From the IMG/VR virus record IMGVR_UViG_3300013383_000035: a stretch of 54,608 nucleotides of DNA, one strand, 5' to 3'. The position numbers and the translations under genes were made by a program. This document shows, piece after piece, positions 1-54,608 of this stretch. The notes under the pieces were generated by a model. It was not told the DNA's origin. It did not search any database and saw only the letters and a program-made list of their open reading frames with translations. The stretch's first letter is position 1, and every line of letters begins with the position of its first letter. This stretch comes from a virus.

Positions 1-77
1 ACTGCCCCCTCGGCATCCACAGCTTTTCGACACGCTTACATCCATTATTCGTGGAACTCTTGGAGCTTACCACATTC
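1..77. repeat. Terminal direct overlap, identical to 54532-54608 (circular or terminally redundant genome, unit 54531 bp)
   Basis: The same 77-nt string actgccccctcggcatcc...cttaccacattc is read at both window ends. Confidence 0.95.
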
Positions 78-856
78 CACTCCGCCACACATACAAAGCG
101 CTCTTCGGGCATCGTGTACTCGCTTATATATAGCGGCTGCGTCTGCGCCTCGCACCAGTCATAAAACGCCGCATGGTCAAAGGCCGTCCCGTAATCATCG
201 CCCACCTTTGTCGAAGTCGCATACGGCGGGTCGGCGTAAATTACGCTCCCCTCCACTATCTCCAAATCCCGATAATCCCCCTTGCTCATTGTAAACAGAC
301 TTTCCAGACTTTCCAGACTTTGCAGCCTTTCCAGCCTTTCCAGACTTTGCAGCCTTTCCAGCCTTTCCAGACTTTGCAGCCTTTCCATATTGCCTAAGCT
401 CTCAGCCGTCTTACTCCCGATTAGCGGTACAAGCAGCCGCACAACCTCCTTGTAGGCCACACGGCGCTCGCGCACGCTGTCAGCCGTCAGCATCTTATGC
501 ACAGCTCGCTTGTACGGCTCTGTCTCGCGCGAGTATAGGTAATCCCGCCCGTTATTGCCGAAGCTCCAACACGCACGCACATACGGATCACCGTCTTTCA
601 GCGCAAAGAAATCCTCACGGCTTATCCACCGCCGTTCATCGTGGTACTTGCCGCTTACGGCATCCACAAACAACCTCGGCATATCGCTTATGTCGTTGAT
701 GTGGATATGCTCGTACTTGCCGCTTAACGCCGCACAATGCGCCAGTGCGCAGCCGCCGCAGAATACATCATACAAATGCTCCGCCTTAGGCAACAGCGCC
801 ACTATACGCTCGGCCAGCTTATTCTTACTCCCCATATAGGGCATCCCATATCTCAT
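1..856 (-). CDS. N6-adenine DNA methyltransferase, Dam-like (D12 class). The ORF runs off the left edge and is completed through the overlap at 54488-54608
   Basis: My own minus-strand translation gives MRYGMPYMGSKNKL...VFCGGCALA (motif I)...VIYADPPYATS (DPPY motif IV)...KLWMPRGQ. It is missing from the ORF track because it crosses the window edge. Confidence 0.8.
   Translation of the reverse strand, partial: MRYGMPYMGSKNKLAERIVALLPKAEHLYDVFCGGCALAHCAALSGKYEHIHINDISDMPRLFVDAVSGKYHDERRWISREDFFALKDGDPYVRACWSFGNNGRDYLYSRETEPYKRAVHKMLTADSVRERRVAYKEVVRLLVPLIGSKTAESLGNMERLQSLERLERLQSLERLERLQSLESLESLFTMSKGDYRDLEIVEGSVIYADPPYATSTKVGDDYGTAFDHAAFYDWCEAQTQPLYISEYTMPEERFVCVAEWNVVSSKSSTNNGCKRVEKLWMPRGQ
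296..385. repeat. Ten tandem 9-bp units (cagactttc / cagactttg / cagcctttc) with a 27-bp higher-order period, in frame inside the Dam-like gene
   Basis: Read directly. On the minus strand it encodes ERLQSLERLERLQSLERLERLQSLESLESL between motif I and DPPY. Confidence 0.9.
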
Positions 857-880
857 AATTCGGTATCTAAGATTAAAGCC

Positions 881-2287
881 TTACTCATTCTCTTTCTTTC
901 CCAACAAAAACTGCATTCCGCCACGCGAACGCCGCTGCGCAACACCGAGATTTTTAAGCAACCCCGAAATCTCTCGCGCCGCAAGTTTTTCCTCCCCCGT
1001 TTCTTCGCAATAACGACCGTAATCGCCGTAAACCTCTTTAAGCGGCACCCAACTACCTGTTTCTTCCGAGGTCGCCGTAGTCCAGCCGCAATCACGCCAC
1101 CAACGGCGCTGTGGGTTGCTGTCATCGCGCATGGCTTCCATGGCCTCGCGCACTTCCTCGCCCAATTCAATGTTGCCGCCGTTATTCATCACTTTCTTAT
1201 ACCCGGCATATATCCAATTGAATATGGCTTGCCGAGACTCGGTTCCCGTCAGTTTCTTGGTTAAAAACGGATCTTTATCTTCCTCCGTCCATTGCCTCCG
1301 CGTTGTATACACGGGCAGTTGCCGCCTATGATACCCGTGGCTGTCATCGGCACTCTCGGGCAAGGCGTTTGTACAGCATAACAGCGGCGGCGCCGCCACT
1401 TGTATCGGGTCTCCGTAGTTCCTGCGCCCCTGAAACATCTCCCCGCTTACAAACCGCTTGAAGTCCCCGCCGCTTATGTCTTTCTCATTCAAATCACCCA
1501 CCAAATTGGCTATTTTGCCGCGCAAAGCCGCTATATTGACCCTCGCATCGCTATCCTTAAACAACTGCCGAGGAGTAAACCGCGAGAAATAACGCGCCCC
1601 GAAAACACCCTCAATAGCCCCGGCCAAAACACTCTTGCCGTTTGACCCCGGGCCTACAAGATAGCATACATACTCAATACGCACCTCATTGCGGTTTATC
1701 AACAACGAGCCGCAAAACAACTGAAAAGCATCCCGAAAATCCTTGTCGGGTATTATCTCTTTGAGCTTCCTGTCCCATAGCAACGATACAGCCCTCGCAT
1801 TATAATCCATATCAATCACTATGTCGCTTACATAACGCCGAGAGAACTCTTTCAATTTGCCGTCTTTGGTATCAAACACCCCGTTTGCAAATATCAAATA
1901 ACGCCTATCGGGCTTATACGCAAATTCACTCATCGAGGACACAGACTCAACACAAATACGAGCAACATCCTTTGGCGCATAGCAACAATATACAGGCCGC
2001 ACTTTCAGCATCGTCATCGCACGCCGAAATACCTCCGAGAAAAACGGAATTGCACTACCCACATCCTCGAAATAGCGCCCGTTATATACATACGCCTGCC
2101 CCGAGTCCCCGAAATATACAAGCGGCTGTTTGGCATCGCGCATAACACATCCGAAAGCATCCGCCATCCGCGCTACCTTTGCCTTGTTTACAAAGCTATC
2201 CTTGCCCCCGAAATAAGGACAAATAACTTCCTTTAATTCCCCCGCAAAATGCGAGGCCACATACTCGTATACAACCGAACTTACCAT
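881..2287 (-). CDS. P4/D5-family SF3 helicase-NTPase (the so-called primase C-terminal domain family)
   Basis: 468 aa with Walker A GPGSNGKS, and a D5_N-like region upstream. The stop lies 25 nt before the Dam start. Confidence 0.75.
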   Translation of the reverse strand: MVSSVVYEYVASHFAGELKEVICPYFGGKDSFVNKAKVARMADAFGCVMRDAKQPLVYFGDSGQAYVYNGRYFEDVGSAIPFFSEVFRRAMTMLKVRPVYCCYAPKDVARICVESVSSMSEFAYKPDRRYLIFANGVFDTKDGKLKEFSRRYVSDIVIDMDYNARAVSLLWDRKLKEIIPDKDFRDAFQLFCGSLLINRNEVRIEYVCYLVGPGSNGKSVLAGAIEGVFGARYFSRFTPRQLFKDSDARVNIAALRGKIANLVGDLNEKDISGGDFKRFVSGEMFQGRRNYGDPIQVAAPPLLCCTNALPESADDSHGYHRRQLPVYTTRRQWTEEDKDPFLTKKLTGTESRQAIFNWIYAGYKKVMNNGGNIELGEEVREAMEAMRDDSNPQRRWWRDCGWTTATSEETGSWVPLKEVYGDYGRYCEETGEEKLAAREISGLLKNLGVAQRRSRGGMQFLLGKKENE

Positions 2288-2288
2288 A

Positions 2289-2471
2289 TTATCCCCATTT
2301 AGACGTAATCTTTAAGACAATCTCATCATCTTCATTCAAACTTAAACCAAAATCAAACCGCTTGGAGGAATAAACTTCTCCGTCAATCTCTATGGCTATA
2401 TCGTTCAGTAGACGTTCATTTAGCCTACTCTGCAAACTTAATATCAAATCATTATACGTTTTCATTGCCAT
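2289..2471 (-). CDS. Hypothetical protein (AT-rich cassette)
   Basis: 60-aa ORF tightly packed with its neighbours. Local base composition is AT-rich. Confidence 0.5.
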   Translation of the reverse strand: MAMKTYNDLILSLQSRLNERLLNDIAIEIDGEVYSSKRFDFGLSLNEDDEIVLKITSKWG

Positions 2472-2701
2472 TCAATTTTAGTTCCTGTAAATTTAGTACT
2501 AATATCATTGCCCAATTCAAACACGTATTCTTCAGTTATTTCAGAACCAAGTTCAAATATTCTAAAGTTACAAGCTAAATAATCTTTCTTAGCTTTCTCT
2601 ATAAATTTAGCAATATCTTCTTTAGACGATACCACATTATAATTTGGAATATGGTCTCCATTTTCCAATGTCAAATAAAGTATTATGTATTTCATTCCCA
2701 A
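2462..2701 (-). CDS. Hypothetical protein (AT-rich cassette)
   Basis: 79-aa ORF that overlaps both neighbours by 10 nt. Confidence 0.5.
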   Translation of the reverse strand: MGMKYIILYLTLENGDHIPNYNVVSSKEDIAKFIEKAKKDYLACNFRIFELGSEITEEYVFELGNDISTKFTGTKIEWQ

Positions 2702-3015
2702 TCAATAGAATTAGTTAAGTTTCGTTCTTCATATACCTCATAGTTGAGAGTGGCTCCGTAAGATTTTCTTAGTTTCCTTATTCTTTTTCTCACGGCAGAT
2801 ACATCTCCATCGATGTATATTTTGCCTGGAAATGGATAATGTTCATTTAATATAGACCGAAATTCTATTCTATAGATAAAATTAGGGTTATTCTGTGTTA
2901 TATGCTCTTGTTTTATATTATCTCTTTTACATATATAATTTTCATAAACATTGTAGAATATACCTACAATAATATCAATTACAAGTAATCCTCCTATTAT
3001 TAATAATGCTATCAT
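2692..3015 (-). CDS. Hypothetical membrane-anchored protein (AT-rich cassette)
   Basis: 107 aa with an N-terminal hydrophobic helix, MIALLIIGGLLVIDIIVGIF. Confidence 0.5.
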   Translation of the reverse strand: MIALLIIGGLLVIDIIVGIFYNVYENYICKRDNIKQEHITQNNPNFIYRIEFRSILNEHYPFPGKIYIDGDVSAVRKRIRKLRKSYGATLNYEVYEERNLTNSIDWE

Positions 3016-3107
3016 ATTAGTTACCTTTTTCTTTTGAATAATACCATATTACTATACTTACATATAATAAAGTAATTAAAGTACCTATTGTAAATCCTAT
3101 AAAAATG

Positions 3108-3335
3108 TCATAGTACATTAAATTTATCTGAGTCAACTTTTTTGACTTCATTAATTTCAACTTTTGAAATATTCTCATCAGAACGTGCAAGAAGCCTAAT
3201 TAAAGGGATAAGTTTTTTTTTACTCTCTAAATCCTTCGCTTCATGTTCATCGTCAATTAGCCAATATTGAAAACCCACGAAAAGCCCACGAAAATCTTCA
3301 AGTTCAGCAGTAACTATGTATTGTTTCATTGTCAT
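3108..3335 (-). CDS. Hypothetical protein (AT-rich cassette, first gene of the leftward operon)
   Basis: 75-aa ORF. Confidence 0.5.
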   Translation of the reverse strand: MTMKQYIVTAELEDFRGLFVGFQYWLIDDEHEAKDLESKKKLIPLIRLLARSDENISKVEINEVKKVDSDKFNVL

Positions 3336-3714
3336 TTAATTAAAATATTATGTACTTCATAATCCCTACTTATTATCCGTGGAGTAGTCATAAACCCCGG
3401 CTTACAACCCTCCCCCCTCATTAAAAAACCAAAAAACCAAACCGCAAATCAAGCCCAAAACCCAATCCGCTTCAACAAAATTACAAGCATCTATCCAATT
3501 TCTCAAACAATTTCCAATTCTTATTTATATTTATAATATTATAATATTATTATATACTATACTAACTATGTATATAGTTAGGATAGTTTCTCGCCTTTCC
3601 TTAAAAATTTTTTTTTAAGGCGAGGACTTTCCCCGAAAAATTCTACACACCTACATATTCATACCATAAGTGATTATAAACTACTTGGTTAGATGTGTGT
3701 AGTTCGGTGTGTAG

Positions 3715-3960
3715 ATTACCCCAAATTACCCCCTTTTATGTACATAAACCTCCCTTTTCACACCAAATTTACCCGATTTTTTGCTCCAAAATCACCCCCC
3801 TTACCACTAAACCCTCCCCTCCCTACAACCCACTCCCAATCCCCTCCCATCTTATTATCGCTTACCCGATTTATCCCCACAAACCAAAACATCCCTCCCC
3901 TTCATTACCTTTCTTATCTTATCTCTCCCACTCCCCCATTTACCCCCTTGCGTAATTATT
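3715..3960. repeat. Strongly G-depleted, C-rich tract on the plus strand, so G-run rich on the minus strand. It has repeated TTACCCGATTT and TTATCCCCA words
   Basis: About 7 G in about 245 nt by eye. The minus strand at 3812-3848 reads GGGAGGGGATTGGGAGTGGGTTGTAGGGAGGGGAGGG. Confidence 0.8.
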
Positions 3961-4385
3961 ACATATAATTATCCCCATTTAACCAATTTTATGAAGCTAA
4001 AACCGCCTTAACTGATTGTAGGTCAACTGGTTACGCCAGAATTTTTGAAAAAAAATTTTGATGGGACGCACCCCAACCCCAAAAAAATCGTTTTTTTTAG
4101 CCCCCCGCACCCCTACTTTTTTTATAAATATCTGAAAATCAATCTATTTGCCTGTGTGTGGCGTCCGCAACCTCCGTCCGAATTTTGCGTGTAAGTGCCT
4201 GAAAATCAGGCAGTTAGCTATTTTAGGGTGTTAAGTGCTTGATTATCAATGTGTTGCGCATTCTCTCACAATCTTCATTACGGCTTATCCGTTTGACTAA
4301 TAGCGTTTTATGTGTTTGTGGTTTAGAAGCCTCTAAATATTTTGGAGGTTGAGTAAATTGAGTAAATCAGGAGTGTGCTGTATTA

Positions 4386-4427
4386 GCTGTTTGCGGTTTG
4401 CTGTTTGCTGTTTGCGGTTTGCGGTGA
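4386..4427. repeat. Six tandem heptamers GC(T/G)GTTT
   Basis: gctgttt gcggttt gctgttt gctgttt gcggttt gcggtga read directly. Confidence 0.9.
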
Positions 4428-4659
4428 TTATATAAATTCAGGAGGTGGATATTTCGGCTTGGTTTATTTTGCGTAAGATACACGCAAAAGTTATCCTATC
4501 AGAGTGCTGTTTGTTTATTAGTTAAATATTGTGAAATTGACCGAAAATAATTGCGTAAACATTTGGAGGTTAGAGAAAAAGTTGCGTACTTTGTATGTAG
4601 AAAAAGGAACGGAATTGACCGTTTTAATCAGAACAAAAACTAACTAAATCAAAAATCAA

Positions 4660-4983
4660 ATGAGAAAGATCGAAAAGGAAATGTATGCAGCCTTTTGTGG
4701 TGGCTATAACTGGCACAAATCAAACACACGCGTGAAAGTTTTATCCTATAGCGACGGAACGAAATCCGTCTATGTGTTTCTTTTCGGCAACCTAATCGCC
4801 GAAAAGATAATAAACAACGCGAAAGGCATATACTCAAAAAGGTTTTTTACTAGCGGCTTTGACACGGCTACAACGTGCAGCCGTCTCAAAGCGCTCGGCG
4901 CAAGATGTAGCCGCAAAGGTGGTGTAATCCACTTTGTCGACACAGGCGAGGCTGTACAGAGCTATCACACGCCGCTTGTCTAA
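4660..4983 (+). CDS. Hypothetical protein
   Basis: 107-aa ORF, first gene of the rightward block. Confidence 0.55.
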   Translation: MRKIEKEMYAAFCGGYNWHKSNTRVKVLSYSDGTKSVYVFLFGNLIAEKIINNAKGIYSKRFFTSGFDTATTCSRLKALGARCSRKGGVIHFVDTGEAVQSYHTPLV

Positions 4984-5105
4984 TCTAAGCAAAAACAGCG
5001 CCGCGGCGCTATCTATCACAGACAGCGCCGCGGCTAAAACTAAATCTAAAATCTAACCGCAAAGGTACGATAATTCGCCCTTTGCACAAAATAATAAATA
5101 ATTTT

Positions 5106-5300
5106 ATGCAGATATTTACAGTATATAGTATCGGCTGCAACGCCGAATTATTTGCCACTACGTACGGCGAATATATCACAGACGTTAACCCCGGCTACTT
5201 TGGAGGAGTCGAGTTTACACTCCGCGCGCCAACCGAGATCATACAAGAAATAGCACACCTAACCGATGAGTGCATCGAGATAATAACTATAAAAAACTAA
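5106..5300 (+). CDS. Hypothetical protein
   Basis: Track ORF 5082-5300. The first ATG is at 5106. Confidence 0.45.
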   Translation: MQIFTVYSIGCNAELFATTYGEYITDVNPGYFGGVEFTLRAPTEIIQEIAHLTDECIEIITIKN

Positions 5301-5304
5301 AAGT

Positions 5305-5517
5305 ATGGATAAAATTAAAATCAAAATGTGGTCAGTACAGACTACTGGCGGCCAAATCATTATTGATCAGGAGCCGCAAGAAACGTTTGTCGTGTTTAAT
5401 TCCGCCGAACGCGCGGAATTAGCCCAAAAGCGCGGGTTTACGTGGGATAGCGACGCGAATTACTACCTAACTAAAACGGCCGCTAGAAAGGCTATTGCGT
5501 GGGCGCTTAGCAACTAA
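5305..5517 (+). CDS. Hypothetical protein
   Basis: 70-aa ORF starting 4 nt after the previous stop. Confidence 0.5.
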   Translation: MDKIKIKMWSVQTTGGQIIIDQEPQETFVVFNSAERAELAQKRGFTWDSDANYYLTKTAARKAIAWALSN

Positions 5518-5723
5518 TAACAAAGTCGGCTCGGCGACTCAAAATAGGCATTAGGCCGGGCGCGTGGGCGGATAAAGATAAATCCGCCCGGTTGTAATAA
5601 CTTAATAAATCCTACTATGATATTAAATTGCCTCCTATCAAGCGCTACAATTGCGCTTTTGGGCGTACCTTTCGCCGCCCGAAACAAAGCGCCGTTTTTT
5701 GGCATGCGAAAAATAATCCCCAC

Positions 5724-5760
5724 GCCCGTCAGTGTTTAACAAATTTTAACACTGACGGGC
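5724..5760. repeat. Perfect 13-bp inverted repeat (gcccgtcagtgtt ... aacactgacgggc), a hairpin or operator
   Basis: Read directly. It lies just upstream of a TAnnTTTG box. Confidence 0.7.
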
Positions 5761-5784
5761 AACAAACCGAAGCTCATACGGCTG

Positions 5785-5792
5785 TATCTTTG
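5785..5792 (+). promoter_or_regulatory. Candidate Bacteroidota -7 promoter box TATCTTTG (TAnnTTTG)
   Basis: Matches the established Bacteroides sigma-ABfr -7 consensus, about 40 nt upstream of ATG 5834. Confidence 0.4.
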
Positions 5793-5833
5793 TGGGCACA
5801 AACATAAACATAATCACGAACATAATCACGAAA

Positions 5834-6139
5834 ATGAAAAATCTGATATATACCACATATACGCCCGATACAAAGGGTACCTTTATAAATGTTTACAAAG
5901 GTACTAAGTATATAACCGTACGCCTCTCAAGCGAATGGCAAGGCGTCCACCCTATTATACTTACATATGCCGTCGAAGACGCGCAACGCGTACTGGCCGA
6001 CATAGAGGCTCGCGAGTACTCATATCGCGCATTTGCAATGGAGTGCCACTACATTAACGATGGAGACTATATGTTGACCATACGGTCATACGGTATAATA
6101 CGGCCACTCCGCATAAAACGAGAGAGAGCCGTCCGATAA
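5834..6139 (+). CDS. Hypothetical protein
   Basis: Track ORF 5792-6139. The GTG at 5792 overlaps the promoter box, so ATG 5834 is preferred. Confidence 0.5.
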   Translation: MKNLIYTTYTPDTKGTFINVYKGTKYITVRLSSEWQGVHPIILTYAVEDAQRVLADIEAREYSYRAFAMECHYINDGDYMLTIRSYGIIRPLRIKRERAVR

Positions 6140-6178
6140 ACTAATCCGACAACAAAAAAATACAAATACAAAAAAACA

Positions 6179-6745
6179 ATGAGCACCGAAATAAAAGTCT
6201 ACTGGTCAAACAATCAGCTGTGGCATATGATCGACAACGCGGATGGCACGATATCCGCGTACTACAACGCGAATTGCAAACCTTGCAACCGCGTACCTTA
6301 CACAAACGTTGCAGCCGCGGTTAAATCCGCTGGCGGCCTTGACGCGTTTAGGGCGCGTCTAATCACGCCCGAGGAGGCGGAGGCACGATTAACCGCCCTT
6401 GCCGCCGAAAAGGCCGAGAGAGCCGCCGAAAAGGCCGTGGAGACGGCAAAGGCGGAAGCGGCAGCAACCGAAGCACGTTTGCGACTGGCCGAGGCCGAAA
6501 AGGCCGGGGCAATAATCCCGACACAAGCCAATATCCGCGATCTCCTTTTATGTGTGCGAAATAACACCGCATGGCCGTTACCCAAATTCGCGGTAGGCTA
6601 CTCCGTAAACCGCTATGATTGTGGCAGCGGTAAGATAGCCGCAACAGCCGAATTCGACAAGCCCGTTTGTATAAACGGGCATTTGACAACGCGCGTATGC
6701 CTCGGCGCGCCGCGCGGGCATCTTGATAAATATACGCGGATATGA
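6179..6745 (+). CDS. Hypothetical protein with an Ala/Glu-rich helical segment
   Basis: 188-aa ORF. Confidence 0.6.
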   Translation: MSTEIKVYWSNNQLWHMIDNADGTISAYYNANCKPCNRVPYTNVAAAVKSAGGLDAFRARLITPEEAEARLTALAAEKAERAAEKAVETAKAEAAATEARLRLAEAEKAGAIIPTQANIRDLLLCVRNNTAWPLPKFAVGYSVNRYDCGSGKIAATAEFDKPVCINGHLTTRVCLGAPRGHLDKYTRI

Positions 6746-6942
6746 ACAAGGCAGAGAAACGGGCATTAGTACTAACAAGCTCGTGTCTGCTCGGATGGAT
6801 GCTGTTCCTATGGTCAGGGCTACACGGCTATTTGCCCGGCTGTATACAATCAGCTTTCGACTGGGTATTACACAAAACGATATTATTTATCGGCATCATA
6901 TTGTTGCCCGGAATTATCATACAAGCGCTTTACTCAAAATAG
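6742..6942 (+). CDS. Small membrane protein
   Basis: 66 aa with two hydrophobic segments. ATGA start-stop overlap with the upstream ORF. Confidence 0.5.
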   Translation: MNKAEKRALVLTSSCLLGWMLFLWSGLHGYLPGCIQSAFDWVLHKTILFIGIILLPGIIIQALYSK

Positions 6943-6972
6943 ACTATAAATAAACTAATAAACTATTAAACT

Positions 6973-7722
6973 ATGGCGGAATATATATATCTACGCGTAT
7001 CAACGCGTAATCAAGACTACGCACAGCAACTTGAGGACATCAAGCGCTACGGCGTTAACCCCAACGAAGTAAATGGCATCGTGGAGGAGCACGAAAGCGG
7101 TGGCACATCCTACGAGGACAGGAAACTTCGCGGTTTGCTTAGCAAATGTAAGCCGGGCGACACAATCTATGTAGGCGACACAAGCCGAATAGGCCGTTCC
7201 CAACTGGATATGATACGGCTTATGGTCAACGCCAAAGAGGCGGGCATCGGCATTGTTGCCTGTAAAAACGGCCTACGGCTTGACGCCGACGACATCGGCA
7301 GCCGTATAACTTTATCTATCCTTGCAATACTGGATGAGGATGAACGCATGCGCATCAAGCACCGTGCGAAAAACACGGTAGAGGCGCACCGCGCCGAAAT
7401 TGCGGCAAAAGGCTACCGCATTACAAAGGCGGGCAACATACAAAATCATATTGGCAACGCGAAAGGCGTTGATATGACGCCCGCGATAAAACAAAGTATT
7501 GTGGCAAAGCAAGAGAGTGCACAACGGTGGCGAGAGGAGTCTTCGGCATACCGCTGGACGCTGGCGAAAAAGGCCGAAGGCAATACAGCCGCTCAGGCCT
7601 ATGCCGAATTAGAGCGACTTATGGACATTGCGCCCGAAACCTTTTGCAAACGCTCGGGAGGCCGAATAAGTCGGTCAACTTTTTACGACTGGTGGCGCGA
7701 AAAAAACGTCTTGAAAGTATGA
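6973..7722 (+). CDS. Small serine recombinase (resolvase/invertase family)
   Basis: N-terminal YIYLRVSTRNQDYAQQ (catalytic Ser motif), then GDTSRIGRS. 249 aa. Confidence 0.85.
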   Translation: MAEYIYLRVSTRNQDYAQQLEDIKRYGVNPNEVNGIVEEHESGGTSYEDRKLRGLLSKCKPGDTIYVGDTSRIGRSQLDMIRLMVNAKEAGIGIVACKNGLRLDADDIGSRITLSILAILDEDERMRIKHRAKNTVEAHRAEIAAKGYRITKAGNIQNHIGNAKGVDMTPAIKQSIVAKQESAQRWREESSAYRWTLAKKAEGNTAAQAYAELERLMDIAPETFCKRSGGRISRSTFYDWWREKNVLKV

Positions 7723-7740
7723 CCTAAACCTAAACCACAA

Positions 7741-7784
7741 CCAAGCCCCGTTATCAACACCGATAACGGGGCTTGGTTTTTTTT
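7741..7784. terminator. Intrinsic terminator between the convergent recombinase genes
   Basis: 15-bp stem ccaagccccgttatc / gataacggggcttgg followed by T8. Confidence 0.8.
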
Positions 7785-7860
7785 CGTCCCGACAACGGCG
7801 CTACTACCTACACCTACTGGCAGTGGCAATTTTCGCTGTTGCGGCTTGTATTGCTTGCGA

Positions 7861-9030
7861 CTATCGTTTACCATACAGCACCCAATCAAGCACCCTGCGA
7901 TTAGCATTATCCACTATTTCGTTATCATAGTCGATATAAACATCTGTTATGGCTGCGCCAAATGAATGACCAAGCGCCTGACTTATAACATCCTTTGGAA
8001 TGCCTATGCTGTACGCTATTGTCGCCCAAGAGTGCCGCGCCCAATATAACGTTAAATCGTCTCGTCCGGTATACTTTCTAAGAGCAACCTTTATTGCGTG
8101 GCACATAACATTGCGTGTATACCATATATCCGCGTACGTCAACAATTGACCATGCCTGTCCGATTTGTAGCGGTTTATGATTTCAAGCGCTTCCGGCTCA
8201 ACCTTGATACTATACTGCTTTCGCGTTTTGGCACGCTCATATGCAATCCGCCCGTCCTCCGTTATGCCCGTCAGACCAAGCATATCAACGCCGTTTATTC
8301 CAATAAGCATAAACGACAGCTTGAATGCGTCTAATGCGGTGCGGGCGCGGGCGCTTTTTGGCGATAGCGCCAATATGGCACGTAAAGACTCAACAGACAG
8401 TGAGCGTTTGCGTGTAGGCTTATTACATTTAATTCGCGGTAAGCGGATAAACGGGTCGCGATCTATAAGCTCATTCCGAATAGCTTCATTTACAACCGCA
8501 TGAATGCACTGCATATAATTGGCGATTGTCCCCGAGCTGTAATTCTGATTATGCAGCCAATTCAGATACCGAGACAACAGTGCATAATCAATCTCCTGTA
8601 TAAGCATATGTTCGACCTTCGGTTCATAGCGGATTAGAGTATTAAGGCTAACCCTATAACACGCTTGTGTAGCCTTTCGCAGTCGGCAGCCCATAAAATC
8701 ACGATACAGCAGCACAAACCGATACTCTTTTTCTATCTGTCGTCCAAACAGCTTTTCGGCGACACGTTCTTTGATCTCGGCAACATCCATAAACCTGCCG
8801 CCAGCCTGATAAATTTCCATTTTAAGCGCATCTAACTGCTTTACCCAATAAGCCAAGACGTTGGAGAGACGTTCAAGCCGTTTGGGCGGATTAGGCGACA
8901 ACGCAAGGTCTAAATCAAGTGGAGCGAGATACATATCCGTTGCGAGTTCGGCCTTTCGGCGATTGTTGATAATGCGGATGCGGACGTTATTACAACGCCG
9001 TTCATCACACACGAGTTTCATTGTTATCAT
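7861..9030 (-). CDS. int: Tyrosine integrase (phage integrase family)
   Basis: 389 aa with a SAM-like N-terminal domain. The C-terminus has ARHSWAT ... GHSFGAAITDVYIDY (R..HxxR..Y catalytic pattern). Confidence 0.9.
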   Translation of the reverse strand: MITMKLVCDERRCNNVRIRIINNRRKAELATDMYLAPLDLDLALSPNPPKRLERLSNVLAYWVKQLDALKMEIYQAGGRFMDVAEIKERVAEKLFGRQIEKEYRFVLLYRDFMGCRLRKATQACYRVSLNTLIRYEPKVEHMLIQEIDYALLSRYLNWLHNQNYSSGTIANYMQCIHAVVNEAIRNELIDRDPFIRLPRIKCNKPTRKRSLSVESLRAILALSPKSARARTALDAFKLSFMLIGINGVDMLGLTGITEDGRIAYERAKTRKQYSIKVEPEALEIINRYKSDRHGQLLTYADIWYTRNVMCHAIKVALRKYTGRDDLTLYWARHSWATIAYSIGIPKDVISQALGHSFGAAITDVYIDYDNEIVDNANRRVLDWVLYGKR

Positions 9031-9091
9031 AAGTTAAGTCGTTAATTTATGTTAAGTAATATTAATAAATCCTAAATAAACGCTTGTTTTT

Positions 9092-9324
9092 GCTGAAACA
9101 TTTGCTGAAACATTTGGTGCAAAATACGCCCAAAAGGCGATTTTTGTACCCATTCTCTCCAATACTTTATCGGAGGCATCTAATTGTATCTCTGCTAATT
9201 AACACACTTTTTGGCGCTTTTTTGATTTTTATATATTATTTGCCACCACAAAATAAACAATTGATTATAGCTTCTTGACAATCAAATATTTAAGTGAGTA
9301 CATTTTATGCTGCTGAAACATTTG
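9092..9324. promoter_or_regulatory. Candidate attP region with three direct copies of GCTGAAACATTTG (arm-type sites)
   Basis: Copies at 9092-9104, 9104-9116 and 9312-9324. The region is directly upstream of int and is AT-rich between the copies. Confidence 0.4.
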
Positions 9325-9437
9325 ATGTCGTTTGTACGATTTTGTACTGCGAGAGCTTTAATTTCGTTAACACTCCAAATTTCACCCCCTTGCAAAGTTC
9401 GATTTTGCTTTATAACTTTGCGACCGAATATAAAGCA

Positions 9438-9694
9438 GCCGCGCTGTCGGGATAGCCTACGGTAGGGCGCGGCGAAGATAAAAACTCGGTTACTATGGGA
9501 TTGTAAGATAGCCGAGACGCCAGACGAAAGACTGAGGCGCTTACATAGCGGCATTGCTACATCAGTCAAGCGAGGACGATTGCCCGTTACCTCGCCCCGG
9601 TATACGCCGACGCCGATAACCCGGACGGGAGTGTTTCCGCGGAATAGTTTGCTCGAGGTTTTGCAGCAACCGACTTTTTCTTGTCGGTTTTTTC
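9438..9694 (+). ncRNA. Candidate structured RNA ending in an intrinsic terminator (family unknown)
   Basis: Stems 9438-9444/9467-9473, 9485-9489/9512-9516 and gcgagg/cctcgc, then terminator aaccgac-loop-gtcggtt plus a T run at 9668-9694. Only one implausible ORF covers the region. Confidence 0.4.
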
Positions 9695-10012
9695 TGCAAA
9701 CCTCCCTTAGGCAGACTATACCCGAACCACCTCGACCTCCTCCCCACCGGGAATGTTTCAGCTTAGAGTCTACTGATGACTCTATGCGTGCGTATGCACG
9801 TGTGCGCGTATATGTGCGCGTAAGCGTCATCAAAACTCTAACTGAAATAATAAAACTCGAAAATTTTTGTCGCGAAAGTTCAAGTTTGACTTTGCGTTTG
9901 GAATAAACACTCGAACATACCCCTATAACGCCCATAAACCGCCCAAATTTCGCGCTAAATAGTCAAGTGGTATAAATTATCATCCGAGGTGTTCAAACGC
10001 CGTGAAAACGGC

Positions 10013-10576
10013 TTATTTCGCCTCGCCTTGTTTTTCGTTTTTTTTCTCGGCACGATATTGCCTCATTTGTTCGCAAATTTCCTTTTTCTTTTGCTTTTCT
10101 TCTTCGGCACGAGGCTTAAAGCGGTTGACGACTCCGACGAAGCCTTCAATAATTTCCAATAGCCGTCCTATTTGGGCATCCTTTTCTTTGTTTTGCGCTA
10201 TAAGAGCATCAATTCTTTTGGACAATAATCTTATTTGCTGATTGCTTGCCGATGTGTTATTTGTAGTCGCGTGATAAGATGCCGACCCGCTTCCACTGTT
10301 TATTGCAGAGTGCGAAATTCCTCCATTGGCGTTAATAACACCGCCATCCGTTATGTCGGGATGTTCGGTTATAAGCATATCTCCATTGCCGGTCTTCAAC
10401 CACTCTATATTAAGAGACGGAAATCGTTGATGGATTTTTTCAAAAGTTTTCGGATAGCTCTTTGCGGTGATACGACTTGCAACGCCGTGTTTCATATCGC
10501 ATTGTTTTTCAAACTGCAACATTGAAAGTCCGAGCGTTGCGGCAAAGTGTTCAAGGCGTTGTTTGACTGCATTCAT
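10013..10576 (-). CDS. CI-like HTH repressor with a C-terminal coiled coil
   Basis: The N-terminus LGLSMLQFEKQCDMKHGVASRI...NIEWLKTGNGDM is typical of the phage CI repressor HTH domain. The gene is divergent from Cro-like genes. Confidence 0.7.
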   Translation of the reverse strand: MNAVKQRLEHFAATLGLSMLQFEKQCDMKHGVASRITAKSYPKTFEKIHQRFPSLNIEWLKTGNGDMLITEHPDITDGGVINANGGISHSAINSGSGSASYHATTNNTSASNQQIRLLSKRIDALIAQNKEKDAQIGRLLEIIEGFVGVVNRFKPRAEEEKQKKKEICEQMRQYRAEKKNEKQGEAK

Positions 10577-10630
10577 TGTTAAATATAGTTAAATATCTGC
10601 ATAAAATTTGGAAACTTGTGATTAGTGTTG

Positions 10631-10638
10631 TAACTTTG
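10631..10638 (+). promoter_or_regulatory. Candidate rightward early promoter -7 box TAACTTTG
   Basis: TAnnTTTG match in the repressor/cro intergenic region. Confidence 0.35.
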
Positions 10639-10768
10639 CCCTCGTAATCGAAACTAACAGGCAAAGCAAAGGCGGACAGCGTGAAAAACGCTATCTCAAT
10701 ATGTTCAAAAGCAAATTTACGCCGTTCACCCGAGCTGACCAAATTATTAACAATCATTAACCGAACTA

Positions 10769-10972
10769 ATGAAACTTACAACAGAAGCAGTAAAAAGTCT
10801 GATGCCGGGACAAACTCTGTCCGTCCGATGCGAAAGTATGGACGAACTAAATGCCGCCCAGCAGCAAGCGTACCGCGGGCGGCGTAAGTTTGGCCGCCAA
10901 GAAGATGTTCGCGTACAGCGCGATTCAAAAACGCTTACGCTTACACTTACTGCGTACTTAAAAGGTGAATGA
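10769..10972 (+). CDS. Hypothetical early protein
   Basis: 67-aa ORF with ATGA overlap with the next ORF. Confidence 0.5.
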   Translation: MKLTTEAVKSLMPGQTLSVRCESMDELNAAQQQAYRGRRKFGRQEDVRVQRDSKTLTLTLTAYLKGE

Positions 10973-11172
10973 TGACGATTTACGAACCTGACATCCGCAA
11001 CAACGCGCTGTTGACGGTCTTGCAGGCCGCAAGGCTGTTAGGCGTAAGCCAACAGACTGTACGCAGAGCATTAAACCGCGGACGAAAGGACGGCGGAATG
11101 GACGCAGCACAACGCTGCCGCCGAGTGAAAGTGTCCGGGGCAGAAGTCAAGCGCTTTTGGCGCGAACACTGA
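10969..11172 (+). CDS. HTH DNA-binding protein (Cro/excisionase-like)
   Basis: LLTVLQAARLLGVSQQTVRRALNRG helix-turn-helix. Confidence 0.6.
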   Translation: MMTIYEPDIRNNALLTVLQAARLLGVSQQTVRRALNRGRKDGGMDAAQRCRRVKVSGAEVKRFWREH

Positions 11173-11725
11173 CAGCCCCAAAGGAGAGGCAACGGCCTAA
11201 CGGTTGCCACGCGGGTACTGCGATAAAGCCTGCTGATGAGCAAACAGTATGGGTAATACCCGAAAGCTCCGCCGAGGTCGGCGCTCCTTACAAACCAAAT
11301 GACGGCTTATAAGTGAACCGACAATCCGGCCGCTACAATACCGAGCGGCACGACATAGGGAGAGGCGAAAGATACCGGAACAGAGCATTAGGCGTTGACT
11401 TGTCCGCCGACAGCATCCGGGGCAAATGTGCGGAGGGTAGCGCCTCCGCGATGACAAACGGCGGCATAAACAGACGTCAACGGCGAGGTACAGCCCTTGC
11501 CGCCGAGGTATTGACAAAGTATTAGAAACATCATTGGTTTCTATATATATAGCCGCAGTTCGCGTAGGCGTTTAGACCCCATCAGAACCTACTGCGGCAC
11601 TAATACACCCCGAAAGGGTGTGCGAAAGGATAGCCGCACACTGAGACATTGCAGGCTGCTTTGGCAGTTGCTATTCGGAAATTTGGGAACGCTATGCGCG
11701 GTTCAACTCCGCGCCGGGGGACAAA
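11173..11725 (+). ncRNA. Large (about 550 nt) GC-rich structured RNA candidate, possibly two RNAs split near 11540. It ends in a T-arm-like hairpin
   Basis: No credible ORF. Many perfect helices are present (ggcaac/gttgcc, gcggagg/cctccgc, cggcggca/tgccgccg, gccgcagt/actgcggc, gtgtgcg/cgcacac), with GAAA tetraloops and gcgcgg-TTCAACT-ccgcgc at 11696-11714. Confidence 0.45.
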
Positions 11726-11746
11726 CCAACTAATAAACAATTAACA

Positions 11747-11965
11747 ATGAAAACATTAATTGCAGCCGCAGCGATACTTGCGTCCGTTTGCGGCTTCTTT
11801 ATGGCTTTCGCCTACGGATGGACAAACCAAAATTACTGGTTTATTCTCGGAGGCTTGGTGCTTATGGTGGCGCCATGGCTTATAGCTGTGTTTATAGGCA
11901 AGTTCGAGGAATTGCGCGACATCGTATTTCCCGGCCCCAATAATAATAATGACGATGATTTGTAG
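11747..11965 (+). CDS. Small membrane protein (two TM helices)
   Basis: 72 aa, MKTLIAAAAILASVCGFFMAF... and LGGLVLMVAPWLIAVFIG. Confidence 0.6.
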   Translation: MKTLIAAAAILASVCGFFMAFAYGWTNQNYWFILGGLVLMVAPWLIAVFIGKFEELRDIVFPGPNNNNDDDL

Positions 11966-12243
11966 ACATTTCGATGTGTTCTTATAATTTTCGACTATTG
12001 CCCGTTTAGAGAAATGGGCGTGTCTCTGTCGAATAGAGATTTGTTTCTCTTTGTTATTTTTTTCCGGCATCGCCCGTGAGGATCGTGTCGGTTTTATCGG
12101 GCATGGCAGACCGCAAACGCCGTTGCGAGGTTGTCTCGCTTGTCGAACATCGGCGTTTGTTCGCGGTGCAACTCCGTAAATGCCCACATATGTTATATTT
12201 TTTTGGACAGGTTAAATGCGATAATTACACGTATGAGCAAAGG

Positions 12244-12385
12244 CTTGACGGTCTGCGAAGATAGTCAAGCGATTACGGAGAATTAAAGCACGGATAGACG
12301 GATGCCCGTGCAAGGCTAACGGCAACTTGACAGTATGCGACCGCAGCCTTTTTCGCTGTCTCGGGTTCGACTCCCGAGTTTTCCA
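12244..12385 (+). ncRNA. Purine-loop hairpin (12244-12269) plus a 109-nt tRNA-like modular RNA (12277-12385)
   Basis: End stem GGAGAAT/GTTTTCC, T-arm tcggg-TTCGACT-cccga and a discriminator-like A. Internal hairpins gcacgg/ccgtgc and aaggct/agcctt replace the D and anticodon arms. Confidence 0.5.
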
Positions 12386-12486
12386 CTAAATTAGAGTTCA
12401 TATAGGGTTTATTTTGTTGGTACGCAATGGGCGGATGTTTTTTCCATAGTTTAGTCCGCCTGCGTACCGTTTTCAAATCTTTAATT

Positions 12487-12909
12487 ATGGGGAAGTCAAC
12501 CGTTACGGAAGCCGAGCTTGCATACATTCGCAAAAATGTTGCGACTAAATCCTCGCGCGAAATGCGTATAGCGCTTGGCTTGCAACACTCTTGGCAACTT
12601 CGTTATCGTGCACGTTTGGCGGGAGTGCGGTTACCCAATCGCATACGCCGCAACGAGCATCTGCAACGCCGTTTCACCCAACAGGAAAAAGAGTGGATTG
12701 CGCTTAATTACAAGCGCGTAAGTATTAACTTTATTCGGCAATTTATGGGTATGAGCTGGCGCGTGCTTTATCGGAATTTACACGCAAACGGATATTCTAA
12801 GCAAAAAACACTGCAAACAGCAGAACGAACATACCAACCAACTAATAATCAACAACAAAATGAAAATCGAAACAAAATTCAATCCAAATCAAACAGTTTA
12901 TTGGCTTGA
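12487..12909 (+). CDS. Hypothetical protein
   Basis: Track ORF 12427-12909. The first ATG is at 12487. Confidence 0.5.
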   Translation: MGKSTVTEAELAYIRKNVATKSSREMRIALGLQHSWQLRYRARLAGVRLPNRIRRNEHLQRRFTQQEKEWIALNYKRVSINFIRQFMGMSWRVLYRNLHANGYSKQKTLQTAERTYQPTNNQQQNENRNKIQSKSNSLLA

Positions 12910-13111
12910 AGAAAGCAAGCTCCGCGGACGTCGGGGCAAAGTACAATGGATAAGCGTTTATCCCGATAGTGTACATTATGCCGTTAATGTTGATGATGGC
13001 GATGGTAACGATAAAACCGTTATCAAATACGAGAACGAACTTTACGGCAGTCTCGAAGACATCTTCAACGCCGTCAAGACACTTTTAGACGGCTTGCGTG
13101 AACAGTTTTGA
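12860..13111 (+). CDS. Hypothetical protein
   Basis: 83-aa ORF. Confidence 0.5.
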   Translation: MKIETKFNPNQTVYWLEESKLRGRRGKVQWISVYPDSVHYAVNVDDGDGNDKTVIKYENELYGSLEDIFNAVKTLLDGLREQF

Positions 13112-13114
13112 GTT

Positions 13115-14068
13115 ATGATAGAGCAGACGATATACGGTTTGCCAAACGGCGAATATCACCGTGGTGAGCCGTACAACGGATACCTAAGCAGCAGCCAATT
13201 AAAAGACTATGCGAAGTCTCCGGCCTACGCCAAATGGCACAGAGAGCATCCCGATGACGAAAGCAATAATGCGGCGCTGGCCTTTGGCTCGCTGTTTCAC
13301 GATTGCCTTGCAGCTCTTGCAAGTGGTCAAGGCTTGGATGCTTGGCTTAGTAGCATAGCCGTGTTCGAGCCGCCCGTAAACGACAAAACGGGACAGGCTT
13401 ACGGCGCAACCACTAAGCGCTACACTGACGCCTATGCGGAATTTATCCTCGCCAATGTAGATAGACCGACCGCATCGAGCGAGGATTTGCAGCTTGTGCG
13501 CGAAATGGCTGCGTCTCTGCTTAACGACCATACCGAGACGGGTAAAGCCGTCTTGAAGATGCTTAAATGGGGTAAGCCCGAAGTAAGCCACTTCGTTGAG
13601 TATAAGTATAAAGGTTGCAAATTCAAATGCCGACCCGACCTCGAAACACGCAAAAAAATTGTGGATTGGAAAACCACAAGCCTTGACACTTTTGATGAAG
13701 ATAGCGTCAACCGCGTAATCTTGAAATACGGCTACCACATTAGCGCCGCAATGTATCAGTGGCTTGTTCACGAGATTACCGGCGAATGGAAGTCTTTTTA
13801 CCTCGTACTGGTGAGTAAGCAAGCCCCGCATGACAGCGTAATCGTCTGTATGGACGATTGGGCATACAGGTACATTTCCGAGGCCGAGTATATAGCCTTA
13901 GGCCCCGGCGCCTACGAGTTTGCCAAACTCCGCGACCTACACATTCAATGTGTCGAAAGTGGAGAATACCCTTCCGCCGAGGTGTTTATCGAAAATAAGG
14001 ACGGACTGCCGATAATGAATATCCAGCCGCCGTCCTACGTTACACGAAAGTATATAGACGAGATATGA
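13115..14068 (+). CDS. PD-(D/E)XK recombination exonuclease (RecE / exonuclease VIII-like)
   Basis: N-terminal GLPNGEYH...YLSSSQLKDYAKSP and KCRPDLETRKKIVDWKTT nuclease core. It is translationally coupled to recT. Confidence 0.7.
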   Translation: MIEQTIYGLPNGEYHRGEPYNGYLSSSQLKDYAKSPAYAKWHREHPDDESNNAALAFGSLFHDCLAALASGQGLDAWLSSIAVFEPPVNDKTGQAYGATTKRYTDAYAEFILANVDRPTASSEDLQLVREMAASLLNDHTETGKAVLKMLKWGKPEVSHFVEYKYKGCKFKCRPDLETRKKIVDWKTTSLDTFDEDSVNRVILKYGYHISAAMYQWLVHEITGEWKSFYLVLVSKQAPHDSVIVCMDDWAYRYISEAEYIALGPGAYEFAKLRDLHIQCVESGEYPSAEVFIENKDGLPIMNIQPPSYVTRKYIDEI

Positions 14069-14982
14069 CAGAAGAAGAAACACAACAGCAAACCGCTGAA
14101 ACGCCGCAAGAGCAGCCGCAAACGCAAGCCGTTGCGACCAAGAAAGATGCTTCGCCAGAGCGCACGGCGGAAGCTATTAAGCGCTTGCCCGCCGAACTAC
14201 AGGGCATACGCAACCTCTTCGCCCAGCCGTGGGAGAGTTTCCGCGCCGCTTTCGCCGATGCCAAAGAGGCCGACCGCACAATGCAGCGCGAAATCACCTA
14301 TGCGGCGCAAGCAATGACCGCAAATAACTACCTAATAGATTGTGCGGCCAAATATCCGCAGGACTTTGTAAACGCACTAAAAAATGTTGCACTTAGCGGC
14401 TTGTCGCTAAATCCGACACTCAAACAAGGCTACCTTGTGCCTTTCAAAGGCCGAGTAACCTTTATGCCGTCCTATATGGGGATGGTTGACTTACTTAGCA
14501 ATAACGGCCATATCAAGAAGATAGAGGCGTTTCTCGTGTTCGAGGGCGATGAGTTCTCAATGACGCACGGTACAAGCGAGAGTCTTATCCACAAGCCGAA
14601 TGCTTGGGGTGAGCGCTCCGAAAAGACGTTATTAGGCGGCTATTGGATTGCCGAACTTGCGGACGGCACTAAATTGTTTGACAATATGACTAAGGCGGAA
14701 ATAGACCAAATTAAGATGCGGTCGCCGTCTGTTGCCGGAAAGAAGTCCTCGCCGTGGGATAGCGACTACCTCGCTATGAGTCGAAAGACAGTATTGCGGC
14801 GCGGTTTCAAGTCTCTGCCAAAGGGTGCAATCAGCGATGACCGCATAAAAGTCATTGAAGCCGTTTTTGATTATGACGAAAAGGCCGAACAAGACTGGGT
14901 TGCACGTCAGAAACAAACGAGCAAACGCACAAACGCCGATTTTGATGAGGATGGCGAAGTGCAATACGAAGAAATAAATTAG
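14065..14982 (+). CDS. recT: RecT single-strand annealing protein
   Basis: 305 aa, LSLNPTLKQGYLVPFKGRVTFMPSYMGMVDL is typical of the RecT family. Confidence 0.8.
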   Translation: MTEEETQQQTAETPQEQPQTQAVATKKDASPERTAEAIKRLPAELQGIRNLFAQPWESFRAAFADAKEADRTMQREITYAAQAMTANNYLIDCAAKYPQDFVNALKNVALSGLSLNPTLKQGYLVPFKGRVTFMPSYMGMVDLLSNNGHIKKIEAFLVFEGDEFSMTHGTSESLIHKPNAWGERSEKTLLGGYWIAELADGTKLFDNMTKAEIDQIKMRSPSVAGKKSSPWDSDYLAMSRKTVLRRGFKSLPKGAISDDRIKVIEAVFDYDEKAEQDWVARQKQTSKRTNADFDEDGEVQYEEIN

Positions 14983-14993
14983 GTTGAAATCCC

Positions 14994-15163
14994 TGCGCAA
15001 GAGAGCGCGAAACAGATAGGCGCGACCCGAAAGGGCGTGTTAATGCTATGTGATTGGGCGTATGGTCTAATGTAAGACGACACGCGTATACAGTTAACAT
15101 CTTTGTCAGATGTTTTTAGTCATAAGCTGTGTGTAGATTCGGGTTCAAGTCCCGATGCGCCTT
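14994..15163 (+). ncRNA. Purine-loop hairpin (14994-15024) overlapping a 146-nt tRNA-like modular RNA (15018-15163)
   Basis: End stem AGGCGCG/TGCGCCT, T-arm tcggg-TTCAAGT-cccga, and internal hairpins ccc-GAAA-ggg, gcgtgt/acacgc, gtct/agac and aacatct/agatgtt. Confidence 0.45.
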
Positions 15164-15211
15164 CAGTTTTTATTTTATATTGTTATAGTTTTTTAGTTTA
15201 GTAGCTTTATT

Positions 15212-15382
15212 ATGAAAGAGTTAATTGCAAAAATCTCGGCGTTGTTTGTGGATTTTTCCTCCAACGCCGTAAAGGCCGAAGCCGGAAATAAATCGGCAGG
15301 CGCTCGCGCCCGCAAGGCTTCCCTCGAAATCGAAAAGACTCTGAAGGAGTTCCGCAAGACATCCGTGCATTACGGAGAGTAA
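15212..15382 (+). CDS. Histone H1-like protein, Hc1 family (56 aa, below the ORF-track cutoff)
   Basis: My own translation is MKELIAKISALFVDFSSNAVKAEAGNKSAGARARKASLEIEKTLKEFRKTSVHYGE. The GNKxAGxRARKAS core is typical of Bacteroidota Hc1-like proteins. Confidence 0.6.
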   Translation: MKELIAKISALFVDFSSNAVKAEAGNKSAGARARKASLEIEKTLKEFRKTSVHYGE

Positions 15383-15397
15383 CACGAAGCTCAAAAC

Positions 15398-15457
15398 GCG
15401 GTGCGATGTTCGTTTGGGATGCCGTCATAGGACAGGTTCGAGACCTGTCGCACCGCC
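15398..15457 (+). ncRNA. 60-nt tRNA-like minihelix RNA
   Basis: Perfect 7-bp end stem GCGGTGC/GCACCGC and T-arm gacagg-TTCGAGA-cctgtc, with only 26 nt in between. It lies 15 nt after the hc1 stop. Confidence 0.4.
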
Positions 15458-15494
15458 AGCGTACTCATATAGATGACTGGTTTATTCAACATCA

Positions 15495-15602
15495 CGCCGC
15501 GCGGTCTGCGAAGATAGCTCGGCGTTATTGGACGCCACGGCGACACCCTTTCTTTTCGACATTTCAAAGGGGTGTTTTGCGGTTCGACTCCGCTTGCGTC
15601 CG
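15495..15602 (+). ncRNA. Purine-loop hairpin (15495-15524) plus a 73-nt tRNA-like modular RNA (15530-15602)
   Basis: End stem GGACGC/GCGTCC and T-arm gcgg-TTCGACT-ccgc. A single long arm acacccttt/aaaggggtgt replaces the D and anticodon arms. Confidence 0.5.
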
Positions 15603-15657
15603 CTTAGACATTTGTATAGTTGTTAGAGAATAAGATATTTGGATTAGTTAGATTTGA

Positions 15658-15693
15658 GATGCCGGGTTCGTGAGAATACGGCGTCTTTTTTTT
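15658..15693 (+). terminator. Intrinsic terminator
   Basis: gatgccg / cggcgtc stem followed by T8. Confidence 0.7.
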
Positions 15694-15906
15694 ACACAAC
15701 CAAGCCTAATAGTTAAAATATTATAAAAGTTTTATTATTGTTGGGTTTGTGTGAAATAAAACGATTAACTTTGAGCATCTAAACGGCGCTTGACCTTAGT
15801 CTTTCGCTGCAAAGATATATAGCGAAAGGTTGTCGCGCCCTTCGGGGTGCGTGAATTGAAACGCGATAAGCAAAGTAGGATTTAATTATCAAATTACCTT
15901 TCGCAA

Positions 15907-15934
15907 GGGGCGGAATAATCTTCTGCCCCTTTTT
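15907..15934 (+). terminator. Intrinsic terminator
   Basis: ggggc / gcccc stem followed by T5. Confidence 0.6.
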
Positions 15935-15942
15935 ATTTGTAA

Positions 15943-15975
15943 ACGGCTGATGCTTTTTGCGTTGGCCGTTTTTTA
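15943..15975 (+). terminator. Intrinsic terminator
   Basis: acggc / gccgt stem followed by a T run. Confidence 0.5.
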
Positions 15976-15996
15976 TTATTTTATATCATATATCAG

Positions 15997-16167
15997 ATGA
16001 AGATACAGGTATCGAAATACTTCCTCGCGAGCATCCTGCGGCACTACGGTACATTGGCCGAGCGCTGCACCGTTCCGCGAGACGACCTTAAAGCCGTCAA
16101 CGCCAAGCGGCTTGCAAACGAAGATTTACGGCGACTTAAACGTATACTACTAAGAGTTGAAAAATGA
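15997..16167 (+). CDS. Small hypothetical protein (56 aa, below the ORF-track cutoff)
   Basis: ATG 15997 with ATGA overlap with the ORF starting at 16164. Confidence 0.4.
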   Translation: MKIQVSKYFLASILRHYGTLAERCTVPRDDLKAVNAKRLANEDLRRLKRILLRVEK

Positions 16168-16472
16168 TTGACATTAGAGATTTGCGCATCGGTTCACACG
16201 TTGCACATAAGCGCTATCCCGACCGCGTATGCCGCATTGAGTGTATAATGCCGTCAAGCGTTTATTTGTCCTATATAGACAGCGGCGTTAGAGTTAAGAT
16301 GTTCAATGTTCCGCTAAGCGATTTAGATCCGCTGGAAATTACCGAGGAGCGGCTTAACACAGCACGAAGCATCACGGGACTGGGGTTGGAAGGATTTCAG
16401 TTGACTGTCGATTGGTTGTCGTTGGAGTCGTTTGTTTGGATTGAATTTGGACAAGAGATTATTGCAGAATGA
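16164..16472 (+). CDS. Hypothetical protein
   Basis: 102-aa ORF coupled to rusA. Confidence 0.55.
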   Translation: MIDIRDLRIGSHVAHKRYPDRVCRIECIMPSSVYLSYIDSGVRVKMFNVPLSDLDPLEITEERLNTARSITGLGLEGFQLTVDWLSLESFVWIEFGQEIIAE

Positions 16473-16834
16473 TTTACGACAAGCAGATTATCCGAGGGCA
16501 GGCGCCAAGCAAATCCAATTCATACCGAATAATCACCCTGCATGGACACGGAAGTTTATGCAAGACCAAACAGACAAAGGCTTACGAGGAAAGTTTCTTT
16601 ATGCAATGCGGTTTGCGTGGTCTGATGATAGAGCAACGCTTCAAATTAGATATTGACGTCTATTTTGCATCTGACCGCCCAGATTTGGATAATGCGTTGA
16701 AAATCACGCTTGACTGTTTACAGTCTGTCAAGGCAATAAAAAACGATAGGTACTGCGCCGAAATACACGCACGCAAGCTGATAGACAAAGAAAATCCGCG
16801 TATTGAGTTCGCAATCGAAACACTGACAGAATGA
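16469..16834 (+). CDS. rusA: RusA-family Holliday junction resolvase
   Basis: GQAPSKSNSYRI ... DIDVYFASDRPDLDNALKITLDCLQ is typical of RusA. Confidence 0.8.
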   Translation: MIYDKQIIRGQAPSKSNSYRIITLHGHGSLCKTKQTKAYEESFFMQCGLRGLMIEQRFKLDIDVYFASDRPDLDNALKITLDCLQSVKAIKNDRYCAEIHARKLIDKENPRIEFAIETLTE

Positions 16835-17281
16835 AAGAAATGAAAGACTGGAAGGGCAACGCCAAGTCTGTATTTGCCCAATTAGGCGCGTCAAACCACG
16901 CGACAGAGGAGCGTCAGCCGCAAGACTATTATGCCACTGACCCTATTGCCGCCGAATGGTTATTGCGCATTGAGGACATAACCAAAGACAAACCAATTTG
17001 GGAATGTGCCGCAGGGGCAAGGCACCTCGCTGATGTATTCCAGAAAGCGGGATACCGCGTTATAGCCACTGATATAGTCAAAAGAGCCTCGAATGTGGAC
17101 ATCTGTAATTTCCTTACGTTTTGGGACTTCGACCGAAAAGTCCTCGCGCATCCAATGCGCCAAAAACGGCGATTTCGATAAATACAAACTCAACGGCGGA
17201 AGTGCAACAGCATTCGCGTGGTTTGTGTGGGAGGTTGGCTATCAAGGACAAACAACAATAAAAATAAAATGGTTTAATTGA
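16831..17281 (+). pseudogene. Remnant of a small SAM-dependent DNA methyltransferase (internal deletion plus frameshift)
   Basis: The N-terminal frame (16831-17181) has YYATDP and WECAAGARHL (motif I). The C-terminal frame (17093-17281) has SRIQCAKNGDF...AFAWFVWEVGY. The central (D/N)PPY-containing part is absent and the two parts are out of frame. Confidence 0.55.
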
Positions 17282-17306
17282 TATATAATACATAAGAGCT
17301 GCAAAT

Positions 17307-17570
17307 ATGAAGTATGATGAATTACTATTAGCGGTCAATGACTATAAAAAGGAACATCCGAACGAGTGTGTGTTTGTCGTTGTTGCCGATGCAGATAATG
17401 TAAACAGCGTTATCAACGGCAAGTGCCTTCACCTCGCCGAAGCATTGACGAAATTGAGCATCAAAAGCGACTTTATTGGCATTGCAGTCGAAACTGCGGC
17501 TATGCTCTTGGCTAAACGCCGTGTTGATGTAATGGAGACGATGCCGAAATCCAAGTTCAAGTTCGCTTGA
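17307..17570 (+). CDS. Hypothetical protein
   Basis: 87-aa ORF. Confidence 0.5.
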   Translation: MKYDELLLAVNDYKKEHPNECVFVVVADADNVNSVINGKCLHLAEALTKLSIKSDFIGIAVETAAMLLAKRRVDVMETMPKSKFKFA

Positions 17571-17625
17571 TTTTATCAAGAATTATTCGTAACTTGCAGC
17601 ACCTAAACACAATACTACACTACGA

Positions 17626-18717
17626 ATGAAAATTACGGAAATAGATTATAGAAGCGATTTTACGCTCTGCATATCCTTAATGGATATGCTTGAAAAACCA
17701 TTGGACTTAGGATCTTATGATTTTATTGGTGTAATTACAAGTGGGGCAAACGGTACGGAGTACACATTTAGTCGCACCTCGGGCGTTTGTGTTAATTGCA
17801 GTGTGCAGGATGCCGATACGCTTATCTGCAAACTAGACAACCACGGATTGCAGCCGGGTCGTCTCATACTGACCTTTACTTTGGTAAAGCCTGATACGTC
17901 TTATCCCGATGGTAATTGTAAAATGGTTGGCGAACAACGCTTAGATGTCAAGCTCGTTGACGGCAAATGCCCGATAAAGCATCAAACGATATATACGGGT
18001 ATTGTCATACCTACTGTTGTTAGCGCCCCTGCACTTCCGAGGATTGAGGTTAAAGTATGGCAAGACCGCTTTGTCAAAGGCAGAGATGCCACCAACGGAG
18101 GTCGAACATATCTGCGCCTACTCAACGCACGACCATATATTAACGCAGGATATAAGCCTATTTTGCTACGCAAATGCGTGCGAAAACAATCTTATAGCAA
18201 AAAAGGAGGCGACAATAGATGGACTGTCCTGACTAAGGGCTGGCACATTCGCGGAAACCAAGAAACATTGCAGCTGACAGCCATACAACAGCCGGGCAGT
18301 CTTGACGGTAATATCGAACACCTTGTGGCGATTACCGGAAATACCAATTATGTGAATGGCGAAGACTACTCCATGAATGCGATTGACTTTGTCAAGCCAC
18401 ATTCGCCGTATTACCCGAGGGGGACAGAAGATGGTTACAAATACGTAAACGACATTGTTGTATCTTGGGGCAGCCGCACAATGCGCATATACGATGAAGA
18501 TGGTAGCGAGAATGGCGACCCCGTCATTAGTTCGCCCATTCGTTTCAGGTTCGGTATTGCGTTTCAAAAGGACTCCAACTACGAAAAAACACAGCTTAAT
18601 TTGCCGATGAGTGAAATCGTTTCGAATATAGCGACATTCTCGGTGTTTTTTGACCCGAGAGGCGACACCGAAAAACAAGTCGCGACCAATGCCGATTATT
18701 ATTGCTTTGGTTATTAG
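17626..18717 (+). CDS. Hypothetical protein (363 aa)
   Basis: Long ORF with no motif recognised by eye. Confidence 0.6.
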   Translation: MKITEIDYRSDFTLCISLMDMLEKPLDLGSYDFIGVITSGANGTEYTFSRTSGVCVNCSVQDADTLICKLDNHGLQPGRLILTFTLVKPDTSYPDGNCKMVGEQRLDVKLVDGKCPIKHQTIYTGIVIPTVVSAPALPRIEVKVWQDRFVKGRDATNGGRTYLRLLNARPYINAGYKPILLRKCVRKQSYSKKGGDNRWTVLTKGWHIRGNQETLQLTAIQQPGSLDGNIEHLVAITGNTNYVNGEDYSMNAIDFVKPHSPYYPRGTEDGYKYVNDIVVSWGSRTMRIYDEDGSENGDPVISSPIRFRFGIAFQKDSNYEKTQLNLPMSEIVSNIATFSVFFDPRGDTEKQVATNADYYCFGY

Positions 18718-18739
18718 CATAAAATTAGCATAAAAAAAA

Positions 18740-18818
18740 GGTGGTTCGTTACACGAGCCACCTATCTTGCGGTTCGTCGCACGAGCCGTCTTTACCGTGG
18801 TTCGTTACACGAGCCACG
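18740..18818. repeat. Three tandem hairpin repeats with a period of about 28 bp (ggtggttcgttacacgagccacc and variants)
   Basis: Copies at 18740-18762, 18769-18790 and 18796-18818. Each forms a stem of about 9 bp with a 5-nt loop. Confidence 0.8.
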
Positions 18819-18908
18819 ACAATGCAAAGATAGATATAATTTTTAAGATCGCAAAAATTACATCTAAAATCACAGACAAAAAACTAAACGATAAACAAGA
18901 AAAGTCTT

Positions 18909-20027
18909 ATGTTCAGATTTACGCTTAATGCGAAGGCGTTAGACATCCTACAAGCGCTTGATAAGATTGCAAGCGCTAAAAAGTCGTTAGCTGCACAATC
19001 TCTTTTGTTGTTAGAGGTTGCCGACAATCTCACAATACGTCTGACTGCTTTTAACGATGAAGCGCGTATGACCGCAATGCTACACCCCACAGAAGTAGAG
19101 GGTGAGGGGCGGATATGCATTGAGCCTAAAAAGCTAGGCGCACTTACACGTGCCATAGGCGACATGCCGATGACAATAACGTATGACGATAACACCAATA
19201 TGGTTGGTATTACAACGCCAAACGGCAAGTATAATCTAAACGCGTATGATGCGGCGGACTATCCGCAGGCCGACAAGGTTGATGGTTTACGATACGATAT
19301 TGTGGCGGAATACATCTCCCGAGGTGTCAAGGCAACGGCATTTGCCGCCGCAACGGATGCTGATTACCGTCCGCAACTACAAGGTGTTCACATCAACTTT
19401 GGCAACTCGGCGTTGACGTTTACGGCCACCGATACACGAGTATTGGCGCAATTGTCTTTTGCCGATTTCAGTAACGAGGAGACCGCCGAGGTTGTTGTCC
19501 CGACTAAATACGCGCAAATGATGGCTTCATTCTGTGATGAGGTCGGCGACAACAAAGTAACACTGACAATTTCGGGAAAAACCCTAACACTTAACACTGG
19601 GGACATTAAGATTACCTCGGTGCTTGTAGCCGGAACTTACCCCGCTGTTGAGCGAGCATTTCCGCACGGCTTAAAGAACAGGGCGGAGGTTGACGCCCAA
19701 ACACTGCGCACAGCGCTTTCTCGTGTGGCTATTTTAGCCAATGAACGCGTCCCTGCCGTTAATATATCCGCGGACGCCACAGGCGAAATACGCGTTTCTA
19801 CAATAGATGAAGACACGCAGCAAAATGCTTCGGAAACCATTTACGGTGCAACCGACGAGCCAATAAGTATGTATTTTGGGTATAAGGTTCTCGTAAACGC
19901 CATAAGCGTATTCACAGGGGATATAATAATGCAGGCCGTGGATGCTACACACCCTGCATTGTTTGTTCCTGCCCAAAACGAACAACATACACGATACTGT
20001 GTATTGGCTATGCCAATTATGAAATAG
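18909..20027 (+). CDS. dnaN: DNA polymerase III beta sliding clamp
   Basis: 372 aa with a DnaN-like N-terminus (MFRFTLNAKALDILQALDKI...LLLEVADNLTIRLTAFNDE) and three-domain length. Confidence 0.8.
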   Translation: MFRFTLNAKALDILQALDKIASAKKSLAAQSLLLLEVADNLTIRLTAFNDEARMTAMLHPTEVEGEGRICIEPKKLGALTRAIGDMPMTITYDDNTNMVGITTPNGKYNLNAYDAADYPQADKVDGLRYDIVAEYISRGVKATAFAAATDADYRPQLQGVHINFGNSALTFTATDTRVLAQLSFADFSNEETAEVVVPTKYAQMMASFCDEVGDNKVTLTISGKTLTLNTGDIKITSVLVAGTYPAVERAFPHGLKNRAEVDAQTLRTALSRVAILANERVPAVNISADATGEIRVSTIDEDTQQNASETIYGATDEPISMYFGYKVLVNAISVFTGDIIMQAVDATHPALFVPAQNEQHTRYCVLAMPIMK

Positions 20028-20346
20028 TAAGTACGATTCTTCTCATAGAGATTTGATTTTAATTATGATGATTGTGTCAGTCTCGTTTGTGAAAATAGGA
20101 CTGACTATTTATGCCGCGGCGGCGAAGCTCTTAGTTGTCGCCTTATAGGTTCGCGATCTATCTGCGGCGCAAGTTGTTACGTAATTTTTATGCGTTACAG
20201 AGTTTATTGTATTAATTGACTGATAAGTGAGCAAGTAAGTATGATATTCGGCACGGCGGCAATGCCAAGCACTCAATCCGCGAGGACGTAAGCGCTTAAA
20301 CCCGCCTACTTTGGCCGCATCGTCTAAGCAAGACGTCTCCGATTTT

Positions 20347-20616
20347 ATGGTATTTGTCGGGGGAAATGTAGGTTCACACCCTGCTGCGGCTTCCAAATCA
20401 AACGCGAAACTATATATAGCACGCAATATTAGCCGCGGCACAACGCTGGTAGCCGTAATTGTGGCAAACACGCCCGAAGAAGCCCAACGACTTATCGTAC
20501 AAAGACGTCCCGACCAAAGTTGGGTGATAATACCAGACTGGATGCTTCTAAACCCAATGAAACAAATAAACGTTAACGTTAACACAAACAAACCAAGAGT
20601 TATTGCGGTAATATGA
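20347..20616 (+). CDS. Hypothetical protein
   Basis: Track ORF 20311-20616, first ATG at 20347. ATGA overlap with the methyltransferase start. Confidence 0.4.
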   Translation: MVFVGGNVGSHPAAASKSNAKLYIARNISRGTTLVAVIVANTPEEAQRLIVQRRPDQSWVIIPDWMLLNPMKQINVNVNTNKPRVIAVI

Positions 20617-21350
20617 AAACAATTAGAGTGTTTGAGGCTTTCGCGGGCTATGGCTCACAGGCGCTCGCGCTTGAACGCCTCGAAGCGGCATACCCCGACA
20701 AGGTACATTTTGAGTATGTGGGCATAAGCGAAATTGGCCCTAACGCCATAAAGGCTTATCTCGCCTTACACGGCTATGATACTCCAAATTTCGGGGATAT
20801 TTCTAAAATAAATTGGAATGACGTTCCCGATTTCGACTTGTTTACTTACTCATTTCCTTGTCAGGATATATCATCGTCAGGGTTGCAACGCGGCTTTGAT
20901 GCTGATAGCGGCACGCGCTCGTCTCTACTTTGGGAGTGCGAGCATGCAATCAAAATAAAACGTCCTAAGTATCTGCTAATGGAAAACGTCAAGGCGCTCA
21001 CGCAGAGAAAATTTTTGCCGTTGTTCAATAAGTGGCTTGGGGTGCTCGCTTCCTATGGTTATGCGAATTATTGGCAAATACTCAACGCCGCCGACTTCGG
21101 TGTTCCGCAAAACCGCGAGCGTGTGTTTGTCGTCAGTGTGCACGGCGAACATAAGCCGTTTGCATTTCCAAGCGGTAAACCACTCGAAACAACTGTCGAA
21201 GATGTTCTCGAAGACGCAAATGATGTCCCCCAAAGCTACTATTTCCCCAAAGAAAGGTCTGATGAGGTTTTAGACAATATCATTGCTCAACCGCGCACTC
21301 GAAAGATGCTTGAAGAACTTTATCACGAGTTATGGCGGTCAAACAAGTAG
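20613..21350 (+). CDS. C5-cytosine DNA methyltransferase, N-terminal catalytic half (motifs I-VIII only)
   Basis: FAGYGS (motif I), FPCQDIS (motif IV PCQ), ENV (motif VI), QNRERVF (motif VIII). It stops before any TRD or motifs IX-X. Confidence 0.9.
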   Translation: MKTIRVFEAFAGYGSQALALERLEAAYPDKVHFEYVGISEIGPNAIKAYLALHGYDTPNFGDISKINWNDVPDFDLFTYSFPCQDISSSGLQRGFDADSGTRSSLLWECEHAIKIKRPKYLLMENVKALTQRKFLPLFNKWLGVLASYGYANYWQILNAADFGVPQNRERVFVVSVHGEHKPFAFPSGKPLETTVEDVLEDANDVPQSYYFPKERSDEVLDNIIAQPRTRKMLEELYHELWRSNK

Positions 21351-21364
21351 GTCTTAATCTGACA

Positions 21365-21372
21365 GGGGGGGG
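21365..21372 (+). repeat. G8 homopolymer tract 1
   Basis: Read directly. It encodes GGG in the frame starting at ATG 21332, and adding one G joins that frame to the frame-1 ORF ending at 21612. Confidence 0.95.
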
Positions 21373-21570
21373 CATTGCGCAGTGCATAACAACCTTAGTC
21401 GCGAAGCAAGGCGAACAGAATGTCTTACAGCACCGCGGCAAGTATCGCCCCTGTTTAGGAGTGCTTGTGATATGGATAGGCAAATAGCAGTTGGGCTGAC
21501 GAGTGTCGGCCTTGTCAGAACGCTGCGAGCATCGCAATATAACACGCCACTCACCCAAGCCAAACGCAAC

Positions 21571-21578
21571 GGGGGGGG
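21571..21578 (+). repeat. G8 homopolymer tract 2
   Basis: Read directly, inside the frame-1 fragment (..KRNGGGVIAE..). Confidence 0.95.
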
Positions 21579-21648
21579 CGTTATTGCAGAGATAATATAT
21601 TATGTGTGTTAAGACTAAAAATAAACAGATAGCCGTATCTACAAAACA

Positions 21649-21656
21649 GGGGGGGG
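21649..21656 (+). repeat. G8 homopolymer tract 3
   Basis: Read directly, inside ORF 21602-21796. Each tract length gives a different C-terminus. Confidence 0.95.
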
Positions 21657-21860
21657 TATTCTCCTGCTGTGTTGCTCAAATGCACCACGCCGGATATACC
21701 AATTTTATCGGCAGAAATAATCCTTACGGCTGTATGACATCAATACTCGTGATAAAAAAAGATGGAAACAAAGAGCATAGCAATAAACCTCAATAACCGA
21801 GGTTGCGCCTTTGCCGTAACAACACGCAGCGGCGATGCTTCCTTTCGGGACTCTGTTAGT

Positions 21861-21869
21861 GGGGGGGGG
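21861..21869 (+). repeat. G9 homopolymer tract 4
   Basis: Read directly. Adding one G joins the frame-0 fragment METKSIAINL...SGGG to the 75-codon frame-2 ORF ending at 22085. Confidence 0.95.
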
Positions 21870-22133
21870 TATTATCCCAAGCTAAGTGTGCTAATAATCA
21901 AAAGTGGAAGAACACAAGGCAAATAGGCCACGCAAGGCGGATAAATATCCGTGTTAATCCGCAGCGGTATCGTCCATATCTGACGTATGGCCTTGTTCAT
22001 ACTGCCACACGTGCGTGGGGACAATATACTGCCCCATACTGCCCCTTTGGTTTATGGTTAATAATAAATTTATCCTCACGCCGATAAGGACGGAGGAAGG
22101 TCGCCGCTTACGGCGCATTTACGGTGATACGAT

Positions 22134-22141
22134 GGGGGGGG
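22134..22141 (+). repeat. G8 homopolymer tract 5, which interrupts a recognisable TRD
   Basis: Upstream in frame 1 is ..ILTPIRTEEGRRLRRIYGDTMGG. Downstream in frame 0 is GGGFRYRHLVPRTDGCSNTLTTVLKDNLI. A 9-G tract would fuse them. Confidence 0.95.
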
Positions 22142-22160
22142 CTTCCGCTACCGACACCTC

Positions 22161-22574
22161 GTGCCGCGCACGGACGGATGCAGCAACACGCTTACAACAG
22201 TACTTAAAGACAATCTAATTATGGGTTTAGAACAACAATTGACAACGCTTGAATATCACGAGCATCCAACCGTCGAGCAGCTTGTGGTGTTTTTCAAACC
22301 AATAGCGTATATCCGCAAGGCCACACCGCGAGAGTATTTCCGGCTTATGGGCTTGACGGAAACCGATATTGATAAAATAGACGCATATCCTTGTGCGTCT
22401 GTGCAGGAGTTCGCTAATGCGGATAAGGCTACACAGCGGCAAGGCATAGCCAAATCCAACAAATACAAACTTGCAGGCAATAGCATCGTTGTTGACGTGC
22501 TTTACGCGATATTCGAAAATATGTTTATCAAAGACGGCGGTGATACAGCACGTCAAATGACGCTTGACTTATGA
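22161..22574 (+). CDS. C5-cytosine DNA methyltransferase, C-terminal part (end of the TRD plus motifs IX and X). The frame is open from 22128, with no ATG upstream in frame
   Basis: DGCSNTLTTVLKDNLI (TRD), ATPREYFRLMGL (motif IX), AGNSIVVDVL (motif X). Same frame (mod 3) as 20613-21350. Confidence 0.85.
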   Translation: MPRTDGCSNTLTTVLKDNLIMGLEQQLTTLEYHEHPTVEQLVVFFKPIAYIRKATPREYFRLMGLTETDIDKIDAYPCASVQEFANADKATQRQGIAKSNKYKLAGNSIVVDVLYAIFENMFIKDGGDTARQMTLDL

Positions 22575-22825
22575 AAAAACAAATAGAAGTTGACCGCGAC
22601 AAACTTATAGACATACTTGTTGCCGTGTGTCCGCAACGCGGCCTTATCGGAGACGAGACGGACATGTGCAAAAGCGTTTACTTGCGGCAATGCCGTGTTT
22701 ACCTCGGCGACCGCTATGAAAAATGCCCTCCCGATTGTCCGCACCTCGAAGAAGCGGCGGCGGACGCACGATGCAAACGCGGCTACTGCCCGAGAATCAA
22801 AAAACTACTTAAAGAGCTGAAATAA
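22571..22825 (+). CDS. Cys-rich hypothetical protein
   Basis: 84-aa ORF with ATGA-type coupling on both sides. Confidence 0.5.
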   Translation: MKKQIEVDRDKLIDILVAVCPQRGLIGDETDMCKSVYLRQCRVYLGDRYEKCPPDCPHLEEAAADARCKRGYCPRIKKLLKELK

Positions 22826-23784
22826 TGAAAATAGGATTAATTGACGTTGACGGCCAACATCGTAGGCGCAGCGCTAAACCATATCCCAACCTCGCCCTCG
22901 CCAAGATTGCCGCATACCATAAGAATCTCGGTGATGAGGTAGAATGGTATAACCCGCTATGGGGGGGGTATGACAGAGTCTATGCGGCCAAAATTTTCAA
23001 TTTTAGCCCCGACTACGATATACCAATAAACGCTAAGGAGGTAGTTAAAGGCGGCACGGGATATGATATACACTCGCGGTTGCCCGAAGAAATTGACAGG
23101 CTACAACCGGACTACTCAATATATCCCCATGTCGGCAAAAAAGAGTCTTATGGGTTTATCACGCGAGGATGCCCCAACAAATGTCCGTGGTGTGTTGTCC
23201 CCGAAAAAGAGGGCAACATTAAACCTTATATGGATATTGACGAAATTACGCTGCACGGCAGGCGTCCGAACGTAACACTTATGGACAACAATATTCTTGC
23301 TTGCCCTTACGGAATTGAGCAACTCGAAAAGGTTGCGGATAAAGGCTATTGCATTGACCTAAATCAAGGCAATTCGGCAAGACTTGTAACACCTCGTATT
23401 GCTCAAATATTTGCATCTATACGCTGGTATCGGGGAAATATTCGTTTTGCAGCGGACACACTTCGTCAAATTGAAGAAGTTGAAAACGCGATGCAGCTTA
23501 TTGACGGCTATTCCAAACATCCCAGGCACTATGTTGTTTACACGATGATACACGGCGATATGGAAAGCTGCTATAAACGATTGGTTCACTTTCGTAGTAA
23601 TCCGAGAGTTGCAATTTGCGCCCAGCCTTTTCGTAATCCGCACAAAGAAAACGCAATACCGCAATGGCAAAGAGATATGGCTCGGTGGGCAAATCGACAC
23701 GAGTTTTTCAAGGCAATCGACTTTTGGGATTTCGTACCGCGAAAGGGCTTCAAGTGTTCAGTATATAAAAATCTAATCAATTGA
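22825..23784 (+). CDS. Radical SAM enzyme (B12-binding-like N-terminal domain)
   Basis: GCPNKCPWC is the CX3CX2C radical-SAM cluster motif. 319 aa. Confidence 0.75.
   Translation: MKIGLIDVDGQHRRRSAKPYPNLALAKIAAYHKNLGDEVEWYNPLWGGYDRVYAAKIFNFSPDYDIPINAKEVVKGGTGYDIHSRLPEEIDRLQPDYSIYPHVGKKESYGFITRGCPNKCPWCVVPEKEGNIKPYMDIDEITLHGRRPNVTLMDNNILACPYGIEQLEKVADKGYCIDLNQGNSARLVTPRIAQIFASIRWYRGNIRFAADTLRQIEEVENAMQLIDGYSKHPRHYVVYTMIHGDMESCYKRLVHFRSNPRVAICAQPFRNPHKENAIPQWQRDMARWANRHEFFKAIDFWDFVPRKGFKCSVYKNLIN
22961..22968 (+). repeat. G8 homopolymer tract 6, in frame within the radical SAM gene
   Basis: Encodes W-G-G in ..NPLWGGYDRV... Any change of one G would truncate the protein after about 47 aa. Confidence 0.95.
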
Positions 23785-23789
23785 CATAA

Positions 23790-24041
23790 ATGAATAAACT
23801 ACTTAATTGGTTTACAACCTCCAACCGACATCTACATATCCTCGGCGGCGTGCTTATGGGATTGTTCTCTGACGGCGTATATTGCACCGCTTATGCCACC
23901 ATACTCACCGCCTCGGCATTGGAGTTCAAAGATGTTCAATGGGGCGGTCGGTGGGACTGGGTGGACTGGGGCATGACCATCCTCGGCAGCGCTCTCGGTT
24001 TCGGCCTACAAACGATAATATTAACACTGATAGGAATATGA
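23790..24041 (+). CDS. Small membrane protein
   Basis: 83 aa with hydrophobic segments. Confidence 0.5.
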   Translation: MNKLLNWFTTSNRHLHILGGVLMGLFSDGVYCTAYATILTASALEFKDVQWGGRWDWVDWGMTILGSALGFGLQTIILTLIGI

Positions 24042-24298
24042 GAACCGATACACAAATCATAGGCAGCGGCGCAAAAAGGGCGCGACACGGCTCTTATTGC
24101 AGCATTTATGTGGACAATCGCGGACGTACTCGCAGCGGAAACATCCGCTGGGGTTTGCGTGCCGAATTTCAGACGATTACGGCGGGGGGCGCTGTCCGTT
24201 TGCGCAAATGGTTCAAACACCGAGCAGATGCAGAGCGTTGGCTCGGCGGCATCGCCAACCATCAACGTCTGCAAGATATGGGAATAGCGTCTAAATAA
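24038..24298 (+). CDS. Hypothetical basic protein (possible DNA-binding)
   Basis: ATG 24038 overlaps the upstream stop (ATGA). This is the in-frame part of track ORF 23882-24298. Confidence 0.45.
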   Translation: MRTDTQIIGSGAKRARHGSYCSIYVDNRGRTRSGNIRWGLRAEFQTITAGGAVRLRKWFKHRADAERWLGGIANHQRLQDMGIASK

Positions 24299-24309
24299 TA
24301 AAACATACA

Positions 24310-24732
24310 ATGAACATCAAAATCAAGAAAACAAATAAATTGGCAGTGATACCTGCTTATGCATCAAGCGGCGCAAGCGGCTTAGATCTCACCGCAATAG
24401 ACCTTGTAATAATTAATCCCGGCGAGCGCAAATTGCTACGCACCGGCATCGCTATTGAGCTTCCGCAAGGATACGGCGCCTTTGTTATGGGACGCAGCGG
24501 AAATACCATCAAGCGCGGTCTTGTCGTTGCTCTCGGTCTTGTTGACAGCGACTATCGCGGCGAAATAGGCGTGATGGCATTCAATACCACCGACAAGAAG
24601 ATGATAATTCAACAAGGCGACCGCATTGCCCAATTGGTGATAATGCCTACGCCGCAAACACAGATAGAGGAAACAAACGAACTAACCGACACAAGCCGAG
24701 GTGTAAACGGCTTCGGCTCAACCGGAATGTAA
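24310..24732 (+). CDS. dut: dUTP diphosphatase
   Basis: GRSGNTIKRGL, DSDYRGEI, GDRIAQL and RGVNGFGSTG dUTPase motifs. Confidence 0.9.
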   Translation: MNIKIKKTNKLAVIPAYASSGASGLDLTAIDLVIINPGERKLLRTGIAIELPQGYGAFVMGRSGNTIKRGLVVALGLVDSDYRGEIGVMAFNTTDKKMIIQQGDRIAQLVIMPTPQTQIEETNELTDTSRGVNGFGSTGM

Positions 24733-24752
24733 TCAATATAATTCACACAACA

Positions 24753-24974
24753 ATGAACCGTAATAAAATAATAAATGGAATTAAAGAAGTGGCACGCATA
24801 GTAATCCTTGCTATCGGACTACTATTATCAATGCCGCTACATCTATGCTTGGTAGCTTTTCGTTGGCTGGATAACGGAGTTTATCGCCTTATCCAATGGC
24901 TGCTTAAAGTACTGAAAGACACAACCGTAAACACAGAGGAAAATGACACAGATAGAGAAAATAATCCTGCATAG
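24753..24974 (+). CDS. Small membrane protein
   Basis: 73 aa with a hydrophobic core, VARIVILAIGLLLSMPLHLCLVAF. Confidence 0.5.
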   Translation: MNRNKIINGIKEVARIVILAIGLLLSMPLHLCLVAFRWLDNGVYRLIQWLLKVLKDTTVNTEENDTDRENNPA

Positions 24975-25197
24975 CATCGCGCGACACGAAAGCGAGATGG
25001 CGCGTTATCAAAAGGAAGAATGTTACGCCCCTGTTTTCGATGTTTGGGTTGATATTAAGCGTGAATTTGTCGCCGCAATTCAGCGCCTCATAGAGCAAGG
25101 GTATATCGAAGAATTATACCAATGGGGCAACGAATACGGCTATCAACTGAAAAACCGAAATAATGGACACGATAACGATAAGTCGGGAAACGTTTAA
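24943..25197 (+). CDS. Hypothetical protein
   Basis: 84-aa ORF. Confidence 0.45.
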   Translation: MTQIEKIILHSIARHESEMARYQKEECYAPVFDVWVDIKREFVAAIQRLIEQGYIEELYQWGNEYGYQLKNRNNGHDNDKSGNV

Positions 25198-25843
25198 CGA
25201 CCCGATATTCCGTCCTCCTGAAAGGTTGCGGATATGGCTCGCACTGCTGTTTGCCGCCGATGAAAACGGCGAAGTTGTTTTCGGCTTGCGCAGGTTTTCA
25301 CAAAGTATAGGAGTATCCACAAGACAACTTAGAAGTGCGATTAAAGCGTTTTGTGAGAATGGGTATGCGACACACGAAGCGACACACGAAGCGACACACA
25401 TAACACTATGCGACATAGTGTGTTGCGCGGAAGTGCGACACACGAAGCGACACACGAAGCGACACGCCCCAATTCCCGAACCGACACTCCCGAGTATAGT
25501 CGTTTCACGGAGTTTTGTTGCTCCCGAATTTACCGAGGCTTGGGACTTGTGGCTCGACTACCGCAAGGAAACCAAACGCCCCTATAAATCCGAAAAGTCC
25601 GAACGCATCGGATACGAACAATTGATAAAGAAGTCTAACAACGACCCACGGCAAGCGCTGGAAATTGTAAAAAACACAATCGCCAACGGCTATCAAGGTC
25701 TATTCGCGCTTAAAGATGAACCAAAATCAAAACGCAATAATCCCGCTGTCAGAAGCACAGACGACCGCTATACAGCTCTGGAACGAGCAGCCGCTTCAAT
25801 ATTATGCGGCAATGACACCGGCGCCTATCCCGGCAATGATTAA
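25163..25843 (+). CDS. Replication initiator / replisome-organiser-like protein
   Basis: N-terminal winged-helix-like region (RLRIWLALLFAADENGEVVF..VSTRQLRSAI), internal iterons, and C-terminal W..W..YRKE..KPYKS..NGYQGLF domain. Confidence 0.55.
   Translation: MDTITISRETFNDPIFRPPERLRIWLALLFAADENGEVVFGLRRFSQSIGVSTRQLRSAIKAFCENGYATHEATHEATHITLCDIVCCAEVRHTKRHTKRHAPIPEPTLPSIVVSRSFVAPEFTEAWDLWLDYRKETKRPYKSEKSERIGYEQLIKKSNNDPRQALEIVKNTIANGYQGLFALKDEPKSKRNNPAVRSTDDRYTALERAAASILCGNDTGAYPGND
25367..25470. repeat. Iteron array of six copies of GCGACACACGAA (four perfect) flanking a dyad ACACTAT-gcgac-ATAGTGT. Candidate replication origin inside the initiator gene
   Basis: Copies at 25367, 25379, 25391 (partial), 25435, 25447 and 25459 (partial). 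They encode ATHEATHEATH and RHTKRHTKRH. Confidence 0.75.
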
Positions 25844-26408
25844 AGCGGACACACCCAATCTTTGGACTATCCGCAATAATCTCGGGCGTGTCAAGGCAAT
25901 AGCCATACTTGTCAATGCACTTGTGCAAACGGCGCGACTTATCAATGTCGAAAATAATCTCACAGAGGCGCAAATAGGTGAGCTTGCCAACGATATTCTT
26001 GACGAATATGGCTTTCTCAAACCTGTTGAGGTCAAAGCCGTCCTCAAACGAGGTTTGCGCTCTAAAATCTTCGGTCGCTTAGATTACAACATCATTATTG
26101 AGTGGTTTGACGATTACATTTGTGAGCGCACATCTATCGCAATGGACATCTCCGACCAAGAAGAAACACAAGCGCAAAATAAGCCCGTTACAGACGTTGC
26201 GGCTGTCGGGTGGGAAGAATATCTATTGATACTCAAAGAACGCGCCAAAAGCGGCGAGAAAGCCGCACAAGACATCCTCGCACAAGTGTCTGACGGCAAC
26301 AAACCAATGGCCGAACTCGGCCAACGTTTTGACGCCCGTAAGAAAGAAAAAGAAATGGAGTTCCAACAATGGAAAGCAAAATACACAAAACAAAAACAAA
26401 ATCAATAA
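25716..26408 (+). CDS. Hypothetical replication-module protein
   Basis: 230-aa ORF that overlaps the previous ORF by 128 nt in another frame, so the true start is uncertain. Confidence 0.5.
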   Translation: MNQNQNAIIPLSEAQTTAIQLWNEQPLQYYAAMTPAPIPAMIKADTPNLWTIRNNLGRVKAIAILVNALVQTARLINVENNLTEAQIGELANDILDEYGFLKPVEVKAVLKRGLRSKIFGRLDYNIIIEWFDDYICERTSIAMDISDQEETQAQNKPVTDVAAVGWEEYLLILKERAKSGEKAAQDILAQVSDGNKPMAELGQRFDARKKEKEMEFQQWKAKYTKQKQNQ

Positions 26409-26611
26409 TGGTTAAGCCGAACTATCATTACGCCCTCGGCTTCAAGTTTAGCAAATTTGAGATGGACTTTGCTGATAGAGCCATTCGCAACGCCAACCGC
26501 TTTATGCAACGTTTCGGCAATGGTCGTGCTGTTCGCGACATCGGCGCTGACGTGTCTTTCCGCCATAAACATAGCTATATACAAGGCCAAATAAATACGG
26601 ACTATGAATAA
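26408..26611 (+). CDS. Hypothetical protein
   Basis: Track ORF 26369-26611. ATG 26408 overlaps the upstream stop. Confidence 0.45.
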   Translation: MVKPNYHYALGFKFSKFEMDFADRAIRNANRFMQRFGNGRAVRDIGADVSFRHKHSYIQGQINTDYE

Positions 26612-27302
26612 GAAAATGATAACAGATAAAATCGTGGTATCCGCCGTCAAGTTAACGGATATTGACCTGCTGCGCCGAGCGGCATCCACCACAATCGGAC
26701 ACGAAAGTCAAATCACACTGGAACGCGCTTACGCCCTCGGACATAGCCTTATGCGCACTCAACTCTTTTGGGTTGAGTGTCGCAATATCCCGCTGTTCGT
26801 TGCGTCCCAACTCGTGCGCTCTCATATTGGCGTCCAATTCTTCCAGCGATCTAAACGCACCGACCGCGGCGGCGCCGACTTTGAGGACATCTGTACCAAT
26901 ATAAGCGACTATCTCGAAGCCGCTTCCGAGTGCGATGATGCAGAATTGCAACATCAAGCACTCGTCAAGGCCGCAACAGACATCCGCTCTATGCCCGAGG
27001 AGTTCGACCGCTATGCCCCTACCGACCTTTCGTTTATCATTAATGCCGAGGCGCTTATCAATTTGGCTCGCAAACGATTATGTTTCAAGGCTTCCGACAT
27101 CACAACTTATGTTGTGGGCTTGATTAACCGTAAAGTAGGCGCTATTGACCGCGACTTAGCCCGGCACCTCGTGCCGCAATGCGTTTACAGAAACGGCCTT
27201 TGCTCCGAACGTCCGTCCTGCGGATTTATTTCTTCGGACGCAGGGAATACTGTTCTAAATAAATATGCTAAGATTTATGGCAAAGACAAAAAAAAGGCTT
27301 GA
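26604..27302 (+). CDS. ThyX-like (flavin-dependent thymidylate synthase fold) protein with a divergent signature
   Basis: QLVRSHIGVQFFQRSKR sits where canonical ThyX has RHRxxSxxxxSxR. 232 aa. Confidence 0.6.
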   Translation: MNKKMITDKIVVSAVKLTDIDLLRRAASTTIGHESQITLERAYALGHSLMRTQLFWVECRNIPLFVASQLVRSHIGVQFFQRSKRTDRGGADFEDICTNISDYLEAASECDDAELQHQALVKAATDIRSMPEEFDRYAPTDLSFIINAEALINLARKRLCFKASDITTYVVGLINRKVGAIDRDLARHLVPQCVYRNGLCSERPSCGFISSDAGNTVLNKYAKIYGKDKKKA

Positions 27303-27600
27303 AGACCATATTGTGGAAACGGTTTGCGGCTGCTACGGCTACTCGTTGGAGGAGCTTAGACAGCCAAACGGCAAATATACTTGCGGTATTGCACGTAAGA
27401 TGCTGGCTTACATCTTGTATAAGTTTACACCGCATACCCGCTCTTGGATTGGCCTTTATCTTAGGCGCTCGGCAACGGTTGTTACCAATTACGTATCACA
27501 AACCGAATGGGACATAGAACACTCCCATATAGCCCGCGAGAATTACGAATACATTTTAGATACACTCAATCTAACAAAAGAAAATGAAATTAACAGGTAA
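27265..27600 (+). CDS. DnaA C-terminal-domain-like HTH protein
   Basis: ..CGIARKMLAYILYKFTPHTRSWIGLYLRRSATVVTNYV.. resembles DnaA domain IV. Confidence 0.55.
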   Translation: MLRFMAKTKKRLEDHIVETVCGCYGYSLEELRQPNGKYTCGIARKMLAYILYKFTPHTRSWIGLYLRRSATVVTNYVSQTEWDIEHSHIARENYEYILDTLNLTKENEINR

Positions 27601-27979
27601 GATTACTAAGGCTTTTCCCGAGATTAAGGGGATGACAAAAACAAACAATCTGTGGCGCAAACGCGAATTTATCGTTACCTACGATGAGTCTAACGCCAAC
27701 TATCCCAAGTCTATCCTTTTCTCCGTAATGAATGACCGCATAGATACCCTTAACATCCAAGAGGGCGGCGTTTACGAGCTTGATATTGATTTCGAGACTC
27801 GTGAGTATAACGGACGTTGGTGGATGTCGGCAACCGTTTGGCGTGCCACGCTTCAAGTCGGCGCTCCGCAGGCGCAAGTCCAAACGCCTCCGCCGGTCCC
27901 CATTGCTCCGCATCCGCCTATCGGCGTTGCTCCGCTGCAACCTGCATCAGACCCTAACGGCGAAAATCTGCCGTTCTAA
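27584..27979 (+). CDS. DUF3127-type OB-fold protein, SSB-like
   Basis: MKLTGKITKAFPEIKG...REFIV, a Pro-rich linker and a C-terminal ..NGENLPF tip resembling the SSB acidic tail. Confidence 0.6.
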   Translation: MKLTGKITKAFPEIKGMTKTNNLWRKREFIVTYDESNANYPKSILFSVMNDRIDTLNIQEGGVYELDIDFETREYNGRWWMSATVWRATLQVGAPQAQVQTPPPVPIAPHPPIGVAPLQPASDPNGENLPF

Positions 27980-28083
27980 GCGCGAATTACCGCGCCGACT
28001 TTTACTCTGTCAATCAATATGTCATCGCGGCTAAACCGCACATTTGCCACGTATTTTTGATTGTTTTTATTGGTTCTGTCAAC

Positions 28084-28131
28084 GACCCGAGCATCCAAAT
28101 GTTGAAATAACAACAATCAGATGCTCGGGTC
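28084..28131. terminator. Hairpin between convergent operons (gacccgagcatc / gatgctcgggtc)
   Basis: 12-bp perfect stem with a 24-nt loop. Confidence 0.5.
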
Positions 28132-28157
28132 GCTTTGTTTACGGCTAAGCCAAACGA

Positions 28158-31100
28158 TTAAATATTCGCCTTAACCCATTGTCTTGTCGTTTCGTCAAAT
28201 TTATATATACCCGTTTCGTCAACTTTCAGCCCGATATTGCCTGCTCGCATAACCAACTTGCCCTCCTTGCATAGGAATGTTGTTGTTCCCCACGTAAAAC
28301 GCACTCCGTCATTGCCGATATTGTTGCCGGGGGCTTCGCCGTAACGCCCATAACCCTTGACGGTTAAGGTTGATGGTGTAAGTTCTTCGGTAAAGTTGCT
28401 TGTCGGTATTATCCATGCGGAAGTCGCTATGATTATTGTGTATGTTCCGGCTGTGTTCACCACTTCACTAAACGTACAAGTCGCCTGATATTCATTCCCT
28501 TTCTTAATCATTTGCAGGGTTCTCTCCCGATACGTCTGTCCGTTAAGTGCCAATCGCGCTATTATCGCTCCCGACACAATGTTGTCTGTCATCGGGATGC
28601 GCAGGCTGATTGTCGCCGAGATACTCGACCCTTCAGTCAGTGGTTGACTGCCTATCGCTATGGATGCAAGCGTGTCGTTGTTAAGATATGCGCCGTCTTG
28701 TATCGCAATTGCTGTTGGGTCTGCGCCGCTATTGTCCACTCGCTTAAAAGATAGCGAAATGGATTTGGTTTGGTTTAGGCTTACGCTGCTTTGGCTCTCG
28801 CTCGTAACATCATCGCCGATGCTCTGATTGGATATGCGTAATAGCGTATCGCCCGAGTCTTTATCTTGCAGCTTCAAGCCCTCATTATCAAGGATTACAT
28901 TTTCGCCTACCTCCATTGTTTTCGCGTTAAAACGCACAGTGTTTGCTGCGGCGTAAGCTGTGCCGTCCGCACGCACAAGGAACTTGGCCGCATTGGCCGA
29001 GGCGTCATCGTTAGCAGCATCCTCCATTGCACCGCCTGCCCATAACATCGGCGTAGTACCACCATCCCAAACGCCATTCATTCCTGCGCGAACAATATAG
29101 CTGTCTGTCGTTTTCTCCCCGACTTGTATTAAGGACGTCAAAATCAAACCTCCGCTTACGCTCGTGCTTTGCCCTAACGCCTTTTTTATATAATCTAAAT
29201 TGGTTATACGGTCGGCATTGTCGTGATTATTGGGGCACCACGCTGTGGCTTTTTTGCCCTTTTCTATCTTCGGTTGCGATATATATATCGTGCCGTTTCG
29301 CTGCAAGTATATCTGCATAAATACGGACACGGCATTGGCCGAGGCTGTAAACGTTTGTTCGAAATATACCCACTCGCCTTTTACTAATTTCGGTTTAAGT
29401 CGCACACAAGTCAGTCCCTCATTCTTGTATTCCGCCGTCTGCGAGCCAACAAGCATGTCGGCATTGTAATCTAACGTGGTCAAGTCATCACAGCGAACAT
29501 ATACGCTTGCTGTATATTGTTCGCCGGGCTTAGTCGTAAGTGTTTGCGGTGTGTATTGGTTGAACTGCACCATTCCATAATACTTGTCCTTAGTGTTGCC
29601 GCTTGTGCTTAGCCTTACACTGTTGTAACCATTATGCTTATATGATGTATCTGTTACGACAACAGCGATATTGCCATTGCTTGACCAACCATTGCTACCC
29701 CCCTCGAAGGCGCTGTTATAAATCATATTCTCGCCAACATACGGCGCAGTGTCCGCTATGTAGTCGGGCAGAGTTTGGTTTCCGACTTTGCTTGTAACTT
29801 CGAGGGTGCAATTAGTCGTAATCTTGCCGTCCAGCATCTCTAAGTACTGGTCGTCTTTATTGCCTATGAAGAAGCGCGGTTTGCCGTTATACACGCCCGT
29901 TTGCCGCCCGACATAGAAATACTCGTCCCCAACTGCGTCAACGCTGTCAAGACCCTCCAAATAGCGCTCATAACCACCTCCGATAACATCACGCACCTTA
30001 ACATACTGGCGCTCGGCATTAGTGTAATTGCCATACTGCACAATTACATCGCATGCGCTCGGTATGCCCGTGCCGTTGACAATAGCCCCCGAAAGTGTGA
30101 GGTTGTCCAAGCCTACGGCGACAACCTTGCGTTTATAAGTCTTGATAATTTGATTTTCGGCGTCATAGCGCGTACAATAAGCCACATCGCCAACCTCAAA
30201 CAGATTGGCTACGCTGCCGCCTTTTTGGTCGAAATAACATACGTAATCATCGCCGCTTTTGACCACGGAATATACCTCCATATTCGCGGCACTCTCTATG
30301 ATTGTGCCACCTCGTGCACTTATCTGATTAATAACCAATGTGTTGACTTTCAACTCGCGCCGAGTTACTATATTATCAACCTCGAAAACCCAGTTATTGT
30401 CGGCATCCTTGTACATCCCCCAGCCTAAGCCGTCGACACTACCCTTGCGAAAATCATCGCTGGTTAACAACGAGGCGAATTTGGTAGGCGAAATACTCAT
30501 ATCGCTTATGCCGTCTTTGCGCAGATATAACTTGTCGCCTATGGCTCGCACTATCTGCTCTGTGTTGCCCAACGATCCTAAGCGCTTTTGTATTTCTTCG
30601 ACATCGCCGCTTAATGTTGCAATACTGCTTGTCCCCGATTCGTATTTATCGCTTAGTACTATCTCTAAATCGGGCAATATACTCCCCTCTACATTAAAAG
30701 TCTTGGTGATACTCTGCACGTATAGGCTTTCATACGCTTTACCGGTTATCAATTTAGGGTCGCGCAAACGCAGTGTACATCCCTCACTTATTTGGTCGAA
30801 AAGGGTGTATTTTCCAATCTCATCTTTGGCTTTGTTGTTTATGCGGACTTTGTCTGTCGTTACAACCCACGTAGGTTTGGAGTTTGCCGTTTCTTTGAGT
30901 TTTTCTTCTTTGTATTCGCGCAACCGCTTTTCCGCCCAAAGGGTATAATCATGCGTCATCTCCGTGCCGATAAACACAAAGTGGTCGCCCGCCTTACCTT
31001 GTTGTCGTGTGCTCGGCACATACAGCCCCGTACTCTCTAAGTCGGCATCGCTCTTAGCCAACGTTATACGCCAGTGACTCGCTACGCCGTTTAGGGTCTT

Positions 31101-32942
31101 GCTTGTGTCATAAACAGGGTATTTGGTAATTACAAACTCATAGTCATCACTGATGGCCAACATGCCGTCTGTAAACATCATCTTGGCTTCGCTGCCCGTG
31201 CGGTCGCCTAATATGGGCTTCCATACGCGCTCGGCGTACTCTATATCGGTCTCGTTTTCTTTTTTGACGCTGTCCCAAATGTTCTTAACCCATACGTCAA
31301 AGGTGTTACCCCAGTTGTTGTCGGACGCATCGGCTAACGTGAGTTGCCCATCGGGTATGCCGAGTTCTACGGATATTTCATTGTCTTTTACCAATGACGT
31401 TACCGACACGGTACACTCATAATACCATTCTCCCTCTGTTAATCCTCCCGTGCTATGCTCGCCGCCTCCGCCCGCAGGGTAAACCTTTGTTGCATAATCG
31501 GTTATCTGTGTACTTGACTCTACATCAAGTTCATCGACTACTAAATACCACGAGAAAAATTGTATATTGGTTGTTGCCCGTAATATCTTGGGCGTAACAT
31601 CCAAATTTGCGGTCTTGCCTTTTGGCACGGTGAATGTGCCGTTGCTACGTATAACCGCCGATTTAGTGCCTGCCGCCGCAAGATTCTTTATTACAACATT
31701 CTTCGGGTCGCTTAGGTTTACAAGTTGCACTTCGGACTTGGCGGCGTCTTTATAATCGTCTGTCGTTACTTGCTCTACGTCTACGGCTTCATCTATGCGT
31801 CCGTATGGATTTACCGTTATACCTTGTATGGTAGGATATATATCTGTGGCGTTTTCCAAACCATTCCACAACTCGCCGTATTTGCTTATGCTTGCGTCAT
31901 CCTTGACGTACTCCACAGGGTCGAACTTGGCATCGGTGTGCCCTTTTGCGTAAGCCCAATCGGTTACGCCACGCGTTACGTCATAGCCTTCAACGGCAAT
32001 TGCCTCGTTTGTCGTTTTGTCTATTATCGGATTGCCGTCCTTGTCCGTAAGCTGTCTGTTGTTATTGGTTTTCCATCCTTGCACGTAACAGCGGAAGTTA
32101 TAATCTCTTAGCGCATCAAAGTATATATTGGCCAATTCGGGTATCCAGTCGGGGTCGGGACGATAATCGGGATTGTTGCTATCTATATCTTTGAAGTATC
32201 TAAACGGTAAGTTTTCTTCGCCGCCACGCCCTAATAGAATGTTGTATAGGGTGTCATCCTGCACCTGACGTTCGATTTTCAGCAAACCGCCCTCAAAACC
32301 GTACTGAAAGATATGGTCTATCTCGGCGGCTGCATAGCCTATCTTGATTACATAGCGCTCGCCACCCTTCTTGTCGTTGTCGTTGTCGCTTGCGGCTTCT
32401 ATCGTCCAGCGCACATTGTAAAGCTCATATAGTTTGAGTATTACATCCCAAATATGCGAATAACTGATGCTTACGGTCGCAACCTCGGTGTTGCTCACCG
32501 CTACATTCTTATTAAGGTCTACTTTGATTTGCTCGCCGTAATTGCGCTGCAATACCTGCCCAAGTAAATCGGCAAAGTCTTTAAGGTTTAACGACACACT
32601 CGCAAGGTATTTATCCGCAACCGCCGTCCCTGTGTCTGTGGGCTGTATGGTCGTGAAATATTTGCGCTTCAATTGATATATTGCCCAGTGCTGGAATGTC
32701 ATCTCGCCCGAAACATCAAACGCCGTGTTTTCTTTACTTAATCCCGGCTCTTTAAGCGGCATTATGTATTTTTCACCGCGATATTCGAGTTCCCAGTCGT
32801 AAGGCGCTATTTCTTCATCCGACTGATAGCCTATTTGCGCTGTCGCGGTTATGGTCTTTTCTCCCATATCCGCACAATTGACTTTAATTTCGCCCGTAAG
32901 CGCTATGTCGGCGGGTATTAATAATATCTTGATTTGCTCCAT
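28158..32942 (-). CDS. Large distal tail / receptor-binding (tail fibre-like) protein, 1594 aa
   Basis: Size and position as the last gene of the tail module. Confidence 0.7.
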   Translation of the reverse strand: MEQIKILLIPADIALTGEIKVNCADMGEKTITATAQIGYQSDEEIAPYDWELEYRGEKYIMPLKEPGLSKENTAFDVSGEMTFQHWAIYQLKRKYFTTIQPTDTGTAVADKYLASVSLNLKDFADLLGQVLQRNYGEQIKVDLNKNVAVSNTEVATVSISYSHIWDVILKLYELYNVRWTIEAASDNDNDKKGGERYVIKIGYAAAEIDHIFQYGFEGGLLKIERQVQDDTLYNILLGRGGEENLPFRYFKDIDSNNPDYRPDPDWIPELANIYFDALRDYNFRCYVQGWKTNNNRQLTDKDGNPIIDKTTNEAIAVEGYDVTRGVTDWAYAKGHTDAKFDPVEYVKDDASISKYGELWNGLENATDIYPTIQGITVNPYGRIDEAVDVEQVTTDDYKDAAKSEVQLVNLSDPKNVVIKNLAAAGTKSAVIRSNGTFTVPKGKTANLDVTPKILRATTNIQFFSWYLVVDELDVESSTQITDYATKVYPAGGGGEHSTGGLTEGEWYYECTVSVTSLVKDNEISVELGIPDGQLTLADASDNNWGNTFDVWVKNIWDSVKKENETDIEYAERVWKPILGDRTGSEAKMMFTDGMLAISDDYEFVITKYPVYDTSKTLNGVASHWRITLAKSDADLESTGLYVPSTRQQGKAGDHFVFIGTEMTHDYTLWAEKRLREYKEEKLKETANSKPTWVVTTDKVRINNKAKDEIGKYTLFDQISEGCTLRLRDPKLITGKAYESLYVQSITKTFNVEGSILPDLEIVLSDKYESGTSSIATLSGDVEEIQKRLGSLGNTEQIVRAIGDKLYLRKDGISDMSISPTKFASLLTSDDFRKGSVDGLGWGMYKDADNNWVFEVDNIVTRRELKVNTLVINQISARGGTIIESAANMEVYSVVKSGDDYVCYFDQKGGSVANLFEVGDVAYCTRYDAENQIIKTYKRKVVAVGLDNLTLSGAIVNGTGIPSACDVIVQYGNYTNAERQYVKVRDVIGGGYERYLEGLDSVDAVGDEYFYVGRQTGVYNGKPRFFIGNKDDQYLEMLDGKITTNCTLEVTSKVGNQTLPDYIADTAPYVGENMIYNSAFEGGSNGWSSNGNIAVVVTDTSYKHNGYNSVRLSTSGNTKDKYYGMVQFNQYTPQTLTTKPGEQYTASVYVRCDDLTTLDYNADMLVGSQTAEYKNEGLTCVRLKPKLVKGEWVYFEQTFTASANAVSVFMQIYLQRNGTIYISQPKIEKGKKATAWCPNNHDNADRITNLDYIKKALGQSTSVSGGLILTSLIQVGEKTTDSYIVRAGMNGVWDGGTTPMLWAGGAMEDAANDDASANAAKFLVRADGTAYAAANTVRFNAKTMEVGENVILDNEGLKLQDKDSGDTLLRISNQSIGDDVTSESQSSVSLNQTKSISLSFKRVDNSGADPTAIAIQDGAYLNNDTLASIAIGSQPLTEGSSISATISLRIPMTDNIVSGAIIARLALNGQTYRERTLQMIKKGNEYQATCTFSEVVNTAGTYTIIIATSAWIIPTSNFTEELTPSTLTVKGYGRYGEAPGNNIGNDGVRFTWGTTTFLCKEGKLVMRAGNIGLKVDETGIYKFDETTRQWVKANI

Positions 32943-32943
32943 T

Positions 32944-34128
32944 TTATTTTGCTCGCTTAAATACTATATACGAATCGGTGTCCTCGCGGAGATTGTATGT
33001 AATAAAGTCAACCTTGCCATCATCCGCTTTGGAGGTGTATTCTAGAATCAAAAAATACTCTTCAGCCGCTTGATAGTCAATAACCGTCCCCGCATCATCT
33101 TTCAGTACCCAATACGGGGCATTTCCGTATGTTCGCGTATGGCCGCTTACACTGTCGCCCTTGCGCAACGGTATGGTAATATAGCGCAGATAGTCGTGCG
33201 CACCTACTTCCCCGTTCGCTGCCATACAGCCTATCGTGCCGCTTACAACATCAAAGCGCACACTCTCGGCATTGTGATTGACTACGGCGTAACAATCATT
33301 TGCGCCGTTACGGATATTAAATGTGAAGTACACGGTATCTTCATATTCAGACTCATATGCAAACGGCTCATAAGCATCTGTGCGCGGCTGTTTGTACGCC
33401 AACGCCTTGCCGCTCGCATCGGTTACTATCCAATGACACGCATTGCCGTATGCTTGCGTATGGCCGCTTACACTGTCGCCCTTGCGCAACGGTATGGTAA
33501 TATAGCGCAGATAGTCGTGCGCCCACACTTTTGCCGTAGTCGTGCCATCAGGCAGCATTATCGGGAGGTTCTCGGAAGGGACGGTAAGTCCCCAGCAGCC
33601 GGGTTCGGAGTCTGTGGTATTGTATACAACTTCTGCCATTCCGTCTGTGTATCGTGTCGTTGCCCAAACACATTCTTTGGGGTTGTTTACGCGGATTGTC
33701 AACTCGAACACCATCCAATCACTACCGGCGTAAGAGTCTGTATGGAATACCTCTGTCGGCTCACTTATCGGCTTGGGATAGCCTACAATCTTGACGCGGT
33801 TTAGGTCGTTATACAGCGTTATTTTCTTCGCCGTTACAATGCCGCTGTCATCGCGACTAAACAACAACTTGTTAAAGTCGTCTATACGATTATTGACGCT
33901 CGTTTTGTTGCCGTTTAAGGATTCTACAAGGAATTTAACCTTATAATCAAAGGCAACCTCTATCGTGCGCGGGTCTATGTGCTCCTCGGCGTCCTCCACG
34001 TACTTTGTCGAAGTATAGTCTTGAATGTCAGAAGCGGTACGCTCGTCCGCATCAAGATATACAAATCCATACTTGTCATAGGAGTCATATATTTCTCCAT
34101 TCTCTATCTGTATTCTTGCCCTAATCAT
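32944..34128 (-). CDS. Distal tail protein with two tandem homologous modules
   Basis: 394 aa with AHDYLRYITIPLRKGDSVSGHT duplicated. Confidence 0.6.
   Translation of the reverse strand: MIRARIQIENGEIYDSYDKYGFVYLDADERTASDIQDYTSTKYVEDAEEHIDPRTIEVAFDYKVKFLVESLNGNKTSVNNRIDDFNKLLFSRDDSGIVTAKKITLYNDLNRVKIVGYPKPISEPTEVFHTDSYAGSDWMVFELTIRVNNPKECVWATTRYTDGMAEVVYNTTDSEPGCWGLTVPSENLPIMLPDGTTTAKVWAHDYLRYITIPLRKGDSVSGHTQAYGNACHWIVTDASGKALAYKQPRTDAYEPFAYESEYEDTVYFTFNIRNGANDCYAVVNHNAESVRFDVVSGTIGCMAANGEVGAHDYLRYITIPLRKGDSVSGHTRTYGNAPYWVLKDDAGTVIDYQAAEEYFLILEYTSKADDGKVDFITYNLREDTDSYIVFKRAK
33135..33201. repeat. 67-bp perfect direct repeat, copy 1 (inside 32944-34128)
   Basis: Identical to 33456-33522, while the flanks have diverged. 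Confidence 0.9.
33456..33522. repeat. 67-bp perfect direct repeat, copy 2
   Basis: Identical to 33135-33201. Confidence 0.9.
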
Positions 34129-34615
34129 TATCTTCTTTGGTTTCTTTGACCGTTAGATTGTATGGTATATATTTTATCGGTATCTTTTGGGGCGGCTTGC
34201 GGCGAACACACTCGTCTTTACCCTCGCCGTGTTCTCGCTGACAATGCCAAAGTTTATAAAAATCTCGCTCTTGCTTTAATTCGCTTATCTCGTTTGCGTC
34301 TTTCAATCGCTCGTTTTGCAAGGAACTTAGAGCGTCTTGCAGCTTCCTTATTACCTGTGTCTTATCCTCTATGATGTCCTCTTTCCGCGCCGCAAGTTTT
34401 ATCTGGGCTTCGAGCTGTGAGTTCAGTACATCTATACTCTTGTGGGTGGCTTCAAGGCGCTTTTCGTATAAATCCCATTGCGCCGCATCAGCTTCGGCAT
34501 TGGCCTTGTCGGCTTCGGCATCCTTAATGCGGCGGTTTGCGCTGCGATAAAACATCCACCCTACCAGCGTGGAGCATCCTAAAACCGCACTGACTATTCC
34601 TAATATTATCTCCAT
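34121..34615 (-). CDS. N-terminally anchored coiled-coil membrane protein (lysis accessory, i-spanin- or holin-like)
   Basis: TM helix MEIILGIVSAVLGCSTLVGWMF followed by a long heptad-rich helix. Confidence 0.45.
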   Translation of the reverse strand: MEIILGIVSAVLGCSTLVGWMFYRSANRRIKDAEADKANAEADAAQWDLYEKRLEATHKSIDVLNSQLEAQIKLAARKEDIIEDKTQVIRKLQDALSSLQNERLKDANEISELKQERDFYKLWHCQREHGEGKDECVRRKPPQKIPIKYIPYNLTVKETKEDND

Positions 34616-34620
34616 TCGGC

Positions 34621-35094
34621 TTATAGGATTTTGCGGTTTATTCGTTTGTATGTGGCGTATTCGCCATTATCTATCTTGACTTCGGCATCGTAAATATACA
34701 AAGGTACGCATATCGGATTTCCTGCGTTGCGCCGTTGGTTGCACTTTATGCTCATTTTACTGCCGTTTGCGAAATACAGCATCGGGATTACACTGCTGTC
34801 GTAATCCATTGCCACGCGTACCCAGCCGTTGCAGTTGTGAAACACGTACATTGCACCGCTTAGAACTTCTCCCCTAAATGTCTTATTTACATATATGCCG
34901 TTATCGGCACAATCACTAAAATATTCACCAATAATTGTAAGGTCGGGATAGTGGTTTTCCAAGCACCAATCAACCATTACTTTATAATAATCAAGCAGGC
35001 CTTTGCGGTCTAATTTATTGAGTCGGCCATAGCCGTCGACACACACTCCGCACGCCTTTGCCTGCTGTATTAACATTTCTCTTAATTCACTCAT
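34621..35094 (-). CDS. Hypothetical protein
   Basis: 157-aa ORF. Confidence 0.5.
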   Translation of the reverse strand: MSELREMLIQQAKACGVCVDGYGRLNKLDRKGLLDYYKVMVDWCLENHYPDLTIIGEYFSDCADNGIYVNKTFRGEVLSGAMYVFHNCNGWVRVAMDYDSSVIPMLYFANGSKMSIKCNQRRNAGNPICVPLYIYDAEVKIDNGEYATYKRINRKIL

Positions 35095-35525
35095 TTCTTA
35101 AATTTCTTTACAAGCCACCAAATAGCGGCACACAATAATACAAACGAGACGCCCATAGCTATGCCGCCGACATCCATCTTGGCTTTTTCCCACTTGCTTA
35201 ATTTTCTCTCAACGGGAACAGCCTTGCTTATGGTGTCGGTTTTGATGCTCACAAGTGTGTCGGTTTGATGCACAACTTTAACTCTCTCTCTCTCTCGGTA
35301 GTCTATCACCGTGTCTCCCTTGACAAAGACAAAATGCGTATTGTTTACCGTATCAGTATGCAACTCTTTGATTACGCGGTCTTTATATTCGGTGCGCACA
35401 CTTTCCACGGGTACATATTCTATCTTGGTCTTGCAGCTTGACAACAATGCGGCAACGCCTGCAATTGCTAAGGCATAAACAGCCATCAGCAACAGGCATC
35501 CTATCCTTGTATACTTCACTTTCAT
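35091..35525 (-). CDS. Lipoprotein with a C-terminal TM helix (unimolecular spanin-like architecture)
   Basis: Signal peptide plus lipobox LLSSC, and a C-terminal helix GGIAMGVSFVLLCAAIWWLV. Confidence 0.5.
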   Translation of the reverse strand: MKVKYTRIGCLLLMAVYALAIAGVAALLSSCKTKIEYVPVESVRTEYKDRVIKELHTDTVNNTHFVFVKGDTVIDYRERERVKVVHQTDTLVSIKTDTISKAVPVERKLSKWEKAKMDVGGIAMGVSFVLLCAAIWWLVKKFKK

Positions 35526-35541
35526 AAGTCTTTATACTCTG

Positions 35542-36033
35542 TCATAAGTCTTTATACTCTGTTTTGGCATCAAAGGACGGACACGCCTTAGTCGCAAAAT
35601 CTCTGTGGCCATATATCTTGGCGTTGGGGTATTTCGCTCTAAGCCGTTTTAACAGCGTCAAAAGTGCTACCTTTTGCTGTGGCGTGCGGTTGTCTATGGG
35701 TGGTAACCCTTTTTTACTCGTATCAACGCCGCCTACATAGCACACGTTTATGGCGTGCTGGTTCTGTCCGTAGCAGCCGTTACTCACCTTTTCTTCGGGT
35801 ACGGTGTTTACCGTGTTTCCGTCCGCTTCTATGATATAGTGATACCCTGCGACACGCCAGCCGCGTCCGCCAAGACTTACGGGGCGCAAGTGGTACGCCA
35901 CAATATCCCGAGACTTGGCGGACTGGCCGCTCGCGCTGCAATGCACGATAATCTTGTCTATGCTTCGCATTTCCTTACAATCGTTTTTCAGGTGTGTTTT
36001 TCTTTTCGCAAAGATAGTGATTATCAACGGCAT
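35542..36033 (-). CDS. N-acetylmuramoyl-L-alanine amidase endolysin (Amidase_2/PGRP type)
   Basis: IIVHCSASG..., GYHYIIEADG, GHRDFATKACPSFD. Confidence 0.85.
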   Translation of the reverse strand: MPLIITIFAKRKTHLKNDCKEMRSIDKIIVHCSASGQSAKSRDIVAYHLRPVSLGGRGWRVAGYHYIIEADGNTVNTVPEEKVSNGCYGQNQHAINVCYVGGVDTSKKGLPPIDNRTPQQKVALLTLLKRLRAKYPNAKIYGHRDFATKACPSFDAKTEYKDL

Positions 36034-36036
36034 TTC

Positions 36037-39000
36037 CTAATTACGCAGGTACACATTCACGCCGTGTGTGCTATTTGTCCCCTTAGGACTGATAACCCTA
36101 CTTAGCATATTTATAGTGTCCTGCATCTTCTGTACGGTCATCGCGGTATTGGCTTCGATATTGGGCAAACAAGCCAAATGCTGTTGCACAAGCGCGTTGG
36201 CATCTACTTCTCCGCTTCCGCTTATTACTTGTGTCGCCGTTGTCGTCCCGACTATCTGCTGTCGTATCGCCGCAACATTCTCGGCTATAAGCGGTATAGG
36301 GCTGAAATAGTAGAACGCGGTATTTATCGCCGCCGTTAAGGCGTTGATTTCCTCGCTTGTGGCACTCGCCACATTCTTGGCTATTCCCGTGCTTTCGCTA
36401 TCCGTATCGCCTATCAATTCTTTAAGGTCATATCCTCGCGCCTCCAATGCTTTCCATAACGTTTCCATCGCTGTATTGGCTTGGTTTGTAAACGCATCAA
36501 GGTTCTTGGCCACATAGTCTATGGCCTTTGTCGGGTCGTTGGCGTTGTTTTCGAGTAGTGATTGTACCTGTTGCCACATCGGAGCAAGTATAGAGTCAAT
36601 GACTTTTGCTGCCGCACCCTCAACAATCATACTCTTAATCATATCCTTATATTTGCTCTTTATCGCATCTGTGGTGCTCGCAAATGTGGCTTTGGCTTCA
36701 AGCCAGCTTTCGGCAAATTCTTTGGCGGCACTGGCTCTGTCCGTACCCATCATACGCGACACCATATCATCCTGCAACTCGCGTATCTTATCCGCCGTTT
36801 CCTGTGCACTTTTTAGATAACCTTCATACGCTTCTTGGTCTCTTTTCTTACCCTTGCTCGCTTCGGCCTCGGCTTGTTTGAGATAAGCCGTTTGTTGCGC
36901 TTTCAGATTAGCCATCTGCGTATTGTAGTTGCTTAGATAGTCCTTGCCGAATAACTTATCTGCAGCGCTGTTCAGTCGGTCGTATGCGTATTGCAACTGC
37001 TCGAGTATGTTTTTCTGTTTTTTAATTTCTCTATTGGCACGAGCAACTTTATATCCATTAAAAAGAGTGCCTATGCCTGCTACGAGGTTTGCTATCGAGG
37101 CAATGCCCTTAGTTACCATCGTAAAATAGTCTCCCTTAAAATAGGACGCCACGGCTTCTCCTCCTTGTTGTGCGGATGTCGCGAGCTTATCCAGCCCTTC
37201 AAAAACAACATTCCACATTTCATCATCGGCAAGATTTGTCCAGCTCTCTACCGCTCCCTTAATTGCATCCTGCGCCTCCTTAACCTTATCGACATAAGAT
37301 CCTAACGCAGATATGCCGCTGGCAATACTGTTGTTGCTTTGTTTGTATTGACCCTGAACTTTAGACAACTCTTCGATTTGTTGGGTCGTTTTGTCAACAA
37401 TCTGGGACTGCGCGGCCACAAGGGATTTTGCTGCGCTTAATGTCATCTTCGCACTCTCCGCCCTTTCGCTATCAGCTCCGTCTTCGGCAACGGCATCATC
37501 ATAAGCCTTTTGTGCTGCCGCTTCGGCGCTTAGAGCGGCTGTTAGTGCCGCCTTGCTCTGCGTAAGCTGCCTTGTCGCCGCTATCAACCGTGTTTCAACG
37601 TCCTCTAAGCTACCATATTTCTGATTCAACAAGTTTATCTGCTTGAGTCCATCCCTGATAGCCTTAAAGGGATTGCGCTGCGACAACTGTGTACTAATAT
37701 CGTTTAGACGACTCTGTATATCTTTTAATTGCGTTGGGTCAAGAGCTTCCCCCCAATAGCTCTGTAAGCCCATAAGAAGCTCTTGTAAATGCGTAAGTGC
37801 GGCTGTTGATGCGGTATCCAAATCCTCAAACAGCTGGACGTAATACGGCAAATCCTTAAAGGCTTCCCATTCAATCTTAGCTTGTTCCTCCTGCTCACGC
37901 CGCCTATAACCCTCGGTAAGCTGCGCCGCTTCGTTTGTCGTTATATTCCCCGCTGCCGCTTGCTTATTTATCTCGGCTATCTTTGCGGCTGTTTCACGCG
38001 CAAGTTTCACGCGCTTATATGCGTATGTTTCGGCAACCTTTAAGTCGCCTAAATAACCCTGATAGGCGTTGGCTAATTGCTTCTGCCCGTCATTGGTTAT
38101 CTTGATTAGCTTCTTGTACATATCGCCGAGTTCTTTTTTGTTTTTCTCGGCAAACTCACGCAAAGCCTTGAAGTTTACAATGTTATAGGCGTTTATTATG
38201 CCATCGGGCAATTCTACGGCATTGACACTGCCGACTATCTTGCGTATTTCTTCGGCCATCAATCGCGGTAAGTCCGCGCCCGTGTCGCCGAAGATAGACT
38301 TGGTTATCCCCTCGGCTCGCGAAACACTGCCCGTGAGGTCTAATATCTTATCGTAAAAATCCTGCATCTCTTTGCTGCGACTTATGCGGTCGGCTATTGT
38401 TGCGAGTTGCTCTTTCAATTGCTTGGCCACCTCATCAACATCTAAATTGCCGATTTTTACGCTAAGCGAGATACCCTCTTTCTCGGCATCTTTGACCTTG
38501 CCCCTTAGTTTGTCTACCGCGCCGAGTATCTTGTTATTGGCCGCTTGTATCTTATCAAACGAGGTGGGCATCTCAAACGCCAAACCAAAGGCCTTGCCCA
38601 TTTTGTTAATGCGCTGCAATTGCTTATCGTATATCTTGTTGATATGCTCTAATGCAGCGGTTTCTCCCTCGGCCTTGCGGAGTTGCTCATAACGTTTGTA
38701 TATAGCATCTAACTCACTCTGCATGCTCCGCAAACGCTGTAAGCGGTCATCGCTCTTGCGGCCACCGCTGCGGCTCGGCTTGTCCGTTTGTGGTAGGTAT
38801 TTTTTTTCAAACGCAATCTGTTCTTTCAGTGCGGACACAAGCGTTTTGGTTTCTTCGACTTTTTGGCCGTATAATTGTTTCGCAAGCCACGTTCCGTTAT
38901 TCATGGCTGCTGCCATTCTGATTATATCGGCCTCGTAAGCCGCAACAATATCTTCTAAGTTCTTGACGTGTTCTTTCAAGTCGGTATTGCCGTCCCATAG

Positions 39001-41697
39001 ATATTGCCTAAGCCGCCCGAAAGCCTTACCCACAATACCGACATTCTCCGCCGTAACTATCAAATGCTGTTGTATCTGGCGCACAGCCGGGTCGGACGAC
39101 AGGAGCGTTTCTTGCATATCCTTCATCATCTGAAACGCCGCTTGCAGCTTGGGCGATCCCTTCGCAACGGCTTCGCTTACAGCATCCCAATTAAACATCG
39201 AAAACTCGGTCTTGCCGCTCGTAACCCACGACTCCGCCGCCGTGAAAAATTCTTTGGATAAGGCAATACCTTCGTTGTTCGCCATAGAACGTAGACTCGC
39301 AAACATCGTTTGCAATTGTGCGTTTATCGTTTCGGCGTATTTAGCATACTCGCCCTCTACCTTAGACGGGTCGTATCTCACCTCGTCTCTGTGCAATCCC
39401 GACTCTCCTGCTTCAATGGATAAAAACCTATTCTCCTGTATTGCATCGGGTGTTGACCAATCGCCGCTTTCGACGGCCTTTTTCAGGCTGTCAATGAGCA
39501 TCTTATACTCATTGAGCGCTTTCATATTCTCTTTGTAAGTGTTTTCATTTTTCGTTAAGGCTGCGTCTTGCTTGGATAATGCGCTGTGTAGGTCGTCATA
39601 GTCGTCTAATATGCGACTTGTCCAATCGTCAAAAATAAAACCGAGGTCCTCTATTTGTTCCTTCGAGTAATAGCTTTTTATTTTTTCTGTTAGCGCAGCC
39701 GTCATCGCATCCTTATCCAACTTTGCCGCATTTTCCAAAATGAAAGATGTCAATTCCCCGGACATGGCATCATTAAAGCCAATGTCGGTCAAGTCCTCCA
39801 ACACCTCCTTTTGGGCATCTTTAATGGCCGTACCGAACGCATCCTTAATTGCCGCATCCGCTTCCTGCTTCCGCTGTGTCTCGTTGTAAGCCTTAATCAT
39901 TTCGGTCAAACTCTGATAAGCGCCTCTCATTTCGCGGAGCTTCTCAATTTGGAGGTTCTGACTTCCGACAATTTCGCCGTAAGTGCGGTTTAGCTCGTCA
40001 AGGGCGTCTTTCTGCTTCTTGCTACCGTCTGCCGCATTAACAGCCTCGTTGGCAAGTCTATTAAAGTTGAACTCATCCGACGCATCCTTTTTGGCATATT
40101 TTTGAGTTATTTGAGCTGTCGCCAAATCCGCTTCTTCTTTTGCTTCTTCCGCCGCATCGGATAATGACGAGAATAATTCCACAAGTGCAGTTATCGCCAA
40201 TATCGCCCAACCAAACGGATTACTCAAAAATGCCGCTTTTAGCTTATAGAGACTCTTGGAGAATAGGTTTGTGGCTTGCGCCGCACGCAGTTGCGCCGTG
40301 GCTACCGCCAGTTGTTGCTTTGCATAAAGCCGACCTAAGACTGACGCCTTGGTCATCGCGGCCTGCTCGGCTTGCAACGCTACAACGGTTTGGGTTGCTT
40401 GTATAAGGTGCTGCTTCCCTGCCGCCGTATATGCAAATGCGGATGCTCGCGCCGCCATCGTAGCCACTTTTACCGCAACAAACGCCGCCGCAACATAACC
40501 CAAAGTCTTAGCCACCTTGTCCCAGTTGCGCATTAGGCTCGTTGCAAGTTCAATAAGCCATTTCATCGCGGAATTAACCCCCTCGGTATTGCCTATCTCA
40601 TCGAACATTATTTGTGCGGCATCACCGAGTTTTGCCCATAAACCGAAAAGGGTATTGCCCTGCTTAATCTGCATATCGTAGAACATTCCGCCCTTGCTGG
40701 TCATATCGTCAAACACGTCTTTGACCATATCAAACGAAATCTGACGCTTGCTTATCATATCCATCACGTCTGACGCCCTGACAAGCTCGCCGTTTGCAGC
40801 GGTCAGCTTCTTGGCCAGTTCTTCAACCAACGGTATGCCCGCTTCTGTTGCCTGCCTTACCTCGGACGCCCTTAAATAGCCCGTAGCACGTATCTGACCG
40901 TAAAGCAACACAATCCTATCCATACTTACGCCAAGACCAACAGATACGTCTGTAAGACGCTTGGTAGTGTCGAACAGTTCGTCATAGCCGATTTTGTAGG
41001 CGGCAAGCTGCTTGGTGTACTTGGTCAAGTCAAGCACGCTCACCGGCGACTGCAACGCGAATGTCTTAATCTCGCTAAACAACGCATTGGCCTTTGTTTG
41101 GTCTTGAATAATTGCACCCAACGATACACGCTGCAACTCAAACTCGGCTGTAATTTCTCGTATCTTCGACAGAAAGCCGACCGCTTGGGAGTATGCGAAA
41201 TATACGGCCATACGCTTAACAAGGCGCGAAACATATGTTTCCTGCTTCTGAATATGTCCACCTGTGGTTTGCCAGTTGATTGATGCTTTCTCTTGGGCTT
41301 TGGCTTGCTGTTCCGCCGCACGCTGTGCCGCTTTGGCTTGCTGTTCCGCCGCACGCTCAACCTGATTTAGCGTCTGCCCATACGTTTTAAGCGCTGTGGT
41401 CAAACGAGCATACTCGTCTTTAAGCGCCTGCGCACGTGTCGTCAGCTTGCCCGTTGACGAATCTTCTATGCGCTGTGCCTCGGCTAAGTCGTTCCACTCT
41501 TTCTGCAATGCCTTGATGCGCGACTTTATATCACTTATTGACCCCGAAGCAACAGAACTTGTGTCCAGTTTTATCGCCAAAGGCCGCGCATCTATCATCA
41601 ACTTCATACGGTCAAGGAATTTTTTAGCATCTTCCTGCGCCCGTTTCGCCCCCTCGTCAAGGTCGAAGTTTATCCCAAATTTTAGGTTGTTATCCAT
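36037..41697 (-). CDS. Tail tape measure protein (1886 aa)
   Basis: Very long helical, Ala/Lys/Glu/Gln-rich protein downstream of the chaperone pair. Confidence 0.9.
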   Translation of the reverse strand: MDNNLKFGINFDLDEGAKRAQEDAKKFLDRMKLMIDARPLAIKLDTSSVASGSISDIKSRIKALQKEWNDLAEAQRIEDSSTGKLTTRAQALKDEYARLTTALKTYGQTLNQVERAAEQQAKAAQRAAEQQAKAQEKASINWQTTGGHIQKQETYVSRLVKRMAVYFAYSQAVGFLSKIREITAEFELQRVSLGAIIQDQTKANALFSEIKTFALQSPVSVLDLTKYTKQLAAYKIGYDELFDTTKRLTDVSVGLGVSMDRIVLLYGQIRATGYLRASEVRQATEAGIPLVEELAKKLTAANGELVRASDVMDMISKRQISFDMVKDVFDDMTSKGGMFYDMQIKQGNTLFGLWAKLGDAAQIMFDEIGNTEGVNSAMKWLIELATSLMRNWDKVAKTLGYVAAAFVAVKVATMAARASAFAYTAAGKQHLIQATQTVVALQAEQAAMTKASVLGRLYAKQQLAVATAQLRAAQATNLFSKSLYKLKAAFLSNPFGWAILAITALVELFSSLSDAAEEAKEEADLATAQITQKYAKKDASDEFNFNRLANEAVNAADGSKKQKDALDELNRTYGEIVGSQNLQIEKLREMRGAYQSLTEMIKAYNETQRKQEADAAIKDAFGTAIKDAQKEVLEDLTDIGFNDAMSGELTSFILENAAKLDKDAMTAALTEKIKSYYSKEQIEDLGFIFDDWTSRILDDYDDLHSALSKQDAALTKNENTYKENMKALNEYKMLIDSLKKAVESGDWSTPDAIQENRFLSIEAGESGLHRDEVRYDPSKVEGEYAKYAETINAQLQTMFASLRSMANNEGIALSKEFFTAAESWVTSGKTEFSMFNWDAVSEAVAKGSPKLQAAFQMMKDMQETLLSSDPAVRQIQQHLIVTAENVGIVGKAFGRLRQYLWDGNTDLKEHVKNLEDIVAAYEADIIRMAAAMNNGTWLAKQLYGQKVEETKTLVSALKEQIAFEKKYLPQTDKPSRSGGRKSDDRLQRLRSMQSELDAIYKRYEQLRKAEGETAALEHINKIYDKQLQRINKMGKAFGLAFEMPTSFDKIQAANNKILGAVDKLRGKVKDAEKEGISLSVKIGNLDVDEVAKQLKEQLATIADRISRSKEMQDFYDKILDLTGSVSRAEGITKSIFGDTGADLPRLMAEEIRKIVGSVNAVELPDGIINAYNIVNFKALREFAEKNKKELGDMYKKLIKITNDGQKQLANAYQGYLGDLKVAETYAYKRVKLARETAAKIAEINKQAAAGNITTNEAAQLTEGYRRREQEEQAKIEWEAFKDLPYYVQLFEDLDTASTAALTHLQELLMGLQSYWGEALDPTQLKDIQSRLNDISTQLSQRNPFKAIRDGLKQINLLNQKYGSLEDVETRLIAATRQLTQSKAALTAALSAEAAAQKAYDDAVAEDGADSERAESAKMTLSAAKSLVAAQSQIVDKTTQQIEELSKVQGQYKQSNNSIASGISALGSYVDKVKEAQDAIKGAVESWTNLADDEMWNVVFEGLDKLATSAQQGGEAVASYFKGDYFTMVTKGIASIANLVAGIGTLFNGYKVARANREIKKQKNILEQLQYAYDRLNSAADKLFGKDYLSNYNTQMANLKAQQTAYLKQAEAEASKGKKRDQEAYEGYLKSAQETADKIRELQDDMVSRMMGTDRASAAKEFAESWLEAKATFASTTDAIKSKYKDMIKSMIVEGAAAKVIDSILAPMWQQVQSLLENNANDPTKAIDYVAKNLDAFTNQANTAMETLWKALEARGYDLKELIGDTDSESTGIAKNVASATSEEINALTAAINTAFYYFSPIPLIAENVAAIRQQIVGTTTATQVISGSGEVDANALVQQHLACLPNIEANTAMTVQKMQDTINMLSRVISPKGTNSTHGVNVYLRN

Positions 41698-42130
41698 TGT
41701 TTTTCTGTTTGTCGTTCTGTATTTTTTGCATCGCCGCCGCCTGTATGTTTTCTACGGACTTTGACGCCGCAGCACTATTATCGCCTTTGTCTTTCAGGGT
41801 CTTGACTTTTCCCCAGCCGAAGCGCTTGAAAATATCCTGCATCTCTGTATCCGACCGTGATGCTCGTATTTCATCTTGCTCTTTTTTCTCAACCTCGTCA
41901 TAATCATAGTCGTAATACCCTTTATCCATCAACATTAATAGCGTTTTGTCGGCATTGTCAACATACCAATATCGCAACCAAGACCAAAATCCATAATTGC
42001 CGTACAGGGCTATAATACGCTCGGTTGTCTCGCTTATCGCAAAGGCGCTACCTACTTGCTGTCCGCCTCCTTTTTCGGCAAAGCGTCCTCGTCCAACATA
42101 TTTTCCGCACTCTCCTTTCTTTCGAGCCAT
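41690..42130 (-). CDS. Tail assembly chaperone, -1 frame extension (T-like part)
   Basis: Overlaps 42052-42609 by 79 nt in the -1 frame, immediately upstream of the tape measure gene. Confidence 0.55.
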   Translation of the reverse strand: MARKKGECGKYVGRGRFAEKGGGQQVGSAFAISETTERIIALYGNYGFWSWLRYWYVDNADKTLLMLMDKGYYDYDYDEVEKKEQDEIRASRSDTEMQDIFKRFGWGKVKTLKDKGDNSAAASKSVENIQAAAMQKIQNDKQKNNG

Positions 42131-42609
42131 TGCCTTGCGACTTCGCCAACCTGCTTCATAGAGAGCGCGAGTAGATAACTTACAACTTCCAAGTTGGCGG
42201 TAAAAAAAGACTCTTCTTCGCGCTGTAAGGTCTTGGAGATATTAATACTCATACTCACTTCCTCGCTCGCGTACCACAAACGCCGCCACGTTAGCGCTGT
42301 TGCAAACGGAATCCAACAACGCCGAAGCCCCAATACATACCGCGCTGCTATCTTGGCCGGGATTTGCCTGAAACGCTTATCTAAACGCAGCCGCTTGCGT
42401 TTGCTTAAATCTTCTCGCTTCTGCTGCTCTTGTATGATCTGCGCTTCTTTGGCGTATTCGCTTATCTTGGCCGCTTGTGCGTTGCTTATGCGGCGCAGTT
42501 TCCATTTCTTGCCGCCAATCTCTATCTCGGTGGGACGCCCGGTGGCTATACCGTGCACCACACTCGTCATTTCCGCTTCGTTTATCTGCGGCGTCTGTTC
42601 TTGCTTCAT
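42052..42609 (-). CDS. Tail assembly chaperone (G-like)
   Basis: Lies between the tail tube and tape measure genes. Confidence 0.6.
   Translation of the reverse strand: MKQEQTPQINEAEMTSVVHGIATGRPTEIEIGGKKWKLRRISNAQAAKISEYAKEAQIIQEQQKREDLSKRKRLRLDKRFRQIPAKIAARYVLGLRRCWIPFATALTWRRLWYASEEVSMSINISKTLQREEESFFTANLEVVSYLLALSMKQVGEVARQWLERKESAENMLDEDALPKKEADSK
42068..42077 (-). promoter_or_regulatory. Possible -1 frameshift site CCGAAAAAGG in the chaperone overlap
   Basis: The A5G run read on the minus strand lies within the 79-nt overlap. It is not a canonical X_XXY_YYZ heptamer. Confidence 0.3.
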
Positions 42610-42704
42610 ATTTATTCTACTGTGGATGTTAAATTAAAAGGCGTGGACGGCGGCTTGTCTTGCCGTACCGCCCACGCCTGTATGTCGCTGTCTTACGCTA
42701 TCGC

Positions 42705-43286
42705 TTAGGAGGCGTATGCAGGTGCGCCGTCCCCTATCATAAACGTGCCGAGTTCGGTGGTGTCGATGTTTTCCGCCGTTGCAACGATATGGATGCGCAT
42801 AAGTTTGTCATCCAGCGAAAGATTGGCAATAATACGCGCTTTGGGGAATAAAATGTAACGATTGGCTTCGTCATTGAATATGGCAATAGGACGGGTAATT
42901 ACGGGAATTTCCGTTCCGGCCTTTATCAGATTGGTGTTTCCCGTAACGCTCACAGGTTCGCTTGTTACCGTCACGGCGGCGCCGCGGAGGAACAATTTAA
43001 TTTTCTCTACATCGGTGGAGGCAACATCGCAGCTAAAAGCATAAGTGCCTGCGGTTACGGAAGATACTATAATCTTGCCCTGCTCATCCACGATGTTTTC
43101 TGCGGACGCTTCTTCACCCTCCCAAGAGGTGGAGTCGCCTACAACTTGACCGAGGCTTATGCCTACGGCTGTTACATCGGCAAGGGTTGTCGTGCTCGAA
43201 TACCCTGCGGTCGGTGCGTCAAACACCACTATATCGCTTTGGCCGTTAAAGACTTTGGTTACATCGGCCTTTGTAATCTTTGGCAT
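42705..43286 (-). CDS. Major tail (tube) protein
   Basis: 193 aa, position upstream of the chaperones. Confidence 0.6.
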   Translation of the reverse strand: MPKITKADVTKVFNGQSDIVVFDAPTAGYSSTTTLADVTAVGISLGQVVGDSTSWEGEEASAENIVDEQGKIIVSSVTAGTYAFSCDVASTDVEKIKLFLRGAAVTVTSEPVSVTGNTNLIKAGTEIPVITRPIAIFNDEANRYILFPKARIIANLSLDDKLMRIHIVATAENIDTTELGTFMIGDGAPAYAS

Positions 43287-43317
43287 TGTTATTCTGTATT
43301 AGATTGTTATACTTATC

Positions 43318-43773
43318 TTATTTCTTATTGTGTATCTCATCTGTCGTGTGCCACGAGATATTTAACACCATTGTCGCGTAACCCGTTGTCAGGTTTACCG
43401 TTGGCTGTACTATCGGGTTTGTCAGGTCTAATGCGAAGTAATAACCGCCTATGACCTGCCTATCAATAGACCCTGCTGCCCGCTCGGCTAATTGCGCCAA
43501 TCGCTTGCGCCGTGCTACCACGCCGCTTACAGCCTTGCTATTGATTTGCAGCGCGATATTACCGCGCATTACGCCTAACGGCATGGTCTTGCTTGATATA
43601 GCCCCATTGTACGCAACGGTCATATACTCATCCCCAAGCCCCGTTTGCGGCTGCTCGCCTTGTGCGTACACTCTGACGACTCGCTTGGGTGAGGTTGCCG
43701 AGGTTTGGACAAATAATCGTTTATCCATCCAATCGGCAAGGACTATATCGGGATTGAGTTCTGTAATCTTCAT
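43318..43773 (-). CDS. Tail terminator / head-tail joining protein
   Basis: Position and size. Confidence 0.45.
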   Translation of the reverse strand: MKITELNPDIVLADWMDKRLFVQTSATSPKRVVRVYAQGEQPQTGLGDEYMTVAYNGAISSKTMPLGVMRGNIALQINSKAVSGVVARRKRLAQLAERAAGSIDRQVIGGYYFALDLTNPIVQPTVNLTTGYATMVLNISWHTTDEIHNKK

Positions 43774-44297
43774 ACAATAGGAGCTATCGGCGCTAAGCCT
43801 GTGAGCACTTCGTTTAGCAAGGTATTTTCTAAGTTGCGGAAATATCCTGCACCTCGGCCTATCTTTGAACCCATTGTCTCAATGTAGTAGGCGTATGGTA
43901 CGGTACTGAATACGACTATCCACAACCCTTCCGAATACGTGCCTGCGGCATCTCTTAGCGCCGTTTGCAATAGCATTGAGCCGTCTATGCCGCTCTTGGG
44001 CGAGCCGAGGCCGGTATGCGCCTTTCTCGTTGCTCGTTTGGTCGGTACATAGGACGATAAGACGCCATTATCAAACACCCCTATGCCTGTCGCATCGTGC
44101 AAGTTGGCCGTATCTATGGGGAATTGAGCCGTGCCATCGGGCATAACAAAGCCGTTGTCAATATACTGCACCATACGCTGCGCTACAACTTTCAGCGCCG
44201 CAAGTATCTGCGGACGGATGTTGTTGCGCACAAAGTCATCTATCCCCAATTGTATAACTTTCGAATTGGAATATGCGTATGATACCTTTGCAGCCAT
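43770..44297 (-). CDS. Head-tail joining protein (HK97 gp10-like by position)
   Basis: Position and size. Confidence 0.45.
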   Translation of the reverse strand: MAAKVSYAYSNSKVIQLGIDDFVRNNIRPQILAALKVVAQRMVQYIDNGFVMPDGTAQFPIDTANLHDATGIGVFDNGVLSSYVPTKRATRKAHTGLGSPKSGIDGSMLLQTALRDAAGTYSEGLWIVVFSTVPYAYYIETMGSKIGRGAGYFRNLENTLLNEVLTGLAPIAPIV

Positions 44298-44299
44298 TG

Positions 44300-44650
44300 T
44301 TATTCTCCCGTACTTTGTGCAAGCTCTATTTTGGTATACAACTCGCTTGTTAGTGGCATCTCTATATCCCTGACGGTCTTGACTACGCCCTTGCGGTTAC
44401 GTCCGCGCTTGGTTTGGACGTCCACAACATCACCCTCTAAGACTATTACGGCATTACTCGGTAGGTATACCGCATCGTTGCGCACACTGACGCTCTGATA
44501 CGTTTGCCCTCCTGCTTGATAGCTGCATTTGCCGCTATATAGCTTTTGGGCTGCAATAGGCTCATCGAAGTCATCAAGCTGAATATTTCCGCCGTCATCC
44601 GTAACGTTACGGCTTATTTCGCAGTAATCGTCAAAATGTATCAATTCCAT
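44300..44650 (-). CDS. Head closure / adaptor protein
   Basis: Position and size. Confidence 0.45.
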   Translation of the reverse strand: MELIHFDDYCEISRNVTDDGGNIQLDDFDEPIAAQKLYSGKCSYQAGGQTYQSVSVRNDAVYLPSNAVIVLEGDVVDVQTKRGRNRKGVVKTVRDIEMPLTSELYTKIELAQSTGE

Positions 44651-45078
44651 ACGCAGCCTTTCTTGTTTGTCCGTTTGCGCTTGTCTGTTGCATCAAACGC
44701 ACCCGTACTCTCGTTTACATTTTCCTCCACTTGTGCGCCTATCTCACCGCGTAGCTTATCGGCTACTTTGCGGTAATATTCGCGATCGCTTTGGGTAATC
44801 GTAAAACCGCTTTGGCTTGCATGGACATCGCCCACTTGCTCGCTGCGACTGCCGCCGCTAAATACTCCTGCCGCACTATAAAACAGCGTTGACGTAGCAT
44901 ATTTAAGTGCCTTGACCCAGTTTCCATCATCGGCGTTATCCTCAATCACATCGCTCGTATTCAACGGACATAGCGCTTCGGGACGAGCAAACATCGGCGA
45001 TACCGCCGCATACTCTATTACCGCCGCATCAAATGGATAACCGGGTACTTGCGCCCTTAAATATGCTTCTACCGTCAT
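44641..45078 (-). CDS. Head-tail connector protein
   Basis: Position and size. Confidence 0.45.
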   Translation of the reverse strand: MTVEAYLRAQVPGYPFDAAVIEYAAVSPMFARPEALCPLNTSDVIEDNADDGNWVKALKYATSTLFYSAAGVFSGGSRSEQVGDVHASQSGFTITQSDREYYRKVADKLRGEIGAQVEENVNESTGAFDATDKRKRTNKKGCVWN

Positions 45079-45130
45079 TGCTGTCTTGTTTTTCGTGGGT
45101 TAAATTCGTGGCACACCTTAGATTAAGGGT

Positions 45131-46366
45131 TTAAGGTGTTACGGTCGGTTTGTCCTGCGTCAAGTTCTTGAAGTAGTACAAATCGCGAGGACGTGTCGGC
45201 ACTGCAAGCGCGGTGAGTTCGCTTCGCCATTCTTGTGTGCGAGTATCTTCATTGTAGATATACTCTACAATTCCGCGTCCGCCGTAAAGACCTGCTGTGA
45301 TAGCGCGGCCATCGGAGCGTAAGGGTACTACATTCTTAATTACGCCGATAAGACCGGTCGGACGTACCAATATAACATCCTGCTCGAAAGCATCTACAAG
45401 TGAGCGGTCGAAGTTGTGGTTGGTGGTATTAACCTTTTCTACGCCGCAAACAGTCTTGTTATAGATAACCTCATCGGCTTCGATAAGACGCTTAAAGGCT
45501 TCTTTCTGTGCCTCAATGGGGGAGTTCTTGGCTACGGCCTTAGCATTGTCGTCATTGGACTTGGAGTAGCGCAAGCCAATGCCTGTTAGCGCATAACCGA
45601 GAGCGGTCAGTACGGCATCGTGCTTGGTGAGTTTATAGAATGTCTTCTCGTTTAACTCTACACAAACATTCTGATAACCGTTGACTTTCATTCGCAATTC
45701 GCGGATAAAGTCGCGCATATCGCCAATGGGGTCGCCCACCGCGGTAACAGTACCTGCGGTTGTGTCTTTCTCCCACCATTTCTTATCCATATAGTTCCCG
45801 GCAGGTACTTGTGCGGTAAAGGTGGTGCGCAACGAGCCGCGAGGGTTGTTGCTATCGGTAAGGGTCAGCTTACCAAGCGACTTCATTTGGCCGATTTGGT
45901 AGTTAAGCGTATTCTTGTGGGCGGCAGGAATAACACTTACGGTGTCAAACAGCGCCTTAGCAAGATACTCGCTTACGGCTGTGGTTTCGTTGGTATTGTT
46001 GAAGTTGGCTACGGAACGTATTTCGTTCAGCAATATCAACTGCTTGCGGTAGTCATTCTCGCCGCGTACTACGGTGTATTTATGGCGAGGTATTGTGCCG
46101 CTTAGCTTGGTCAGTGTTGTCGAGTTGCCGGCAGGCAAGGCGGGGGAGTTTAGGTCAACATAGCTGGCCATAACTTCTATTTGCGCCTCGGCTTCAAGCA
46201 TTTCGTATGTAAAATCAATCTGTTGGGGCGCCCACTCGAAACCCTCGAAGTTTTCGTCTTGGTTCTCAACTGCACTCAAAACCTGCTTATAGTATGCATC
46301 AAAGCTGGTATTGCTTGTAATTGAGTTGGACGCCATCAATGTGTCAAGTCCGCTAAATCTTTTCAT
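45131..46366 (-). CDS. Major capsid protein (HK97 fold, lambda gpE-like class)
   Basis: 411 aa, follows the scaffold and decoration genes. Confidence 0.8.
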   Translation of the reverse strand: MKRFSGLDTLMASNSITSNTSFDAYYKQVLSAVENQDENFEGFEWAPQQIDFTYEMLEAEAQIEVMASYVDLNSPALPAGNSTTLTKLSGTIPRHKYTVVRGENDYRKQLILLNEIRSVANFNNTNETTAVSEYLAKALFDTVSVIPAAHKNTLNYQIGQMKSLGKLTLTDSNNPRGSLRTTFTAQVPAGNYMDKKWWEKDTTAGTVTAVGDPIGDMRDFIRELRMKVNGYQNVCVELNEKTFYKLTKHDAVLTALGYALTGIGLRYSKSNDDNAKAVAKNSPIEAQKEAFKRLIEADEVIYNKTVCGVEKVNTTNHNFDRSLVDAFEQDVILVRPTGLIGVIKNVVPLRSDGRAITAGLYGGRGIVEYIYNEDTRTQEWRSELTALAVPTRPRDLYYFKNLTQDKPTVTP

Positions 46367-46369
46367 CGC

Positions 46370-46741
46370 TTAGCCCTCCTTTACAAATAATATGCGGCCT
46401 GCCAACGCAGCTTTCTGCTTAGCGGTATAAGTAAGCGTTGAAAGACTTTCATTGATTTGGCCACGGGTTACTACTGTTAGCGAACACCCATCTGCACCTA
46501 CATAGGCATCTTCGAGTGTCAGTCCGAGCGGAGTATCTCCGCCCATTGTGGTTGTGCCGCCTATTTTGTCAATAGACACGGCTGTTCCGGCAGGTATCAG
46601 CTTGCCAACGGTATTGGTTGTGTCAACAGGCACAAACGCACCGCAGGGCATTATCTCGTCAACTCGCGCCCAAAGGGACACTGCGCCAACGCTATAGTCC
46701 TCGCTGCCGTGTGTAAAAGAATTTCCGTAATGGGTTTTCAT
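46370..46741 (-). CDS. Head decoration-like protein
   Basis: 123 aa between the scaffold and capsid genes. Confidence 0.5.
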   Translation of the reverse strand: MKTHYGNSFTHGSEDYSVGAVSLWARVDEIMPCGAFVPVDTTNTVGKLIPAGTAVSIDKIGGTTTMGGDTPLGLTLEDAYVGADGCSLTVVTRGQINESLSTLTYTAKQKAALAGRILFVKEG

Positions 46742-46763
46742 TTTCTTTTTCCCGGATTAAAGG

Positions 46764-47501
46764 TTAGTTCTGTTTCTTACTCTCTGTGTCGTGCAGCTTT
46801 ACACCCTGTTTTTCGAGCATTGCGATTTGGTCGGAAAAATCAACCTTAGCGGTTTCACCTGCGGCATCTCCCTTAATGGGTTTGGTAACATCTATACCGC
46901 GGTCGGACACCTCATCGGTGAATTTCTCTCGAATTTTGGCTTCCAGTTCATCCGCCGTCCATTTCTTCCCGTAAGCGTCATAAAGCTCCATCGCTACCGC
47001 TTGGGCGCGTTTACGCTCCTTGGGGTATGCTTTGGCGTAATCCCAAGCATCTATTTTGGCTATGGCTGTCGCAACTGCGCCTTTCTGCGCCTCGGCGCTT
47101 TCAAAGGCCGTCAGCTTCGCTTGTAGCGGCTCTACAGCTTTGGCTACCGCGTTAGCAACCAACTCGGCCAAGTCTGCGGCTTTGTTTGTCGCTTCGGTTT
47201 TTTTATCGCTTGTCTCGTTGGCAGGATTTGCACTGCCGTCTTTGAGTTTGGCTTCTAATGCTGCTTTGTCGGCCTCTAAGCCCTTGATTTTGTCGCTTAG
47301 TGTCGTGCGCACCTTGTCGGCCATACTCTGATACATCTGAAGCATTGATTTAGCGTTATTTACAAACGGCGCAATCTGTGCTTCATCTGTAATGAACGTT
47401 TCTGCGGCTTGGGCAACCCGTTCAAACACCTCATCGCTTAGCCCCAAGTTCTTGTACCCTTGTTGCAACGAAGCCTTGATTTTATCTTTCATATCTATCA
47501 T
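46764..47501 (-). CDS. Capsid scaffolding protein
   Basis: Ala/Lys/Glu-rich helical 245-aa protein upstream of the capsid gene. Confidence 0.65.
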   Translation of the reverse strand: MIDMKDKIKASLQQGYKNLGLSDEVFERVAQAAETFITDEAQIAPFVNNAKSMLQMYQSMADKVRTTLSDKIKGLEADKAALEAKLKDGSANPANETSDKKTEATNKAADLAELVANAVAKAVEPLQAKLTAFESAEAQKGAVATAIAKIDAWDYAKAYPKERKRAQAVAMELYDAYGKKWTADELEAKIREKFTDEVSDRGIDVTKPIKGDAAGETAKVDFSDQIAMLEKQGVKLHDTESKKQN

Positions 47502-47520
47502 TTAGAATTATTATAACCTG

Positions 47521-47592
47521 TGGCGGTGGCAGGATTCGAACCTGCGACCTACGGGGAATGAACCCGCCGAGCTACCGCTGCTCCACACCACT
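47521..47592 (-). tRNA. tRNA-Met (anticodon CAT) with initiator-like features
   Basis: Cloverleaf drawn by hand: AGTGGTG TG GAGC AGCGGTA GCTC G GCGGG TTCATTC CCCGT AGGTC GCAGG TTCGAAT CCTGC CACCGCC A. It has a 1:72 mismatch and three G-C pairs closing the anticodon stem. No CCA is encoded. Confidence 0.8.
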
Positions 47593-47660
47593 ATCCTAAA
47601 AAAACATAGAGCCGTAAGTTTTTTACGCTTACGGCTCTATGGCTCTCATTCACCAACTAT

Positions 47661-47870
47661 TTAACAACTGAACTCTTTATCAATGTCCACAATTTTCTTT
47701 ATCTGTCCGTCTCTGACCTCTACGCCTATCGGTTTGCGGCACTTTCTGCACCACAATTCAAGATTGCCATTGTCTACGGCCAGTTTTGCGAGTATCGCAC
47801 CTCTGTGGCCTCGCTCCTCGCAAAAAGGACATCTTAAAACAACCGTTTTCACGCCGCAAATATAATACAC
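47661..47870 (-). CDS. Zinc-ribbon protein (CPFC...CRKC)
   Basis: 69 aa with two CxxC pairs. Confidence 0.5.
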   Translation of the reverse strand: MYYICGVKTVVLRCPFCEERGHRGAILAKLAVDNGNLELWCRKCRKPIGVEVRDGQIKKIVDIDKEFSC

Positions 47871-47942
47871 TTAATTGATTACTGCAAATATTTTAAGCAA
47901 AACTTTAATTTTTTTCTTAACTTTGCACAAAACATCACGACA

Positions 47943-49700
47943 ATGTCTTTTAAGCTCGTTAATCCGAACATTGACTTTCCTCCGCTTTACCCCGAGGCGG
48001 AGCGCGTTCTTGCCACATCTAAAAGCAAGAGCCGCACTGTCGTTGATGGTTATGAGTTGCGCCCCAACCAAATAGACCTCATTCCGCAGCCGGGCTTGCA
48101 GGAGCAACTATGCCAAAGCGAAGCTAACCTCGTCTTTATCTGCGGCCAAGCCACGTCAGGCAAGACTTTTGCAATGTATCTCAATGCCTTACAGGGAGTT
48201 ACACATTACGGATTTGCAGCTAAATTGATTTCTGTTCGCTTGCAGGATAGTAAGAAGGGTGGCTCAATGTTCCGCGATGGCGTAACGGTTTGCGGTAATT
48301 TTGCCAATTGCGAGTATAATTCGGCGGACTACCCGACTTTTATTTGGCCGCAATGGAATAGTTCCTTGCAACTTATTCACTCTAATTTCAACGTGAACAA
48401 TCCTGCGGAGTGGGAACAATTCCAAGATTACGCGAAAAAAGTCCAAGCATCGCTTATTATGGTGGACGAGGCTACGGAAATGAAGGAATTTAAGATGTTC
48501 GCCTATTGGTTTAGCCGTAATCGTGATAGCTCGGGAATGACGCCGCAAATGGTCTTGTCTTTCAATCCCTCTCACGACCACTGGACTACGCGAATGCTGT
48601 GTGATGCTGGTTATATCGGCTCTGATTGGTATTTGCGTAAGGATATGATTGGCAAAGTGCGATATTGGTACAATAAGGGCAAAACCCCCGCCGAGATCAT
48701 TTGGGGCGACACCCCCGAAGAAGTTGCGGACGCCGCAGGACTTATAGATAAGCCTGATGATTTGGCGGCAGGCATTTCTCGCTTGGATTATGTGAAATCG
48801 TTTACGGTGTTGACCGGTACTGCCGCAGGCAACCGCGAATTGGTAAATGCTACGGGCGGACAGTCTGTCGCCAATCTACACGCAACTGGCGCTGAACAAC
48901 GCCAAATTGTAGGCGAAGGATATTTCGGTGTTGTAAACGCCGAGGAAATCAACGTGTCGCGCGAGATGATTAATAATCTATGGGTAAATCCGATAAGCGA
49001 TGACGCCAATATGTACGCGACTATGGATATATCTTCGGGCAAAGCTGATAACGACAAGTCGCCTATGGTGATATGGCGCGGACTCCAAATTGTCGGCATC
49101 GAATTGTTTTCGGGCGAGCCTACGGAGATGGCTGGATGGATTAAGACCAAACTTAACGCTTACAGCGTTGACGTTACGCGCTTCGCTTACGATGCTACGG
49201 GACACGGATATTGGATGCAGGGACTTACAAACGGCGTTGCTGTAACGGCAAACAAACGTGCCATCCAAGAAATTGACGAGTTTGGCAACCCCGTAACTCG
49301 CGATGATTATTTCAATTGCCGCTCTCAATTACTGGGACGCACGGAGGTTATGCTTAAACGCGGTGATATTTCCTGCTCGCTGTCGCCCGATATGCGCATC
49401 CCTTACGCTAAGGGCGGCGCAACGCGTGCCTTGCGCGACATCCTCTATGACGAAATAAACGTGTTCGCAACGACAACGCGAAACAAACGAATATACTACC
49501 GCTCTAAGGACGAATATCGAGCAAAGTTCAGGCATTCGCCCGACCTAATGGACGCTATATGCTTACGCGCGGTTTTCGAGCTTGACGCCCGACCCAAGAA
49601 AGCGCCTCGCCCTATGGCCTCGCCAAATGTGTACACTAATCTGTATTCGGCTTTCGCCCAAACGGCTAAACGAGGTTGGAATAAGACGTTTTTTAGATAA
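47943..49700 (+). CDS. terL: Terminase large subunit
   Basis: Walker A GQATSGKT, Walker B LIMVDEATE. 585 aa. Confidence 0.9.
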   Translation: MSFKLVNPNIDFPPLYPEAERVLATSKSKSRTVVDGYELRPNQIDLIPQPGLQEQLCQSEANLVFICGQATSGKTFAMYLNALQGVTHYGFAAKLISVRLQDSKKGGSMFRDGVTVCGNFANCEYNSADYPTFIWPQWNSSLQLIHSNFNVNNPAEWEQFQDYAKKVQASLIMVDEATEMKEFKMFAYWFSRNRDSSGMTPQMVLSFNPSHDHWTTRMLCDAGYIGSDWYLRKDMIGKVRYWYNKGKTPAEIIWGDTPEEVADAAGLIDKPDDLAAGISRLDYVKSFTVLTGTAAGNRELVNATGGQSVANLHATGAEQRQIVGEGYFGVVNAEEINVSREMINNLWVNPISDDANMYATMDISSGKADNDKSPMVIWRGLQIVGIELFSGEPTEMAGWIKTKLNAYSVDVTRFAYDATGHGYWMQGLTNGVAVTANKRAIQEIDEFGNPVTRDDYFNCRSQLLGRTEVMLKRGDISCSLSPDMRIPYAKGGATRALRDILYDEINVFATTTRNKRIYYRSKDEYRAKFRHSPDLMDAICLRAVFELDARPKKAPRPMASPNVYTNLYSAFAQTAKRGWNKTFFR

Positions 49701-49717
49701 CCTTAATACCCTTGATA

Positions 49718-51463
49718 ATGATAAATATTTCAGAGCACCTTAAAAAGGATTTTTGGCAGCGCCGCTGGGTTTGCGACCGCACGGCGCCAATCCCTACAAA
49801 TCCCGAGTTTTACGCGCAGCCGATACGGCTTCCATCAGTAAATGTGCGCTACCTTACGCAAGATGATTTTGCAAACGAAATCAACGTGTCGGCACATGCC
49901 ATCAATTCGCTGTATCAGTCGGCTCGGCCTATCCGCGAAGCTGTTTCTAAACTTGACGAGCAGGGCAACCCTGTCCTTGATAAGGATGGCAACCCTATGC
50001 AGGAGTGGCGCATTGTGGGCTATGATGACCTCGAAACTACGCGGTACGGCCTACAATACCGCTTTGCCTTATGTAAAACCGCCCATTTCGCAGGCAACGG
50101 CTGGGGCATCTATAACGAGCAAACGGATAAGTCTGAAGCCGCGCATCACCGCTATGATACACTATGCTCGTGGCGCGACATCGCGGGACTGGATATGGCC
50201 TTTAAGGAGGTAGTGAAATCTTGCTTTACTACGGGCGATGGCGCTATTTATCTGTATCAAGACGGCAATAGCATCTCTTACGAGGTATTCTCGTTTAATA
50301 AGGGTGATATTTTATTCTCTGATTATGACGAAAACCACTTCCCGGTGGTTTACCGACTTTACACGCTTAAAGGCCAACGCGCGGTGGACATCTTCGGCGC
50401 TGAATACATCGAAACTTGGGTGCAAGCGGATGTATCGGATAAAGGTAAATCAATGACCAATAAGTGGTTCGCCCAAATACGCGGATGGTTTAAGTCTCAC
50501 GATTTCGCCCTAAGTGAGGACGGATGGACGCGCATAAGCCAACGAGCAACTCAAACAGGCAATATCGTCAACGCCTGTGTATATTTCCGCATTGACGACA
50601 TCCCCAGCGGCATTGTGCAGGAGGACATTGAGGCGCTGGAACGCTCTGCAAGTTATGTGGCCGAGGGCGTCAAGGCCGCTGCTTTCGATACGCTGTTTAT
50701 CAAGGCTACAAACATCCAAAACCTCCCCGAGGTCGGCTCTTTCGGCAGCGTTATCGGCGTTACGGGTGATGTTGACGAGCTTAAAGCCTCTGACGCTAAA
50801 CGACTTCCCCCAAGCAATATCTCGGATGTTGCAACCATAGACCTTAAAGAAAAGAAAGAAAGTATCTTACATTCGTCAATGTCTGTCATTCTTGACCCTG
50901 ACGTGCTACGCAGCGGTGCGGACTCGTCAAGCGCTATGCGATTGTGTTTTAATGACGAGGTTAAATGGTGCATGGCTATGCAGCCGCAATTCTATAAGCA
51001 GCTTCAACAGCTCACAAACGCGCTCAAAGCCATCGTTGCAAAGGTGGAGAAAGACTCGGAGTACGCTTCGCTGCGCGTGTCGGTAGGTATGAACATTTGG
51101 ACTCCCAACAACGTAAGCGAGGCCGTGGAAAACGCTACGAAGTTAGTTTACGCCGGCATCCTTTCGCGCGAAAACGCCCGACACGAACTTGATATTAATT
51201 ATCCCGATGATATTAATATCGTTTACGGCGAAACGGAGAAAGAACTCTATCAGAAAACCTATACTCCGCTTAAAGCGAAACACGATGCTCAACAAGATTT
51301 CGGCCTTACGGATGTTGCTGACGATATTGTTATCGGTAGCAGCGAACCCGAAGTCGAAACCTCTAACGACAAACGAGCGGAATCCACAAGGTCGCAATAC
51401 GACCATAACGCATACGCGGCTAACGTTGATAATAACGCAAACCGCAAACCCATAAACGATTAA
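49718..51463 (+). CDS. Portal protein
   Basis: About 581 aa, immediately downstream of terL. The track ORF starts at TTG 49712 and the first ATG is at 49718. Confidence 0.75.
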   Translation: MINISEHLKKDFWQRRWVCDRTAPIPTNPEFYAQPIRLPSVNVRYLTQDDFANEINVSAHAINSLYQSARPIREAVSKLDEQGNPVLDKDGNPMQEWRIVGYDDLETTRYGLQYRFALCKTAHFAGNGWGIYNEQTDKSEAAHHRYDTLCSWRDIAGLDMAFKEVVKSCFTTGDGAIYLYQDGNSISYEVFSFNKGDILFSDYDENHFPVVYRLYTLKGQRAVDIFGAEYIETWVQADVSDKGKSMTNKWFAQIRGWFKSHDFALSEDGWTRISQRATQTGNIVNACVYFRIDDIPSGIVQEDIEALERSASYVAEGVKAAAFDTLFIKATNIQNLPEVGSFGSVIGVTGDVDELKASDAKRLPPSNISDVATIDLKEKKESILHSSMSVILDPDVLRSGADSSSAMRLCFNDEVKWCMAMQPQFYKQLQQLTNALKAIVAKVEKDSEYASLRVSVGMNIWTPNNVSEAVENATKLVYAGILSRENARHELDINYPDDINIVYGETEKELYQKTYTPLKAKHDAQQDFGLTDVADDIVIGSSEPEVETSNDKRAESTRSQYDHNAYAANVDNNANRKPIND

Positions 51464-51518
51464 TTCAGTTTTTATTGTTCGAGGTTTTTGGAATAAGTCT
51501 TTTTTTGTTGTAGAAGTG

Positions 51519-51553
51519 AAGCCGCCCGACCGTGAGGTTAGACGGCTTTTTTT
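51519..51553 (+). terminator. Intrinsic terminator after the portal gene
   Basis: aagccg / cggctt stem followed by a T run. Confidence 0.7.
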
Positions 51554-51558
51554 ATGCG

Positions 51559-51594
51559 CAAAAAAAGTGGGCTACGCCTCACGCGCGACCCACT
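51559..51594 (-). terminator. Intrinsic terminator ending the minus-strand early operon
   Basis: agtggg / cccact stem, with a T run when read on the minus strand. Confidence 0.65.
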
Positions 51595-51645
51595 CCCCAA
51601 CATAAAAAAAAATAACACAAATGAATCAATGACACTGGTTATATG

Positions 51646-51876
51646 TCAGCCTTTATCTTTCTTTCCTACTGTACCATATATGTGTCGTGCTTTAACAATA
51701 TCAATGCGCTCTGTTTTGGCGTCTTTTATGACATAGTAAACACCAAACAAACCGCGCCGCACGTTTTTTATATAGCCGTGGCAGTACATACGGCTGCGAC
51801 AAACTATTATGCCGCGCCAACGTACGCGCAAACCTACGGAATACTCTACTTTATCGCCTATTTTATTCATTTCCAT
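51646..51876 (-). CDS. Hypothetical protein
   Basis: 76-aa ORF. Confidence 0.45.
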   Translation of the reverse strand: MEMNKIGDKVEYSVGLRVRWRGIIVCRSRMYCHGYIKNVRRGLFGVYYVIKDAKTERIDIVKARHIYGTVGKKDKG

Positions 51877-52420
51877 TAGTCTTTGTTATATTCCCTTTTT
51901 TTACATTTTCGTCTATGAATTTTTTGTATGCACACTCCGAACACCGCACGGGCAAATAACGCCTCGGCGCTTCTACCTTGATTTCATCCTCTTTCAGATA
52001 GCCAACTTTTTTCAACAAATCGGCTTGGTCTTTTAGCACCTCGGCATCCGTGTTGGTATTGGTTTCTACACTTGTGGCTACATCGTTTGCGAATTTCTTC
52101 ATAATGCGCTCTTTGCGCGTACCGCTAACCTCTATGCCGCTCGGTACGTCTTTGCCGCGTTTCAGCAGCTTGCGCAGCGTCCGTTTATAGGCGTCTATAT
52201 AGTCTCTGTGTTTCTTATACGCAAAGAATTGCCTACACGCCTCTTTCCCTGCTTGATTGAGGTTGCCGTCCAGCCCGAGATACATCGGGAAAAACCGCTT
52301 AAATGCGGCTTCATAGGTGGTTTCAAACGCAACATAGTAATTCATACAGTCGCGGTCGTCAACAGGGACATCGCGCCACAAATCATCCCCCTCGGGCTTA
52401 ATGGGTAGGAAGTTGTTCAT
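51863..52420 (-). CDS. Hypothetical protein
   Basis: 185-aa ORF. Confidence 0.55.
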   Translation of the reverse strand: MNNFLPIKPEGDDLWRDVPVDDRDCMNYYVAFETTYEAAFKRFFPMYLGLDGNLNQAGKEACRQFFAYKKHRDYIDAYKRTLRKLLKRGKDVPSGIEVSGTRKERIMKKFANDVATSVETNTNTDAEVLKDQADLLKKVGYLKEDEIKVEAPRRYLPVRCSECAYKKFIDENVKKGNITKTNGNE

Positions 52421-52776
52421 TTTTCGTTGCTTTCTTTGGGAAAGACATAGCGCACCGTCAACTCGTTGCCTATATCTTTCAATATTTCACTCCTAATGCC
52501 GTAACCGCGTGTTACATCCTTTATTGTAGCCATAAGCGTTTCTCGCACATTTTCAACGTGCCCGACACATTCGAGGTCTGCAACGTCCATAATATCGCAT
52601 AAAACACCACACCTAAACGCCACAAGCACAACATCCTCGGATACTTCACTCTCACCCTGTATGACAATGCCTCGCCCGTATTTATGTATGCGCGGACGAT
52701 TACTGCCGTTTATCCAAACCTCGGAGTCCTTGACTTCCACCAAGTCGCCGTATCTTAATTTTCTTCTATCTGACAT
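52417..52776 (-). CDS. Hypothetical protein
   Basis: 119-aa ORF overlapping its neighbours by 4 and 11 nt. Confidence 0.55.
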   Translation of the reverse strand: MSDRRKLRYGDLVEVKDSEVWINGSNRPRIHKYGRGIVIQGESEVSEDVVLVAFRCGVLCDIMDVADLECVGHVENVRETLMATIKDVTRGYGIRSEILKDIGNELTVRYVFPKESNEK

Positions 52777-53137
52777 TCTTTTCTATCTCTTTAACTTCGA
52801 TTACCAAGACTTTGTCGCGGTCAAAACCGTTACGACCCAAGCCCTCGACTATACACTCCGTCTCCCATTTGCGACATAGCGCGTTATAGTTCACATCGGT
52901 TCCGTAAATAGCCTTGCACATAAACGAGAATGCCGATGACGCTATCGGTATCTCACACTTCTGCACAAGCGTGTATTTGCCGTGCCGCCAGCCGTCCCAA
53001 AATTCCACAAGCGTGCCACTTCGCGCTTTCCGCAAACGGCTGTTGCAATACAAACCCACGGGCAACATCGCAAACGGACGCCCTTCGCTCGGCAAGGTAT
53101 GCCTAATCCTTATCTTTTCAGTCCTCGCAACCGACAT
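52766..53137 (-). CDS. Hypothetical protein
   Basis: 123-aa ORF. Confidence 0.55.
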   Translation of the reverse strand: MSVARTEKIRIRHTLPSEGRPFAMLPVGLYCNSRLRKARSGTLVEFWDGWRHGKYTLVQKCEIPIASSAFSFMCKAIYGTDVNYNALCRKWETECIVEGLGRNGFDRDKVLVIEVKEIEKNVR

Positions 53138-53865
53138 TCTCTATCCCATTTTGTGAGATTGTACGATTGCAAGGCCAAACCAACCGCACAGATAAAGCTC
53201 TCATATTGATTGGGCTTCAAACAATGCCTGCGCCGCTCGTTGAACAACGCGACTTTCTCATCGCTTATCACGCCGTCCGCATCGCGCCAGTCATCGGCAT
53301 TGCCTAACAGATATTTCATATCTCGCCGCCGCAAATCAAAGCACATCAATTGTATTGTGTCCACATATTCCTGCGGCTTGATATTCTTGATGCCCTTGCG
53401 TGTCCACCACGCACGAGAACGCTCGCAAAAGGCATTGAAATCACAATCAGCGGGCGCTTCTATGTAGTCTTTTATGCCTTTGTTGTAAAAACATTGAGCA
53501 ACAGGCAAAAAACAACTCAAAAAATTGGCCTTGAAACGCCGCATAGACGAGAAAAAGGTCTGCATTACGCCGTATTGCCGCTGTAAACGCGAACGCACGT
53601 GCAAACGCAATTGCCACTCCAATTCTTCGACATCATAGCCGTCCGTAACAAACCCGTACATACCCGGCTCTATGTGGTTTTTTAGGAACAAACGGCACAA
53701 GCCCTCATCTTCGACATCTCGCGCATCGGAAACCCCGAGTTTATATACGTAGTCCAGCAGCGAAATCATGCTGCGCACGGACTGACGGTTTACAAATCCT
53801 CGGTTTAGCGGATTAATCGCACCCTGTCCCTTCCACGTTATCATCTTCGCGCCCTCGCCGTCCAT
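53110..53865 (-). CDS. Hypothetical protein
   Basis: 251-aa ORF. Confidence 0.55.
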   Translation of the reverse strand: MDGEGAKMITWKGQGAINPLNRGFVNRQSVRSMISLLDYVYKLGVSDARDVEDEGLCRLFLKNHIEPGMYGFVTDGYDVEELEWQLRLHVRSRLQRQYGVMQTFFSSMRRFKANFLSCFLPVAQCFYNKGIKDYIEAPADCDFNAFCERSRAWWTRKGIKNIKPQEYVDTIQLMCFDLRRRDMKYLLGNADDWRDADGVISDEKVALFNERRRHCLKPNQYESFICAVGLALQSYNLTKWDRECRLRGLKR

Positions 53866-54424
53866 TGTCGCTTTCGGTTTTATCCGTTAGTATATCATCC
53901 TCACGCAGTATCTCTTTCATTTCTTGACGAGATTGCTTTTGCGCTCGCCGCGCACTGCGTCTCCCTTTGGCTATCGCCTCACCGCGCTTCACCGCTTCCT
54001 CCATTAACGCTTGCGACCCCGCTTCTTCTGCCTCTGTAACGCTTTCCGCGGCCTTTTCAGCGCGTTTCATTGTGCGCTTAAAGTATTTGCCCAAGGCACG
54101 CTGCAAATCGGCTGCAAAGCCCTTATCCTGCGTTACGCAACTTAGCGTCTGATACATCAACGTGACGAAACCCTCAATGTAATCTGTGCGCTCTTGCCCT
54201 GCGGCGGCAAGCAAGTACGCGTAAGCAGGTAGACGAGCGTCTATGGTCATTGTAAAGATACCGTCATAACCACGTATCTCCACTCGCGACCCCGTGAGGT
54301 CGCCCTCGCTATAATATATCTTCACTCCTATCGCATCGCCGCCGAAATTATACTCAAACAGCGGTTTCTCATCGTTTTTCCATTTTTTGTAAGTCTTGCG
54401 CATCTTCTTTAAGCTAATCCCCAT
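53813..54424 (-). CDS. Hypothetical protein with a charged C-terminal tail
   Basis: 203-aa ORF, directly downstream of the Dam-like gene on the minus strand. Confidence 0.55.
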   Translation of the reverse strand: MGISLKKMRKTYKKWKNDEKPLFEYNFGGDAIGVKIYYSEGDLTGSRVEIRGYDGIFTMTIDARLPAYAYLLAAAGQERTDYIEGFVTLMYQTLSCVTQDKGFAADLQRALGKYFKRTMKRAEKAAESVTEAEEAGSQALMEEAVKRGEAIAKGRRSARRAQKQSRQEMKEILREDDILTDKTESDNGRRGREDDNVEGTGCD

Positions 54425-54487
54425 TATTTCTCTCTTTTTAAGTTTAACATTAAGTATATTTGTTTAAGTTCACGTTTTGCAAACGAT

Positions 54488-54608
54488 TTATATTTCCAAT
54501 ATCATTTGTCCGCCTTGTTGCCTTTGCTCGCACTGCCCCCTCGGCATCCACAGCTTTTCGACACGCTTACATCCATTATTCGTGGAACTCTTGGAGCTTA
54601 CCACATTC
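54488..54608 (-). CDS. C-terminal end of the Dam-like methyltransferase (same gene as 1-856)
   Basis: The reading frame continues ...WMPRGQCEQRQQGGQMILEI then stops. The stop codon is the complement of tta at 54488-54490. Confidence 0.7.
   Translation of the reverse strand, partial: NVVSSKSSTNNGCKRVEKLWMPRGQCEQRQQGGQMILEI
54532..54608. repeat. Second copy of the 77-bp terminal overlap
   Basis: Identical to 1-77. Confidence 0.95.

What the first reader, a model, noticed from the sequence alone, without database searches (positions are those of the whole stretch)
12277..15602. Family of tRNA-like modular RNAs that keep the acceptor/T-arm minihelix but replace the D and anticodon arms
Four plus-strand elements (12277-12385, 15018-15163, 15398-15457, 15530-15602) share three features. 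First, a 6-7 bp stem is made by their own 5' and 3' ends (GGAGAAT/GTTTTCC, AGGCGCG/TGCGCCT, GCGGTGC/GCACCGC, GGACGC/GCGTCC). Second, directly 5' of the 3' strand there is a 4-6 bp stem carrying a canonical T-loop heptamer (TTCGACT twice, TTCAAGT, TTCGAGA). Third, one unpaired nucleotide follows the end stem. This is the coaxial acceptor/T-arm half of a tRNA. Where the D and anticodon arms should be there are 0-3 unrelated hairpins, giving lengths of 60, 73, 109 and 146 nt. I could draw no anticodon loop, and no CCA is encoded. The stem sequences differ between copies while pairing is preserved. They sit at cistron borders, about 35 nt after the recT stop, 15 nt after the hc1 stop, and upstream of the 12487 ORF. 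Possible roles are RNase P / RNase Z punctuation of the early transcript, decoys for tRNA-targeting host defences, or CCA-adding/aminoacylation mimics. These roles are speculative.
Basis: partly seen in the sequence, partly recalled or inferred. Interest (0 to 1): 0.7.

Follow-up and report, generated by a model that had tools for sequence, protein, structure and literature searches.

The report
Anticodon-less tRNA mimics in a phage
A temperate gut-bacterial (Bacteroidales-type) phage carries at least five small RNA genes in its early operon that keep the top half of a tRNA but have no anticodon; they are conserved in related phages, are in no RNA database searched here, and probably use the host's tRNA-processing enzymes.

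Summary
All four elements have the stated end stems and T-loop heptamers. ARAGORN and Rfam call none of them, even at E<=10. A strict scan finds 4 such structures on the + strand against 0.48 expected per window.

Relatives at about 79% nucleotide identity (L002, L149) keep E1, E3, E4 and a fifth element, E0 (11608-11719), with compensatory changes. E2 keeps its end stem and a hairpin there, but not its T-loop sequence.

The reading needs correction. Most members keep a GG-bearing D-loop analogue, so the tRNA elbow is probably retained. E3 is a mini-cloverleaf with a 9-bp end helix and a 4-bp T stem.

E1 and E4 are each preceded by a hairpin carrying the exact 15-mer GGTCTGCGAAGATAG. This is a covarying, often terminator-like hairpin found in at least 57 distinct gut-phage contexts. 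It is followed on the same strand by a tRNA-like element in 15 of 79 contexts and never on the opposite strand.

More distant relatives carry similar elements in the same slot. One has an array of four in 920 ORF-free bases. The cultured Bacteroides phage BS-TP2 has them too.

Best reading: non-decoding tRNA mimics cut out of the early transcript by RNase P and 3'-end enzymes. Their function is unknown. This is a new variant of a known kind.

The parts
11608..11720 (+). It has a closing stem CCCCG/CGGGG, a D-like hairpin GTGTGCG-AAAGGATAGC-CGCACAC, two further hairpins, a T arm GCGCGG-TTCAACT-CCGCGC that abuts the 3' strand, then G.
   Evidence: sequence. L002 keeps it. Five pairs have both-sided changes, including the closing stem (C-G to U-A) and the D-like stem.
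11552..11598 (+). Conserved hairpin GCCGCAG...CTGCGGC with the loop sequence TTTAGACCCCATCAG, just upstream of E0. It probably lies near the 5' end of the early-right transcript.
   Evidence: the stem covaries in L002; a homologous hairpin with a different stem lies at L127 about 1222-1270.
12064..12098 (+). Variant of the conserved hairpin family. The lower stem is CCGGCA/TGTCGG and the top is CGCCCGTGAGGATCG. TTTTATC follows, so it looks like a terminator.
   Evidence: L002 has CCGATGC-CGTCCGTGAGAATAG-CATCGG, with two both-sided changes in the lower stem.
12099..12186 (+). E0b, a candidate sixth element. It has an end stem GGGCAT/ATGCCC, a weak T arm CGCGG-TGCAACT-CCGTA (TTCAACT in L002), then A. 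Its status is ambiguous.
   Evidence: It is conserved in L002, but RNAalifold prefers a rod in which the 5' strand of the T stem pairs elsewhere. L127 has two strong elements with the same TGCAACT loop.
12243..12270 (+). Conserved hairpin. The lower stem is GCTTGAC/GTCAAGC. The top is G.A, then GUCU/AGAU, then a GCGA tetraloop, which together make the exact 15-mer GGTCTGCGAAGATAG at 12250-12264. No T-tract follows. It ends 6 nt before E1.
   Evidence: A-U to G-C in L002; 57 unique IMG/VR contexts, with the lower stem paired in 75-93% of them against about 40% in shuffled controls.
12277..12385 (+). E1. It has an acceptor-like stem, a D-like hairpin GCACGG-AUAGACGGAUGC-CCGUGC, a branched hairpin 12311-12350, a T arm, then A.
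   Evidence: L002 shows both-sided changes in the end stem (A-U to U-A), in two T-stem pairs and in the inner hairpin. The internal module is almost invariant.
14982..15015 (+). M2 motif, GGTTGAAATCCCTGCGCAAGAGAGCGCGAAACAG, directly after the recT stop and abutting E2.
   Evidence: it is kept in L002 and L149. It also occurs without the E2 body in L123, L125 and L146. In L125 it lies inside a different T-arm element.
15018..15163 (+). E2. It has an end stem AGGCGCG/TGCGCCT, three internal hairpins and a T-arm-like hairpin TCGGG-TTCAAGT-CCCGA. It is the weakest member.
   Evidence: the end stem and a 3' hairpin are kept in L002 and L149, but the T-loop sequence is not.
15398..15457 (+). E3, a 60-nt mini-cloverleaf. 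It has a 9-bp end helix, a hairpin GUUC-GUUUG-GGAU, a short hairpin, a 4-bp T stem CAGG/CCUG with the loop UUCGAGA, then C.
   Evidence: three sequences, with an A-U to G-C change at the ninth pair. GTTCGTTTGGGATGCCG is invariant.
15494..15525 (+). Second copy of the conserved 15-mer hairpin (15-mer at 15503-15517). No T-tract follows. It ends 4-5 nt before E4.
   Evidence: L002 and L149 have the variant top CGTCTGTGAAGATAG.
15530..15602 (+). E4. It has an end stem GGACGC/GCGTCC, a single-stranded CACGGCGA, one long hairpin with a U-rich loop, a 4-bp T stem GCGG/CCGC with the loop UUCGACU, then G.
   Evidence: A-U to G-C at the third pair of the end stem in L002 and L149. L127 2639-2717 and 1916-1988 have the same architecture.
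15656..15693 (+). Intrinsic terminator that closes the unit. The stem is GAGATGCCG/CGGCGTCTT, the top GGTTCGTGAGAATA belongs to the same hairpin family, and T8 follows.
   Evidence: partial match to the terminator part of Bacteroides sRNA BTnc231.

Best explanation
The elements are genes for non-decoding tRNA mimics. They lie on the sense strand of the early-right operon of a temperate Bacteroidales-type phage. The operon also encodes a PD-(D/E)XK exonuclease, RecT, Hc1 and RusA.

Each RNA keeps a coaxial acceptor/T helix of about 12 layers capped by a T-loop. Most also keep a GG-bearing segment in the D-loop position, so they probably fold into the tRNA top half with its elbow. The anticodon domain is replaced by lineage-specific hairpins.

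Proposed mechanism. Host RNase P cuts at the 5' end of the end stem. RNase Z or 3' exonucleases trim after the unpaired nucleotide, and the CCA-adding enzyme finishes the end. This releases stable small RNAs and at the same time severs the early polycistronic transcript at cistron borders. The excised RNA then acts either through its variable module, as a natural 'tRNA scaffold', or by occupying tRNA-binding factors.

Shown here: the structures, their conservation and compensatory changes, the strand bias, the recurrence in the same genomic slot in other phages, and the linkage to a conserved upstream hairpin.

Inferred only: transcription, every processing step, and the effector function.
For: - Excess over chance and confinement to one strand.
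- No tRNA, tmRNA or Y-RNA call.
- Both-sided compensatory changes in end stems, T stems and inner hairpins between the window and L002/L149.
- Acceptor plus T stacks of 11-13 layers in every copy (sequence).
- More distant RecT relatives (about 70% protein identity) carry different elements of the same design in the same slot. L127 has 1443-1582, 1916-1988, 2076-2168, 2270-2385 and 2639-2717. L137 has 530-634, L125 has 576-659 and 5850-5942, and L135 has two.
- Genuine tRNAs occupy the same slot in L125 and L136, which points to descent from phage tRNA genes.
- Rfam's tRNA model matches L021 705-850 with 90 nt in place of the 17-nt anticodon arm.
- Bacteroides phage BS-TP2 has the same layout between the small ORFs of its early operon, unannotated.
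- 15 of 79 unique 15-mer hairpin contexts have such an element within 300 nt downstream on the same strand, and none on the opposite strand.
Against: - There is no expression or end-mapping data.
- Single-sequence folding z-scores are modest.
- Each orthologue set has only 2-3 sequences, so the covariation has little statistical power.
- E2 loses its T-loop in L002 and L149.
- E0b has a competing rod structure.
- E3's minimum-energy fold absorbs the T arm.
- No target complementarity was found within the phage.
- No tRNA-related enzyme was seen among the 20 window ORFs scanned.
Confidence: 0.55

Rival explanations
1. Pure punctuation. The elements matter only as RNase P/Z cleavage signals that cut the early transcript into separate mRNAs, as in the mitochondrial tRNA punctuation model. 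The excised RNAs would have no function of their own.
For: - E2 lies 35 nt after the recT stop.
- E3 lies 15 nt after the hc1 stop.
- E0 and E1 flank a small membrane ORF.
- BS-TP2 has elements between consecutive small ORFs.
Against: - L127 has four elements in a 920-nt gap with no called gene, 1832-2755.
- E3 and E4 are adjacent with no ORF between them.
- Internal modules such as E1 12288-12310 and E3 GTTCGTTTGGGATGCCG are more conserved than the scaffolding stems.
Confidence: 0.15
2. Decoys or sponges. Abundant anticodon-less tRNA top halves would soak up host factors that recognise the acceptor end, T arm or elbow. Candidates are defence toxins that modify or cleave tRNA 3' ends, RNase P, the CCA-adding enzyme and EF-Tu.
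For: - The elements are the first things transcribed in the early operon, where phage counter-defence functions are usually found (general knowledge).
- There are several divergent copies per genome, and arrays occur.
- The elbow and minihelix are retained while the anticodon is lost.
Against: - There is no direct evidence.
- Conserved internal modules are not needed for a decoy.
- No cognate defence system was identified.
- G3:U70, the AlaRS minihelix determinant, is absent from every window copy (sequence).
Confidence: 0.15
3. Decaying tRNA pseudogenes. The elements would be relics of phage tRNA genes or of att-site duplications, with no present function.
For: - Genuine tRNAs occupy the same slot in relatives.
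- The E2 T-loop has decayed in L002 and L149.
- Many odd 'tRNA-???' calls are seen in other gut phages.
Against: - Compensatory changes keep the stems.
- The T-loop heptamer is intact in most copies, although the flanking sequence has diverged by about 20%.
- The elements are confined to one strand.
- They lie 2.5-6.5 kb from the integrase, and there are too many of them for att relics.
Confidence: 0.1
4. Ordinary decoding tRNAs that standard tools miss because of introns or very unusual anticodon loops.
For: - Some elements that follow the same hairpin in other phages get ARAGORN calls with 2- or 4-nt 'anticodons', or tRNA-Arg(gcg).
- Rfam calls L021 705-850 a tRNA.
Against: - ARAGORN, which models introns, and the Rfam tRNA model at E<=10 call none of the window elements.
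- No internal hairpin has a 5-bp stem with a 7-nt loop. The loops are 4, 5, 12 or 15 nt.
- The inserts of 26-110 nt are far too short for group I introns, the only intron type known in bacterial tRNA genes (general knowledge).
Confidence: 0.03

Closest known systems
Canonical tRNA and phage-encoded tRNA genes (Rfam RF00005)
   Same: - A 5'/3' end stem abuts a T stem, giving about 12 stacked pairs.
- The T-loop reads UUCRANY.
- An unpaired discriminator follows, often A.
- A GG-bearing segment sits in the D-loop position.
- Like the phage's own tRNA-Met, no CCA is encoded.
- Genuine tRNAs occupy the same genomic slot in related phages.
   Different: - There is no anticodon arm or anticodon.
- The D stem is absent or non-canonical.
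- Lengths run from 60 to 146 nt.
- ARAGORN and the Rfam model do not detect them.
tRNA-like domain of tmRNA
   Same: - An acceptor stem plus T arm is formed by the RNA's two ends.
- The D arm is reduced to a loop.
- The anticodon domain is replaced by other modules.
   Different: - There is no tag reading frame and no pseudoknot ring.
- The elements are much smaller.
- G3:U70 is absent.
- The Rfam tmRNA models score only 14-16 bits, on the T arm alone.
Bacterial Y RNA YrlA and its tRNA-like module (Chen et al. 2014, PMC4201824, title and abstract seen; details recalled)
   Same: - It is a non-decoding RNA that mimics the tRNA acceptor, T and D region.
- It is also found in some phages.
   Different: - In YrlA the RNA termini lie in the Ro-binding stem, so the topology is permuted relative to these elements (recalled).
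- No Rfam match was found, and no rsr (Ro) gene was seen among the ORFs scanned.
Viral and cellular tRNA-like processing modules: MHV68 vtRNA/TMER, and MALAT1 mascRNA (recalled from the literature)
   Same: tRNA-like folds without decoding function that recruit RNase P or RNase Z to excise RNAs from a longer transcript. MHV68 is a viral precedent.
   Different: - These are eukaryotic systems transcribed by Pol III or Pol II.
- They have cloverleafs with a recognisable anticodon-like arm.
- They are not bacterial or phage RNAs.
T4 stable RNAs species 1 and 2 (rnaC, rnaD) in the T4 tRNA cluster (recalled, not checked here)
   Same: Phage-encoded small stable RNAs of unknown function that are co-transcribed with tRNAs and matured by the tRNA-processing machinery.
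   Different: - The phage lineage and the sequences are different.
- Whether they share the minihelix-plus-module design was not tested here.
Engineered 'tRNA scaffold' for recombinant RNA expression (recalled)
   Same: A foreign RNA module replaces the anticodon arm. The tRNA body supplies processing and stability.
   Different: It is a laboratory construct. Here the design would be natural.

Membership tests
tRNA (RF00005 / ARAGORN definition) | Acceptor stem of about 7 bp formed by the 5' and 3' ends and directly stacked on a 5-bp T stem | tested here: met
   Sequence. The stacks are 5+6 (E0), 7+5 (E1, E2), 9+4 (E3), and 7+5 with two mismatches (E4). Compensatory changes were seen.
tRNA (RF00005 / ARAGORN definition) | 7-nt T-loop reading UUCRANN | tested here: met
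   The loops are TTCAACT, TTCGACT, TTCAAGT, TTCGAGA and TTCGACT. The E2 loop is not conserved in L002 and L149.
tRNA (RF00005 / ARAGORN definition) | Anticodon arm with a 5-bp stem and a 7-nt loop carrying U33, the anticodon and R37 | tested here: not met
   ARAGORN makes no call. The Rfam tRNA model gives no match at E<=10. Consensus folds show internal loops of 4, 5, 12 or 15 nt only.
tRNA (RF00005 / ARAGORN definition) | D arm with a 3-4-bp stem and a loop carrying G18 G19 that pairs with the T-loop | tested here: inconclusive
   GG-bearing hairpin loops or single strands sit in the right place in E0, E1, E3 and E4. The stems are 0, 4, 6 or 7 bp. The tertiary contact cannot be tested by sequence.
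tmRNA | tRNA-like domain plus an internal tag ORF and pseudoknots, with G3:U70 | tested here: not met
   ARAGORN finds no tmRNA. Rfam scores are 15.8 and 14.2 bits against gathering scores of 84 and 47. No copy has G3:U70.
YrlA / bacterial Y RNA | Ro-binding stem formed by the termini, plus an internal tRNA-like module | tested here: not met
   Rfam gives no match at E<=10. Here the termini form the acceptor-like stem.
Self-cleaving ribozymes next to phage tRNAs (HDV-like theta, hammerhead, twister, pistol, hatchet) | Match to the family's covariance model or nested pseudoknot | tested here: not met
   There are no Rfam ribozyme hits in 12000-15900. The only ribozyme in the window is a pistol at 5524-5596. 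The 15 nt between the strands of the hairpin's lower stem are too few to hold the P3, P1 and P1.1 helices of an HDV-like fold. The theta descriptor itself was not run.
Intrinsic (Rho-independent) terminator, tested for the 15-mer hairpin | GC-rich hairpin immediately followed by a U-tract | tested here: not met
   The window copies at 12243-12270 and 15494-15525 are followed by GATTAC and TTATTGG, with no T-tract. In other phages 22 of 57 unique contexts do have at least 6 T in 8 nt. One type sits 25 nt after a stop codon. The related hairpins at 12064-12098 and 15656-15693 do have T-tracts.

The most novel reading that the evidence does not exclude
Temperate and other gut Bacteroidales phages may encode a widespread, undescribed class of tRNA-scaffolded small RNAs. 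In this reading the tRNA top half is kept only to hijack host RNase P, RNase Z and the CCA-adding enzyme for excision and stability. The former anticodon domain has been exchanged for effector modules, such as U-rich loops and conserved hairpins, that act early in infection, for example as regulators or counter-defence decoys. A conserved GNRA-capped hairpin (GGUCUGCGAAGAUAG) would form a composite unit with them.
Probability: 0.3. Interest if true: 0.8.

Novelty: new variant of a known kind. Interest (0 to 1): 0.62.

Why it matters
Phage tRNA genes are usually explained by codon usage or by replacing host tRNAs that defence systems cleave. A conserved set of phage tRNA look-alikes that cannot decode points to a different use of the tRNA fold: as a handle for host processing enzymes or as bait for tRNA-binding factors.

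These elements are invisible to tRNA finders and to Rfam. They fill long 'non-coding' gaps in the early regions of gut phages, including a cultured Bacteroides phage, so the idea can be tested directly.

The associated 15-mer hairpin is one of the more sharply conserved short RNA motifs in these phages, and no description of it was found in Rfam or in the literature searched.

Tried and rejected
1. HDV-like theta ribozyme as the identity of the 15-mer hairpin. The GCGAA resembles an HDV J4/2 junction. However, the 15 nt between the strands of the lower stem cannot hold P3, P1 and P1.1, and Rfam has no hit.
2. The hairpin as an anticodon arm supplied in cis, with CUGCGAA as a 7-nt anticodon loop. 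Rejected because variants covary at positions 5 and 10 (U-A to C-G in GGTTCGTGAGAATA and CGTCCGTGAGGATAG). This closes a GNRA tetraloop.
3. A k-turn reading of the G.A. The strand order does not fit.
4. Literature search for the 15-mer: no paper found. Searches for phage tRNA-like RNAs found nothing specific.
5. Viral-contig scans with the E3 core and the E1 core found only the window's own contig, the L002 contig and chance coding matches.
6. A metagenome scan with an E0-type pattern returned only chance hits and genuine tRNAs, so that scan was wasted.
7. A relaxed structure scan had too many false positives to be useful, at 2.55 per simulated window.
8. A search for antisense targets of the six elements within the window found nothing better than 12 nt, with E>=0.2.
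9. AlaRS-type G3:U70 is absent. A HisRS-like G-1:C73 reading of E3 is possible but was not tested.
10. att-site relics: the integrase lies 2.5 kb or more away and there are too many copies.

Full report
**Setting**

The window is a temperate phage of Bacteroidales type. Pfam scans identify these genes:
- a D5_N-type primase at 881-2287(-);
- a serine recombinase at 6973-7722;
- a tyrosine integrase at 7861-9030(-);
- on the + strand, an early operon with a PD-(D/E)XK exonuclease (13115-14068), RecT (14065-14982), Hc1 (15212-15382), RusA, a beta clamp and a C5 methylase.

The closest RecT proteins come from gut metagenome assemblies, and one is labelled Muribaculaceae. The finding lies inside this early operon.

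**Checking the observation**

ViennaRNA recovers the end stem plus T hairpin for E1, E2 and E4. For E3 it prefers a longer end helix. The z-scores are modest, from -1.8 to -3.0.

ARAGORN calls only tRNA-Met at 47520-47592(-). Rfam at gathering score reports that tRNA and a pistol ribozyme at 5524-5596. Rfam at E<=10 over 12000-15900 gives nothing for the elements except a 15.8-bit partial tmRNA match on the E1 T arm.

I ran a strict scan of my own. It required a 5-bp T stem, a TTCRANN loop, and an adjacent 7-nt strand that pairs with a segment up to 200 nt upstream. It finds E1, E2, E3 and one probable chance hit on the + strand, and nothing on the - strand. Simulated windows give a mean of 0.48.

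**More members in the window**

A T-loop search led to E0 at 11608-11719. Its parts, in order, are:
- a closing stem CCCCG/CGGGG;
- a hairpin GTGTGCG-AAAGGATAGC-CGCACAC;
- two more hairpins;
- a T arm GCGCGG-TTCAACT-CCGCGC that abuts the 3' strand.

A sixth candidate, E0b at 12099-12186, has the end stem GGGCAT/ATGCCC and a TGCAACT loop (TTCAACT in L002). The consensus fold prefers a rod that consumes the T stem, so I leave it as ambiguous.

**Conservation**

L002 (IMG/VR, about 79% nucleotide identity across the region) and L149 keep the elements. RNAalifold gives the following.
- E0 has five pairs with both-sided changes. They include the closing stem (C-G to U-A) and the D-like stem.
- E1 together with its upstream hairpin also has five. 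They include the end stem (A-U to U-A) and two T-stem pairs. The internal module is nearly invariant.
- E3 changes A-U to G-C at the ninth pair. This argues for a 9-bp end helix plus a 4-bp T stem, with two small hairpins between them, so E3 is a miniature cloverleaf.
- E4 changes A-U to G-C in the end stem.
- E2 is the exception. Its end stem and a 3' hairpin persist, but the T-loop sequence does not. It reads ATTAAGT in L002 and CGGGG-TTAAG-CCCCG in L149.

With two or three sequences per set, this evidence is supportive but not statistically strong.

**Correction to the anatomy**

The D arm is not simply gone. Directly after the 5' strand, each of these elements has a GG-bearing segment:
- E0: hairpin loop AAAGGAUAGC;
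- E1: hairpin loop AUAGACGGAUGC;
- E3: UUUGGGAU;
- E4: single-stranded CACGGCGA.

Relatives show the same pattern. Examples are CAUGGUGA in the L002 copy of E4, ACUGGCG in L127 2639, and UAAGGAGUAGC loops in L127 2076 and 2270. These segments sit where D-loop G18 and G19 contact the T-loop. I therefore infer that the elbow is mimicked, not just the minihelix. The sum of end-stem and T-stem pairs is 11-13 in every copy, close to the 12 of a tRNA.

**A linked hairpin**

The exact 15-mer GGTCTGCGAAGATAG occurs at 12250 and 15503, a few nucleotides upstream of E1 and E4. In both places it forms the top of a hairpin whose lower stem differs between the two copies.

In 57 unique contexts the seven lower-stem positions are paired in 75-93% of cases, against about 40% when partners are shuffled. 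All pair types occur.

Variants show that the top is itself a structure: G.A, then G.U, then U-A, then two covarying pairs, closed by a GNRA loop. Examples are GGTATGCGAATATAT, CGTCCGTGAGGATAG and GGTTCGTGAGAATA.

A T-tract follows in 22 of 57 contexts. The commonest type sits 25 nt after a stop codon and just before the ribosome-binding site of the next gene, so there it looks like an intrinsic terminator. The two window copies lack a T-tract. The related hairpins at 12064-12098 and 15656-15693 have one.

The hairpin is associated with tRNA-like elements. A strict element lies within 300 nt downstream on the same strand in 15 of 79 unique contexts. It lies upstream on the same strand in 5 of 78, and on the opposite strand in none. 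ARAGORN types almost none of these elements and returns 'tRNA-???' for several.

No paper contains the 15-mer, and Rfam does not match the window copies.

**The wider family**

More distant RecT relatives carry different elements of the same design in the same slot.
- L127 has one upstream of the homologous small membrane ORF, preceded by a hairpin variant. It also has four more within a 920-nt gap with no called gene.
- L137 has a 105-nt element with a proper D arm and a 7-bp stem in place of the anticodon arm.
- L125 and L135 have further examples.
- L125 and L136 carry genuine tRNAs in that slot.

Rfam's tRNA model matches L021 705-850 with 90 nt in place of the 17-nt anticodon arm.

Bacteroides phage BS-TP2 is a cultured temperate phage. 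It has a DUF2693-FD RNA, a T-arm element of about 190 nt, and a hairpin plus an 81-nt element between the small ORFs of its early operon. None of these is annotated.

A scan of representative bacterial genomes found the hairpin-plus-element composite in only three MAGs: Porphyromonadaceae, Paludibacteraceae and Oscillospiraceae.

ARAGORN did not type 120 of them. Some of the longer ones are surely chance.

**Interpretation**

The elements are selected RNA structures on the sense strand of an early operon. They keep exactly the parts of a tRNA that RNase P, RNase Z and the CCA-adding enzyme read, according to established knowledge of those enzymes, and they have lost the part the ribosome reads.

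The most economical mechanism is that they are excised by the host tRNA-processing machinery as stable small RNAs. That excision also cuts the transcript at cistron borders.

Two observations argue that the RNAs themselves matter and are not only cleavage sites. Arrays occur without intervening ORFs, and the internal modules are strongly conserved. What they then do is open. They could be carriers for effector modules. The single-hairpin members, for instance, share U-rich loops. They could instead be decoys for factors that bind tRNA ends. I found no antisense target in the phage and no aminoacylation determinant such as G3:U70.

Every processing step is inferred. None is shown.

**Comparison and verdict**

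The elements fail the defining anticodon-arm test for tRNA. They also fail the tests for tmRNA and YrlA. They resemble the following:
- the tRNA-like domain of tmRNA;
- the viral tRNA-like processing modules of MHV68;
- mascRNA;
- perhaps the T4 species 1 and 2 RNAs, which I recall but did not check.

I rate this as a new variant of a known kind, namely tRNA mimics.

Noticed in passing
window 5524-5596 (+): Pistol self-cleaving ribozyme (RF02679, 58.9 bits against a gathering score of 34.5). It sits directly after a small ORF in the region upstream of the integrase.
   Followed up: no
window 12243-12270 and 15494-15525 (+); L003-L122: Hairpin with the exact 15-mer GGTCTGCGAAGATAG. It is widespread in gut-phage contigs. 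The lower stem covaries, and the top is G.A, G.U, U-A and a GNRA loop. About 40% of contexts look like terminators. It is not in Rfam and was not found in the literature.
   Followed up: yes
window 11552-11598 (+); L002 about 1124-1170; L127 about 1222-1270: Hairpin with the conserved loop UUUAGACCCCAUCAG and a covarying stem. It lies at the start of the early-right unit, just upstream of E0.
   Followed up: partly
window 14982-15015 (+); L123 6356-6388; L125 5874-5910; L146 4472-4499: Conserved motif GGTTGAAATCCCTGCGCAAGAGAGCGCGAAACAG directly after the recT stop. It recurs in other phages without the E2 body, in one case in front of a terminator.
   Followed up: partly
window 12419-12468 (+): Long hairpin GGTACGCA-ATG-GGCGGA...TCCGCC-TGCGTACC followed by GTTTTC, just before the ORF that starts at 12487. 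It is partly conserved in L002 and may be an attenuator or terminator.
   Followed up: no
L003, L014, L021, L090, L139 (BS-TP2 13.15 kb): DUF2693-FD RNAs (RF02926, 60-77 bits) lie in the same early regions as the hairpin and the tRNA-like elements. In L021 one lies only about 40 nt upstream of the hairpin.
   Followed up: partly
window about 2290-4430: A low-GC block with small minus-strand ORFs is followed by C-rich tracts (3390-3990) and short GCTGTTTGCGGTTTGC-type repeats (about 4380-4425). The composition differs from the rest of the phage. This could be an insertion, an att region or an origin.
   Followed up: no
window 47520-47592 (-): The only genuine tRNA, tRNA-Met(CAT). It has no encoded CCA and a mismatch at the 1-72 position, which suggests an initiator-like tRNA.
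   Followed up: partly
L127 1832-2755: A 920-nt gap with no called gene holds four tRNA-like elements in tandem. Two of them have the T-loop variant UGCAACU.
   Followed up: partly
window about 25366-25400 (+): Short tandem GCGACACAC(GAA) repeats, picked up by the loop-relaxed structure scan as a false positive.
   Followed up: no

Follow-up and report, generated by a model that had tools for sequence, protein, structure and literature searches.

Hypervariable G tracts in a multi-cistron C5 methyltransferase locus of a temperate Bacteroidales phage suggest independently phase-varying target specificities

Introduction

In the genome of a temperate phage of gut Bacteroidales, the catalytic and C-terminal parts of a C5 DNA methyltransferase are separated by a spacer of short open reading frames that carry long G homopolymers. 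Is this a broken gene, or a locus built to vary? The original prediction allowed for both: a contingency locus switched by slipped-strand changes, or a decaying gene with multiple target recognition domains (TRDs). Here, we address the question in the window, the whole 54.6 kb stretch of DNA that was analyzed, and in related loci.

Results

Organization of the methyltransferase locus

The following features make up the methyltransferase locus.

20613..21350, + strand: alpha, C5 DNA methyltransferase catalytic half with motifs I-VIII, 245 aa
21332..21487, + strand: u1, TRD mini-cistron, 51 aa; its ATG overlaps the alpha stop by 19 nt; holds tract 1
21472..21632, + strand: u2, TRD-like mini-cistron; holds tract 2
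21602..21796, + strand: u3, TRD-like mini-cistron, 64 aa; holds tract 3
21762..21926, + strand: u4, TRD mini-cistron, 54 aa; holds tract 4
21872..22087, + strand: u4b, TRD segment without its own start, read only if tract 4 does not keep the u4 phase
22054..22220, + strand: u5, fifth TRD, N-terminal part of beta; truncated in the window (tract 5 = 8 G)
22221..22574, + strand: gamma, motif IX-X module, 117 aa; C-terminal part of beta when tract 5 is ON

Both halves of the enzyme were recognized correctly in the original prediction: alpha matches PF00145 (1.8e-51) over profile positions 2-203 of 324, and the C-terminal part (22161-22574) over positions 273-322. The solved structures nearest to alpha are M.MpeI, M.HhaI and M.HaeIII. 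Its stop, after '...LYHELWRSNK', is conserved, and most close homologs are 237-265 aa long with an identical end point. Gene callers predict the 117-aa gamma ORF in every assembly, and its start Met is conserved in all four relatives (MGLEQQL / MELEQQL / MSVENQL / MGLQQQL). Virtual alpha+beta or alpha+u4+gamma chains give one PF00145 alignment (2-322/324, ~198 bits; 197 for alpha+u4+gamma), and in an AF2 model gamma packs onto alpha with a pLDDT of 87-96, the inserted TRD being modeled at <50. One relative, L019, has an in-frame stop within the IX-X module, and so at least this relative may be decaying.

The spacer fragments had been read as degenerate TRD starts, but they are complete TRD-sized cistrons: four that overlap, start with ATG and measure 46-64 aa (u1-u4), followed by u4b and u5. 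The overlap of the ATG at 21332 with the alpha stop, also noted before, is real. In intact homologs, P0057 among them, TRD modules have the same limits as the mini-ORFs ('KQIAxNL...' to '...VLIIK'). The HMM of u4, whose orthologs are 62-81% identical, matches mini-ORFs in L023, L085, L089, L099, L123 and L064 as well as variable regions of long methyltransferase ORFs (L076, L078, L080, L083, L111, L131). That of u4b matches variable regions of the uninterrupted multi-TRD enzymes L108-L110, L065, L058, L052, L077, L102, L029 and L070, and u4b is homologous to the TRD that runs on into motifs IX-X in L017. Many uninterrupted enzymes contain a TRD with 46-52% identity to the u5 segment ('VLTPKRTEYGK...EPRTDGISNTITTVQKDNLL'). 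At the level of sequence comparison, u4, u4b and u5 thus have TRD homology, and the u1 HMM cross-matches u4-type units. The predicted TRD similarity did not extend equally to the other fragments: HMM searches detected no TRD homolog of u2 outside its orthologs, so that u2 is TRD-like by pattern alone, and an exhaustive search with u3 gave only a weak match to the second TRD of P0057 (E=0.009).

G tracts and the reading frames they control

A scan of the window located six G8-G9 runs, all on the same strand and within 1.6 kb.

21365-21372, + strand: tract 1, G8, codes for Gly-Gly-Gly of u1; 7, 8, 9 or 10 G in other assemblies
21571-21578, + strand: tract 2, G8; assemblies with 8, 9 or 10 G
21649-21656, + strand: tract 3, G8; assemblies with 7 or 8 G
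21861-21869, + strand: tract 4, G9; assemblies with 8, 9 or 10 G
22134-22141, + strand: tract 5, G8, OFF in the window; assemblies with 7, 8, 9, 10 or 12 G
22961-22968, + strand: tract 6, G8, in frame (ON); inside the radical-SAM gene

As predicted, they have no counterpart elsewhere in the 54.6 kb: no other G or C run of at least 7 was found, the longest other G run being 6 and the longest C run at most 6. An iid model predicts 0.85 G/C runs of at least 8 for the whole window and gives a probability of ~3e-13 for at least six in 1.61 kb. The tracts are spaced 70-820 nt apart and always lie inside ORFs, at Gly codons.

At tract 1, a length of 3n+2 sets u1 ON, one more G fuses the N-terminal part of u1 to u2, and two more leave a 19-aa stub. 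Tract 4 is likewise a three-way switch between complete u4, a u4N-u4b fusion and a truncated product. The anticipated joining of neighboring fragments by an extra G occurs in other assemblies, at tract 1 in L013 (a 100-aa ORF of the u1 N-terminal part and u2) and at tract 4 in L011 (108 aa, the u4 N-terminal part and the next TRD-like segment); fusion ORFs at tract 4 measure 107-108 aa in L010 and L011, and L013 has a 40-aa stub there. With 8 G, u2 is OFF in the window (46 aa, to 21612); the conserved 9-G frame gives 53 aa (stop 21630-21632), and its reading '...GGYSYDNALCV...' is matched by the orthologs in L017, L019 and L021. At tract 5, 9 or 12 G join u5 to motifs IX-X in a beta ORF of 173-174 aa. 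This predicted ON state is found with 9 G in L010, L014 and L187, and with 12 G in L184. No combination of tract lengths yields a single ORF across the locus, because the segments between tracts 2-3, 3-4 and 4-5 contain stops in all three frames.

Length variation among near-identical assemblies

We compared 3.8 kb in 12 assemblies, at least 98.7% identical, from different samples and pipelines. All indels fall at the six tracts, which range from 7 to 12 G with 2-5 length alleles each. In assembly pairs separated by 1-2 SNPs, 4-6 of the six tracts are unequal in length, and the 11 non-identical assemblies represent 8 phasotypes. Mean pairwise differences amount to 0.548 per tract vs 0.00194 SNPs per site, a change rate per tract ~280x that of a nucleotide site. 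A/T runs of 8-9, unlike the G tracts, are invariant or bi-allelic, and no recombinant junctions were found at the tracts among the 12 assemblies. Substitutions in the spacer are 4-10x those of the flanks. These differences between assemblies suggest that the tracts may be heterogeneous within populations and their changes reversible.

The cistrons u1-u4 are in frame in 31 of 44 cases (70%) vs one third expected (p=5e-7, with related assemblies counted as independent), and u2 is ON in 7/11 assemblies. Tract 5 is OFF in 7/11, and there u1-u4 are in frame in 19/28 cases; if translation of gamma did not begin at its own Met, these seven would have no working enzyme.

Selection in more distant relatives

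Relatives at ~75% nucleotide identity keep the tract positions; several tracts are replaced by ordinary Gly codons, with the cistron layout unchanged. Orthologs in L017, L019 and L021 show 67-80% amino acid identity for u1, which is under purifying selection, and u3 orthologs show 61-87%. For u1-u4 against these three relatives, dN/dS is 0.17-0.19 (bootstrap 0.09-0.30) at a pS of 0.53-0.64; the C-terminal part of u3 gives 0.10-0.17 vs L017 and L021, dS being saturated vs L019. Frame-neutral alignments reveal constraint only in the annotated frame (pN/pS 0.23-0.31 vs 0.7-2.4 off-frame), and all four start codons of u1-u4 are conserved. TRD content varies between related phages: L021 has u5 continuous with IX-X in one beta ORF without a tract, L019 lacks u5, and in L017 only u4b is joined to IX-X, yet u1-u4 are under purifying selection in both of the latter.

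Survey of related loci

The survey covered 137 non-redundant related loci, 46 split and 91 uninterrupted. G/C tracts of at least 7 occur in the variable region of 31/46 split vs 5/91 uninterrupted loci (p=1.7e-14), an association that is partly circular for single-tract loci, where tract frameshifts partly set the 'split' class, but not for multi-cistron loci with stops in all frames. Tract density is 1.16/kb in the variable region vs 0.06/kb in the flanks, and A/T runs showed no enrichment in the surveyed loci. Some loci carry C runs coding for Pro, so the strand is not fixed. The 128 mini-ORFs have a median length of 55 aa, and 119 of 176 junctions overlap, most commonly as ATGA. Uninterrupted relatives of the window enzyme are 350-726 aa long, with several TRDs per chain.

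A split gene rejoined by slippage had been envisaged. In L117, L157, L025 and L038 a change of +-1 would restore one ORF of 413-465 aa, and cultured Muribaculaceae have ON/OFF versions with a single tract. The locus in the window is not a gene merely awaiting such repair but a stable multi-cistron arrangement; the cultured Segatella copri HDE04 (complete genome) shares this layout and carries no tracts at all.

The radical-SAM gene and its neighbor

Two further ORFs follow gamma.

22571..22825, + strand: Cys-rich ORF, 84 aa; start overlaps the gamma stop (ATGA)
22825..23784, + strand: radical-SAM domain protein, 319 aa; tract 6 forms codons 46-48

The Cys-rich ORF has no match in Pfam and PHROG searches; in L017, L019 and L021 it shows 58-66% amino acid identity and a dN/dS of 0.23-0.41. 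The radical-SAM protein matches phrog_9298 (1.6e-92) and, at 18.2 bits, stays under the cut-off for PF04055; the motif CPNKCPWC can be read from its sequence. Its proposed switching is weakly supported, by one of 12 assemblies, L010, where 9 G truncate the protein at 49 aa. Homologs neither conserve the W-G-G encoded by tract 6 nor carry a tract at that position, and we found no functional link between the enzyme and the methyltransferase. Tract 6 is probably another contingency site, rarely switched.

Discussion

A multispecific enzyme with one cistron per TRD

Tract lengths that vary in 12 assemblies, positions kept in relatives and tracts enriched in the gene family speak for the contingency-locus half of the original prediction. 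Together with the hypervariability of the tracts, the selection on the mini-cistrons, the TRD homology of u4, u4b and u5 and the link between tracts and split architecture across the family, they lead us to regard as probable that the locus encodes a multispecific C5 methyltransferase split into one cistron per TRD, each specificity phase-varying independently. The operon would consist of separate, translationally overlapping cistrons, from alpha (motifs I-VIII) through u1-u4 to gamma (IX-X), with u4b extending u4 at its C terminus as an alternative, and gamma produced as well in fusion with u5 (beta). A G8-G9 tract lies at a glycine loop in each of five cistrons, where slipped-strand length changes would shift each one independently between an in-frame and a truncated product, fusion to the next TRD being a third state at tracts 1 and 4. 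The TRD mini-proteins may act in trans, assembling non-covalently with alpha and gamma, and each may confer a distinct target sequence. Were all TRDs in a single chain, a frameshift would cost the enzyme motifs IX-X and with them its entire activity; because there is one cistron per TRD, each specificity could be switched on its own.

Alternative explanations

The functional enzyme could instead be alpha plus beta (u5 and IX-X), with tract 5 as the sole relevant switch; u1-u4 would then not be trans-acting TRDs, and would be selected for another role, for instance competing with the enzyme or regulating it, or be active only as fusion products. An alpha/beta pair is a known natural design (PMC3404938), L021 has beta as one tract-free ORF, u5 has the clearest TRD homology of all units, and no free-standing TRD subunit is known. 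We nevertheless consider this unlikely, given the selection on u1-u4 in L019 and L017, their mostly in-frame state when tract 5 is OFF, the homology of u4 and u4b to TRDs in working position in uninterrupted enzymes, and the conserved start Met of the IX-X module.

A decidedly less probable reading places the variation at the level of RNA or the ribosome: on the G runs, RNA polymerase would slip or ribosomes would change frame, giving a mixture of products per infected cell, with heritable DNA phase variation secondary. Transcriptional slippage is possible on runs of 8-10 identical bases, and the overlapping frames would permit u1N-u2 and u4N-u4b fusions. However, tract length differs in the DNA itself between near-identical genomes, the three-frame stops block long read-through, and relatives keep the layout with ordinary Gly codons in place of several tracts.

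That the fragments are remnants of a decaying SPR/phi3T-type gene, and the G runs mutational scars, would suit the elevated spacer substitutions, the nonsense codon in L019 and the lack of clear homologs for u2 and u3. We reject this part of the original prediction as very improbable because of the low dN/dS at saturated synonymous sites, the frame-specific constraint and the conserved start codons and overlapping junctions; the in-frame bias and the same layout in 46 loci, cultured isolates included, also stand against it. No more plausible is a role at the DNA level, with the runs as G-quadruplexes or recombination hot spots promoting TRD cassette exchange and an incidental coding effect: six runs on one strand and unequal TRD content would fit, but the tracts keep to Gly codons in ORFs (C runs to Pro in related loci), their spacing far exceeds canonical intramolecular G4 loops, and recombinant junctions are absent among the 12 assemblies. 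Homopolymer error over an ordinary uninterrupted gene is hardly credible, even though G runs are error-prone on some platforms and some contigs end at or near tracts (L018 ~4 nt before the L017 tract 3 position, L056 ~44 nt after a C9 tract), as tract lengths cannot restore one ORF, a range of 7-12 is too wide for consensus at up to ~500x coverage (L187), equally long A/T runs are stable, and S. copri has these cistrons in a genome without the tracts.

Comparison with known systems

Work from the Trautner laboratory reportedly described multispecific orphan C5 methyltransferases in the Bacillus phages SPR, phi3T, rho11s and H2. Such enzymes have several tandem TRDs of 40-60 aa between motifs VIII and IX, one target each; all are in one polypeptide and always expressed, whereas in the window each TRD would have a separate cistron and switch. 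SSR-driven phase-variable methyltransferases, such as Type III mod phasevarions and the polyG/C-tract enzymes of Helicobacter, Campylobacter and Neisseria, switch methylation when length changes of an in-gene homopolymer shift the frame. The genes concerned are cellular, a single tract usually turns the whole enzyme ON or OFF, and changing specificity needs allelic TRD exchange, while several tracts in the window would switch individual specificities of one phage enzyme. The beta polypeptide of M.EcoHK31I, 61 aa long, comes from an overlapping reading frame. We know of no C5 methyltransferase to which the TRD is supplied as a free polypeptide of 50 aa.

Natural C5 methyltransferases made of two polypeptides include M.AquI and M.EcoHK31I, and complementation between fragments is known for M.BspRI, M.BsuRI, M.HhaI and M.SssI (PMC3404938). 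The large subunit of M.AquI (Agmenellum quadruplicatum) holds motifs I-VIII, the small one the distal variable region and IX-X (PMC3404938). Alpha and beta (9 G at tract 5) are divided exactly so, and the analogy drawn originally holds; M.AquI, however, has two parts and one specificity and lacks both TRD cistrons in between and homopolymer switches, whereas in the window alpha is separated from beta by four or five additional TRD cistrons. M.EcoHK31I, in which a small beta polypeptide supplies motif IX to alpha, demonstrates that a C5 methyltransferase can depend on a small trans-acting polypeptide (PMC3404938), but that polypeptide is not a TRD, and the enzyme has a single specificity and no phase variation.

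PolyG tracts are also present in Fletchervirus receptor-binding proteins and a methylase gene of Bordetella phage BPP-1, likewise as hypermutable G7-G11 tracts in phage ORFs that generate subpopulations (10.1101/2025.10.21.683753; PMC12823448). The Fletchervirus tracts affect host recognition, the BPP-1 tract was noted without further study according to the preprint (10.1101/2025.10.21.683753), and neither case has a TRD cistron array, unlike the window.

Under one cistron per TRD, a phage population would be expected to comprise many methylation phasotypes, and the benefit may be anti-restriction. If true, such diversity would be a bet-hedging strategy toward hosts with differing restriction-modification and methylation-dependent restriction systems.

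The Phage Genome

The window represents a temperate siphovirus-type phage genome with a [G + C] content of 46.8%, encoding an integrase, a serine invertase, an exonuclease/RecT pair, a sliding clamp and a D5-type primase, together with a tape measure protein, a major head protein, a large terminase and a portal. A related assembly runs from the end of the window into its start, indicating that the genome is circular or circularly permuted. A search of GenBank phages identified no close relative; the matches were distant and concerned genes for a methyltransferase or a radical-SAM protein in other phages, among them Bacteroides LoVEphage.

The serine DNA invertase gene (6973–7722, + strand) adjoins the tyrosine integrase gene (7861–9030, − strand), and both are flanked by a perfect 19-nt inverted repeat, AATTTTATGCAGATATTTA, at 5100–5118 and 10590–10608, 5.5 kb apart. 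The arrangement might form an invertible segment, which would give the phage a second switch of another type, or the repeat could be due to chance. The region 3100–4200 is A/T-rich, dense in A/T homopolymers and poor in ORFs of at least 90 aa, and may be a regulatory or origin region. A 9-bp indel was observed at 350–358.

The Methyltransferase Is Encoded in Separate Open Reading Frames

The C5 methyltransferase (MTase) locus and its neighbors comprise the following features, in which u1–u5 denote units the size of a target-recognition domain (TRD) and tracts 1–6 are runs of G:

20613–21350: alpha, catalytic part
21332–21487: u1, 51 aa
21472–21632: u2, from its ATG to the end of the conserved frame
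21602–21796: u3, 64 aa
21762–21926: u4, 54 aa
21872–22087: u4b, TRD-like, without a start codon, read solely when tract 4 leaves the phase of u4
22054 (ATG) onward: u5, continuous with the motif IX–X module at 9 G in tract 5
22054–22574: beta, the fusion of u5 to the motif IX–X module
22221–22574: gamma, motif IX–X module
22571–22825: Cys-rich ORF, 84 aa
22825–23784: putative radical-SAM protein

Alpha matches PF00145 at 1.8e-51 over profile positions 2–203 of 324, and motifs I–VIII, including the catalytic PC, ENV and QxRxR, are readable in its translation (FPCQD, ENV, QNRER). Its relatives in the PDB are M.MpeI, M.HhaI and M.HaeIII. The region 22161–22574 aligns to the end of the same profile (positions 273–322, motifs IX–X), in agreement with the catalytic half and C-terminal part of the original prediction; scanned alone, the C-terminal part scores 19.6–20.3 bits, slightly below the PF00145 cut-off of 22 bits. 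A virtual alpha–beta chain gives one PF00145 alignment (2–322 of 324, 197.9 bits), and a virtual alpha–u4–gamma chain likewise gives a single alignment over positions 2–322 of 324, at approximately 198 bits. In an AF2 model of the latter chain, alpha and motifs IX–X are confident and the TRD has a pLDDT below 50, as the alignment used lacks coverage at the TRD. A PDB sequence search with beta retrieved no meaningful match.

The motifs do not reside in a single polypeptide here, as a conserved stop closes alpha. The resemblance to M.AquI proposed earlier is upheld, since motifs I–VIII and the distal variable region with motifs IX–X lie in separate ORFs, alpha and beta. The beta ORF is open with 9 or 12 G in tract 5, as found in four near-identical assemblies (L010, L014, L187 and L184), and is continuous in the diverged relative L021. 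The Met that opens the motif IX–X module (22221) is kept in all four genomes compared (the window and the diverged relatives L017, L019 and L021). In L019 (ERZ28645860 scaffold_49, about position 5700) the module contains an in-frame stop (...AKSKK*ALAGNS...) with u1–u4 otherwise kept, reflecting either decay in this lineage or a sequencing error. In the contig IMGVR_UViG_3300013426_000045 a break falls within the alpha gene, and both ends carry non-window sequence (the first 77 nt of L001/L003, the last 109 nt of L002), the probable cause being an artefact of assembly at these ends.

The start of the Cys-rich ORF overlaps the stop of the motif IX–X module via ATGA. This ORF is kept after the module in L017, L019 and L021 with a dN/dS of 0.23–0.41, and it is without a family match. 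The MTase operon may have in it an additional component or a regulator.

The Spacer Is a Chain of TRD-Sized Mini-Cistrons

The spacer between alpha and the motif IX–X module is a chain of short, ATG-started cistrons in different frames, each overlapping the end of its predecessor and each crossing its own G tract. Six TRD-sized units stand in tandem between motifs VIII and IX. All share the layout K-Q-I-A/G-x-x-L ... G-x-x-x-x-T-T/L ... GGG ... V-L-I-I-K, which coincides with the TRD module boundaries of uninterrupted homologs such as P0057. Their assignment as TRDs, for which HMM searches had been suggested, differs in strength between units. For u5, the identity to a TRD within many uninterrupted enzymes is 46–52%, and profile HMMs of u4 and u4b match the variable regions of uninterrupted multi-TRD enzymes as well as mini-ORFs at other split loci. 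The u1 unit is paralogous to u4. The u3 unit aligns weakly, in the right place, to the second TRD of P0057 (E = 0.009), and u2 is TRD-like by pattern alone. Relaxed HMM searches with u2 and u3 against uninterrupted enzymes gave no significant match, and with u3 as the query, an exhaustive phmmer search of 1.84 billion representatives returned four spurious repeat proteins only. Orthologs in relatives indicate that u2 is functional when read with 9 G, and it is therefore OFF (out of frame) in the window. A single long ORF restorable by changes in tract length is ruled out, because stops in all three frames lie between tracts 2 and 3, 3 and 4, and 4 and 5.

The original prediction offered a decaying multi-TRD gene as the alternative to a contingency locus. 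Three relatives, in which alpha is 71–84% identical to that of the window and synonymous sites are near saturation (pS 0.53–0.64), have these mini-cistrons as well, and the start codons are unchanged. The pooled dN/dS of u1–u4 is 0.17–0.19, with bootstrap intervals of 0.09–0.30. In nucleotide-level alignments made without protein information, constraint is confined to the annotated frame (pN/pS 0.23–0.31, vs. 0.7–2.4 in the other two). The low dN/dS, the frame-specific constraint and the kept start codons rule out a pseudogene.

The G Tracts Are Hypermutable

The window contains exactly six G runs of at least 7, and no C run of that length, which confirms the count of six G8–G9 tracts with no other G or C run of 8 or more. 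Under an iid model 0.85 G/C runs of at least 8 are expected in the whole window, and the probability of six within 1.61 kb is approximately 3e-13. All six lie inside ORFs at Gly codons, where a change in length alters the reading frame. We compared 12 assemblies of this phage from IMG/VR, ENA and Logan, all with an identity of 98.7% or more to the window; L185 matches it exactly.

Start and length of the G tracts in the window, and lengths observed among the assemblies
Tract 1: 21365, 8 G; observed 7–10
Tract 2: 21571, 8 G; observed 8–10
Tract 3: 21649, 8 G; observed 7–8
Tract 4: 21861, 9 G; observed 8–10
Tract 5: 22134, 8 G; observed 7, 8, 9, 10 or 12
Tract 6: 22961, 8 G; observed 8–9

Across 3.8 kb, every indel column in the 12 assemblies falls in the six tracts. 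Assemblies L011 and L012, and likewise L011 and L014, are 1 SNP apart, yet differ in 4 or 5 tracts, and L010 and L016 differ by 2 SNPs and in all six. The mean pairwise difference is 0.548 per tract, vs. 0.00194 SNPs per nucleotide site. Among A/T control runs, T9 at 3213, A8 at 4048 and T8 at 4091 are invariant, and T9 at 3608 (3608–3616) and A8 at 18732 (18732–18739) are bi-allelic between lineages.

The 11 non-identical assemblies display 8 ON/OFF combinations (phasotypes). In-frame states account for 31 of 44 cases of u1–u4, where one third would be expected (p = 5e-7, relatedness ignored), and for 19 of 28 in the assemblies with tract 5 OFF. Four of the 11 assemblies have beta ON. The predicted joining of a TRD to motifs IX–X by 9 G in tract 5 is observed in L010, L014 and L187. 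Tracts 1 and 4 are three-way switches between a complete unit, one fused to the TRD that follows, and a stub, so that the joining of fragments foreseen at these tracts is one of three states at each. The tract sites are kept in L017 and L019 at approximately 75% nucleotide identity. Frame-shifting tracts that are enriched, polymorphic in near-identical genomes and kept in relatives support the contingency reading. Several short-read contigs (L018, L056 and L150) end close to a homopolymer of the MTase locus, L018 approximately 4 nt short of where tract 3 lies in L017 and L056 approximately 44 nt after a C9 tract; anecdotally, this is expected of an assembly graph with several tract lengths in the sample.

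Tract 6 and the Radical-SAM Gene

The putative radical-SAM protein matches phrog_9298 (“radical SAM domain protein”) at 1.6e-92. It contains CPNKCPWC (CX3CX2C), and scores 18.2 bits with PF04055, below the cut-off of 29.5. Tract 6 (G8) encodes W-G-G at codons 46–48 in a non-conserved loop, and no radical-SAM homolog has a tract at this position. The tract is carried by all 12 assemblies and is out of frame in L010 alone; tract 6 is a plausible contingency site. Joint switching of this gene with the MTase had been proposed, and the only link to the MTase found is adjacency.

Split and Uninterrupted Loci of the MTase Family

In a collection of 5.8 billion proteins, most of the closest alpha homologs are 237–265 aa long, and many end at the same ...LYHE.W... 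position. Our survey of viral contigs and species genomes covered 137 non-redundant loci, of which 46 are split and 91 uninterrupted, the latter encoding 350–726 aa, i.e., several TRDs per chain. Runs of at least 7 G/C occur in the variable region of 31/46 split vs. 5/91 uninterrupted loci (Fisher p = 1.7e-14). In split loci the tract density is 1.16 per kb of variable region vs. 0.06 per kb in their own flanks, a 19-fold difference, and A/T runs show no enrichment in the survey loci. The split loci hold 128 mini-ORFs that begin with ATG (median length 55 aa), and 119 of 176 junctions overlap, most commonly as ATGA. Where the records name a host, it belongs mostly to the Muribaculaceae, the Prevotellaceae or other Bacteroidales.

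The complete genome of cultured Segatella copri HDE04 (locus L123) encodes alpha, two TRD mini-cistrons and beta with zero homopolymers, and in its relatives L082 and L091 these cistrons contain G7–G8 tracts. Four loci, L117 (Muribaculaceae sp. Strain X chromosome, tract at 4587), L157 (Muribaculaceae Isolate-002), L025 and L038, have one tract each (a G9/G10, C12 or G7 run), at which a change of ±1 restores a single multi-TRD ORF of 413–465 aa. Judged by sequence, this is classical whole-enzyme ON/OFF switching, and all four are OFF as sequenced. The most extreme relative, L084 (IMGVR_UViG_3300031994_000095, 4700–5830), has seven G tracts (9, 10, 7, 8, 12, 9, 9) in 1.1 kb, which interrupt TRDs that follow one another without a break in the 723-aa L048 enzyme. 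Taken together, tract-free L123, the single-tract loci and L084 indicate that the multi-cistron layout is a stable design to which the tracts were added as a second layer.

In L111 a G8 tract lies within the alpha gene. Outside the MTase, runs of at least 7 G/C occur at 0.062 per kb in the flanks of split loci (L021–L157) vs. 0.014 per kb in those of uninterrupted loci, approximately fourfold, which suggests that other genes of the same phages may be tract-switched.

Discussion

The best-supported reading of this locus is a multispecific C5 MTase divided into one cistron per TRD. In SPR/phi3T-type multispecific phage C5 MTases, as here, tandem TRDs lie between motifs VIII and IX, but there they are contiguous in one polypeptide, whereas in the window they are separate cistrons. 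Were all TRDs part of one chain, a frameshift in any of them would remove motifs IX–X; separate cistrons would let simple-sequence switches act on individual specificities. The TRD mini-proteins would assemble with alpha and the motif IX–X module. Precedents that make assembly in trans plausible are M.AquI, M.EcoHK31I and the complementation between fragments of several C5 enzymes (PMC3404938).

The main rival holds that only alpha and beta constitute the enzyme and that u1–u4 serve another purpose. We consider this unlikely: selection on u1–u4 persists in L019, where no TRD is joined to motifs IX–X, and in L017, where only u4b is, which argues for assembly of the TRDs in trans. In its full form, the divided-enzyme reading is a modular multi-subunit C5 MTase in which free-standing TRDs of approximately 50 aa plug into a shared scaffold of catalytic part and motifs IX–X. 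With a separate hypermutable G tract in every TRD gene, one genome would be able to generate at least 32 heritable methylation phasotypes, and such systems would be widespread in Muribaculaceae and Prevotellaceae (pro)phages. We put this full form forward tentatively, as a serious possibility.

Phase-variable MTases, multispecific phage C5 MTases, split C5 MTases and phage polyG contingency sites are already known. Such sites have been described in the receptor-binding protein genes of Fletchervirus, and a tract in a BPP-1 methylase gene was noted and not studied (10.1101/2025.10.21.683753). Our literature searches found no description of a separately translated TRD array with a tract for each member, nor of the spread of such arrays in gut Bacteroidales (pro)phages. 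If confirmed, the trans-acting TRD would be the truly new element. The idea is directly testable in cultured members, the single-tract Muribaculaceae and the tract-free multi-cistron Segatella copri; L117, L157, L025 and L038 are convenient for experiments because they are found in cultured strains.

Orphan MTases on phages are a main route of escape from restriction, and methylation-dependent restriction penalizes wrong marks. For a phage-borne orphan MTase, an anti-restriction role appears more likely than phasevarion-type control of a regulon. Such MTase genes are routinely annotated as truncated or frameshifted, and the interpretation of gut viromes and prophage methylomes would be affected if the proposal is true. 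A TRD acting in trans would then be a new C5 MTase architecture and a natural plug-in system for programmable specificity, and the many combinations of methylation specificity from one phage genome would represent a new kind of counter-defence bet-hedging.
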